This document shows, in pieces, positions 1 to 64,000 of a stretch of DNA of 64,000 bases. A program made the position numbers and the translations under genes. The notes under the pieces are model-generated. The model saw only the letters and a program-made list of their open reading frames with translations. It ran no database searches and was not told the origin of the DNA. The stretch is from Octopus vulgaris (lineage: Eukaryota). The DNA lies in assembly GCA_951406725.2 (NCBI GenBank), contig OX597817.1:130448001-130512000 (forward strand). The letters are read 5' to 3'. Position 1 is the stretch's first letter; each line of letters starts with the position of its first letter.

Positions 1-137
1 TACATATATATATACATACATATATATATATACATATATATATACATATATATATATACATATATATATACATATACATATATATACATATACATATATA
101 TACATATATGTACATATACATATATATACATATATAC

Positions 138-200
<63 letters not shown>

Positions 201-321
201 CATATATATATATACATATACATATATATATATACATATATATATATACATATATATACATATATATATATACATATATATATACATATATATACATATA
301 TATATACATATATATATATAC

Positions 322-361
<40 letters not shown>

Positions 362-375
362 ACATATATATATAT

Positions 376-435
<60 letters not shown>

Positions 436-438
436 CAG

Positions 439-506
<68 letters not shown>

Positions 507-510
507 GCAG

Positions 511-553
<43 letters not shown>

Positions 554-627
554 AATATTTATGTATATATGTGTGTGATTTTTTTTTAACGAAATATATA
601 TTCATGATATATATATATATATATATA
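1..627. repeat. (TA)n/(TATACA)n compound microsatellite
   Basis: Almost pure TA/TACA units; explains the YI-rich ORF 108..578. Confidence 0.95.
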
Positions 628-639
628 GTTTCAAAAATA

Positions 640-942
640 TTCCGAAATATTTCACTGTCGGCTGCTACGACTTGCAAGGTAACTGTCACCCATTGTAAGC
701 AAGCAAGTCGAACGACCTAGCTGGCTAGCTAACTTTCTACCTACCTACCTGTTAACCTAACGTATTCAAATCACGGACGACAAACAGCTACAGGTATTCC
801 TGTGTACCAACGTGTTTACGTCACGCCTTTTGTGCTCACGTAGACACCCGAAGGAAATTTCAAAAATAAACTTAACCTGGACCATCGGTGGTGAGGGACT
901 TCTTTTTGAAGTTTGTAAATTACAAAATACAAAAAGGTACGT
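640..942 (+). other. candidate non-coding first exon / promoter-proximal region with splice donor
   Basis: Unique CpG-rich sequence ending in AAG|GTACGT (GT at 937). No transcript evidence. Confidence 0.3.
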
Positions 943-1039
943 GTTTCGTTATCATTATTATTATTTGTATTAATGTTTCGCGCGAGATTAAAATTTTTTT
1001 TAAAGATGTTTTATTTTTAATTTTCCGCGTTTAAGACGG

Positions 1040-1095
<56 letters not shown>

Positions 1096-4000
1096 TTGTT
1101 TTACGAACTAAGGTTTTGAAAGCATTTCGTTATTTTCTTCGATCGTCCTATTTCTTTACTGCCATTTAAAACTCCGATAAAATACGGAAAAAACTTCATA
1201 TGTTATTTAAGTTGATTAAACTAATTCGAAAGTAACTCGCTACTTGTTAAAGGTGTTGCGTTACCTGTAATATGATATTCCACTAACTCGCACTCCAATC
1301 AATTTTTACTCGCCGGTTTATATTTTACCGTAATAGCCGCTTATTATGATAATGCCATCAAAATATCTGTCTCAGACATATTGAGGATATTGTTTAATAT
1401 TATCTACAGATTATTGTTTTCTAAAGTGGTCCCATTAAAGATCCTAATAATCATTTCAACTTTGTACTCACACACTTATGTATATTCAAAATGTCCCACG
1501 TCGTTTTTACCTGAACAGTCTTAAGCCCCTCTTTTACAACATTGCCTAAACCTATAATTATTATTTTGTCAATCTTTGTTAATGAAATATAGATTGTGTT
1601 TATATATATATATAGTGACAGTTATGATATTCAAAACGAACATATATATATATATACACACACTTTTCTGTCTGACTATATCTATACATACATACGAGTG
1701 TGTGAATTTACAGGTACGTGTGTGCCATATTGCCTGTAAGCTATTGGAGGGTGGGTTCCGTTTTAAATTTTTATGTTTGACTTTTAAGTATACCTATCTT
1801 TCACTTTTTTCTTCTAGTCATTTTCTTTAGAACGTTGACACCTCTCAATTGCAATAGCTTCTCCACATTCCACCATTAATAACAGATGTTATTGGCAAGA
1901 ATATGGCAAACAAACACGAAGAACCCCATTCTAATATTTATAATTTAATCGTATTATAATCTTACTGCATATATGTATATTTTTCACCCTCCAAATCTCT
2001 GGAGGTTGTGTCTGTTAGAAATCGTTATCACCGGCTGGTAAATTTTGAAAATCGATAGCGCACCTCCGGACAAAAAGTTTTGTGCTATTTCAATTACACC
2101 TCTTTATATCAGTGTTTTCTAACATGAGTGTTACAAAACTAAACAGGTGCGTTGTGAAATTGTCCGTGGTCATATTATTTTCTTACTGGTATTTTTTTTT
2201 CTTTCCACATTCGTAAATTAAACAGCAACTTCTTTGGGCTGCTCATGCATACTCTCAAACGAATCTGAAAACTTGCTATTTAACGGTTATATAGTTTTCA
2301 TTAAGTATGCATATTTATTGTATGTCGTGTCACTTTTAGTGGTATCAAAAATGTTTTGCCATTTTTAACCTTTTGACAGGAATGACAAATTTCCCTGGCG
2401 TCCATGCATCGTATATACACATTCTGATTTATTTTTTCCAACTTGGAACTTACGAAAGGAAACCTTTATATTACTCAGAACGTATGAAACTAAGACCAAA
2501 TAAAAGTCTGAAGACAGGCATGGACGTTTCAGACAAACTTATGAAAATGCTTTGGACAGACAAAATATTAAAAAGTTGAAAAGCATTACCATAACATTTT
2601 GCGTTCAAATCCCGCCGGTGTCGACTTTGCCATTCATTCTCTCTCTAAATACACAACTATAAACTTTGATATTTTGTAGGGCAATATTAAAAGGTCATTT
2701 AGAATCTTTTAATCTACAGCTTATGAATATATCTATTTGGGACATTAACAGATTAAGCCTTTTGAAGGGAAGTCATCTTGCATTCTCCCATAATTCCTTC
2801 ACCTATAAAATTTGAGCTATTCAGGTATAACGTGAACACTGTTCAACAGGTAAAACTTTTGGCGAGTGAAATCGTGGAATTCTGTTCGATTTCTCTCATT
2901 TCAGTTTTGCTGATAGTAGTCCTTAGTGAGCCATGAACATCACAACTTCCTATTTTTCAATCTCGCATAAAAAATTAATAAAACTTTGTTTTGATCCAAT
3001 TCAAAAAATTAACATTCAGGTAATCTTTTGAGTTTAGTACATGAAACGTGACAAGTTCGCGTGTTAGATAAAGTGGGGAATTTTTAATATCTCCACTAAA
3101 GCAAGTAGTTTTTCAATAAATTGATTTAAATTTCCTATTACATGTATTGTTTTTGATATAAGTTTACTCGCTGCAACGTCCCGGCAAACTAAATCGATAA
3201 CCCGGCTTCGAAATCCGATTGAATTTATTCGTTTTTTCACTTCACAAGCATTAACCCCTACAGGTGAAAGTCCCTAAAACACACACAGTGTGACAATATG
3301 CTATTTTCTTTACTTGTCCATTAATTATAAGTAGTGTTAGTTTGTGGTAATTGATGAAAACTGAATTTTCGTAGTGGCCCGTCATCTAAAAAAAAAAAAA
3401 AGCAAATTTACTACGATGCTGTTTATAGTCAAAATTTTAAAATAAGTTTATCTTTATATTAGTTGTAGTTTCGTGAGACTGGTAGACAAAGTAGGTCACT
3501 ATTATCACAGAAATTTTTCCCTCGAAAACTGACTGATTCAGTGATCACATTTTCTGCCTCCCACTAATCTGAATTCATATATGCCTTCTATTATCATTAT
3601 TATAAGATAGTTTTTGAACGAGAAAAATCATCCAACGAATTTCTTTAAAAGAAGTTATGCATTTTCGCTTAATGTTATCTGGACACAAATACAGGGAACG
3701 TGTGTGTGTGTGTTACCTGAGATTTTTTTTATACATGTGGCTGCATGTATTTGCGTTCGCTATATATACATGTGTGTGTGTGAACTTCAACGTTACTCAG
3801 AAACTTTATTCATTTATGAAGCTTCATGACTTTAACACTTTCCCTGTCCAAAATATTTTCTTAAGCTTGTCCTAAACGAAAGCATAAATCCCAAATTAAT
3901 CTGATCGATAACTAAATTAGGGATGTGTATCATATATGATGCATGGATGCCAGGTAAATGTCCTGTGTATCGACAGAAAAAGTGGTTAATAATTAGAATT

Positions 4001-4329
4001 TTCTGTTTTAATAAACATGCATTCTATATAAAGCTGTTCGCTGTTGGGATAAAAACAAACAAAAGCCGTAACTGCAAACTTAGTGTTGGAGTGAGTAGTG
4101 GCAGGACAGGCTGTGCCACGCCCGAGACTAGGTATTGATTGTCGCTACTTTATGTGCACACTTGACGCTAATTTACGAAATGCCTTCGCAAAACGCTTAT
4201 ATGTGACTACTTATTTTCTTGAGTCTCCTTTCCCTGTTCTGCCTGTACTTGATAGTTTTTGTCGCATGTGGCCGGAACACGTGAATTATATTTAACGACG
4301 TTTGATTGTTTCATTGTTATGTATATATT

Positions 4330-4492
4330 AAGGCGGCGAGCTGGAAGAATCGTTAGCAGCATTTCGTTCGTCTTTACAATCTGAGTTTAAATTCCGCCGA
4401 GGTCGATTTTGCCTATCATACTTTTGGGGGTCAATGTAATCGACTTATACCTTCCCCCGAAATTGCTGGCCTTATTTCAGATTTTGAAACCA
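4330..4492 (+). mobile_element. SINE family B (tRNA-derived), internally deleted
   Basis: Head aaggcggcgagctgg..gaatcgttagc, then B-box-like gagtttaaattccgccgaggtcga, shared with many copies in the window. Confidence 0.8.
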
Positions 4493-5017
4493 TTATTACG
4501 TGTATTATAACATTGTACACTATGAGATGAAGTACATATATATATATATATATGAATAAGAGAGAGGTAACAGGCCTGTAATCGCGTTCACCACATATTC
4601 AGTGTGTTCACATAGCCGGTTCTAATACATACATATACACACACAAGCACTTGTGTGTGAAGCAGTATTTAGTTATGTTCCTCTTCAAATATCTTCACCT
4701 AGTATCGATTCAGTCGTCTATATAGATTCGCTTCCTCTTGAAATAAACGTATCTGTTAAATGCTGCATTTTAAGTTCAAACCCGACCGGGTTTTGTCTTT
4801 GCTTTTCCAAAGGAGGACGACAAAAGTTAGAGCTGATAACTTATATATTACGGATGGTGACCTTTTATTCCTATCTACACATCTTTGCCATCAACTGTTT
4901 GGCATATGTTGGTGCTTTTCGCTAAACTTAATGTGAACTGGTCGAACAGACTTATGATCAAAAATATTCCGGCCATGACTATCCTGTCTTTTTGTAAATC
5001 AGCATCAGTAGGGTATA

Positions 5018-5360
5018 GGCGCAATCGTTGTTAAGATGTTCCGGGTTCTGTTCCACCTTGGGGAAGTGTCTTCTCCAATAGCTTCAGGCCGACCAAAGCA
5101 CTGTGAGTGGATTTGGTAGATGGAAACTGAAAGAAGCTTGTCGAATATCTGTGTTTGTCCTCTACCATAGCTTGACAACCGGTGCTGGTTTGTTTGCGTG
5201 TCCGTCACTTAGCGGTTCGGCAAAGAGACCAATACAGTTGGTACCAGGATTTAAAAAAGAATAAGTCTTTTGGGTCAATTCGTTCGACTAAAACCTTTCA
5301 AGGCGGTGCTCCAGCCAGCATGGCTGCAGTCCAATGACTGAAACCTCTAACTAGTAAAAG
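5018..5360 (+). mobile_element. SINE family A (tRNA-derived), A1 tail
   Basis: Contains gtgagtggatttggtagatggaaactgaaagaagc and the tail aaggcggtgctccag..catggctgcagtc..tgactgaaac. Confidence 0.85.
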
Positions 5361-6447
5361 GGTGTGTGATAATGCAGGCGATTTTGTTACCATTTGCTAC
5401 CGTAGAGACTCGACAACTCCATTTGTCTTCGTTGATAATCACGTGATACCTAATCTATTTCTGAAAATAGTTTTTTGTTGTTTTTTTTTCTTTTTACTTT
5501 ACTATGATTGTTGAGAAATCTATACGAAAGTTGTTAAATTTCAATAGCCTTTTTCCATATATTGATTGTTATTATATTTTTTTTGTCATATTTTGGCCAC
5601 CGCTTTTATAAGTTCTCAGTAAATACCTATATTGAGGATTAGGACGGTGGCAATCTTAACTGCCACTGTGTGTGTGGAATAGGGAACCTGCATTCAAACG
5701 GGTCACGGTTAGTTGGTTGTCAGTTGAATATATTGACTATACATACGTCTCTGTATCTAGAAGGTGTGGCTTTACACGTGTGTGTGTATAATAAATGTAT
5801 TTATACAACGTCTGCTCTATGATTTTTACAATAACACCCGGGCGACCCTGTGGGAGGCTCTACATGGTCGCATGATCAGCTAGAAATAGCAACTAAATAT
5901 ACCTATCGACTATTAAACTAAATGATTCCTAGATATTCTGCACGGATAAAAACACTGGATCGTCATTGTTTTTCGACTTGGATTGCCTTATTGCTAAGTA
6001 AACAGCAGTAATACCATTTGGGAGTTTCTGCTCCAGAGTGAAGTGAGCGCTAGCATACATGATACAGTGAACCAAGAAAGACTGTGATCTTTAGTATTTT
6101 AGCACAACTCAGAACATGTTTCGCTCTTATTAGACTTCCTTCGTGAAGCGTAGTCTAACTGAGAATGAGGAACTTCTTGCAATACTGTATTGTCATCCTC
6201 GATTCTCAGCATCTTTTGCTTGTGTGTATGTCTTTTATCTTACATTAGTTTCGGTCGTTGCAGTAGGGTACCGTCCTCAAGGATTTAGTTGAAGAGATCG
6301 AACACAGTACTTATTGTACCGCGCTCTTCTTGTCGAACTGCAATGTAAGCAAGACAAAACTGGTTGTCAAGAGGTACTGGGACCCACCACCCATATATAT
6401 GCATGCACATATATGCATATATATATACATACATATATATGTGTATA

Positions 6448-7490
6448 CTCTTTACTTTTTTGTTTCAGTCATTTTGACTGCGGCCATGCTGGAGTACCGC
6501 ACTTAGTCAAGAAAATCGACCCCAGGACTTATTCTTTGTAAGCCTAGTACTTATTCTATCGCTAAGTTACGGGAACGTAAACACACCAGCATTGGTTGTC
6601 AAGCGATGCTGGGGACACACACAAACATATACACACACACACATATATATATGTGTATATATATATGTATGTATGTGTGTATATATATATGTGTGTATAC
6701 ATATATGTATATATTTATATCTATGTGTACATATCTATGTGTATATATCTGTGTATATATGTATGTGTATATATATGTATATTTGTATATATATATATGT
6801 ATATATACGTGTGTATATACATATATGTATATGTATGTATACATATATGTATATGTATGTATACATATATGTATATGTATGTATACATATATGTATATGT
6901 ATGTATACATATATGTATATGTATGTATACATATTTGTATATGTATGTATACATATTTGTATATGTATGTATACATATTTGTATATGTATGTATACATAT
7001 TTGTATATGTATGTATACATATATGTATGTGTATGTATGTATGTGTATATATGTGTATGTATGTATATGTATATATGTATGTATATGTATATATGCATAT
7101 ATATATATACATATGCATATATGTTTATATGTGTATGTGTATATATGTATGTATATGTATATATGCATATATATATATACATATGCATATATGTTTATAT
7201 GTGTATGTGTATATATGTATGTATATATATGTATATATGCCTATATATACATATGCATATATGTTTATATGTGTATATATATTTATACATATGCATATAT
7301 GTTTATATGTGTATATATATTTATGCATATGTATAAATGTAAGACTTATTACAGATTTTGCTTGTCACTGTTTTATGGGGTCAGTTTTAATTTATAGACT
7401 AGTCTATCAAATTCTGCCCAAAGTACCACGCACTGGGACTGAACCCTAAACCACATAGTTGAGAAGCAAGCTTCTTACCACACAGCCACT
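6448..7490 (-). mobile_element. SINE family A with a ~720-bp expanded internal TA/TG microsatellite
   Basis: Tail at 6448-6615, head at ~7415-7490, microsatellite at ~6616-7338 in between. Confidence 0.85.
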
Positions 7491-7494
7491 TTAT

Positions 7495-7536
<42 letters not shown>

Positions 7537-7804
7537 TTATAGTTTAATGGTCCATGTAGCAAAAGCGGGTGAGAAAGTGGGACATGTGTAGGTAATCGTG
7601 AAAAAAAAAACTCTCAATGCGGATGATAATCACTTTTTTTTTTTTTTTTTTTCACAAATCTCTAAATCACTTTACTCCCTACACCACAGTAGCCAAACCG
7701 GATTTCGTCGATAATTCATTTCTAAGAAGTAGATAAATATTCATAATATTGCTAATAACGTGTTTGTTTGGCTTTTTTTGGCCTTTTTTTTTTCCTGATG
7801 GTTT

Positions 7805-8214
7805 TATCTTTTACTCATTTCAGTTATTAGACTGCGGTCATGCTGGAGCACCGCCTTGAAAAATTTAAGTCGAACGAATCGGCATCAATACTTTTTCTGT
7901 TGTTGTTGTTTTAAGCCTGATACTTATTATGTCGGCCTCCTTGCCGAACCGCTAGATCACAGGGACGTAAGCACACCATCACCGGTTGTCAGGCAATGGA
8001 GGAGGAGCACACACGCACACATATATATACATACACACACACACACACACTCACAAAACGGGCTTCTTACAGTTTTCGTCTACCAGATCTAATCACAAGT
8101 TTTTGGTCGGCCCGAGGCTGTTGTAGAAGACACTGTCCTCAAGTGCCACGCAATGAGACTGAACCCAAAACCATGTGGTTCGGAAGCAAACTTCTTACCA
8201 CGCAGCCACGCCTA
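7805..8214 (-). mobile_element. SINE family A, A1 tail
   Basis: Full head and tail modules in reverse orientation, with an internal (CA)n tract. Confidence 0.85.
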
Positions 8215-9547
8215 CGTCGTTATTTATCCTTATGCAGTCCGGAAATGACGTTTCATGTGTCACTCGTTTAAAAAGTCATTAATGAAGATTATTCATCACC
8301 TTTTTTTTTTTTGTCCATAATTTTGAAAATTTAGCCTGACTGCCTTGTCCTTTTCGTATGTTAAGGTGGGGGCAAAAAAAAATCATGTATAGTTAGTGAT
8401 ATTACTCCCTCGCCCGCTTTTCTAGGAGGTCAGTTTTACTAGAGCCAATCCTATTGCATGAGACGAATTTTATAAATTATTGAACGTGACATCGGCCTTC
8501 GTCATCCATTCAGCGCTTTCACTTCCAGGAACCCCGCATTAACTACTGGCAATTATTTCCATCTTTCTCATTTCACTGCCAGTAACTTCTAAATGTTTAA
8601 ACAGGTATGACTGGTTAAGAAGCTCGTTTTGCAACCTAGTGGCTTCGGGTTCGATCCACTGCACAGTACCATGGGCAAGCGTTTTCTATAGCCTTGGGTC
8701 GACCAATACCTTGTGAGTGAATTTGTTAGACGGAAACTGCGTGAAAGCTTTCGTGAGAGAGAGAGAGAGAGTTCCTCATCAAGAATCGCTCAGTTCGCTA
8801 CCTTAGAAACATCGAAAGAAAATAACATGAAACCCATGGAAAACAAAACGCTGTAGCCTTTTCTTTAAACATAATCTTGGAAGTGTATTATCCAATGTCT
8901 CAAGCTTAGTACAATGGATTTTAAGGGAGATTTGGTTGCTATATGTAACACGTCTGGGCTCTCCAACTGATTCGTGTGAGTTATATTATTGTGTCGTGGT
9001 TGTGAAAGAAATTTTGAAGTTTTTTTGACTGGAAATACTTAGCAGAAGGTGAACTTTGCTGATCTAGTCAGGCCTAAGGCATGCCCACATTGTATTTGAT
9101 ATAATGAGACTGAATAAAAGATATGGCTACGGTTAGAACGGCTCTGATCATAGTTCTGCTGGACCAGCACTGACGCCTTGTATGACAAGCATGTTTAATA
9201 ACGAACTAGTGGTAGGTCTTCTATGTGGTCATTCAACATGCTAGAAACAGCCAAATTTCTCTCAAACCATACTCTGACGCCTTGAAATAAAAAGGAATGA
9301 ACATACAGGATTGTGTATTCCTAGCTACTTTATATTTGGGCGATGGTCTGTTTCAGTCATTTGCGACTATGCTGGGGCATTGTTTTGTATGAACAAAAAA
9401 TATCGTTACAACGGGAACATCTTTGATCATAAGCCGGTTTGCATCTTGACTGACTTGGAGCTCAACAGCAACTATCTGTCTAACATGTATTAGATATAAT
9501 TAGTTTACTGTTAAATACATAAGGCGTCTGTATGCAAGATATGAAGG

Positions 9548-9786
9548 TGTATGAGTCAGTGGTTAGAGCATTGCGAGGTTGTGAGTTCGGTTCCAGAACT
9601 GGTCTGTGTGTTGTGTTCTTGAGCAAAGCACTTTCTTTCATGTTGCGTCTCCCGTTTTGTAGCGGTTCGGCAAAAAGACCGATAAAATAAGTACCAGGCT
9701 TCAAAAATAAGTACTGTGGTTAATTCATTCGGCTAAAAATTCCTAAAGACCGTGCCTCAGTATGGACACAGTCTAACAAGTAAAAT
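9548..9786 (+). mobile_element. chimeric SINE: family C head plus family A1 tail
   Basis: Head cagtggttagagcattg..gagttcg..gtgttcttgagcaaagcactt joined to tagcggttcggcaaaaagaccgataaaataagtacc. Confidence 0.6.
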
Positions 9787-10777
9787 ATATGTATTTTATT
9801 ACGTACAAAATTGAGACAGCCATTTGTCTAGGTCTCAAGAACAGAGAGAGTGGGGTTAGTGCTATGCTAGAGATCAGCCCTGATCCACAGAGTGGTTATG
9901 AAACTTCTCCCTCTATTCTCTATACTATTTTCCCGTTCCCGATCCTCTAACTCTCTCTCCCACATAATATGCTATAAAGTATACCTAAACGTTTTTATAA
10001 ATCAATACCGTGTACTACTGTGTTAGCAATGTACATAAACCAGGCGTTAAGGTCATCTCTATAGATTTTCTATAGAAATTAAAGCCAGCATGTCTGACGT
10101 TTCGGATATGAAACGTCGTGACAAAATCAGTGCTAGCTATAATTCCTTTAGAAAATCTGTGGAAATGACCTGCCTTGTGTATGTAAGTATGAGCTAACAG
10201 GGGAGATCTTTATTTGGTTGCTAGACTCGATAACTTAGATATGCTTCGGCCAAAGATTGGCCCAGGTGATGTCTAACCTGATAGGATCTGTTCAGTTATT
10301 TTAGAGCCAAGTAAGGAGTTGTTGATAAAGATGTATCCATGTAGGCAGCTTACCTGGTATCCCCTGAAGAAATTTATCCAGATTGAGTTTGAAGGCGATA
10401 AGATCTTTTTCTTCTTTGATTTGTTTGGAATAATGTTAAAAAGAGCAGGGTCTGTTGAGGAAAAGAAATTGTGTTGCAACCACGCTCTAGTTATGTGCTA
10501 GTAGATAGCTCAACATGCTATAAAATAGCAGCCATATTAACATATTTTGTTACTTTGATGCCATACTTGACTGCGTCTGTTATTGTGTGTGTGGGTGTAC
10601 TTCGTGAAAAGCTCGTAATTGAAATTTAATACACGCCTACATATTTTTGCGGCAAAAGTGTCCGTAGTACACCTAGTGACTGGTCATAGACACTGCAGTG
10701 GTACAGTGTTGGTGGCCAGGTCGCAGATAAATGAGTGATAAAACTAAAGGGCAGAAAACATGCGTTTTATATTAACA

Positions 10778-11141
10778 CTAGCAGTATCGCCCGGCGTTGC
10801 TCGGGTTTGTAAGGGAAATAACTATAAAGCATTTTTAGAGAGTTATAGCAAAAAAATGGAAAAAAAATTATTGTAATTTTTTTTTAGAGTTAAAAAGGTC
10901 GAGTTGCGTCCCCTAGACAGTCTGTGGTTTGTGTTTCTGATTCTCGACCCCATGTCGAATTTATCGATTTTTTTCAGAACTGGGGGAACTTTTCAAAATT
11001 TTCGCTGCGTTAGTTTTGAATTATGACATTGGGCTATGTGTGTGTCAAGTTTCATCAGAATCGGTTGAAAGCCGTGGTGAGGGTGAGGGTACAACCTGAC
11101 AGACACACAGACAGACAAACTGCCGTTTATATATAGAGAGA
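10778..11141 (-). mobile_element. non-autonomous Helitron, complete
   Basis: On the minus strand it starts TCTCTCTATATATAAACGGC and ends with the hairpin CCCGAGCAACGCCGGG plus CTAG; inserted between A and T with no TSD. Confidence 0.85.
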
Positions 11142-11339
11142 TCATGACTCTTGAATTTTGCTTAAGTGTGTATATGTGGGAGAAAAGAGAACAGATAGAC
11201 TGACACGCATAACTAACGTTTACTTAGGTATAGAACTGTCAGATAAAATATCTTAGTTATTAGTAATAAACTGGCGGAAATCCTCTACTGTCCACCTCCT
11301 CATGCATATTGATTACTCCCCCTCTCTCACTCCCTCTCT

Positions 11340-11387
<48 letters not shown>

Positions 11388-11640
11388 TACACTATGCACG
11401 CATTTAACATTTAACCTATATCGATATATAGATATACGTCTGAACATGTTTATGGAGGTGGCGTTAGTGATAACAAAAGTTGAGATTTGCGACTTCGTTG
11501 GTCACTGAAATGCTGTCGATAGGAAGCCCTCTGTATTACAAAGCAAACGAACGGTGTCAATGTATAAATATACCTGTTGCCTTTGTTATTTTATACATTT
11601 GTTACTTTATACTTAGTTACTATACACACACACACACACA

Positions 11641-11943
11641 TATATATAAACGGCAAAATGTCTGTGTGTGTGTTCTTTATATAAATCCACAATTTTTCAG
11701 TTAGAGGGGTCGCACTTTCTATGGTCATTCAAAACCGTCCAAGTGTGGTCGTGCAAATCTTTACATTTCCCCAGTCACCCAGCAAAGCCATTAAAAAATC
11801 AATACAAGTGACTTTTTTGTGAATTTTCTATCCGAAACTTGATACGCCAATTGAATGCCAGCTAGCTGTATGTGATTGGTCGGAGAATTGGACAGTACTC
11901 GCATGTATGTGCGCACGCATGCAGCTGTATATGCATGCACTAG

Positions 11944-11947
<4 letters not shown>
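11641..11947 (+). mobile_element. probable Helitron 5' portion
   Basis: Starts tatatataaacggca..tgtctgtgtgtg, like the 5' end of the 10778-11141 element; the body differs and no clear 3' end is seen. Confidence 0.5.
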
Positions 11948-11991
<44 letters not shown>

Positions 11992-12252
11992 TTCAGTCAT
12001 GAAACTGCAGCTATGTCAGGGTACAACCTTGAAGGGATTAGCATAAACAAAGCAACACCGAGTGTCAAGTAGTGGTAGGACACACATACACACACACATA
12101 AGGGTTATAAAACAAGGAGAAAACTGAACGTGATCCAGTAGCACTCTCAAAGCCACTCACCTGATGATGTGTCAGTTCACAGCTACTGCGAGATCATATT
12201 TATTTATATAATTGTTTATAAAATAATTTTTATAATAGTATATGGAAATCTC

Positions 12253-12656
12253 AGGTGGTGAGCTGGCAGAAACATTAGCACGCCAGGCGAAATGCGTGGC
12301 GGTATTTCGTCTGCCGCTACGTTCTGAGTTCAAATTCCGCCGAGGTCGACTTTGCCTTTCATCCTTTCAGGGTCGATTGAATAAGTACTAGTTACGCACT
12401 GGGGTCGATATAATCGACTTAATCCGTTTGTCTGTCCTTGTTTGTCCTCTGTGTTTAGCCCCTTGTGGGTAGTAAAGAAATAGGTATTTCGTCTGTTTTC
12501 ACATTCTAAGTTCAAATTTTGCCAAGGTCAACTTTGCCTTTCATCCTTTCGAGGTCAATAAATTAAGTACCAGTTGCAAACTCGGAGACCCCAGTATGCA
12601 ACTAATCGACTGGCCCCTCCCCAAAATTTCGGGCCTTGTACCCAGAGTAGAAAAGA
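12253..12656 (+). mobile_element. SINE family B followed by a second 5'-truncated copy
   Basis: The block ggtatttcgtctg..gttcaaatt..gcc(g/a)aggtc(g/a)actttgcctttcatcctttc occurs twice (12301 and 12483). Confidence 0.85.
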
Positions 12657-13707
12657 GTATATGGAAAACTCGACAATCAATAGCTGTTACCATTGCACAG
12701 AAACAATAGTTGTGATTTTTAATTAAATCTTGTTTATTCCATCTACTTGTTTTATGTGTATATAATAATTTGCTTGTAATTATATATAAATTTATAGGAT
12801 TCTTTCAGTTTCCGTCTACCAAGCCCATACTCCACTCACAAGGCTTTTGTTGGCCCAGGGATGTGTATAATACATGCATACCTTCACTGTTCGTTGGCAG
12901 ATGGCGAGGCGTTTTAAGTTTCCATTTTCATGAAAACTTATATCACTGATGTCACACTACACCGCCTTATAGTCGCCGTTACGACACCGCCCACTATCAC
13001 CCATTATTTTGACAACCACCACCAACACCACCACTGCTACTTCCACAACAATCAAGTGTGACAAAGCTAAGCTATGGAATGGGATTGTCAAAAAACAAGT
13101 CTCCTATTATTGTCAAGCTCAGTAACCTCAATAGTTCACAAATTTTCTAACCTGTTTTGCTGAATATATTTCGTATGTGTAGGTGGACTTCTTTGACTGC
13201 TCCCCCCTCTCTCTCTCTATCTCCCTCTCTCTCTTACAAACCTGAGAAAAGTGTATTTAAGGTAGTTTATTCCAGTTCACTGTTTTATACACACAGATTC
13301 ATAAGTGTAGGCGTGGCAATGTAATTAAGAAGCTTCCTTCTAATTATTGAGATTTGGTTTCAGTCCTACTGTGAAGCTTGGTAAGTCATATGTTATCAAC
13401 CATAACTCTGGGTTAAACAAAGCCTTCTGAGAGATTTGCAAGATGGATACTGAAAAAAGACTCATTCACCTTGCAAATCTCTCACAAGGCTTTGTTTGAG
13501 CCAGAGTTATAGTTGATCAGACATTAAATGTAACATCATCAACAAATAACAAGAGGACATGCACATGGAATGTAGTAGTTTGACTCTCGGTAAAAGGAGG
13601 GCTGTTAATGTTTCAGGCATAGCTCTTCATCAGAAAGGAAAGCGGAAAAGTCCAGAGAAGGAAAAATATCAGCAGCAGCACATGAGCAGTTACACTGCTG
13701 AAGTTAA

Positions 13708-13744
<37 letters not shown>

Positions 13745-13746
13745 TA

Positions 13747-14306
13747 GGCGCAGGAGTGGCTGTGTGGTAAGAAAATTTATTCTCAACCACATGTTCCAGG
13801 TTCAGTCCCACTGCACAGCACATTGGGCAAGTGTCTTCTACTATAGCTTCGGGCCGACCAAAGCCTTGAGTGGATTTGGTAGATGGAACCTGAAAGAAGC
13901 TCATGTGTATATATGTATATATATATATATATGCATATATACATACATATATGTACATACCTACATATATATGTTTATATACATGCATATATGGGTACAG
14001 GACATAAAAAAAAAAGGTGAACAAAATGAGAAATGAGACAGGTGACATAAAGAACATTCCCTTTATATACTCTGCATTTATATATTTATATACATATATA
14101 TATTGTATGTATTTGTGTGTCTGTGTTTGTCCCCCCACCATCACTTGACAACTGATGTTGGTATGTCCCTGTAACTTAGCGGTTCAACAGAAAAGACCAA
14201 TAGAATAAGTACCAGGTTTACAAAGAATAAGTCCTGGGATCGATTAGTTCAACTAAAGCTGGTGATCTAGCATGGCTGCAGTCAAATGACTGAAACGAGT
14301 AAAAGA
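13747..14306 (+). mobile_element. SINE family A, full length
   Basis: ggcgcaggagtggctgtgtggtaag head, ggttcagtccc B-box-like motif, internal microsatellite and A1 tail. Confidence 0.9.
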
Positions 14307-14579
14307 TATATATATATATATATATATACGCACATGCATGTGTGTGTATACCATTGCTTTGACATTAATAGGAAAGAAGCAATGTAGAATATATATCTTT
14401 TACTCATTTCAACCATTGGACTACAGCTTTGCCACCTTAAGGAGTTGAATCGACCCAAGTTCTTATTTTTAGACCTGGTGCTTATTCTGTAGGTGTTTGT
14501 GACCCTGCTAAGTTATGGTAACATAAACAAACCAACACCACTTACTAAGCAGTGGTGAGGACACACGTGTGTGTGTGTA

Positions 14580-14612
<33 letters not shown>

Positions 14613-15659
14613 TGGGCTTTCACAGTTTCCATCTGCCAGATCCACTCACAAGGCATTAATCTGCATGGGGCATTGATTGGACACTTAATAATCAAGGGAT
14701 CGAGGTGTCACTCAATGGGATTGAACCTAAATCTACATGGTTGCAAACCAAGCTTCTTAACCACACAGCCATGTCAATGAAAAACTATATAAAAATTTAT
14801 AGATAGCCACATTAGTGCAAGTTTTATCTTTTGTCAATACAATTTCTTTAGGTGACCTCAGCTGATCTTAAAAGCCCACACTTTCTTTTTACTTCTTGGT
14901 TAGTTATAAACCTAACTTATGCTATTTATTTTTACATAGGAATTTTGTGTTTAATCCCTGCTCCTTTGTATTTCTATTCTTTTGTCATACACATTTTATT
15001 ATACGTTTTTATCTTTTATTTGTCTCAGTCATTAAACTGCAGCTATTCTGGGACACCACATTGAAGAATTTTAGTCAAATAAATCAACTCCTGTACTTAT
15101 TATTTTTTTGTGTTTTTTTAACCTGGTACTTAAACTATTTTTGCTGAATCACTAAGTTACAGGGAGTTAAGCACACCAACACCAGTTGTCAAGCAATGGT
15201 GAGGGACAAACAAACACACACAATAAACTTCTTTCAGTTTCTGGCTACCAAATCCATTAAAAAAAACTTTGGTTGGCCCAAAACTTTAGTAGAAGACACT
15301 TGCCTAAGGTACTATATTGTGTGACTGATCCCAGATTCATGTATTTGGGAAGCAAGCTTCTTACCACACAGCTTCTTCAAATAAATTTTTACCTGAAAAC
15401 ACTTCTGTTTTGGTCTTTTAATCACTCAGTTTTTAATATAGGTTTGCTCCTATCTAACTTGCCGTTATATGCCTTTGCTGATTTATATCTATGTATTTTA
15501 GTATCATTATGTAATGCAACTGAAATGTCGTTTAGCACACCAAACAGTGTTGTGCTGCACTTTATGTAGTAAAGTGCCCTGGAACAGTATGTGGTGTTGT
15601 GAGAAAGTACAGTTTGATTAGGTGTTTTTCTCTTTCACCTTTTTCTTCCTCGGTCATCA

Positions 15660-16135
15660 ATATCATCAACATCATCATCATCATTTAACGTCTGTTGTCC
15701 GTGCTGGCATGGGTTGGAACGGTTTGACCAGAGCTGACAAGTTTGCAAGCTGCAGCAAGCTCCAATCTGATTTGACATGGTTTCTGCAGCTGGACACCCT
15801 TCCTAATGCCAACCACTTTACAGAGGGTGCTGGGTGCTTTTACATTGCACTGGCATGAGTGCTTTTTACATGGCACCTGCACAGTACTTTTGCAGGCCAA
15901 ACTTCTTCACCAGGGGGTGGCCTTAACATTTCTGCTTTGGAAGACAGGTCTTCTTAAGTACAGGAAGGCACCAGGTATCTCAGTCCTTTATCATTTCATT
16001 TGAAAGGTTCAGTGTCCAGAGGTCATCCTTCAGTACTTCATCCCATATCTTCCTGGGTCTCCCTCTTTTATATGTTCCATCTACTTTGAGAGATCAGCAC
16101 TTCCTTTATGGAGCTGTTGGCATCATCATTTATAT
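15660..16135 (-). mobile_element. RTE-clade LINE 3' fragment
   Basis: Minus strand encodes KVDGTYKRGRPRKIWDEVLKDDLWTLNL (RTE C-terminal RGRP..W motif), followed by a 3' UTR ending in (GAT)n. Confidence 0.8.
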
Positions 16136-17107
16136 TGAAAAAAAAAGATGCAGACAAAATATTCAGCTCCCACATCACCTTGTCAACTTACTTCTCAGAA
16201 ATCATTCAAATGTCCTCTCCAGTCCCCCTGTCCCACCATTGTGCTCACACCTATACATATGGTGTGCATTGTGGTATGGTGCTGCCAAGTTTTTGACAAA
16301 AATCAACCTAATAATCTAGTTCCAAATCCTAGTTGAATTGTTTCTCTTATGCTGCAGTTTTTATAAAGATATTGTTTCTCTCAGAAATCTCTTTCTCTCT
16401 CACACTCCCCAGTCTTTGTCTCTCTCTTTCTCTTTTACACACTCTCTCTATCTCTTTCTCTCTCTTTTTTTGTATCTTTCAAATACACCCATAGTTTCTG
16501 TTTCTCTCACCCTTACAGTTTCTCTCCCGCAAAACATTTCACAGCTTCTCTCTCTTTCTCCCAGTCTCTTTTCTTCCTCCTCTGTTACTCCTATGTGCAC
16601 ACACACACACGCATTCTCTCTGTCTTCCTCCACATACACTGAAAATGTTAACTTGTTTTCAGATGATTACAAATTATTGTTCTATAAACAAAGCCAACTT
16701 AACAGAATTAATTGATTCTAATTTTTGTTAATTACTTATGTAACAATTTAATGTCTTCCTTGCCAAGTGGTTTTACTCTTGGCTTTTAAAATTATTCTTT
16801 GTGTTTTAGTTATTTTTTTCAGTAACCTCCTTTTTCAAACTTTACTACAATTGTCTTGTCCTGTTTATAAAACTAACATAATAGAACTGACTTTACCTTT
16901 TTAGAAAATAAATAATAAAAAAAATACTTTAATTATGGTGTATGAGATCAGACTTCCTTTTGAAATAATTTTCACCTACCATAATTGTCATTATTTAAAA
17001 ATGTCCTTGAAAAAAATCGTGCTCATATTTCACTTCTGTCCTTAATTTTTGCTCTGCCTTTGGACATTTTAAATGTTTCTTTTTTTTTTTATTTTTTTAG
17101 TTTAATA

Positions 17108-17469
17108 TTATTACCTCTGCCTTAGCGAAGGCAGAGGTATTGTTTTCAGTTGTGTTTGTCTATGGACAAGATATCTCAAGAACCGCTGGATGAATTTGGA
17201 TGAAACTTTCAGGGATATTTGGCCTTGTGACATGCACAAACTGATTAAATTTTGGGATCAATCTGGTACCAGACAAGGATTTTGGATTATTCTGCCTGTA
17301 TTTTACTTAATTTTTGAGAGCGGTCAGGTTCACTTTTAGTATTCTCATTTGTGAGAGCAGTCGAGTTTATTTCAGATATTCTCATTTTAAAAATCATCTC
17401 TGGCTAATCATTGAGAGGACATTGGTGTTGCCTTGGCAGAGGTTTGTACTCTCAAGTGCTCTTTTTGTT
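17108..17469 (+). mobile_element. Helentron-associated (HINE/DINE-1-like) non-autonomous element
   Basis: 5' tacctctgcctt-agcg-aaggcagaggta palindrome; subterminal inverted repeat ggcagaggt at ~17435; short 3' hairpin gtact..agtgc followed by a T-rich end. Confidence 0.65.
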
Positions 17470-17937
17470 ATTATTATTGTTATAATTGAGACAGCAAGCT
17501 GGCAAAATCATTGGCACACTTTACAAGATGCTCAGTGACATTTTTCTGGTTTTACGGTCTGAGTTCAAATTGCACTGGGCTTAACTTTCCTTTCAATAAA
17601 ATAACTAAAAGTTGACTGGTAAAAACAAACATGCACACAGACTGGCCCTACACACATATGTACTCATGCATGTGCTTATGATGGACTTCTGTTCAGTTTC
17701 CAAATTTCACACACAAGATAGTAGATAACCCAAGGTTACAGTAAAAGCTACAGGGAACCACATGGTTGTAAAGTAACCTCCTTAATTACATGACTTTACG
17801 ATTTCTTTTTTACCTTTTTAGTTTTCTGTTAAGAAAAAAAAGTAACAGATAGAATGGTAAAAGAGTATTATTACTATGAGTTTTAGAGAGATTAAGGACT
17901 ATTTGTTAACTTACTAATTTCCAATGTTTCTATAGTC

Positions 17938-18388
17938 TTAAGATAATGAGTTGGTAGAATCATTAACATGCCGGGCAAAATGCTGTGGCATTTTATCTGA
18001 CTTTATATTCTGAGTTCAAATTACACCAAGGTCAACTTTGCCTTCCATCCTTTTATGGTTGATAAAATAAGTACCAGTTAAGCACTGGAGTCGATGTAAT
18101 CAATTTACTCCCTTCCTTGAAATTGCTGGCCTTGTGCCAGAATTTGAAACCAATTTTTCTATAGTCTTAAGGCAGCAAGCTGGCAGGGTTGTTAGCACAC
18201 CAGACAAAATGCCCAGTGGTATTTTGTCCATCTTTGTTCTGGATTCAAATTTTACTAAGGTCAACTTCACCTCGCCTTTCATTCTTTCGGTGTTCATAAA
18301 ATAAAGACCAGTTGAGTACTGGGAGTAAATGAAATCGACTTCTTTCTCCCCTCAAAACTGCTGGCTTTGTGCCAAAATTTGAAACTAA
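17938..18388 (+). mobile_element. two tandem SINE family B copies
   Basis: Two successive heads (17938, 18169), each preceded by tttctatagtctt. Confidence 0.8.
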
Positions 18389-18856
18389 TCTACAATCTCC
18401 CTTTCTCTCTCTCTGTCGTTATTCCCACCCCACCCCACCCCATACCAACATTATTGTACTTGCCTCAGCCTGTCTGACTGAAGCAAGACAAGTATCAGTT
18501 CCTCTTTGTAGTTTTTAAGGATTAAGACTGAGATCTAAACATCTTATTGATTACTAAAATGAAGAAAAAGCAAATTACTATAGCGGGACTTATATTTGAA
18601 TTGTCCAGGTTAGCTAAATTTATCCAACATTTTTGGCAGGTTGAAATTATGGATTGAAAAATTTGATAATAAACAAACAAGGAGGCTTTTTGTTCTGTTT
18701 GTTGGTTTTTCTTCAATTATATTCTTTGATTAAAATCACAGTAGCTAATCAATCTGAATTCATTTAGGAAAAAATATCATCTTCCAAGAGATGTTTATGA
18801 CTTTGGTGATTAATATTGGCAGTTTTTAATGTTTCTTTTCTTTAATACAAAGTCCA

Positions 18857-19443
18857 TGCATAGCTGTGTGGTAAGTTTGCCTCCCAATAGCAAGGTTTTG
18901 GGTTCAGTTCCACTGTGTGACACCTTGGGCAAGTGTCTTGTACTATAGCTCCAAGACAACTAAAACCTTGTGGGTGGATTTGATAGACAGAAACTGAAAG
19001 AAGCCTTTCAATAAGGCAGCGAGCTGGCAGAATCGTTAGCACGCCGGGTGAAATGCTTAGTGGTATTTCGTCTGCTGTTACGTTCTGAGTTCAAATTCCA
19101 CCGAGGTCGACTTTGCCTTTCATCCTTTCATGGTCAAATACCAGTTACATACTGGGGTCGATATAATCGTCTTAATCTGTTTGTCTGTCCTTGTTTGTCC
19201 CCTCTGTGTGTAACCCTTTGTGGGCAGTAAAGAAATAAGAAACTGAAAGAAGCCTGTCATATTGACATTGTGTGATTGTTGTTAACGTCATGCATTTCCA
19301 ATAACCTGTAAAAACATGTCTGGTCATGGGGAATATTATCTTGCTTGGAAAAAAGTCATGGTTGGTAATAGGAAGGGCATCCAGCCATAAAACAATTTGT
19401 CTCAATCTGACCCATGTGAATGGGCATTAAAAAGATGATGATA
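18857..19443 (+). mobile_element. SINE A (A2/RTE-type tail) interrupted by a nested SINE B (19013-19237)
   Basis: agaaactgaaagaagcct is duplicated at 18989-19006 and 19238-19255 around the B copy (TSD). Confidence 0.85.
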
Positions 19444-19489
19444 AAATTGTCAGAGCAGTGCTCATGACTTTTGAATGTTATCCCAGTCT

Positions 19490-19770
19490 GGTGAGAATAA
19501 AGCAGTTGATGTTCAGTTTAAACATCAGCAGATTGGTATCTCTTTGAAGAAGAATATGAGACCAGAGAAAGAATTCCAGAATGCTGTTCATGTAAGGAAG
19601 AGGTATTAGGGATAGATGTTTTTGGTACACTGTGTAAGACATGGGATGTAAAAGTAATAATGATAGCAATGGGAAATATAAATGTATGAGGTAGAACTGG
19701 ATGCAGAAGATATGAAAATAGCTACTTCAGACAATCAGAAGCCAGTAGAGATAGTAATGAGAGATGCAGT
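19490..19770 (-). mobile_element. degenerate CR1/Jockey-group LINE 3' end
   Basis: Minus strand gives, across frameshifts, AFWNSF and NLLMFKLNIN, resembling the LWNSLP..NL..FK..IN C-terminus of these LINEs. Confidence 0.4.
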
Positions 19771-22308
19771 AGGAAGAAACTGTGCCTTGGTGATTGAATC
19801 ATAGTTCATCAGTAGGTTGGCCTTCATTTGGATTCAGTCTTGGAATTTGCAAATTTTGGGTGGTAAGGTTAGTTGATTATATCACCCTCAGTACCTGAAC
19901 AGTATGTAATTTTTATCAAATGTCAAAAGATAAACAAAAATTGACCTCAGCAGTTGTTGAACTTAGAACATACAGAGACACAACTCAATACTTCCAGACA
20001 TTTTATCATGTGTATGTGTGTATGTGTATTGGTGATCCTATTGGTGTTGGTGCCATATAAAAAGCACCCAGTACATGCTGTAAAATGGTTGGCATTATGA
20101 ATGGTATCCAGCTATAGAAGCCATACTAAAACAAACAATGGAACCTAGCGCAGGTCCCTGCCTTAACACCAACTCCTTTCAAACCATCCAAACCTGCATG
20201 GAAAATGGACATCAAATGACGATGATGGTATTCACACATACACACACATCTATGTAAGTGTGTGCGTTTGCATATGTGTCTGTGATTGTTGACATCCTGC
20301 ATGAAAAATGGACAGTGTAACATGTGATGAAGTTTGTCACCTCACACTCAACAAATCATAAGCTGATTTTTCACTTTCAAAGACATGTTATGTAAGAGAT
20401 CTTTTACTTGAGAAACAAATGTTAGTGATAAAGAGAGCATCGTACTGTAAAATAGTGCCTCAATAATATATATCCACCTAACCCATACATGTAAATTAAT
20501 AAGTATACTGTTATGCTTCTTATACTAATTTCACCCATCTGGCTGTGATTATACACTTTTCAATGTTATCTATATTATATAGACAGATTCTGAAATTGAA
20601 ACCTTATAGTTTTTGAATGAAGGAAATGTTAGCAAATACAGAATATTAGTAACCCTTATTGTCTAAATGCATTTAACACTGTGTGCCATTTCTAAACATA
20701 AGCAATTCTTCATTTAGTCTTGAAAATAATTTCTTTCAAATGCTTCCCAATGTTTTGCACACATATAGCTTAGCTTGAAAGTTCTACATAGTATGTCACA
20801 CTGGCTTATTGCTGTAATTTTTTCCTGTTACAGAGTGGGTAACTCTCTTCAGAATCAAAGATCCATACGAACTGGCCTACTTATCCTCTACCCCATCGTC
20901 TCTTTTAGCCTGGTTTCCATACAGCATACAGACTATCCTAATTTACAAAACTTTATCAAATAATTTTTGTCTTTGTAGTCAAACACTATTGCTTTCCTTG
21001 TACTATTTATTCTCTGTAATGTGGTTGGTATCAAGAACATCCAACCACAGAAACGATACCAAAGTGAATGATGGACAGGTGAGATGTGGCCCTACAACCT
21101 TACATCCAGGAGAGCAGTGGACAGTAAAACTGAATAAGAACTGGTTTGGATAATTACTATTTGTCCAGTGCAAGGACAATAATATGATGATAATAATTAT
21201 GATATTCATTCATCAAACTTTATTTTTATAATTTTAGTGAAACAGTAGAATCCTAGAAAATTAGTGATGGCATGCTTCAGTAAGGCTACCAAAGACTCCA
21301 GTCCAAGACATCTAATTCAACTAATTCTCTTTCTTACTGACATATTCAACTTTATAAATTTTATGCAATAATTTCTTGGAATAAGACTGGTATTTATGTC
21401 TCTCATACGTTTCTCAATTATAGGATTGTCACAGTTTCCAACTGATATCTACTTTGGTGACCAATTTTAGGAAAACTCATCTTCCACTTCCACTGGTAGC
21501 TATTTTCCTTATGACAACAATGATTGCTGTGAAGTAGTACATAATTGCATTCAAGTTTGTAGTGAGTCATGATGGTATAGGAAATAGCTGTCCACTTACT
21601 ATTGTAGCATTTATTGTCGCTTTATAGTAAAAGGATTGTTTTGTGTTTTGAACAAGGGATTAACCTAAGATAACAAACTTCCAGATTTGTTGTCATTTCA
21701 TTCTTTCACTGACATACCACTGAATGGGAAGATTATAGTTGTCATTTGTGGATGTGCGTGTGTGTGTGTGTATAGTTCATAGATGAGATCCAGATATTCT
21801 CCATATAAAATACACTTAGTAATGCTCATGAGATTTAAATTTGAGCAGGTATAGAAGTAAATATAGGGATAAGCAAATTAGACGGATCAATACATAAAGT
21901 ATATTAACCCATTGCCTGCCATGATCCCGATTTGGGGATCTGCTAAAAACAGTCTCACTGCTGGTTGTTTGTTGTATTTAAAGTGAATTGCTTATGTACA
22001 TTGCATTTGCAGAGATGTGTTTAACAATATTTAATAGTTAAAGTTTGTGATTATTAGCTCTGGTTAATTCTAGAGGACATTTTATGTCATAAATTGCAAT
22101 TTTTGAACTACAAAAATATTGACTGTTTTGAAATTTTTTTTTTTGCATTTCCCATCTATATGATTCATTAATATTTCATACACATTTGCATTTGATACTC
22201 TGGTTTTCAAAAGAACTAAAATGTTTATTATTGCAATTGAATAGAAAAGGATAGATATGCTTTTTTTCAGCAATCTCCATTTCGGATTTTTTGAAAAATG
22301 ATCATACA

Positions 22309-22470
22309 GGCATAGGAGTGGCTGTGTAGTAAGTAGCTTGCTTACCAACCACATGGTTCCAGGTTCAGACCCACTGCGTGGCACCTTGGGCAAGTGTTTT
22401 CTACTATAGCCTCAGGCCGACCATAGCCTTATGAGTGGATTTGGTAGACAGAAACTGAAAGAAGCCAATC

Positions 22471-22518
<48 letters not shown>

Positions 22519-22732
22519 TTGTATGTATGTTTGTGTGTCTGTGTTTGTCCCTCAACATTGCTTGATAATCAATGCTGGTGTGTTTACATCCCTGTAACTT
22601 AGCGGTTCAGCAAAAGAGACCGATAGAATAAGTACTAGGCTTACAAAGAATAAGTCCTGGGGTCGATTTGCTCAACTAAAGGCGGTGCTCCAGCATGGCC
22701 ACAGTCAAATGACTGGAACAAGTAAAAGAGTA
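22309..22732 (+). mobile_element. SINE family A, full length
   Basis: Canonical head, internal (TA)n(TG)n tract and A1 tail. Confidence 0.92.
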
Positions 22733-23069
22733 TAATTTCCAAAATAATTCACATATGAAGAAAATTTATATACTATATATTAAAGCCAAAAAATATTAAT
22801 AAAAACATTTGGCCATTAAATACATGAAATATGAATAATATATATACATATAAAAAGGTCCAATTTCTGCAGAGTACAAATTATATAAAGAATTAAAGGG
22901 GTGAAGGAAAAAAATTACAAATCCAACAGCTGTTTAGGGGTACTCAGCGGTCCATAAAAGTGTTTGTAGATTGCAAGATCTCTTCCTTGAAGACAGAGGT
23001 TTGTCTCATCATATGATGGAATCAATCTACAAACATTATTATGAACCTCAGAAGCCATTAAAATAGCAA

Positions 23070-23340
23070 TAGAAGACAGGAGACAACACTGGCCAGAGTC
23101 TGGAACATGTCTATTAGTGATTGAATACTGCTTGAGTGACCCTTTTCTGGATGTGGGAATATTTCTCCCTCATCCAGGATGGTAGCAGCAGTGATATCCT
23201 GGACATGGGAACAGTATTCCCTTGTGGGCCGCATTTGTGCTTTGTAGAGTGTCAGTAGCTATTTGGGAAGTGATCCTAGATATGGTAAGGATATAATTCT
23301 TGTTGTGAGAGATCTTCAGTGATAGTGAGGCCCAGCATTT
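23070..23340 (-). mobile_element. CR1/L2/Jockey-group LINE ORF2 C-terminal fragment
   Basis: Minus strand reads LLTLYKAQMRPTREYCSHV, matching the conserved LYKxxxRPxLEY motif. Confidence 0.7.
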
Positions 23341-23928
23341 ATAGTGACTGTATGTATGAATTACTGCAGTAAGAAGCAGTACAACAAACTATTGAGTTCT
23401 ATTCATATAACAGAACTGATCCAAGTGCTTGTTTTTTTTTTTTTTCGATATAAGTCCTTCTGCTAAAGCCACCAAAGAGTCAGGTTCAGCCAATTGATAG
23501 ATTAAGTCTACCACACAAAAATATACAGGATATCTGAAGGACTTCTGCATATTTTCCATCTATCTTATTTGGCTCGTTAGACTTGAGTCAGTCAACTCAA
23601 GACTATGAAAGACAGTTACCTAAGGTAATTCACAGAAGAATTGAACCCTCAATCATTTAACCAGGCATTATGAAGTGAAATATTCAAAAATTTAAGGAAC
23701 ATGTATGTATGTATATATCAAGTTCTATGTAATCAATACAAATTATACTTCTAATTTTTTTTTAAATATATTTTTCTGTTAACTTTTTCTGTATTTCTTT
23801 CCCACCAATTCTCTTCTTTCCTGTCATTCAAAATTAAGTGAACCTAATTAGCTAGAGAACAAAAGAGAGTTAAGTGCTTGTTCAACAACACAATGCTCAA
23901 CTGGAAGCAGGATTTTCCACTTAATAAT

Positions 23929-24158
23929 TTTTTTTTTAATTTCCCACAAGGGGCTAAACATAGAAGGGACAAACAAGGACAAAGGGATTTAGTCAATTAC
24001 ATCGACCCTAGTGCGTAACTGGTACTTATTTAATCGACCCTGAAAGGATGAAAGGCAAAGTCGACCTCGGCGGAATTTGAACTCAGAACGTAGCAGCAGA
24101 CGAAATACCGCTAAGCATTTCGCCCGGTGTGCTAACGATTCTGCTAGTTCGCCGCCTT
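23929..24158 (-). mobile_element. young SINE family B with 16-bp TSD
   Basis: ttttccacttaataat flanks both sides (23913-23928 and 24157-24172); CpGs are largely intact. Confidence 0.92.
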
Positions 24159-24239
24159 TTCCACTTAATAATCTTACTCCCTACTACACAACAACAGTAA
24201 GAGATGATGATGATGCACATGGGTGTGTGTGTATGTGTA

Positions 24240-24597
24240 TCATCCTCATATGTCCGTTTTCCATGTGGGCATAGGTTGGACAGTTTGACAGGAGTTGACC
24301 AGCTGGGGAGCTATGTGTTTTACAGATGGATGTCCTTCCTAATGCCAACCACTTTACAGAGTATACTGGGTGCTTTTTACCTGCCACCAGCACATGTGCA
24401 CTTTTGCAGCACCAGCATGGGTGCATTTTGCATGGCACCAGCACCTGTAAAGGACAAATCTGTAAGTATGGATGACCACAATTTTATTTAGTTTGATGGG
24501 TCATCTCAAGTACAGCAAATCGCCACAACTCCCAGTCTCTTGTCATTTCCTCAGTGAGACCCAGCATCTGAAGATCCTTTCTTGCCATTTCATCCCG
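24240..24597 (-). mobile_element. RTE LINE extreme 3' fragment
   Basis: Minus strand reads RDEMARKDLQMLGLTEEMTRDWELWRFAVLEMT, followed by the RTE 3' UTR. Confidence 0.75.
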
Positions 24598-24827
24598 TAT
24601 ATATTATAATATCTTGTAGGTGAAAGATATTCTGACAAAAAACTTGTGGCCTCTGATATGAAAGTATCTTGATAGGCTGCCAGTTTTATGTCAAAGTATC
24701 TTTCTTCTACAAGTGCTACCTTCGCCAGCTTTTTGTCAAAACTAAAGAATTGCCCATTCTGGGTAATTAAGGGATGATTCTTCACTCCGCACACTTCCAG
24801 AACTCCTAAATTGGATACAGTTTAATG

Positions 24828-25118
24828 TCACATGGCTTAGTGGTTAGGGTATTGCACTCACGATTGTGAGATCGTGTGTTCGATTCCCAGACCAGGCATT
24901 GCATTGTGTTCTTGAGCAAAGCACTTCATTTCACATTGCTCTGCAATCATTTCGACACCTGACATGTGGTACCCAGTTGCACCTGTACAGGTAATGTAAA
25001 TTTGATGGAGGGAGTGAGCTTATGTCTACACAAACATTGATCACTATAAACAAATCCTCTGTGTGGTTGTTCAGTAAGAAATTATCAGACCCTCATACAC
25101 CGTCTAATGACGGGAGAG
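24828..25118 (+). mobile_element. SINE family C (tRNA head)
   Basis: tggcttagtggttagggt (A box), gttcgattcc (B box), then gtgttcttgagcaaagcactt. Confidence 0.75.
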
Positions 25119-26356
25119 TCCATCATATACATACATATATATATAAACAATACACACTCACATACACACACATATATTCAGCCTTACAGTGATTGTATAA
25201 AAGATACCCCAAGAACATCCTTCCTTCAGCAGTACCATGCTGAAGAACTAACCATATCAAGGAAACATCAATGTACATCCCCCAAACATGAGCCAGTAAC
25301 CTCACAAGGGAGATGCCCACCTTTATTCAATTGAACTCCATCCCTAAATCATGTACACCTGTTCTCTCCGACTTGCTTGTTGTGTGTGTGTGTGCGTGTG
25401 TGTGTGCCCGTGCGCGCTCCTCGATTGTTACGATGTATATGCTAGCGAGTATTTACGTGGGTATTTATCTGTGTGTATGTTCTATACTGTATGCGTATCC
25501 AAACCTTCTAATGCAGGTACGCACTGACAAGCAACCATTCACCCACAAATTTGATTTGTCAAACCTTCTTCAACTTCGGTCTTCAAACTACTTGCGCAAA
25601 CAAGGGACGGACAGTTAGGTGGTGGTAGTGGATGGTCGTACGATGATGATTGATGGTAGTGGTAATCATGCTAGCCATTTCCAGGTATTGGTGACCTGAA
25701 CTCTCTGAACTCCACTTGCCCACATACGTCCACTCCTGTCGAAGGAAAGTTGCCAACCTCTCTCTCTCTCTGTATGCCTGCATTTCTTTCTGTTGCTGTC
25801 TTTTTCACTCTCTTTCTTTCTGTCTATAATTTTCCTCGAACAATTTAAAATGAGACATTTTTTTTTTCACTGTTATTGTTGTTATTGTTGATTTGGTTTC
25901 AACCTGCACATTAAATGCACAAATAATTGCACATGACTGTCCACTCGAAAAGATCACCGCTACCGCTTCTTCCAACACCTTTCTCCCCTCTCTTATACTG
26001 TCACTTTGTTCAGTCGTCTAAACCACAGATGCATACAATTTTATATATTAAGACACACACATACAGCTAATACGCATAGAGCTTTATATGTTTATAACAC
26101 ACACTCATATATATAGATACATACATGTACGCACACACACATACACGAGTGCGTTCATATATGCACATATGTGCGTGTAAGACAGTTTATTTTTACTGCT
26201 AAGTCACCATGACACGACAAACACCTGTAAACTTGGAAACATTTCCTTAAAACAGTGCTGTGAACCCGAAATATTGCTACTACTACACAGCAAAAGAAAA
26301 ATATTTTCTGAGACAAAAACAGACTGATGAAACTGTGTGTCCGTGTGATATATATA

Positions 26357-26580
26357 TACCGGAGTAAACACATAAATGTGAAACAAGGTGGAAAAAAGAG
26401 TACTCAAATACCAGGGATAGAGTAATATGCTTTATTTCAAAGCAGCAGAAATTCAACAAAACCTGTTACTCTGAGTTTCACGTTCCCGTTCGTCGGACAG
26501 TTTTTGTTGTCCGCCGAGGGCGAACGTGAAACTCAGAGTAACAGGTTTTGTTGAATTTCTGCTGCTTTGAAATAAAGTAT
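26357..26580 (-). mobile_element. Penelope-like pseudo-LTR remnant with an inverted partial copy
   Basis: Arms 26427-26499 and 26508-26580 form an inverted repeat; each carries a hammerhead-like motif followed by AATAAA. Confidence 0.6.
26454..26510 (-). ncRNA. minimal type I hammerhead ribozyme-like motif (variant core)
   Basis: Minus strand: caacaaaaactgt CCGACGA acg-ggaa-cgt GAAA ctc-a-gaGTA acaggttttgttg. Stems I, II and III all pair, and the cleavage triplet is GUA. Confidence 0.65.
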
Positions 26581-26654
26581 GTATATATATATATGTTAAT
26601 AGAATGAGATAAAAAAAATCTAAGGCTGTGAGAGTTTTCAGAACATTTATAAAG

Positions 26655-26706
26655 ACGTCTTACAGCTATTTCCGGGAATTTTATATATCCATTCATGAGG
26701 AACGGT
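26655..26706 (-). ncRNA. degenerate Penelope-type hammerhead motif
   Basis: Minus strand: cgttc CTCATGA atgga..ttcccg GAAA tagct GTA agacg. One core mismatch; near-palindromic stem III atagctgt. Confidence 0.4.
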
Positions 26707-26882
26707 GCGAGAAAATGTTTAAGTAATAGTTATTATAGAGAGGATACAAAATACAGAGTGAAGTGGAGGAATGAAAACAGACGTGAGATACGTAAGGATA
26801 TTGTATCTGCAGTTCCATTATTTAAGCAGAATGGTGTATATATAAATTTCCTGTACCTTGTGTGTGAGTTCCAATATATATA

Positions 26883-27225
26883 TATGGTTAAGAAGCGGGC
26901 TTAGCAGCCACGTGGTTTCGGGTTCAGTCCCATTGCGTGTTGCTTTGGGCAAGTGTCTTCTACTGTAGGCCCGAGCCGACCAATGTCTTTGAATGGATTT
27001 GGTTGACGGAAACTGTGACAGCCTATGCGTATGTACATATGTGTGAGTGTGTCTATATTTGTTCCCCAACTGGTGTTGGTTTGTTTACGTCACCCTATAA
27101 CCTAACTATTCGACCAAAGATACAATAAGTCCCAAATTTTAAAACAGTATTGGAGCAGATTTTTGTGAGACGAAACCCTTCAAGGCGGTGTTCCATCATG
27201 AACGCACTTGACTGGGACATGTAAG
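26883..27225 (+). mobile_element. SINE family A, diverged
   Basis: ggttcagtcccattgcgtg..gggcaagtgtcttctact, plus a recognisable tail. Confidence 0.8.
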
Positions 27226-27251
27226 AGACAAATTATATATGTGTGTGTGTG

Positions 27252-27930
27252 TCATGGCGATACCTGGGCCTACGCAAAGTTGCAGAAAGTGTATGGAGAG
27301 GAGTTTATGAGCCGCACACAAGGGTACGAGTGGTTCAGACGTTTCCAAGATGGCCGAAAAATGTCGATATTGATGAACGCTCTGGGAGACCCGCAACCAG
27401 CAGAACTGAGAAAAACATTGTAGATGTGTGTGCAGCTGTGATGAGAAATCGTAGAATCACCATCCGTGAGTTATTAAAGGATGTGCAGATTAGTTACGGT
27501 ACAGTTCAGTCCATTATCACTGAAGATTTGGATATGAGACGCGTATCTTCCAAGTTTGTACGAAAACTGCTCTTAGCTGACCAAAAGGATACTCGGGTTT
27601 CAGTTGTACAAGATCTCCTTGATTATGTCGAGAACGATGAAAACTTTTTGAAAATTTTGCGTAGGCTTCTGAGCAGATATCGCCAAGCTTTTAGCAAAAT
27701 TTGCTGCAGATTCTCTGCTGAACTTTCTCTGTCATGGTCAATGCAATGATCACACGCGACACACCTTCCTTCCAAGCACTGTTGTAAACAGTGGAAGTGA
27801 GGTAGAACGTTAAAACTTAGTGCGCATGCACAGCAGAGATCAAAATCAATATGTGCCAAGTGCTTCACTCTGCGTGCTTTAGCTTCTTTACTATGGCAAC
27901 AGTCCGGATACTTATTCATCAGACCACGTA
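27252..27930 (+). mobile_element. decayed mariner (Tc1/mariner) element: transposase N-terminal HTH pseudogene plus right TIR
   Basis: KLQKVYGEEFMSRTQGYEWFRRFQDGRK, frameshift, then VDIDERSGRPATSRT..RRITIREL..ISYGTVQSII..RRVSSKFVRKLL. TIR-like end cagtccggatacttattcatcagaccacg-TA at 27900-27930; no DD34D domain. Confidence 0.9.
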
Positions 27931-28977
27931 TATATATATGTGTGTGTTAATTCGAGGAAGTTATATCCTCATTAGGGATTATATAATCCTAGGTATTCCA
28001 CTGGTTAATCCTTATCATATAATGCAAAAGTCACCGGTATATGTTAGAGATTATTGAAATTATATATTATCAATATTGAGGGGGTAAGAAAATGGAGAAA
28101 TAATGGATGTATGAATAATTTGTATGTTATAAAATGAGGAAATTTTCTTGAAAAGCTGATTATAAGACGTAAAGCTTTTTTCCTCCAATATATATATGTC
28201 GTGCAGTTTAGAAGTGGAGGAAGTCAGCTCTCAGTACATAGTGTAGTATTTTATACTGAGGATTTGCCTGCTTCTCAAGTTTCACGCTCTGCGAGATTTC
28301 AGGCGATTGTTGAAAAATCTAAGCACGAAACTCAGTAGCATTTTTTTTTAGTCAGTTTAAAATACGACAGTCTGTCTTCTACTATAACCACAGGCCAATC
28401 GAAACCTGTAAGTGGGTTTAGAAAACGGAAACTAAAAGAGCGACGTGTGTGTTTTGTATTTGTCCCCTACCACTGTTTTAACAACCGGTGTTGGTTTGCT
28501 TACGTTCTCGTAACTTAGCGGGTTTTGCAAAAGAGCTCGATAGAATAATTACTGGGTTCGATTTGTTTAACAAAATCCTTCGAAGAGATAACTCGGTACG
28601 GCTGCAGTTCATTGACTGAAACAAGTAAAAGATGAGACATTTTCAAAATCATTTCAAAAATACAAAACAGACAAAAAAAAATGTACATTTGCTCCGTTAT
28701 TGTAGTATCTCTCTCCCACCTTCCTTGGCTCCCTCTCCCCTCTCTTTTTTCTTTTCTTTTTTTTTTTGTTGTTTTTATTCCTTCTGTAAGCTGTCAGGTA
28801 CGAACATCAGGAATTTGGGGAATACGTTAATTACCAGTTAAAGAGTTTGAAAGCAATAATTTGGAGTAAAATACCTAAAAGCTATTTAATGTAATTAGAT
28901 TTTCCATTATCCCTTCGTTGACTTTATTTATAAATCGTGAGTACACACGCACACAATAATAATAATAATAATAATCT

Positions 28978-29394
28978 TTTCTATTGGAGGCACAAGGCCT
29001 CAAATTTGGGGGCGGGATTAACCGATTTCATCGACCCCTGTGTCTCACTGGTATTTAATTTATCGACTCCGAAAGGATGAAAGGCAAAGTCGACCTCGGT
29101 GACATTTGAACTCAGAACTCTGAACGTAAAGACGGACAAAATACCGCTAAGCATTTCGTCCAACGTGCTAACGATTCCTGCCAACTCGTAACCTTTAATA
29201 ATAATAATAATAATAATCCTTTCTACTGAAATTCTGTGGGAAGGGACTAGTCGATTACTTCAACCCCAATGTTTCACTGGTACTTAATTTATCGACCCTG
29301 AAGGGATGAAAGGCAAAGTCGACCTCGGCTGAATTTCAAATTAGAACATGAAGCATTTCGCCCGGCATGCTAACGATTCTGCCACTTCGCCACC

Positions 29395-29397
<3 letters not shown>
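28978..29397 (-). mobile_element. two SINE family B copies embedded in (AAT)n
   Basis: gaaaggatgaaaggcaaagtcgacctcgg-type core twice; (AAT)n on both flanks and between the copies. Confidence 0.85.
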
Positions 29398-29430
<33 letters not shown>

Positions 29431-30459
29431 TCGGGGATGTAGGGTTATGAAATAGTGCTTGTATGCTGGTTTATTTATGGTCCATTTCATCCAGTGATGA
29501 CTTGAAATTTAGATATTTTAGAAGGTAATTATCGAAGTAATGGCGTTCATTAAATATTTCCGATTTTGTAGCTAGATAATTTTTAATATTTCTTAACGCA
29601 AGACTGTTTTTAGCTGTACTTAAGCTGCATCCTCTTGCCGCATTTATATACGGTTTGCATTGCTCAGGACTGTTCGATTTTACAGTAAGTAGTCAGACAA
29701 TGGGATTAATGTTTATGTTGAAATTAACGAATAAATTTGAGTCTTTGATTGTTGTTGTTTCACTTCACCACTGAGTTTTTGCTTGTGATTAATTAATATA
29801 TGTCACTGCTTATATTAGCATTGTGCTATATTATGAGCACAGATTACACCATGAATCTTTTATTCTTGTTGGGAAAATTTTAAGATAGATATGTTGTTCA
29901 GTAATGTTTCCCTACATAGTTTGGATTTAGGTTGTGTAATGTGGTTAATGGGAAGTGTTGTACTGTGTTAGCCTATAACAGTTCGAGTCGTGAAGTTTGC
30001 AATCTAATTTGCAACTCACATTGGTTACTAGCTGGTTATGATTTGTTATTGAGATAACTACCGGCAAAAAATTTAATTACACACACACACGATCAGTCAT
30101 GTGATTGTGGTAAAGTGCAGTTGGTTAGTCTCTTGTTTAGAAAATACAAACGACTCGATAATTAATCAATAAAATTTATTAATCTAATCAAATACAGTTC
30201 AACCCATAACGAGATTAGACAGAAAATTCCGATGACAGGTGGTATACAGCTGCATTTCGAAAGCAACAAACATTCTTTATATTGCGATAATCAAACTTCT
30301 AAATACAAAGCAGGAAGAGATAATTGAGTACTACAGCTCGTTCAAAAGTACATCTGGTACATTTTATGAAACATCACGAATGCTTTGTAGCCGTCTGGTA
30401 TACTTACGCCTGTTTAGTTGAAAATAGTCCGCCGTAAAGGAAAAGGCAAAATATATATA

Positions 30460-30592
30460 TTGTTGTTTGTTCCTTCTCGAGCCATGCCTGGCTCATAAGG
30501 GCCGATTTCCCGGTTTCATTGGCGTATAGGTTCCCCACTTGGACGGGACCCCAGTCCGTCGCAGATGAGCTGCTAGATGCAGGAGGAAAGAG
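30460..30592 (-). mobile_element. V-domain-like SINE 3' fragment
   Basis: Minus strand ctgcgacggactggggtcccgtccaagtgggga..gaaaccggga resembles the V-SINE central domain; ends in an (AAC)-rich tail. Confidence 0.55.
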
Positions 30593-31104
30593 TTTTCGTT
30601 TCTCGCATGACAAAACATATAATGTGTGTATATTATATTCTGAAAGGTGACATTTTAACACGTCTTCCTATTCGATTATTGTGTGGATAGTTTATTTCTA
30701 CTGTTTTTTTTTTTCGTTAAAAGTGGCATCACACGCACACACACACACACATGTATGTATGTATAAATATTTCGCCTAGGCATTGCGATGCTAATAACCT
30801 GGTGTTAGAACTCAATCTACATATGCTTCATGTTTGAAACTTGAAGTTATAGGGTGATGCTTAAGCTCTCAACTATGAGTGCACTGTACCTTAAAGCTGT
30901 AAGCTAATGGATTTCATAACACAATTGTTTATTCTTTTGTCAATTTCTTGTGCATATCATCTATATACAATCTGAAACCTCATCTCTTCGATTTTACACG
31001 AGTAGCTTAGCATATTGTTTATTGATTGTTCCCATATATCCGAGAATGAATTTCGACGTACTTTATGACTGACTGACAAACATCTGGTCTTCTTAATCAC
31101 TTAA

Positions 31105-31210
31105 CCTTAGCACACCGTAGGTGCATCATGACACCGTATGAGTTTTCTCCCTTGTAGTAACAGAGCAGTGACAGGAGAAACAATTCTAGAAAAATGCAGT
31201 GTGCTAAAGG
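31105..31210. mobile_element. piggyBac-type MITE
   Basis: TTAA-ccttagcacac ... gtgtgctaaagg-TTAA. Confidence 0.7.
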
Positions 31211-31453
31211 TTAATAGATGATCTGGGTCAAAGAATGAATTATTAAATGTCTTTGATATTCACAATCTCAAATGCCAAAGATGGCAGTAACGAACCGTCA
31301 ATCTTGTAGATCAGTTGTTCCCAACCGGGATCCGTATAAGATTTTGCTAAAATTTATGTGCACTAAATTGCTTATACTTCTACAATACACAAAATATTAA
31401 AAACAAATTTTAATACAAGTCATAATAATATATATAATATATATATATATATA

Positions 31454-31504
31454 TTGATCCTGCCAGTAGTCATACGCTTGTCTCAAAGCTTAAGCCATGC
31501 AAGT
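31454..31504 (+). pseudogene. 18S rRNA 5'-end fragment (51 nt)
   Basis: ttgatcctgccagtagtcatacgcttgtctcaaagcttaagccatgcaagt differs at 3 positions from the common eukaryotic SSU start TTGATCCTGCCAGTAGTCATATGCTTGTCTCAAAGATTAAGCCATGCATGT. Confidence 0.92.
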
Positions 31505-31514
31505 TTATATAATA

Positions 31515-31891
31515 CTAGCAGTATCGCCCGGCGTTGCTCGGGTTTGTAAGGGAAATAACTATATAAGCACTTTTAGAGATGTAAAGTATAATAGCCATCT
31601 CAATATGGCTAACTACAAAGGGGGGTGTTACTGTAGCTTTTTACGTTCTGAGATTTAATAATAAATTTTTAGAGAGTTACTTCCCTTATATATGCCAAAA
31701 ATGCATTAAAAATGGGAAAAATTGATGGTAAATTTTTTTTTAAATCGTAGACTCATCGTAGACGCGCGCTAATACCCAGAAGGGCTCGATATGAATCACG
31801 ACTATGATACCCGGTTTTGGTTAAACTGCACCGCAAAATGTGGGAGTAGTTCGGAATCTAAATCGTAGGAGACAGACGGCACACAACCTCA

Positions 31892-31905
<14 letters not shown>
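31515..31905 (-). mobile_element. non-autonomous Helitron
   Basis: Same 3' end (ctagcagtatcgcccggcgttgctcgggtttgtaagggaaataactata on plus) as 10778; the 5' end merges into (TA)n. Confidence 0.8.
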
Positions 31906-31930
<25 letters not shown>

Positions 31931-32985
31931 TGAATTGCGATGGAGGTCCAGTAGAGTAAAATAGGAATCAAAGGGGTCCATAAGTAAACAGTGGTTGAGA
32001 ACCACTGCTTTAGGTGGTGGTAGTAGTAGTTTAGTAGTTAGACTCTCTTATCGATACTTTCAGTTGTAAATCAAGAGTTTGATAGAATTTTGTTTTTTGT
32101 TTATTTCCCCACTGAGCCGTGTCTGCGACTAAGTTTCCACATTTGACTTCACTTCGCTTAATGCACTTTTATTATCATAAATGCACAAAGACCACGAAAT
32201 CCTATTTTCTCCACTAATAAATCCTAACCGTTGCTTGTATGTTGGACTTTTCTTTTCTTCATAAAAAAACTTAAGTGTATTTAACTCCATTGCATCTGTG
32301 CGCTAGATATAGCAATCAAATTCTCTCAAATCACACCCTATTGTCTTCAAATAAAAATAGTGACGAAGGACGTAGTGAGAAATAAAGGTTGCGTTACACA
32401 AAACTGGATGTTCACGGGTGGAACGTATTTGATCATTATAGTAGGTCTACTCAATCACATCACATGCTGCCAAAATTTTAACACTTGCGATTGACTATGA
32501 TGCTCCAATTTCCCTAACCTTCCCTCTCCTCTTACTGACTATATAGAAGTTGAGGGTGGAAGTGATTATGGTTAAAGAAATGATACTGCCTAATGTTAGA
32601 TCTGACGTGTGTGTGTGTGTGTGTGTGTGATTTTTATCGATAGGCAATGAGAGACAAAGGAAGTGAGGCTGGCATAAAAATTTATTCCTCGTGTTTGAAC
32701 TATTTCTATTGCCGTTTATCATTTCGCAGTCGCAGAATATCGCTAGGTTCCTTGAATTCTACTGTTTTACTATCTTTAACTGTATTTGTGTGTAACGAAG
32801 AATAAAAGGAGCAGTGTCTTGGTGGAAATAGAACTGACAACCAATTCACTTAAGCGCAGCAGGACAGACAGGCAGGCCGACTCACACAAACAGATAAAGG
32901 CAGGCTGACACTATATAAATTGGTGTCAGGCAAGAGGGAGAGGAGTATGAGTAAGAGGTAAGAAGAAGTAGAGAGTGGTGTCGCA

Positions 32986-32995
32986 ATGACGTCAT
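32986..32995. promoter_or_regulatory. CRE/ATF-type palindrome ATGACGTCAT
   Basis: Perfect TGACGTCA within unique CpG-rich sequence; function unverified. Confidence 0.3.
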
Positions 32996-34503
32996 CGATT
33001 GTCGGCTAGGCTGGTTAGTTGGCTGGTTGGTTTGTGATAGACGATAACGTACATGACACTGCTTGTGTCATCGAATAAGTCTCAGTAGTTTTCAATATCA
33101 TCTCAGAAGGAGCCTTTGCTTGGTCGCTCGGCTTGCAAGAAAGAGCAGTTAAATCTCTCTCAGATCACTGTCCACCGTCTTGAAAATGTCCTAGGCGAAA
33201 TGTAATTAGCTGGAATACCTTCGATCATGGCTGTGCTAGATCCTGTTTGTCTTGGAGCTAAATCAAACAGCACTGTAGTACTAAATTAGTACATGGCTTA
33301 CATGCGGTTGTTGTTTAAGCTATACATTCCAACCATGACCGTCTCGATTTAGGGATTTCCACTGCGCCATTTACTTTTTCTAGGCAGCAGGGTTTTGCAT
33401 GTGATTTGAGGTTAACCTGACTAATGTCGTCTGTCAAGTTGAACGACTGCGTATGACTTAGCGGTTTGCCCCTAAAGCAGTCTTTTTCGAGCAGACCTAT
33501 GGTCAAACGCATTGTAACCATGACCATTCAGTCTGTTCGATGATTTCGTATTGGGCTACGCAACAACAATCAGTGGATTGCCAACGAGAGAATTTTTCGT
33601 CACTCTACATCTTCGCATTATAGCAACCAATTTTACCTCCAAATTACTTCCTAACTTTTTAAATACTGAAGGGCACATTAAGTAATGTAGTCCAAGACAC
33701 ACTGTCTGAATAATATGTGATGATTAGAACGTACACACTTGTGATCGTGGTGTTTTGATACGGGTTGAGCCGGTGTGTCTGAAATATGTTTGTCTATTGT
33801 GTACACACGTACGTTATATATGTGCCTCTCCTAAGTACTAGATAGAACTGTCTTTAGTGTATTAGTGTTAGATGAGTGTAGTGTAGCTTGAGTACAGCAG
33901 ACGCAGTGTGGTATTAATGTGGAATTAGTAGTGTCTGTGGGGCTGTTTCAGTACAGTGTATTTAACAAGATAGTTGATCCAAAATGTACGTCCTAGTGTA
34001 GCAGCTACTGTGTCCGTTTGATCATACAGTGTGTGTACATGCACAGACTTGCTGCTCACATATAGCTCTACCGTGGAACACTTCGCAAAAGAATTGGGGT
34101 ATTGCAACTTTTAACATCCCTTTCTCTTAAGATCAATAACGAAATTATAGTCCAACAACTGCTATCAAAACTGGTATCGCTGTCCTGGATAACTCTGAGT
34201 CTTCACATGTGCACATCGAATTCACATAACCTAATGAGCTCTCCTCTTTTAACACGGTTTGGTGGCTTGTGGGTGGTTTAGCTTTCTATCTTTCTATCTA
34301 TAGCTATCTGTCTACCTACCTATCTATATCTATTAATATCTCTGTTTATATCTATATATCTCTCTGTATTTCTGTCTATATCTCTGCCTATATCTATCTA
34401 TCTATCTATTTATATCTCTGTCTGTATCAATCTATCTCTGTCTAACTATATCTATCTATATTTATATCTCTATCTATATTTCTATCTTTCTATCTATATC
34501 ATA

Positions 34504-34914
34504 GACGTAGGAGTGGCTGTGTGGCAAATAGCTTGCTTACGAACCACATGGTTCCGGGTTCAGTCCCACTGCGTGGCACCTTGGGCAAGTGTTTTCTACT
34601 ATAGCCTCGGGCCGACCAATGCTTTGTGAGTGGATTTAGTAGACGGAAACTGAAAGAAGCCCGTCGTATATATATATATGTATATGTGTGTGTGTGTTTG
34701 TTTGTCTGTTTGTCTCCCCCCAACATCGCTTGACAACCGATGCTGGTGTGTTTACATCCCCGTAACTTAGCGGTTCTGCAAAAGAATCGAGAGAATAAGT
34801 ATTAGGCTTACAAAGAATAAGTCCTAGGGTCAATTTGCTCGACTAAAGGCGGTGCTCCAGAATGGCAACAGTCAAATGACTGAAACAAGCAAAAGAGTAA
34901 AGAGTAAAAGAGAG
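34504..34914 (+). mobile_element. SINE family A inserted in a (TATC)n/(TGTC)n tract
   Basis: Near-consensus head and tail, with tctatcta repeats on both sides (~34283-34503 and 34915-35027). Confidence 0.92.
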
Positions 34915-34964
34915 TATCTTTCTATCTATATCAATTTATATCTCTGTCTGTATCTATCTATCTA

Positions 34965-35003
<39 letters not shown>

Positions 35004-35259
35004 CTATATCTATCTATCTATCTATCTAAAGTGTGTTTGAAATTCTCCTCTATCCATGTCCGTGTGTATATGAAAATGTGTGCACGTGTATGTGCAGACT
35101 CACATAATCCGCTGTATATCTATCTGGAGAGGGAAGTCTTGTGGCCGACTCTAGTGTGACTTTTTAGTATGGTCCTTCTTCTCCATTCACAACTTTTCCT
35201 AATCCAAACATTGTATCTTCCCGTACGCAACAAACACTGTACAGATACTGTCTACTTCC

Positions 35260-36130
35260 ACTACCTGTCTCCGCCTCCTCACTTCTCTGATTTTAAACCT
35301 TTATCTCCTCCTCTTCTCTTCCTTTAGTCGTCACTCTTGTTTTATCGCTTTCTTTTCACCTTTGTCCTTCGCCTTCTCCAACTCTGTGTGTGTCCTCTTT
35401 CTCTTGTCTTGTCTCCTCTGTTAAATCTCATCGTATATATATATTCTTTCTTACCCCCCCTCTCTCTCTCTCTCTCTCTGTTTATCTTCCTTGTTCTCTA
35501 CATACTCAGTGCTGTTCTTCACTGCCTCTCTGCGTGTCTCTCTCTCCGACTTCCCCACTGTCTCTCGTTAATAAAACAAAGGTTGATTGTAGTCTCTCTC
35601 TTCCTCTCTCTCTTCCACCCTCTCTCTCTACGTTCTTACTTTCACTTATACCGCCTGCTGTTTTCTATCTTTCGCTATCTGTCTTCTCTGCCTCTGCATC
35701 GTTCTCACCTTTTACTGAATATATTTTTCTATCTCATTCTTCTGTCTCTCTCTCTCTCTCACTCTTCCCAGAACTGCCTGATTCTTTCTATCTCTGCATT
35801 CGTTTTTTTTTTCTTTCCCTCTCACTCTTGTTACTTTCACGCTTCTCCTTTCAACTCCCTCCACTACTTCCCCCCCTCTGATTTCGACTCCACTCACCCT
35901 GTAACCCTACCCCTCTCGCTCTTTGTTTTCCGTTTCTCTCACCTCCAACTCCAACACTGCGAGAGAATTATCCCCCCCTCCTTCCATCTCACTGACAGCT
36001 TCTAACTCGCTTCATTCTATCTATGTCTCTCACACACACACTCACTCACTCACTCTCTCACTTTCTGTTGTACCCCTTTTTCATTTTCTCTCTGCACTTC
36101 ACCATCACTACTATCATCACTGCTACAAAA
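35260..36130. repeat. pyrimidine-rich (CT) low-complexity tract
   Basis: Long C/T-biased strand; explains the L/S-rich ORFs. Confidence 0.8.
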
Positions 36131-36780
36131 ACCAACGAACTAAGCTATTCAATCATTCAGTGTTTGATTCTCTGGGAAGCCGTTGTGGATCAATCCATTT
36201 CTCCATTTCTACCTACCTAACATATATATTACTGATGTGACACATACACACATACATACATACACCACTGCCCATCTCATCCCTGGCCCTTTTATTTTTT
36301 CTTTTATTTACTGTTTTTGTTGTCTTCGGCTTTCTTTCCTTCGTCTTACACTCCGCGTGTAATGTCATTTTGTTTTCGTTTTAATTTTTGCCAAATTTAG
36401 TTCCCATCATTATTATTACTGCCTTCACCCCCCTCATCCCCGTCGTCGTAATTATTATTCATTCTTTATTTTTATTTTTGAAAACAGTCTCCCACCCATC
36501 CCTTCTCCTCATAGACAACAATACACTATAATCAACCAAGCATTTATACATATATTACAAACATACACACAAAGCTAAATATCCTCACCACACCGTATAA
36601 TACACACACACATATATATACATACACACACACAAAATCTACTTGGTCATCGCTTACTCTATCGTTCATTACCTTTGTCATCTTATCATTGTCTCACCGT
36701 CATCATAATCGTCGTCATCATTGTCATCGTCAACAACGTTGTTATCGCTCATCTTTAGTGTAGCACTCCCATTGTTATTG

Positions 36781-36901
36781 ATGTTTACCAGTGGAGTGCC
36801 GGCCCAGCGCAGCCAGGAGGGATTTTACCAAATTGGAACCGTTTATCAACGCTGTCGTAGGAGACATACTATACATAGAACTATTTCTTTTTCTTCAGAA
36901 G
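36781..36901 (+). CDS. candidate first coding exon of an unidentified gene
   Basis: ATG-initiated MFTSGVPAQRSQEGFYQIGTVYQRCRRRHTIHRTISFSSE, ending at a good donor AAG|GTGAGG (phase 1); unique, GC-richer island. Confidence 0.4.
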
Positions 36902-36947
36902 GTGAGGAGTCATTCACACACACACTTTTCTTGTGTTTTTTTTTAAA

Positions 36948-36978
<31 letters not shown>

Positions 36979-37169
36979 GACTCCGTTAATTAAATGTTTT
37001 TGAGTGATTGAATTGTAATTCTTTTTTTTTTTTTTTGTAAGGGCGGGAGGTATTTACTTTTGACGTCGAATGCTTTATTCGATTAGTGTATTCCCCTCCT
37101 CCCGCTGCCACATTTGTAATAATGATTGATAACATGACAGACAGACCGACAAAGAGGACAAGGCGACGG

Positions 37170-38170
37170 ATTATATATATATATCCCCTTCCACTAACTT
37201 GTAAGGATGAAAAGTTAAATTGGTTTAGCGGGGATCTGAACTTGGTTTTGATAACCACAGAGTTTGAACTCGGCATGTAAAGAACCAAGATAAATACTAC
37301 AGCAGTCTGTCGCTCTAACGATTCTACGGGTCGACTACCCTAAATAATAATCTTGTCTACTAAAGGCACAAGGTCTGAAATTTTGTAGGAGGGGACTAGT
37401 CGATCACATCGACCCCCAGTGGTACTTAGTTTATCGACCCTGAAAGGATGAAAGGCAAAGTTGACCTCGGCGGAATTTGAACTCGGGACGTAGAGACGGA
37501 TGAAATGCCGCTAAGCATTTTGCTCCGCATGCTAACGCTCCAGTCAGCTCGCCACCCTATAATAATAATAATAATTGTTTTTAATTGTAAAACGCGGCTA
37601 GCGATTTTAAAGGAGTTCATCGCTTTCCCTGCTTCCTCTTTAGAACTTGACTGGTACTTATTTCATCGACCGCGAAAGGATGACAGACAAAGTAAACCTC
37701 GGTGGTATTTGAACTCGGATCGTAAAAGAGCTGGAAGAATGTTGAATGTTTTTTTTTATTTATTTAGACACAAGGCCAGCAATTTTGAGTAGATGGAGAG
37801 TAGTTAGTACCATCGACCTCAGTACTTGGCTGTTACTCTATTATATCGATCCCAGAGGGATGAAAAACGAAGTTGACTTCAACGGGATTCGAACTCAAAA
37901 CATAAAGAATGCAGCAAAGCACCCCCCTCCCCGACGTTCTAAAGCTTCTGTCAATCTGTGGCCTTTAATGATGCTTGCAGATTTAGGCACAAGACATTTT
38001 GAGGGGACGGTGTGAGTGGATACCATTGACCCACAGGTATTAGATTGGTACTTTATTTTATCGACCCTAGAGGGATGAATGGCAAAGTTGACCGCGACAG
38101 AATGTGAACTCCGATTGTAAAAAGTAAATACAGCAAATTATTTTCTTCGACCTTCTAACGGTTCCGCCTT
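37170..38170 (-). mobile_element. cluster of about five co-oriented SINE B copies of varied divergence
   Basis: Repeated atcgaccc..ggatgaaaggcaaagttgacc..tttgaactc-type cores near 37200, 37435, 37665, 37845 and 38060. Confidence 0.75.
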
Positions 38171-39527
38171 GATGTTCATAATTATTGTATTAATGATGAT
38201 GATTTTCTTCATTAACTACTATTCTTTATGATTGACAAAAAACATTGGGTGCGGTACTGCGTGGAATTACGCAAAAAAAATGTGTATAAGGTAAATAAGA
38301 ACAAAGATGAGATAGGAATAATTCACAGAAAGGGGATAAACCTCCGAGGGCTACTTCTGGAAACACTTTTGTGAATATTTTCATCATATCTACTGGCTGA
38401 ATTGTTAGAGCATCGCGTTAAACCCCCTTTACGTTCTCAGTTCAAATCCCGCCGAAGTCAACTTTACCTTTCATCTTTCTTGGTGTTGATCAAATAAAGC
38501 ACCTCTGAAGTACCGGGGTACTTTAAATAATACTGTAAATCCTATAAATTCACTTCGAATGGAATCATGATAACAGATTAAGCCCGATTTCAAACATTGG
38601 TACAATAATCTCTACACCTTAATCACCCACAAAACTGGAGTTGAGTTGTATGAGCGCACCTGATATTTATTTCTTCATCCTTAGGGGACATGAAAGCAAA
38701 GTCGGCCACCGAGATTTGATCTCGGAAAGTAATGAAATTAGATACTGTAAACTGATTTAGTTCGACTCTGTCACTTTTTATTTGAATTTTTCTTTTTGAG
38801 TAATCACAGACAACTAATTTGTGGAATCTACCTACGGTGAACGACATGCCCCGCTCCAACCTTGCCTATCCCATTATATTATCATGAATACTTCCGTTAT
38901 TGATTAACCGCAGGTCAAGTCTGATCGAGCGACTTCATGATCAAACGTATTCCAATCACGAGTACCTTTAGGATTACATTGTTCAATGTGTCCTTCATGT
39001 TTAAGGTGATAGGGCGTAATTCGGGAGAGATTTAACTGCGGTTTCTAGCAGCTACCTCGTTGGTGGTTATTTTTTGGTCCTAAGACAACCTTGATCAGTG
39101 ACTATTCCATTTTCGGAGAATAATGTGTGATTTGAAGAAGATATGACTAGAAATATAAGAAACTATGTGTGTGTATTTGTGTCATTTTGCTCAGCATGCT
39201 TGGTATGTGTGTGTTCATTGTCTTTTTGCCCTCGATTCAGGTACATTTTGATTGGTTGAGACTGCTAACTCCTCGCACTCGCAGTGTCTTTTCCATCTGG
39301 CTACTGCAATTGAGTTCTGTTGAACAGGAAAATGGCACAATCGAACCCCAAGACCAAGTCTTCGTTGATGTAGCGGTTCTAATAAAAGCTCTGGTTGCTG
39401 GACATACTTCAGTTGCCAAAATCTGCCCACCCCATCAATGTCATTCTCTCCCTCTCTCTCCAACACATAATCTACCTACATTATACAACTCTCCTGCTCC
39501 AATCTCGCTTTACTGTATGTCTATTGA

Positions 39528-39720
39528 TGTTGTTTAGCCCTAGGTCAAACCTAATCGAGCAGACCTTTGATTAGAGGCATTCTATCCGTGATCACCCCGT
39601 CTTTTATTCAGATTTACGCCGTCAAATGTCTTTCCTTTTTTTTTTAAAGACGGCAGTAAGGGTGCAATTTGAAGGAGATTTGGCTGTTATTTTTAGCATG
39701 TGCGCCCACGTAGTCTCTTT
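39528..39720 (-). mobile_element. dispersed headless repeat (family D), representative copy
   Basis: tgttgtttagccc..ggtca..atcgagcagacct..gat ... gagatttggctgttattt..agca; related copies at many positions in the window. Confidence 0.7.
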
Positions 39721-41206
39721 CACTGACTCAGTCGAACTATTCGGCGTGTACATAAACACACTGCACACATCTAAACTAACCGACACATACACATATGGCT
39801 GAGATAGCTACCGCGCTAACGCATACACACTTTCACATACATTAACATATACACCCTAAACACAACTTCACATAGCGAATCCACCAGATCATTCATACAC
39901 AATGTTTGTGTCACATCATAAACGTGAGAAATTGCTTTAAAGCGAAAGGAAAAAAAAGTAAAAGTTTAAATTTTTCAGGTGACTTATTGTAAAAGTCTGA
40001 TTTCTCAGTAACTGGATCCAGGTATTCAATAATAAAATATCTTTTAGTGAGATACTGTTATAGAAAATACTCTTATACTTCATATTTTTATATACTATAG
40101 CTGACAGACTACCTACCCAATTGTCGGTCTTTTCTATTGATAACCCTACTGAAACTCCGTGCAAACTACATAGACACATACTTAATTAACACAACGTCAC
40201 ACACACACACCAAACTCCCCAACATGACTCGACTTGCTAGAAGAAATAGCTGCCAAATCACACCTTACTGTCGGGAGAAATGAAGGACACATTAGGAAAA
40301 GTAGTTTCGGAAATGCATTAAGACATTCAAAAACGCAGTGGTTACGACTGGAAAGATCTTTTATCATAGGTGTGCTCGATAAAAACTGATCTGGCGCTAA
40401 ACACCATCATCACAGCACACAGTGAAGTCGCCGACAGACATGCGATAGAGTATCCCTCCTTCCAAAAAAAAAGGTAGGGGGGATTTAGCAGACAAATGTT
40501 GTTATGACCATCTCTGCGAGGAGAATTCTGACTGAAAGTGGAACCTTAATTATAAATCATCATCGTTGGAAGTAAAAGCGGCTGTGATAATAGTGATAGT
40601 GGCGGTTGTGTATGTAGATAGAATGGTTTCAATTAGATTCTAGTCGCCTATGGGTATGTACTGTGATGGTGGTGGTGGTCTTGATAGTGGAAGGGTGTGG
40701 TTAAATTTATAGGTGGAAAGGTTATCGTTGTTGTTATAGTTTGTCTAACCTCGTTTCTGTGTATAAAGACTGTCTTTATAGAGAAATGTAGTGTTGTTGG
40801 CTGATAGTTTTGGTGGCAGCGGTGACGGTCATGATTGCAGTTGTGGTGATAGTAGTGTTGTTGATAGTGGTAGGCGAAATGTTGTAGTGTTTGAAGTAGT
40901 GTTCGTGGTTTGTTGGTTTGAAAATAATTGCAACAGTAGTAGTAATTGCTATTTCATTCAGATACAGTACATCTGTCTAGGACTATATTCACTATCCGAT
41001 GCTAAAGTGGTTTAACTCGAGAGGGATTTGGTTGCTATTTCTAGCAGGTCGAGTACCCAAGCAGAGGCTTTGTCAGTGGTTGTAGTAGTAGTAGTTGTGT
41101 GTGGTATGTATTGTATTTTTTCTGGCTGTGTAGACTCCAAAACAGTGATTGTCACACTCTAACAGTCATACATGTATTCAATCGTCTACGGCTGGCTGAC
41201 TACATA

Positions 41207-41254
<48 letters not shown>

Positions 41255-42432
41255 CTGCCCATTGATACGTTTTCAGCCTTGACATTTTCCTCCGCTTACG
41301 AAACCTCTAGATGGACGCTCTCTCTCATCAACAACAGTCAGATCTCCCTCAAAACGCGAAGGACACCTGGATGCGCATATAGTATTACATATCTCTGAAA
41401 AAAAAAAAAAGGAAAAAAACGGGATGATCATGGCTAGAGTGTTCTTAGATCATATTGCTTAGAGTTGAGCTAGGTGGCACTAAGCGACAACCACCGTTTT
41501 TGAACCAACGTCGGGGTCCTCTACGTGGTTGATCGATCTTCTAGAAATAACAGCCATATTTCCCTTGAATCATGTTTTAACAAAGGATATATTGGATAAT
41601 ATTGTGTAATGAGTACGTGGTGGTTTTTTTTTACAAAAAAGAAAAGAGAGAGATGAGAGAGAGGTCATATTGCTTGAATAATTTGGTTATGCTTGTGCTG
41701 CAAGTCAAAACGAAAGATGGCCCAGACGGTCATCCTCGAATATAACAATGACATTTCTGTAAGTCAAAACGAAAGATAGCCCAGACACTGGGCTAAAATA
41801 ACATCTGCTGGATACTTGTGTGTGTGTGTCTGTGTGTGTGTTACACACCCGCGCATCTCTGTGTGTGTATAAAGCGAGAGAGGGGGGTATACATCTGCTT
41901 GTAGTATTTAAAAATGTGTGCACCAATTACGTACGTAATATATAGACACTCTTACACACACACACACGGTTGATGTTTGGTGTGGTGTGTCGATGTGATC
42001 TAGTTTTGTATGATGTGCGTGCTATTTAGCATCCAGGTCAGCTATAATCGAGTAGGTTATATTTGAGCAAAGGTATTCTAACTGCGTCTAGCCAGTCTTT
42101 TTTTGGTCTTTTTTTTTCTGTATCAACGACTATTGTCCAAGGTATAGTTTGAAGTAGATTAGGCTGTTACTTCTAGCTTGGTTGATGGACCGGGTAAGAG
42201 ACACCTCATGGTGTAATATATGCGTGCATATGAGTGTGTGTGTGTGTGTGTGTGTGTAAATCAATGGAAACCAAGTATGCACATACCACATGCATATACA
42301 TGTGGTCATCCACACACTAGTTTCTAGTTTCAATATTCGGTCTCTCAACACTCCGATTGTGTTTCTGCGGTAGTGTTTATGATAATGATGATAATAAAAA
42401 AAGGGTTTAAACGAGAAAGAAAAAATATTAAA

Positions 42433-42499
<67 letters not shown>

Positions 42500-43464
42500 T
42501 TCATTCTAGATTGTTCCTTGCTGTTATTGATTGATTTCAGCTCATATTGGTCAATATAGTTTTCTCCCACCACAGCTACCTTGCTCTCTCTCTCTCATAC
42601 ACACACACACACACAGTCTGTGTATGTGTGTGTACATATCTCCTGCCACTCCTTCGTCTATTCTTGGCACATGTGCCATTAACCTCGTATTGTCAGTCTG
42701 TCGCCGACACAACACCAGCCGCCAGTTAAAATAGGCGCCAGACTGCGCTTGCATGTATTAAAAATCGAATTTTACACTCACACAAAAACACACATTCTAA
42801 ACAGCAGCAGGAAACTTTCAAATGGGCCTATTGTCTTGCTAGAAATAGCAGCCAAGTCAGCCTCAGAATCGATCAATATCGACTTAAAAATTAACATATT
42901 CGATAACATTTTACACGCTCACTAACATAATGGGAAAGCTGCAAGAAATAATGACCAAGTCTCCCTCAAACCATTATGCAATATTGTTTTCGAAAATGAA
43001 AGCTACATTAGGTTATGGGATCCTAGACTCAAGGAAAATATTTGAAAATAAGACAAGGTGGCCACGGCTAAACTACTTTCGACCATGGAAGCTGTTTGAT
43101 CAGGACTGGGGGTAATGTAATCGACTTGATCATATGTGACTACTACTTATTGTAATAGACATCTGGAAGATGAAAGACAAAGTAGACTTTAGCAGGATTC
43201 GAACCCATAGAGCAACAAATTATCTAAGTTTTACTACACTACATTTATTTTAGTCGACGCTTTACTGACTTTGTCATCCACATGTTTTCAAAAGCTGTTT
43301 TCTTTTATAATTTCATTCGCATACTGTTTGATGGAGCTTTATTTAATTCGGTAGAGATGAAAGGTAAAGTTGTCCGCGGTGAGATTTGAACTCAGAACGT
43401 AAAGAACTGTAACCGAATGCTGCAAAGCATTTCGACCTACACGCTACCGATTTTTATTTTTTTT

Positions 43465-43687
43465 TATTGCTCACAAGGGGCTAAACACAAAGGAGACAAA
43501 CAAGGACAGACAAAGGGATTAAGTCGATTACATCGACCTCAGTGCGTAACTGGTACTTAATTTATCGACCCCGAAAGGATGAAAGGCAAAGTCGACTTCG
43601 GCGGAATTTGAACTCAGAACCGTAACGGCAGACGAAATACCGCTAAGCACTTCGCCCGGCGTGCTAACGTTTCTGCCAGCTCGCCGA
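43465..43687 (-). mobile_element. young SINE family B
   Basis: Near-identical to 23929-24158. Confidence 0.92.
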
Positions 43688-46600
43688 TTCTGCATCGACG
43701 TAGCCTCTACGAGATTGCTTGAACGCCTAGAAATAACAACTAAATCTCTCTGAGAAAAGGACAGGTGAGGTAATGAGGATTCAAGTTTCCCGCACATATG
43801 GTAAAATGGGATGGTAGCGGCTCAAATGCCTTTAATCATAGGTCTGCTCGATAGGGTTCGATTTAAGGGAGGTTTGGCTGCTATTTCTAGTAGATTGAGT
43901 GACCTTTAGGGTTCTCATCTAGTTCATCACAACATGATTTGTTGCAAAGTTATGAAGTCTCCGATTTTATACGGCTCATCGGTGGCGGAAGTAATGCGAT
44001 TTACTTGCTGTTATTTAGCCCCAAGTCAACTATGATCGATGATTGCTACTAATCAAAAGCAATCCAGTCGTGATCGCCTCGTCTTGTCTTTGGGGGAAGT
44101 GAGATGCGGTCAGTTCTTAACCTTTGTGTCAATACATTTGATTTAAGAGAAATTTGGCTGCTATTTCTAGCAGGTCAAATGACCGCGTAAAAGCTCCCGC
44201 TTTGATCTACTTGCTTTGTTTGCGGACATCGCGACGACCTAAGTGAAGTAAAATGGGCAGCGACGGGAATCGAGTCGAGTTTGCCGGGCAGAAGGGAGCA
44301 GGGGCCTTTCGAATATAGTATAATGGCGTATTGTTGTTTATCTTCCTATCAACATATCTCTGACGACATCCACCCCCACTCTCTGTGTCTCTTCTCCTTC
44401 TTCCCATAGTTACTTCCCACGTATTTCTGCTGTTTATAACTGATCACAGAGTAAAGTCGTTGTTCTTGTGTGTGTGTGTGTGTATAAATGTTCTTTTCCT
44501 TTTTTCTTTCAACCGTCACTTTACTTACTCCCCCACCACCCACAGGTCTCCCTTGCCCACTGCTAGTCTTCAATAAAACAAAAAAATAACCTATGGAGTC
44601 CTTACATCATCATCGCCTCTGTACCTCTTCGTTTTTTTTTTGCTATTCCTCCCTCCACGTCTCCTTCCACTTATCTTAACTTCGTTCTCGACCTCCACCA
44701 GAATAAATTAAGTCACCCTTTTTCTTTTCATTCCCGACTATGACCTTTAATGCAGAAGTGTAGTGGAGGGGGGGGAGCATAAAAGAGAAAACAACAGCAC
44801 TTCTAACAGAATCTGCATCATTTTACTCTTCCCTCCCCACAAAATGGTCGTTTGTTTGCCTCACCGTCTCAAACCTTTTGCCCTCCTATAGATCTAACCC
44901 TACCTACCTACCTACCTACCCAAGCAACATTCAACTTCAGTTAGGACCAACACCATTAAACAAACTTTCTCCTGCATAAATTCCGTTTCTTTAAAATGTA
45001 CCTTATCTCAACGTTTAAACTTTACAAATTACTGTTGTTTAGTCCCAGGTCATCCCCAATCCAGAAGATTTATGATAAAAAAAATCATGACCATATACTA
45101 TTCAATGTAGCCTTCCTTTTGTTTTAAACGCAGTAAGGTACAATTTGGTATGAGGTGGAGAGATTTGGTTGCTATTTTTAGCCCAGTTCTATCGTTGGTT
45201 CGTGGATTATTCAGTCCCAGGTCAGTTCGACCATCACATCATTTTAATTTTCCAGACATAACATGTCTAGGACTTCAGTAGTCAATGAGTCAAACTTTTA
45301 AAAGGGTTAGGTGTGATATGAGTGATATATGGCCTTTATTTCCATTGTCAAGCAACTAAGTATAGGTTAGCTTGTGTTTTAACTGTTTTTCCAGTAGGCA
45401 GAATCATCAATTATTTCCTTGAATTTTGGTTTTTATTCTTCTGCAAACTGGCTACACCATCATCTTATCATCTCTGTCCCCCACTCTGCCTCTTTTCTGT
45501 CTGACTCTTGGTTTGGAAAGAGGTGAAGGAGAGAAGAGCAGAAACTTTCAACAATAGAAAAAACGTCAAAGCTTTTGTTAGATACAGCTCAGGAATAATA
45601 CATTTTCCCTATTTTTTGCTCCTTTCCCTCCACCCTGTCTATAAATGGAGGTAGGACTATTGAACTTTCAAATTCTCCTTTCTTGCTTCTACTCGCTTTT
45701 ATTTTACCAATCTATCCATGGATTGAAAATAGTGCTGAGGCGGGTGGGGAAAAACACCTATATACATAGTATATACTAACTTTCATTTTCCAAATTTGCC
45801 TCCTTCTCTCTCTCTCCCTCTTTCTCTGGGTATTTTAGATTTTAACTTCCTTCTCTAACAACCCTTCTTTCTCCCTCTCTTCCCTTCTCTCCGCCAGTCT
45901 GTCTGATTTTCTTTATGCAAATAGCTCTCCCATTCTACGCAACTCTCACTATCCCTTGGGTGCATGCAGAAAAGGAATAAAGGCTCCCTTGTTGTCATCA
46001 CTAGCTCATATCTTTCATTAGCTTACAAAATTACCAGAACTGGAAATTTCATTCACTCCACACATTTTCAGAATGTACTTTCTTAAATTTTTAACCTCAG
46101 GATACTAGCTTGACTTTCTAATTTTCTTTTGATATACTATTTACATGCCTAGTTGTATCATATTAATTACACACTGTCCTTTTCTAATTTAGAGTGCTTA
46201 TGAAACTGTCTTTGTTTAGAAAAATGTATTTTATTTTATTGCACTTTTGCTTTAGTTAAGTTGCTCCATAAGATGAACACAGAAAAATGCTTGTATAGGT
46301 TTATATAACTATTTAACCTTAAGCAAAAAATGGCTACAGAACAGGCAACACTTTTGAATTCTTCCACAGAAATTCCGTGACATTATATACTTGTCAAGAA
46401 AGTCCCAGAGGTCATTTGTTCATTTGTTGGCCCACCGTTGTAAGGAAGAAAAAACACTTCTATTTTGAAATTTTTTTGTATGCCCCTCACCAACAAAAGC
46501 AAGAAGTTTGTTAGTTCTTTGATAGGACAGTAATTTATTTAACTGACTTTATTCACTTTTTGTCCCATTGGCAAAAAAGTTAGGGTGTAGTGTTATGGCA

Positions 46601-47808
46601 AGCCTGACAGTGGTTGTTGTTACCATGACCTAGGTCACCATGTCCTAACCTATCACTGTATTTATAGACTATTGGCTTATAACCAATACTAAATGGCTAT
46701 GTGGAACTGTTAGGCTACCCTCATCCCCCTCTCTGTACTACAACAAGGAGCAGCTGCTGAGATTGATGCAAAGCTATAGAAATACATTTTGGCTGTATGC
46801 TGTAACTAATCAACAATGCAATGAAGAGACAGTTGCATTTCAAAGACATTCAAGTTGATATGTTTTAGAGCAGGGATTGCAAATCCTTGATATGCATGTC
46901 AGTGGCAAAATGCTGCAGCTTTTAAGTGACATGTGGTGCACTTCAAAAATAAATAAAACAAAACAAAATTCTCCCTGAAAAAAGCTTATTGATAAGTGTT
47001 TACCTAAAACTAAAAAACATGCAACATTCCAAAAACAGGTTTATGAAAGAAACGAAATATTTTTAGCCAAATGTGTTCATATTTACCATTGCTGTTTTAA
47101 GGACCATCAGCTCAGTCAGTAAGGATTTTTCATGTTCCTGACTCAACGTTGATACTTGAAGTCTACTACTTTGCCTTAGCTGGGACAATTTACCTACAGA
47201 AAATTGGCATCTTGTCCAAGTGATAGAATATTGAGCTATGCATTTGTCATCTGTAATCCCAACATTCATGAAACAAGGAACTACCTGTCTTTCTGTGTCA
47301 TAGACTATACAACTGTGTGGTTGTTTGATCAATGAAAAATAATAACAAATTTTCCTCAAATCACACCCTATATTTTTTTAAAAAGGAAAAGGACATTATA
47401 CAATGTAATCCTTGATATTTCTGAAGGACAGGATGGTCACAACTAGAATGTCTTTGATCATATGTTTACTCAACTGGAATTAACCTGAAGCTCAACACTA
47501 ACTTGCTTCAATATTCTAAGATAAATCCATCTATTCTTAGAATGTCAAAACTCTTCAATAGACACCAATATGACAGTTCTTATTGGTTTCTTTTGAAGAG
47601 TACTGACATTCTTGAAAATGGAAAAATTATCTAATAGAGCATATACCAAAAGGTTGTTTATTAAAGAATATAGACTTCATGCGACTGATGTCTTCCAAAA
47701 ATCTCTGATTTTTCATTTTTTTAAATTGATATTTTGGCAGTTTGTCCCTTATCTTTGTCTCCTTGTCTGGTCCTTACTATTACATGTTTTACTGTAACTG
47801 AATATCCT

Positions 47809-47845
<37 letters not shown>

Positions 47846-47846
<1 letters not shown>

Positions 47847-48215
47847 AGCATGGCTGTATGGTAAGATGCCTGCAGCCCAACAGTTGTATGGTACCTTGGC
47901 CAAGTATCTTCTGCTATAGTTCCAGGCCAACCAAAACCTTATGAGTGGATTTGGTAGACGGAAAACTGAAAGAAGGCCATCATACATATATATGATTATA
48001 TATGTACATGTGTGTTGTCTCCTTGACTTGACATTACATGATAGTTATAAATGGATGTCACCATCATACAAGTAGAGGTCCTTTATTTCCAATCTTCCTT
48101 GAAAACAGTTGAGTTAGTAACAGGAAGGGCACTCAGCCTTAAAAAATCTGCCTCCACAAATTCCATCTGACCCATGTAAACATGAAAACGTAAACATTAA
48201 AATGATGATGATGAT
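47846..48215 (+). mobile_element. SINE family A with A2 (RTE-like) tail
   Basis: A head followed by caggaagggca..aaaatctgcctc..ctgacccatg..cattaaaatgatgatgatg. Confidence 0.8.
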
Positions 48216-49847
48216 TGTGTGTGTAATTCAAGCTAGCCTAATGGTTGCCTGTTACTCTGGAGTTTACACATCATGCTGCCACTTCTTTGGACAAGTCAGA
48301 TTGAGCCAAATTCAATTTACTGCACTCTATAGTTGTATTGCATACTTCTTCTCAGGATCATTACCCAACAATGGATACATACACATATTTGCCAATATGC
48401 CCTTTCTATCAATATCAATGTGTTTTCATAAGCCAACAAAGGAACTGCTACACAGTTGTTTGACTAGTTAAAAATAACAGCCAATGTTCTCCCTGTTTAC
48501 ATTCTGTCTAAAAAAAAGAAAAAGAAGTCTACATCAGATAATGTTGGCTTCTTGTCTGAAAAAAAATACAATTTAATTTTTAAAATTTTGCTTTTGAAGT
48601 TATGAATGGAATATCTTTGATTGGGATTGATGGATCAGGGCTGACCTGGATCCAAACAATACCAGCCAATAAAGTAGCTTCTATTTCTCATACTTTGAGT
48701 GATCCAGAAACTTGTCTCAGTTTGTTGTTTAGCCACAGAGGAGCTCTGAATGAGCCAACCTTTAATCAGAGACATTTTGGACTGCATTACCTATATCCTT
48801 CCTTCCTTTTTTTTTTTTTGTTGTTAAGATGGTAAAGTCTGATTTGGGATACATGGTTGCTGTTTCTAGTTGTTTCAGCTACTATATAATGGCTCCCTCA
48901 CATGTTGCTTTTTGTAAATGTCACTTGACCACAGGATGAGCCCCTAACTTCCTCTTTGCTTTTATCAAGTTGTAAAGTAGAAGTTGCCATTTCTTTGCAA
49001 ACTTTTGAGACTTGCTCTTATATTATATCAAATAATCATTGACCAGCATCTTCAATAACATCCATATGCACAGGTTATTTTCTTTTACTATTTTGTTGTT
49101 TGTTGGATCAATCTGTCTGCAAAATAGCTTTTCTTGTGGTCATCTTTAATGAATGTTCATTTCTTCAAGTAATTAATCATCTTTGCTCAGTTTGAACGGC
49201 TTCATATTTTGGCCTTCATCTATTTGGACAGACTACCTTTTACTGCCAGACCATAGTAGCCATTTCTTTAACATAGTTCTCACCATCACTTATTTAGATA
49301 GTCTTTAATTCTAATTCCCAACAGCCAGTTTTGATCAATTGGACTTTCATTACACAGTTATTTCATTATATCTGCTTCATTCCACCTCAGTAGTTTTCAT
49401 TCTAAACCAGTTCATCTTGAAGAGAAGCAGCCTTGCTCATTCATTTATAGTATGCATATCTGTATACATGTGTGTGTGTGTGGTGTGAGTCTTGAAGTAA
49501 AATTTTTGGTGGGTAGGGGATAAGAGAAAAGTGAAGTTAGTGGAATAATGGAGTTTGTCAAAGTTGGAAACGTTTATTGGAAATACTTGAGAACACAGGT
49601 TCAAGAGTGAAGCATTCCTGTACATAAATGACATTTGGCTCTGGGCTAAGGAGAAAGATACAGTAAGTGTATAAAAGCAAATATGAACAGAAAGTTAAGT
49701 TGGAGCGAGGAAGTTTGAAGCAGTGAGAGTTTCAATGCAGTAGTTCTGTATGAAGTGATAAAGATTATAACTCAACTACATCTGGGATAAATTATAGCAT
49801 CTCTTCCCCACCTCTCTCTCTCTCTCTCTCACACACACACAATTTGG

Positions 49848-50420
49848 CCTTTTAGCACTTAAACTGGCCATATCTGACCCAAATATTCTTTTTATGTTCA
49901 AACTAGCCAGAATCAGTGCCTTTCACACCTATTCTACAGTGTCATTCTAAAAATAATAATCTCATCATCAAAATCTTGAAACTCCAAGATAACGCATGAT
50001 TAATTTAAACAATGTGAATAAATAAGCATTACATCCAACAGAGTGCAGGCACATGGCTCAGTGTTTGGCTCACAATCATGAGGTAGTGAGTTGGATTCTT
50101 GGGCTGTGTGTTGTGTTCTTGAGCAAGACACTTTGTTTCATGTTGTTCCAGTTCACACATTTGTAGAAATGAGTTACAACATCCCTGGTGCCAATCTGTA
50201 TGGGCCTTTGCTTTTCCCTTGGACAACATCAGTGGCATGGAGAGGGGAGACCAGTATGCATGGGTGACTGCTGGTCTTCCCTAAACAACCTTGCCTGAAC
50301 TTGTGCCTCTGAGGGGAACTTTCTAGGTGCAATCCCATAACCCTTCATGACCAAAAGGGGCCTTTTACTTTACTTTCTTTTTTTACATTCAACAGAGTAA
50401 TCTGAATGCTAAAGGATTAA
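49848..50420. mobile_element. piggyBac-type MITE interrupted by a SINE C (50047-50382)
   Basis: Ends ccttttagca / tgctaaagga-ttaa; ttacat(c/t)caacagagt is duplicated around the SINE. Confidence 0.7.
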
Positions 50421-50570
50421 TCAACTTGACTATCAGGAAAATGTCATACACAAGAGACTATTGTGAGAAGTCCTGTTCAGATTGTGCTCACTTAAAAATT
50501 AAATCAAAATAAGTCAACAAATCAAAAATAAATATGGCAGACCCACATACTACCATAACGAATGCCTTGA

Positions 50571-50787
50571 CCCTTTAGTATTTAAATTACTCTAACAAAT
50601 GTAATATTTATTATTCGCAGTTTTGTATTGATCATGCAATATATTGTAGCTTTGAGATTTCGATGATGTGATCATTTTTCTTTTGAATGTCATTATAGGG
50701 TAGGTGTGAGAGGCTGGATCAGGCTGGTTTGAACATAAAACTGGTAAAATGTTTGGGCCAGATATGGCCAATTTAAATGTTAGAGGG
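50571..50787. mobile_element. second copy of the same MITE, opposite orientation
   Basis: ccctttagtattt..gggccagatatggccaatttaaatgttagaggg is the reverse complement of the 49848 element. Confidence 0.7.
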
Positions 50788-50916
50788 TTTTCCATCCTAA
50801 TCACATTCTTCCCAAGCTACAAGTCACATGTGTATTACCTGATCAAACAACTATGTTGAACAATCTTTGGTTAATTATCCATAAGAAAAAATTTAAACAT
50901 TATTTAAGAATTTGGC

Positions 50917-51832
50917 CATCATCATCATTGTTTAAAGTCTGTTTTCCATGCTGGCATGGGTTGGACGGTTTGACTGGCAACTGGTAAGCCAGGAGGCAGC
51001 ACCAGGCTCCAATCTGATCTAACAGTATTTCTACAGTGTTTCCTAATGCCAAACACTCTGAGATTTTTATATGCCACTGGCATGGGAGCCAGTCAGGCAG
51101 CACTGGCATCAGCCACGTTCGGTTAGTGCTTTTCATGTGCCACCGGCACGGGGAGCCAGTGAGGTAGCACTGGCAATGACCCGTGTATGCATGGTGCTCA
51201 TTACATGCCACCAGCATGGGTGCCAGTCAAGCGGTACTAGCATCAGCCACAATTACAAATTCCATTTTATCGTAATTTGATTTAAATTTGGATTTGGATT
51301 TTACTTGACTCGATAAGTCTGCTCAAGCACAGAATGTCGCCCAATGATTCAAAGGTACTTTTTAAACTTGCTGGTTATGCTACATTGGTGTTGGGTATGG
51401 CTGTGATCTCACTTTACTTGCTAGGTCTTCTCAATCACAGCATATCTCCAGAGGTCTCAGTCTTTCATCATTGCCTCAATGAGGCTTCACCACCTCATCC
51501 CATGTCTTCCTGGGTCTCCCTCTACCATGGTTCCTTCCACTGTTAGGGAGTGACACTTCTTCACACAGCTTTCCTCATCCATATGCAGTACATGACCATA
51601 CTAGTGCAGACGTCTCTCTTGCCCACCACATCTGATGCTTCTTATGTCCAACATTTCTCTCAGGGTGCTTACACTCTGCAGTGTGTGCACACTGACATTA
51701 CACATCCAGTAGATCATACTAGCTTCATTTCTTTCAAGCTTACACATGTCTTCAGCAGTCACGGCCCATGTTTCACTGCCATGTAGTATGGCAGTTCACA
51801 CACATGCATCATACAATTTACCTTTCACTCTG
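50917..51832 (-). mobile_element. 5'-truncated RTE-clade LINE
   Basis: Minus strand reads RVKGKLYDACV*TAILHGSETWAVTAEDMCKLERNEASMIYWMCNV..RRLH*YGHVLHMDEE..RGRPRKTWDEV, followed by a 3' UTR and (GAT)n tail. Confidence 0.92.
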
Positions 51833-52371
51833 ATGATTTCATAGATTTTTTATTAGACACCTGTGTGTATATCATCATCGTAATCATCATTTTTGGCATC
51901 CACTTTTCTATGCTTGCATGGGTCAGATGAAATTAATTGAGGCAGATTTTCTTTGACTGTTGCCAACCCTTTCTTGTTTCCAAGTAAGGTAATATTTCCC
52001 CAAAGCCTGACAGGTTTTCATAGAAGACTCCAAATGAATGTAACTACTTGTATGACAGTAACACTTGCCTAAAACTAGCATATGATGATGTCAAGACAAG
52101 GAGACACACACACACACACCTACAATAAGGCTTCTTTTAATCTCCATATACTTTATATATATGTGTGTGTTTGTGTGTGTGCTTCCAAGTTTGGAATTTC
52201 TCTACATCTTCAGCAGATTCTGCTGAGAATTAGGTCATTGGCATACAGGTGTTCCTATGGTTATTAGTTGGTCATACATTCTTTTGTTTTTACTGGAATA
52301 TTAGAAAAAAAAGCAGCAGTGAACTGATAACTTAACTGCATGCTGAACATCATAACAATCACTGTGCTTAT

Positions 52372-52607
52372 AGCACCTCTGTACATGGCTTGCACAGCTC
52401 TCACAAGCCATTCATCTACTTATAATTTTCTTCCCAATCTTAAGACTGCAGCACCTCTGTACATGGCTTGCACAGCTCTCACAAGCCATTCATCTACTTA
52501 TAATTTTCTTCCCAATCTTAAGACTGCAGCACCTCTGTACATGGCTTGCACAGCTCTCACAAGCCATTCATCTACTTATAATTTTCTTCCCAATCTTAAG
52601 ACTGCAG
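52372..52607. repeat. perfect 3 x 78-bp tandem repeat
   Basis: Units at 52372-52449, 52450-52527 and 52528-52605 are identical. Confidence 0.97.
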
Positions 52608-53066
52608 AGCATGGTGCCCTGTCAAAAGCCATTTCTAAGCCAACAGTATAGTAGCTTACTCTCAGCTAAGAACTCTTGTACTTTGTCTCACAACAAAGAA
52701 GGCATCAAAAGTATCCCAGCCTGGCATAAGTTTAAACTGTTTTGTCTAAATTAATTTTCTTTCTAATCTGTTGATCTATAACTGTATTATTCTCAGACCG
52801 TGGTTTATTAATTTAAGACCTCTGTAGTTGCTTCTTTCTAGAGCATCTTCTTTGCCCTTGTAGCAGTTGGTGATTATACTGAAATACTAGTCGTTAGATA
52901 TGGCATATCTCTGATTATGCTGGTGACTAGATTAGCTTGTGTTTTGCTTTTCTGGATATTTTCAACATCCACTGACTCCAGCTGCTTTACCTGATATCAC
53001 ATCCTAAAATAATGCATTTGAACATATAACTTGATCCCTATATATACATACATACATATATATATC

Positions 53067-53393
53067 TTGGCTCTCCATTGGTTATGACAATGGGTGTCCC
53101 AGTTGGTTCAATCAGTGGAACAGCCTGCCCATGAAATTAACTTATAAGTGGCTGAGTACTCCACAGACATGCATACCCTTAACATAGTTCTCAGAGAGAT
53201 TCAGCATGACACAGAATATGACAAGACTGGACCCTTTGAATAACAGGTATAAAACATTTTCGCCAGCTGAGTAGACTGGAGCAACATGAAATAAAGTGTC
53301 TTGCTCAAGGACAACACAATGCGCCACCAGGTATTGAACTTGTGACCTTACGATCATGAGTTTAATATCCTAACCACTAAGACATGCACCTTC
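53067..53393 (-). mobile_element. SINE family C
   Basis: Minus-strand head cttagtggttaggatatt..agttcaatacc..gtgttgtccttgagcaagacacttt. Confidence 0.8.
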
Positions 53394-53904
53394 ACACACA
53401 CACACACACATATATTTAAACACTATATGCATAATTTGTGTATTGATATCTGAATGTTAAAAGTTGTTGAACAATACATAAAATATTGAGTGTTTGAGCT
53501 CTCTTCACTCCATCTCACCTCAACCACTTTCCAATATTTAATTATACTGTTAACAAAGCAGTCACACCCTCATTGTGTCTTACCCGTTTTTTTTTTTTGT
53601 ATCTCCTTATAGCTATTGATTCATTGTTGCAATTTATATCTTAATAGGCAAACCCTATTTCATTTCAATGTCAAAACAGATCATAGTTACACAAGACATA
53701 AAATGTCAATATTTATATATAACATATGTCACCAAGTTCTGAGTTTTATATGTTGCCATATGCATGTCATATATTGTGCTTTACAAAGCAATTGATTAAG
53801 GACCAAGATCTGTGAGGACTTGTTGTACTCAAGAAGACCTATCTACTCAGCAGAATTGATGTCCTAAAGGGGTTTTTATCTTGCAAGTTACTCAGTGACC
53901 CTGT

Positions 53905-54248
53905 CAGTGCTGGTGCTATGTAAAAAGCACCAGTGCTGGTGCCACGTAAAAAGCACCGGTGTTGGTGCCACATAAAAAGCACCAGTGCTGGTACCATGTA
54001 AAAAGCACCGGTGCGGGTGCCACATAAAAAGCACTGGTGCGGGTGCCATGTAAAAAGCACCAGTGCTGGTGCCACATAATAAAAAGCACCGGTGCTGGTG
54101 CCATGTAATGAAAAGCACTGGTGCTGGTGCCACATAATGAAAAGCACAGGTGCTGGTGTCACATAATAAAATGCACCGGTGCTGGTGCTACATAAAAAGC
54201 ACCAGTGCTGGTGCCATGTAAAAAGCACCAGTGCTCATGCCACATAAA
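53905..54248 (+). repeat. ~26-29-bp minisatellite (about 13 units) inside an RTE-type 3' UTR (~53830-54390)
   Basis: Unit cagtgctggtgccacgtaaaaagcac, followed by gttggcattgggaagggcatccagc..gttaaatgatgat. Confidence 0.9.
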
Positions 54249-54896
54249 GTAGTTGGCATTGGGAAGGGCATCCAGCTATAGAAACCAAATCAAAACAGAC
54301 TATGGAACCAGGTGCAGCCCATTGGCCTTACCAACTCCTGTCAAACCAGCCAACCCACGTCAGCATGGAAAACAGATGTTAAATGATGATGTGTGATATA
54401 CAAGTATTGTATCATTGAACATGAGATATACAATAAACAGCAGACAGTAATTGTCTAAATCTCATGCTTTTCAATGAGTGGTAATCTGATGGTTATTGTT
54501 TAGCCCCAGGTCAGCTCTGATTTGAGCAGATCAGTAATCAAAAGCATTTGTGCCATGATCATGTCTTTTTATATATCCAGTACTACATTATCCTTTGTAT
54601 GGATCAAGGTAGGTTTGGCTGCTTTCTTTTTAAGAAATTGCAAACCAGCCCAATTGCTACAGATAAGCGACAGTTTTGTTGAGAACAATACTATTACCAC
54701 CAAGAAAGACCTTCTGATCTATGTATCTGCCGCCCTTGGCTTTGTGAGAATGTTTGCACTGCTGCTGAGAAAGACATCCTGCTCTGGCTTGTGCATCTGC
54801 TAGTCTCAGTTTTATCTGTACAAATAACATCCTGCTATCAGTACTGCATTACATCTGTGGCCACTTGGCACTGTCCGTTAACTGTAGTTTGTAAGC

Positions 54897-55112
54897 CTTC
54901 TATGATATCTTATTTCCAGATATAGCATATGTAGAATTACTTTATCCAGTTTCTGTTTCGTTTTTAAAACAGTTGGCTGCAATTTAATGGATATTCAGTC
55001 ACTACATCCTCCAAGTTAAACTTCCACTTAAGGCCACACACATTGGCTCAAGTGATGTCATAAAGTTATAAAGCTGAATTAATATCCCCAGGAATAAAGA
55101 TTAATGCTTCAA
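54897..55112 (+). repeat. direct duplication, copy 1 (copy 2 at 56269-56463)
   Basis: cttctatgatatcttatttccagatatagc..cttcaa is repeated 1372 bp downstream. Confidence 0.95.
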
Positions 55113-55838
55113 GTCTGGGGAAGACTGAAAAAAAAAAATTAACTCTATAAATTTGTCAAAGTGGTGTTGGTGTTGGTGGCATGTAGATTTCTAAAATTTT
55201 TGTTGTGTGGTGGGGAATCCTGAAGCATTTAAAAAATTCTCTGTGCATGAGGTGGGAGAATGAAGGCTGTAGATAGACAAGAACTTTGTGTGTATGTGCG
55301 TGTGCACAGATACATGACTAAAAAATTTGGGTAAAAGATTGCATTCATTCCTGCCCACCATCTTCATCACTAACATTTATTCACACCATCAGCAAATTCA
55401 CTAATGTTACCACCACCATTATCTCTACCATTTTGCTGCCAACATTCCAGGGAAGAATCTAAAATACCATTTAAATGTCCCATCATATCTGGTGGGGATG
55501 GGAGCAGTGGTACTATTTCAGTGGTTTGGCGGTGTCAAGATAGAGAAGCTTTCAAAGATCCATTAGAGAATGTTGAAGTTAAAATAAAGAGACTTTGTGT
55601 GTATAAGAGAGAGAGAGAGAATCAGACAGATAGCTAGACAGACATCATACACACATACATAGCTTGCTGTTATCATACACCCATACATAGCTTGTTGTTG
55701 CCTCTAACCCTTTTGGATCTGGAATGTACCAATGACACAGAGGGCTTCTTTTTAATATTTCTTGCTCCTGTTCTAAGTCTGGCACTGAGAGGTGGATGTT
55801 AATGTGATTAGATTAGTTCTCTGCCTTTAAGGTATTAG

Positions 55839-55896
<58 letters not shown>

Positions 55897-57860
55897 TTTC
55901 TACTCTTATCTATCTCTTTTGGTGAAATGTAACAGTGACAGGTTTGCCTTCTTCCACTTTTCCCTTGAGGGCATTGAACCTTGTTATATATCATCTTTTA
56001 CAGCATAAACCCCACCACACTCACACATACACAAACCTTGGCCTGGCTGTGTGGGTAAGATGGTTACTTCCCAGTCATGTAGTCTTGGGTTCAGTCCCAT
56101 TGTGTGACACTTGGCAAGTGTCTTCTATAGTCCTGGGCCAACCAAAGCCTTATGAGTAGATTTGGTAGACAGAAACTGAAAGAAGTGTGTTGCTTGTCCC
56201 CCACCACTGCTTGACAACCAGTGTTGATTTGTTTACATCCCTGTAACTTAGCAGTCAAGCAAAAGAGACTTCTATGATATCTTATTTCCAGATATAGCAT
56301 ATGTAGAATTACTTTATCCAGTTTCTGTTTATTTTTAAAACAGTTGGCTGCAATCTAAAGGATATTCAGTCACTACATCCTCCAAGTTAAACTTCCACTT
56401 AAGTGATGTCATAAAGTTAAAAAGCTGAATTAATATCCACAGGAATAAAGATTAATACTTCAAATGAAAGATCTGTATGGTAGATACATGGTTTGGTTTT
56501 GCTTAGGAGTTTGTTTTGCAATTAAATGGTCCTGGATTTGATCCTACTGTGTAGCGCCTTTGCCAAGTGTCTTCTACAACAGCTTCGGCTTGACCATTGC
56601 ATTGTGGAGTAAATTTGGTGTGTGTTTGCATTTGATAATTGCTTTATCTTGACAGATGATAGCCATCTCAATTGATCCACATCATCTGAATAAGCTCCAC
56701 ATTGTCTTTATGCTCAGAGACAACTCTTAAGACCAGTAGTTAGTTGATCTGCAAGCCCTCAGCCTTGTATGACAGATAAGATTCAAAACTTATATGGCGT
56801 TTGTATGGTTTATTTGTAATAATGTGTTAATTTTATGCACTTTCATGTGCCTTTTCAACCAGGATTACTCTGACAGATTTTTCCCATATACAAATGTTAT
56901 CATTTACCATAAAGAGACAGCAAATCATTATTACATGCAACTTTATTTCACATATTACTGTATGATTTTATCTGGTTTATGTAGCCCGCTTTTAACTGAT
57001 GGTAGTATTAAAAACTGCATTTCCAACTCCTAATCTCATCTGGTGCATGCATGATACTACTCTTTCTCAAAGTACATTTTAACTGTGCATGCTGCATTTT
57101 GATGAGCTCAAAGCTAGCAATGTCTTCTTTTACCAGAGTTCTTCCTCTATTTCTCTCAGTTACTTTCTTTTCCCAGAATTGAAATCTAATTTTAGTTTCA
57201 CTAAGTTGTCATAAATACAGTCCTTGTATTGCTTCTTTGACTTATGTTGTGGTTATTTTCCAAATTATAATTTCTTATAAAATAACCTTTATAAGAATAT
57301 ATTACACAGGGCATAGCAATACCCAGCATTTTGGCCAAATACACTGCTAAATCACTTTGACTAAGGAAACCTCCAAAATCAAATGTCTTCTGGCTTGTGG
57401 GTATCCTTTTATTGGAAAACTCTTAGAGGTCTTTGATATCAAATCTGCAGTTGAAATAGATTCTGTTCAGTTCGGTTTTGCTTGTCACTGGATATTTAAC
57501 GATGTCTACCCAGACAGAAGCATACATGTCACTATAATCCAGTAATGTACAGTTATCTCATGTGAAATGGATATCATCTGACAAGATGAAACATCATTAT
57601 TATGTATATATGCATGTATACACACACACACACACACACACACACAGCATCCAACCAGACAAATCATGTCAAAGCAGACACTGAAGTTAGATATGGTCCT
57701 TTGACTTCTTAGATACTGTCAAACCATCAAAGCCATCCCACCATGGAAAATGCACATTCAATGATATTGATGATCATATTGGTTTCTTATTTAATTCATT
57801 TTATGGCTAGTTGACCATCAGAAAAATACATATAACTGAGGCATTGACTTACAAGTAGTT

Positions 57861-58570
57861 GGAGTGGCTGTGTGGTAACACGCTTGCTTCCCAACCACTT
57901 GGTTCTGGGTTCAGTCCCACTGTGTGACATCTTGGGCAAGTGTCTTCTACTATAGCCTCGGACCAACCAAAACCTTCTGAGTGGATTTAGTAGACGGAAA
58001 CTGAAAGAAGCCTGTCATGTGTGTGTGTATATGTACCGTCACTTGACAACCAATGTTGGTGTGTTTGCGTCCCTGTAACTTCGCAATTCAGCAAAACAGG
58101 GCATTAGAATAAGTATTAAGCTTACAAAGAATAAGTTCTGGAGTTGATTTGTTCAACTTGATTTGTGAATATACTCTTACTCTTTTACTTGTTTCAGTCA
58201 TTTGACTGCGGCCATGCTGGGGCACCGCCTTTAATCGAGCAACTCGAACCCGGGACTTATTCTTTTGTAAGCCCAGTACTTATTCTATCGGTCTCTTTTG
58301 CCGAACCGCTAAGTGACGGGGACATAAACACAGCAGCATCGGTTGTCAAGCAATGCTAGGGGGACAAACACAGACACACACACACATATATATATATACA
58401 TATATACGACGGGCTTCTTTTCAGTTTCCGTCTACCAAATCCACTCACAAGGCTTTGGTCGGCCCGAGGCTATAGTAGAAGACACTCGCCCAAGATGCCA
58501 CGCAGTGGGACTGAACCCGGAACCATGTGGTTGGTTAGCAAGCTACTTACCACACAGCCACTCCTGCGCC
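57861..58570. mobile_element. tail-to-tail SINE A pair (plus 57861-58160; minus 58172-58570)
   Basis: Two full copies in opposite orientation, nearly abutting. Confidence 0.9.
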
Positions 58571-58955
58571 TATATATATACCATGCTTTACATAATTGTG
58601 TGTGTGTGAATATAATCATACATGATAAGGAGAAAAATTAATGAGGATGCAAGTGAGCAACCAAAGTGCTAATTGGTTACAAATAAATTATATAGGAGGC
58701 ATTAAGGTCATAATTTGAATTCTGATCGATGATGTGTCTGGGTTTTCCTAAATCATCCTGTATTGAATAATAAAGGATATATAATGAATATACTAATAAG
58801 TATCTGATTTGTGTGTGATTAATTAGTATCAGTTAGAAATATTTCCCACACCGAGACTATATCTATATCAAAAATATTGTATTTGACGTTTGTATTCATT
58901 GTGACTCATAAGCAATCTGTGTGGGTTCTCTCTCTCTCTCTCATATATATGTATG

Positions 58956-58991
<36 letters not shown>

Positions 58992-59504
58992 GTACATGTG
59001 CATTCACACATAGACAAACATACACACAGACACATATATACACAGAAACAAGAGAAAAATAACTCGGATGTTGTAGGGATTCTTCTGTTTGTCACCTGAG
59101 CAAATGCATAGAAATAAGAAAGTCAGCATCATAGCAATGAGATTGTAAATCAAGAGATTCCAGCTGAACACACACAAGCATCTGTTGTATATCTATCCAT
59201 GCTTGAATGAGAGATAGTTTATATGTTGAACCAATTACTGTTTTTACAGCTGGGTAAGATACCTCTTCCTACCACAAACTTAAAGCTCCTTCTGGAAACA
59301 CTAGATACATACATCAGCATTAAAGTGGTTTTCTCACAGACAGAGCCCAATCATTTGCTATGGAATAAGATCTGAACTTGTGACATTGTGGTCAGTAAGC
59401 AGTCTGACATCATGACTTTACAACTATAACCCTCTGGTCTAACTACAAAGCCTGATTTCACAGCAAGACTACATATATGCACACACACTATGTGTGTGTA
59501 TGTA

Positions 59505-59545
<41 letters not shown>

Positions 59546-59547
<2 letters not shown>

Positions 59548-60194
59548 TTACTTTACTTTTACTTGTTTCAGTCATTTGACTGCGGCCATGCTGGAGCACC
59601 GCCTTTAGTCGAGCAAATCGACCCCCCGGGACTTATTCTTTGTAAGCCCAGTACTTATTCTATCGGTCTCTTTTTGCCGAACCGCTAAGTGACGGGGATG
59701 TAAACACACCAGCATCGGTTGTCAAGCAATGCTAGGGGGACAAACACAGACACACATACATATATATATATCATCATCATCATCATCATCATTTAACGTC
59801 CGCTTTCCATGCTAGCATGGGTTGGACGGTTCAACTGGGGTCTGGGGAGCCCGAAAGCTGCACCAGTCCAGTCAGATCTGGCAGTGTTTCTACAGCTGGA
59901 TGCCCTTCCTAACGCCAACCACTCCGAGAGTGTAGTGGGTGATTTTATGTGCCACCGACACAGGTGCCAGACGAGGCTGGCAAACGGCCACGCTCGGATG
60001 GTGTTTTTTATGTGCCACCGACACAGGTACATACGACGGGCTTCTTTCAGTTTCCATCTACCAAATCCACTCACAAGGCTTTGGTCGGCCCGAGGCTATA
60101 GTAGAAGACATTTGCCCAAGATGCCATGCAGTGGGACTGAACCCGGAACCATGTAGTTCATAAGCAAGCTACTTACCACACAGCCACTCCTGCA

Positions 60195-60248
<54 letters not shown>

Positions 60249-60625
60249 TGCAGGAGTAGCTGTGTGGTAAGAACCTTGCTTCCTAACTACATGGTTCCGG
60301 GTTCAGTCTCACTGCATGGCACTTTGGGCAAGTGTCTTTTACTATAGCCTCAGGCCAACCAAAGCCTTGTGAGTTGACTTGGTAGACATAAACTGAAAGA
60401 AACCCGTTACATATATTTGTGTGTTTGTGTTTGTCCCCCACCATCGCTTAACAACCAGTATTGGTGTGTTTACATCCCTGTAACTTAGCAGCTCAGCTAA
60501 AGAGACCGATAGAATAAATATTAGGCTTACAAAGAATGTCCTGGGGTTGATTTGTTCAACTAATGGCAGTGCTCCAGTATTGCCGCAGTCAAATGACTGA
60601 AACAAGTAAAAGAAGATAAAAGAGT
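59546..60625. mobile_element. head-to-head SINE A pair (minus 59546-60196 with nested RTE tail 59770-60028; plus 60247-60625)
   Basis: ..gccactcctgcacc-(TA)25-ggtgcaggagtagc.. Confidence 0.92.
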
Positions 60626-60674
60626 AAATGAATATATCTTATATATATATATATATCATCATCATCATATATAA

Positions 60675-60730
60675 CTAGCAGAGATACCCAGTGTTGCTCG
60701 GGTTTAAAATGTCATAGTTTGTATATATAT
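60675..60730 (-). mobile_element. Helitron 3' end remnant
   Basis: a-ctagcagagatacccagtgttgctcggg resembles the other Helitron 3' ends. Confidence 0.55.
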
Positions 60731-61177
60731 TACAGTTATGATGAAACATAGATTCCTTGGATTCTGGGCTTTACCGCATATATATATATATATATATATA
60801 TAGGTACAGAATGACTCAAGGTCTGAGAGTTTTGTGAGTGCCAATGGACGAGACTCTCGGACCTTGAGTTACTCTGTTGCTTCTGCTAAATATTAGTATA
60901 TGTATGTGTCTTCTTTTCCATGCTGGTATGGCCTGGATGCAAATTTATCAGAACAGTACTTTATCATCAAGTTCCTGTCCTATTGCCAAAGCTAGTTTTT
61001 AAGTAAGTGGTATAATTCCACTGCTGATCTTCAGAAACACAGAGCTACAGCACGTATTGTTTATAGGAAATATAAACATGACATTATTGTTTTGACCAAG
61101 TGGTTTCATATGAAGACAAGCAGTATGTATACATTTGTTTACATTTATGCATTCATATATGTGTGTGTGTGTGGAAG

Positions 61178-61585
61178 GTGCAGATATGGCTGTGTGGTTC
61201 AGACGTTTGCTTCCCAACCACATGATTTCAGGTTCAGCCCCACTGCAAAATAGTTTGAGTATGTGTCTTCCACTATGGCCCAGGCTGATCAAAGCTGTGC
61301 AAGTCAGTAGTGGTAGGCAGAAACTGAAAGACTTCCATTATGTGTGTGTGTGTGTGTGTGTGTTGACATCACTCAGTGGTTATAAACAAGTATCACTGTC
61401 ATATGCAAGCAGCATCATTTGTTTCCAGGCTTCCATAGAAACCTGTCTGGCTATGGGGAAATATTACCTTGCTTGGAAACAGGTGAGTGCTGGCAATAGA
61501 AAGAGCATCAGGCTGTAGCAAATCTACCTCAATGAACTCTGTCTCAACCATGCAAACATGGAAAAGTGGACATTGAAACAATGAA
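61178..61585 (+). mobile_element. SINE family A with A2 (RTE-like) tail
   Basis: A head; tail atggggaaatattaccttgcttggaaacagg..catggaaaagtggacatt. Confidence 0.8.
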
Positions 61586-62639
61586 AATGTTCACACACAC
61601 ACATTTTTATATGCAGTAACAAATCACTTATAGTGCTCAGTAATAAGATCGTCATCATCGTTTAACATCCATTTGATGATCTTATTACTGAGCACTACAG
61701 TGCTCAGGTGCACATATATATGGTAACAAATCATTTATATTGCTCAGTGATAAGATACATATGTACTCCACAAAGTACATCATAATTAGTCTTAACAAGA
61801 TTAATTTTCATTGAAAGTGCTCAAAAATGCTTATATAAATTATGAATTATTCAGAGCTTATGGTGTGCCTGTACTTTTAACGACTAAAGGGGACAGAATC
61901 AGCTTCTAATTCACAAACTAAACACTGCAGTGCATTTGATCCTATCTTTGTAGATGATCATTAATTAAAGTATAAATGTGGTGTTTATTTTTTTTTTTTT
62001 GGTAGTTTTTTTGTGTGTGCATGTGTTAATGTCTGGAGATTTTGTTGTAGGAGGAGTTAACTCTATAATAGGACTAAACATAGCGTGGTGTATTAAAACA
62101 GTATCATTAAGTTTGTGGCATTCAACTGTAGCATTACAGCCTTCAATTGTACCCCAACATGAAGCTTCTGACCATCCTCTCTGTCTGCCCAGTCAAAAAT
62201 TGTTCTTCACTCAACTGACTTTTGAACAAATTTAGAATATTTGGTTGTAGTCACCAGAAGCTAATTACCAGCATTCAACAGGATTTAACACACATACATA
62301 GATTCACACGTACATACATTGAGGTGAATATATGTGTTCATGCATACATGAATATGTACTTAGATCACTCATACATACACACACAAACATATACACATAT
62401 GCAAGTATACACACATGTACACACATACTGAAAAAATAACCTTAACATATGCTCATACATGTATAAACGCTGATGATATATATATATATGTGTGTGTGTA
62501 TGTATAATATATATATATAATTATTTCTAAATCTCTCTAAAGGACACAAGTGTGAGTGTCACATAGCTAGCTAGGGGTGATGGCCTCTTGGAGCTAATCA
62601 ACGACAGCATTTTTCTGGACTGCCTTGTTAGCTTGGGGA

Positions 62640-62681
<42 letters not shown>

Positions 62682-63423
62682 ACATCTAGCCAAGTGTCAA
62701 ACAGAAATATCTGTGAATGTTTACTGCTAACTGGTTTTATCTGCTATCTCCCCTAAGGGTTTGGGAATGCTGTGGGTTAAATAAGAGTGTGTATGTGTGT
62801 GGTAGACGCTAGGATAGTCTATTTAAAGTGTTAAATTCTTTCCCTGCCCCCATGTCCCCTGTGACCCATGCTGTGTTTTAAAATTATACACTCACTAGTT
62901 TCGCTTGATGTAGTATACATACCTGATGCCTAGCATCAACCAGGGAATCAGTCAGCTTCTCATAAAACATCACATATTTGCTTGATTACAATCTGTTGTT
63001 TAACTCCTTTTAGCCTTTATTCAATTGACTGATGACCAGAGTCTCTCTAGCCATTGCCATCAGGTTTCATATATAATCTTTTCCTCGTTTCACTCATGAG
63101 ACTGTGGCCATGCTGGGGCACCACCTTGAAGAATTTTAATCTATCGGATCAACCTCAGTGCTTATTTATTATTTTTTTTTAAGCCTTGTAATTATTATAT
63201 TGGTCTCTTGCTGGTCTGCCAAGTTACAAGGATGTAAACACACCAATGCTGGTTGTCAAGGGATGGTGGGGGATAAACGTGCATGCACACACACTCACAC
63301 TCCAACCAAATTGTCTTAAAACCACATCTTATTGTCTGACCCATGCGAAAATGGAAAATTGGACATTTAAAACAATGATGATATGAAGACCTGCATTATC
63401 TAATATGTCCATTCTTTCATTAA

Positions 63424-63645
63424 CCCTTTTGTTACCATATTTCTGTTGAGATGCTCTGTGTTTCTTTCAGTTAATTTTAAATATAACAAAGAATTTAATA
63501 AAATAACTTGGTTATCATTAAGCTAGTGATAGGGACATAAATTGTGACTAAGGTTTGGTGGAAGATTTTAATTCAGAACTTTTGAAAGCAAGACATTTGT
63601 ACTACAGAGCCAGAGGAGGTTTCAGCTGAGTTGGCATTGAAAGGG
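63424..63645. mobile_element. piggyBac-type MITE
   Basis: TTAA-cccttt ... aaaggg-TTAA. Confidence 0.8.
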
Positions 63646-64000
63646 TTAAGGCAGTAAGATGTGGTTTTTGGACAATTTGGCTGGTGTGTCTTCCAAGTTT
63701 AACAACAATATCAAACCTTCCCTATTCACTCATTCAGATATTTGTCTAAATTTATAAGTGGCCATTGATATTATTGTTGCTGTGATCTAATATTTCTTGG
63801 TTTATGTAGATATGTGACAAGAAAATAATCAGTTAACTCTTTGTGACCATGTTTCTTAGAAAAGTACATTATTCCTTTGTGTTTTAATTTTTCAAAATAA
63901 ATAGGAATTATGAGAAGATATGGCTGTGTGGTTTAGAAGCTCCTTTTGCAACCATGTGGTTTTGGGGTTCAGTCCCACTGTGTAACATTTTGGGCAAGTG

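Follow-up and report, generated by a model that had tools for sequence, protein, structure and literature searches.

A C4-core hammerhead motif in a head-to-head insertion of a Hydra-clade Penelope-like element in Octopus vulgaris

The insertion and its hammerhead motif

The window (the whole 64,000-nucleotide stretch of Octopus vulgaris contig OX597817.1 that was analysed) contains an insertion of 220 bp (26358-26577), flanked on both sides by (TA)n, in which two element ends meet head to head (Table 1). The tailed arm is 98% identical to the reference copy of its family across -12 to +137 (counted from C3 of the hammerhead core as 0). The plus-strand arm matches the first arm at 93% over 73 nt, and has the core CCGCCGA and a broken stem II. 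Thus, the inverted copy with a damaged core that an earlier sequence-only reading had described is real. That reading placed the feature at 26427-26580; the fold-back was correctly recognized, but the element end was not, as it reaches 26358, 72 nt past AATAAAG. The damage to the second arm has one match genome-wide, i.e., it is confined to this locus. The clustered substitutions form a 4-bp mini-hairpin, CGCC-GAG-GGCG (window 26513-26523, plus strand).

Table 1. Coordinates of features at the insertion (window positions)
Feature	Position	Strand	Remark
(TA)n target, left flank	26348..26357	.	sequence
Tailed arm: 5'-truncated Hydra-clade Penelope-like end, start 12 nt upstream of C3	26358..26508	-	
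72-nt tail of tailed arm	26358..26429	-	8158 genome matches to 18-nt tail pattern
Minimal type I hammerhead motif, U4C core	26454..26509	-	layout near-identical to Hydra-2_aMil
Predicted cleavage site after GUA, between 26467 and 26466	26466..26467	-	position by homology
Palindromic stem III, A15.1-CTC-A-GAG-U16.1	26468..26476	-	8/9 positions self-complementary
Stem II, ACG-GGAA-CGT	26480..26489	-	inner 2 bp and GNRA loop alone constant across subfamilies
Core C3-C4-G5-A6-C7-G8-A9, CCGACGA, C4 at 26495	26490..26496	-	subfamily consensus
Head-to-head junction, 1-nt overlap	26508..26508	.	
Untailed arm: second 5'-truncated end, begins 3 nt upstream of C3, stops at AATAAAG	26508..26577	+	
Damaged core and stem II of untailed arm: four substitutions within 26514-26521, including A6C	26511..26521	+	
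(TA)n target, right flank	26578..26595	.	sequence

No host exon was identified near the insertion. Contigs from presumed-RNA sequencing runs cover the insertion flanks and a young ORF, and are uninformative on strand, ends and expression. Many contigs pile up where high-copy repeats adjoin the insertion (window ~26884-27010 and 26630-26850); one of these repeats we take to be SINE-like. An open frame at window 27225-27749 (plus strand) presumably resembles the N-terminal part of a mariner-type transposase. Taken singly, the locus is ordinary. The genomic copy is most likely inert, given its truncation, the damage to its partner arm and the predicted pairing of the core in read-through RNA.

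The minimal type I hammerhead layout, a three-stem junction open at stem I, is present on the minus strand as the sequence-only reading described it, and is the single hit to a relaxed descriptor on both strands of the entire 64-kb window. In this motif (minus strand, 26509 to 26454), stem I (CAACAAAAACTGT/ACAGGTTTTGTTG) consists of 12 pairs and one A.G mismatch. Its outermost C (26509) is contributed by the junction, and in untruncated copies the stem is longer, with 14/16 positions paired. Stem II is followed in minus-strand order by GAAA, ACTC-A-GAGT and the GUA triplet, with AATAAA at 26436-26431. Ten of the 11 invariant positions (C3, U4, G5, A6, G8, A9, G12, A13, A14, A15.1, U16.1) are kept; the exception is U4, which is C. 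The canonical CUGANGA core is absent in the window's subfamily and present in the youngest sister subfamily. Sister subfamilies have A.A or A.G in place of the outer A-U pair of stem II, and stem II is 2 bp in the two youngest subfamilies. Folding of the monomer is no better than that of shuffled sequences (z -0.46) and leaves stem III unformed. An intermolecular stem III duplex is predicted (-9.4 kcal/mol). Stem III is self-complementary (8/9 positions or similar) in every tabulated element, while its middle base varies (A, C, T or G).

Rfam gave no hammerhead match for the window stretch or for six loci with related motifs, canonical relatives included. Its miRNA matches, below threshold, were rejected as generic hairpins. 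A near-identical published layout is that of Hydra-2_aMil, which shares stem I CTGT/ACAG and stem III ACTC-N-GAGT (Craig et al., 2021; PMC8557442). Metazoan hammerheads of Penelope-like elements (Cervera & de la Pena, 2014; PMC4209133) are likewise of type I with a palindromic stem III, and also have opposite-strand neighbours, mostly truncated copies and predicted low activity. However, the core variant given in the available text of that paper is U3-A8, with U4C unmentioned there, and the usual G10.1-C11.1 pair is absent here.

The parent element and its clade

In longer copies, a reverse transcriptase (RT)-endonuclease frame lies upstream, separated by a 3' UTR of ~1 kb. We identified single ORFs of 711 and 708 aa that encode an RT and then a C-terminal GIY-YIG-type endonuclease (motifs YRDD/YKDD and VVY..YTG). 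Pfam and PDB searches of the ORFs returned no match; the closest named relative carries PF01541. The ORF includes RWK at 37, DKT (not DKG) at 113, a CxCX5C linker at 562, CxxC at 667 and CxH at 695. It lacks CCHH, as there is no Cys between VVY (581) and YTG (598). The marks of the Hydra clade, as listed in PMC8557442, are RWK, DKT, CxCX5C, CxxC, CxH and absence of CCHH. The (TA)n target is found on both flanks here and in most sampled copies. Judged by these protein motifs and target features, the parent is a Hydra-clade Penelope-like retrotransposon. Neptune-clade identity was rejected (no CCHH in the endonuclease, no CX2-5CxxC linker), as was identity with Hydra-1_Obim, in which the hammerhead differs.

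The view that the motif lies in the pLTR end of a Penelope-like element is therefore borne out by the Hydra-clade protein motifs and the link to an ORF. Neighbouring RT/endonuclease ORFs and tandem copies, which the same reading had proposed as signs of such an element, were both found in related copies elsewhere in the genome. Its alternative, a retrozyme-like family, is not supported, as the parent is an autonomous, ORF-bearing element. The window has a head-to-head pair only, and tandem copies elsewhere contain the ORF. Non-LTR retrozymes (bioRxiv 10.64898/2026.07.22.740005) are similarly non-coding, hammerhead-bearing and related to the pLTRs of Penelope-like elements, but they form head-to-tail arrays rather than a head-to-head truncation of an autonomous element.

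In a sister subfamily with ~86% protein identity, a 727-codon frame is open in many copies, and partial tandems are ordered pLTR with hammerhead, tail, ORF, pLTR. In tandem copies of full length (L104, L106), the sequence of the 72-nt tail is continued by the 5' UTR and the ORF. Hydra-clade elements described in PMC8557442 are alike in protein motifs, (TA)n target, pLTR hammerhead and an inverted 5'-truncated copy with a tail at one end only. The published tails are 30-40 bp, in contrast to the 72-nt tail and ~1 kb 3' UTR found here.

The tail of one family copy (L031) contains an inserted 2.1-kb element (6134-8297) that has long terminal inverted repeats and a high copy number. Splicing was rejected as the cause of the divergent 3' continuation of another copy (L002), which is due to a nested element with terminal inverted repeats; at least 1387 candidates for it exist genome-wide. 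A general splice acceptor at stem I was also rejected, as the window's subfamily lacks the AG and the arms are collinear past stem I. No GT-AG joint was found on laying contigs along a full-length copy.

Position 4 of the core in Hydra-clade families

The 2.8-Gb genome was searched by exact pattern matching, with reversed patterns as controls. A 22-nt core pattern matched 2957 times, a 31-nt pattern 7091 times and the tail pattern 8158 times; controls gave 0. U4 occurs in 3833 of the 7091 matches to the 31-nt pattern and another base in 3258, and every non-U entry at this position among the 100 matches listed is C. Loci chosen by 3'-ORF DNA alone (n=20) provided 15 readable cores, 14 with C4 and one with U4. 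Sampling covered the first 38 Mb of a single contig. The tail-selected sample comprises 84 of the first 100 matches, as 16 were already core-selected loci and were left out.

Subfamilies were sorted by markers outside the core, and their ages were estimated from 58-nt tails in groups of 5-24 insertions. C4 is the likely source state in subfamilies with mean tail divergence of 0.091, 0.035, 0.021 (the window's type) and 0.018, with the core CCGACGA first and CCGATGA later. In the youngest subfamily (tail divergence 0.006), U4 is found in 26/26 cores. Only seven cores represent the oldest subfamily, with CG (three), TG (three) and CA (one) at positions 4-5; the TG and CA cores are likely products of CpG decay of C4. 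On these consensus sequences, C4 appears to have run through four successive subfamilies, with reversion to U4 in the youngest. The path from CCGACGA via CCGATGA to CTGATGA consists of two CpG-type transitions. The CpG-type decays G5A and G8A (opposite strand) occur in single copies and are the majority in no subfamily; their lack of fixation (2 vs 0 events) is weak on its own. The U4 regained by the youngest subfamily of family 1 may mean that cleavage was favoured.

CCGACGA had been put forward as a possible family consensus; it is the consensus of the window's subfamily. The same core is enclosed by unrelated stem I and stem II sequences in three families of this genome, in 8 metagenome loci and in File S2 of PMC8557442. 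By inspection, the stems thus covary across related elements, in line with the accompanying idea.

The second Hydra family has a 717-codon frame with 46% protein identity, unrelated stems I and II and the same stem III. With a pattern for longer stems II, 8555 matches were obtained, against 2 and 2 in the controls; by hand count C4 is present in 55 among the 100 matches listed, a count to which families 1 and 3 contribute two rows each. In a tree (core masked, short alignment, midpoint root), 13 C4 rows (mean pairwise distance 0.063) are nested among 12 U4 rows (0.213), with one U4 row within the C4 group and support of 93/97 for the C4 node. C4 in this family would thus be a derived, independent gain in a young lineage with open frames. 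C4 as random decay was rejected, given that it is a subfamily consensus in family 1 and marks a nested young lineage in the second family. The core of that young lineage is CCGAAGA, and the CTTCGG in the internal loop of its stem II is perfectly complementary to the CCGAAG of this core, which is not so in older copies (L160-L163, L172-L201; e.g., L161 4761-4811). Pairing of these segments is a possible alternative fold that would hide the core.

Family 3 (L321-L340) has the same stem III and 198 pattern matches; by hand count, the 100 listed include 81 U4, 12 C4 and 7 other cores. A third origin of C4 was not called, as 12 C4 among the 100 listed are insufficient. Of 35 metagenome loci encoding relatives, 8 have a sense-strand hammerhead outside the ORF, all with U4, and two of these share CTCAGAG. 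Four more descriptor hits were left uncounted: three were antisense, and one, of C4 type and within an ORF, had a stem III that is not palindromic. At L254 and L168 (minus strands), hammerhead-like motifs with a canonical core were noted on the strand opposite to a Hydra-like ORF or away from it. The Hydra hammerheads in File S2 of PMC8557442 have U4 in 26/26 rows, whereas the window's subfamily has C4 and a stem II of 2-3 bp. Based on the File S2 rows and the metagenome relatives, the motif is by homology a hammerhead, and U4 is the ancestral state of the Hydra clade.

Anatomy and proposed origin of fold-back insertions

An inverted family partner lies within 300 nt of 52 of the 83 sampled tailed arms; 30 are without one, and one has a neighbour that was inserted separately. 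When three samples are taken together, a tailed arm is combined with an untailed one in 86 of 87 distinct head-to-head pairs (27/27 for core-selected pairs). The lone exception is a second pairing inside a complex insertion (L294). Junctions are of many different kinds. The substitution cluster in the second arm at our locus may be a templated error of junction repair. One arm of the L204 insertion ends within the tail, at a further GGTAT that may be a third RT start site. In the L299 insertion, a rare variant is common to the two arms.

Tailed arms reach -14 or beyond in 23/83 cases; 16 of these end at -22 to -14, two at -31 and -44, and five pass -110. The commonest 5' end of all arms is -14 (25/174). 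Instead of an RNA 5' end, this sharp limit could be an RT stop or an effect of microhomology (palindromic CTAG or TTAA at -14 to -11). A match to YYANWYY, a short and weak motif that we take to be Inr-like, is located at -17. Penelope has an internal promoter, and its transcription starts within the pLTR (PMC2377424). Few arms (3/174) have 5' ends within 2 nt of the predicted cut (+30), thus cleaved RNA is not visibly the template.

We consider it likely that the stub represents two hammerhead-bearing Hydra-clade ends formed by two-strand priming, that cutting by the C4 core is slow or absent, and that jumping is nevertheless probably unhindered. Two-strand priming is what we infer from the anatomy of the insertions. 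The RT-endonuclease would nick both strands of the (TA)n target; one strand would prime synthesis at the start site at the tail end, and the opposite strand would do so at AATAAAG. Each cDNA would then be extended towards the RNA 5' end, probably ~17 nt upstream of C3, and the two cDNA ends would join through 0-4 nt of microhomology. That there are two separate cDNAs is suggested by relative arm lengths, which vary between pairs.

The Poseidon element PAc of Anolis (Frangieh et al., 2024; PMC11167929) provides an experimental parallel. It uses an AT-rich target, its tail is bounded by two internal RT start sites, and cutting and extension take place on both DNA strands. However, it belongs to a different clade and its start sites do not differ between strands, and here the pairs are strictly tailed plus untailed; this strict pairing is thus unexplained by the Anolis work.

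One alternative is that the inverted arm arises by self-priming (snap-back) on one template rather than by two priming events. This would account for the strict pairing, and has been put forward to explain Penelope copies arranged head to head around palindromic junctions (PMC3846280); here too, junctions are often on palindromic 4-mers, and the commonest arm end (-14) is among the palindromic positions given above. We regard it as unlikely. Among 68 pairs, the arm that extends further 5' is the untailed one in 26, the tailed one in 13 and neither in 29. If the tailed arm were made first, the untailed arm could not be the further extended, and simple snap-back of a tailed cDNA would not yield such pairs. 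Moreover, the arms of L226 carry different states of a loop II subfamily marker; those of L218 also differ at subfamily markers, and the differences in both suggest two template molecules.

The sequence-only reading had also proposed that read-through RNA sequesters the ribozyme. Such RNA, from either strand, is predicted to pair the core and GAAA almost completely, and the hairpin is stable (-111.3 kcal/mol, z -18.9; 0/200 shuffles as good). That part of the proposal stands. A fold-back selected as an RNA switch (off in read-through RNA, on in RNA that starts in the loop), or as an ADAR or Dicer substrate, is very improbable: with a partner next to 52 of 83 tailed arms and varied junctions, the hairpin is a routine insertion product that needs no selection, the second arm has decayed, and, as noted, there is no identified host exon nearby. 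A literature search on editing of these repeats found nothing specific.

The source elements already carried C4, and it has been copied thousands of times. Constraint would persist at G5, A6, G8, A9, GAAA, stem I and the stem III palindrome, with drift of position 4 and the base of stem II. Since C4 was amplified in two lineages and stem II has shrunk to 2 bp in the youngest subfamilies, fast self-cleavage is probably dispensable for retrotransposition. Hammerhead mutants left insertion of the Anolis element in vitro unaffected (PMC11167929), and in metazoans the cleavage activity of minimal hammerheads is weak, that of dimers included (PMC4209133).

A C4 hammerhead that is fully functional in vivo, with stem III dimerisation and rescue by the element's own protein, and that trims or resolves tandem transcripts, is a tentative alternative that we hold to be somewhat less than even in probability. 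The remaining core, stem I and palindrome are kept across families, and the Anolis hammerhead cleaves only with protein (PMC11167929). A natural U4C variant of a viroid hammerhead (Ambros & Flores, 1998, as given in PMC3088659) is slower in vitro and sufficient in vivo. It has the same core change, but is a single variant of a canonical ribozyme, whereas C4 here is a lineage consensus in thousands of copies. Against full function are the scarcity of arm ends at the predicted cut, the 2-bp stem II in both of the youngest subfamilies, and the contact of U4 with the A6-N7 phosphate (PMC3088659), which should by inference be lost with C4.

It is also conceivable, though doubtful, that the motif is a non-catalytic dimerisation signal, in which stem III pairs two RNAs and presents their 5' ends to a dimeric RT-endonuclease, and so yields head-to-head stubs. 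If so, two fixed start sites would give the tailed-plus-untailed pairs, and position 4 could toggle freely between U and C. The universal self-complementarity of stem III with its free middle base, the drift of position 4 and stem II, and the copying of the same RNA segment twice per fold-back would all fit, and the Anolis protein is predicted to be dimeric (PMC11167929). However, G5, A6, G8, A9 and GAAA remain conserved, which is what catalysis would demand, the duplex is predicted at only -9.4 kcal/mol, and Naiads without canonical hammerheads still make inverted insertions (PMC8557442).

Several of the features described here are established, namely inverted pLTRs, tails and hammerheads of the dimer type; PMC8557442 and PMC3846280 describe a tail that one of the inverted ends may carry. 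Our literature search found no C4 or U4C in Penelope-like elements; Lunse et al. (2017), which deals with about this class of variant, or the supplements of PMC4209133 may already list U4C. Searches restricted to CUGANGA miss about half of these motifs. The fixed pairing of tailed with untailed arms and the sharp 5' limit upstream of stem I constrain the insertion mechanism. A rough extrapolation (8158 x 52/83) gives ~5000 short hairpin insertions, from which double-stranded RNA may arise.

The role of hammerheads in Penelope-like elements is described as an open question in PMC8557442. The dimerisation signal, if true, would explain what they do. The Octopus vulgaris genome offers natural U4/C4 pairs of the same ribozyme in two independent Hydra lineages, both recently amplifying, with intact reading frames and with position 4 changing in opposite directions. 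These pairs make the role of the hammerhead directly testable.
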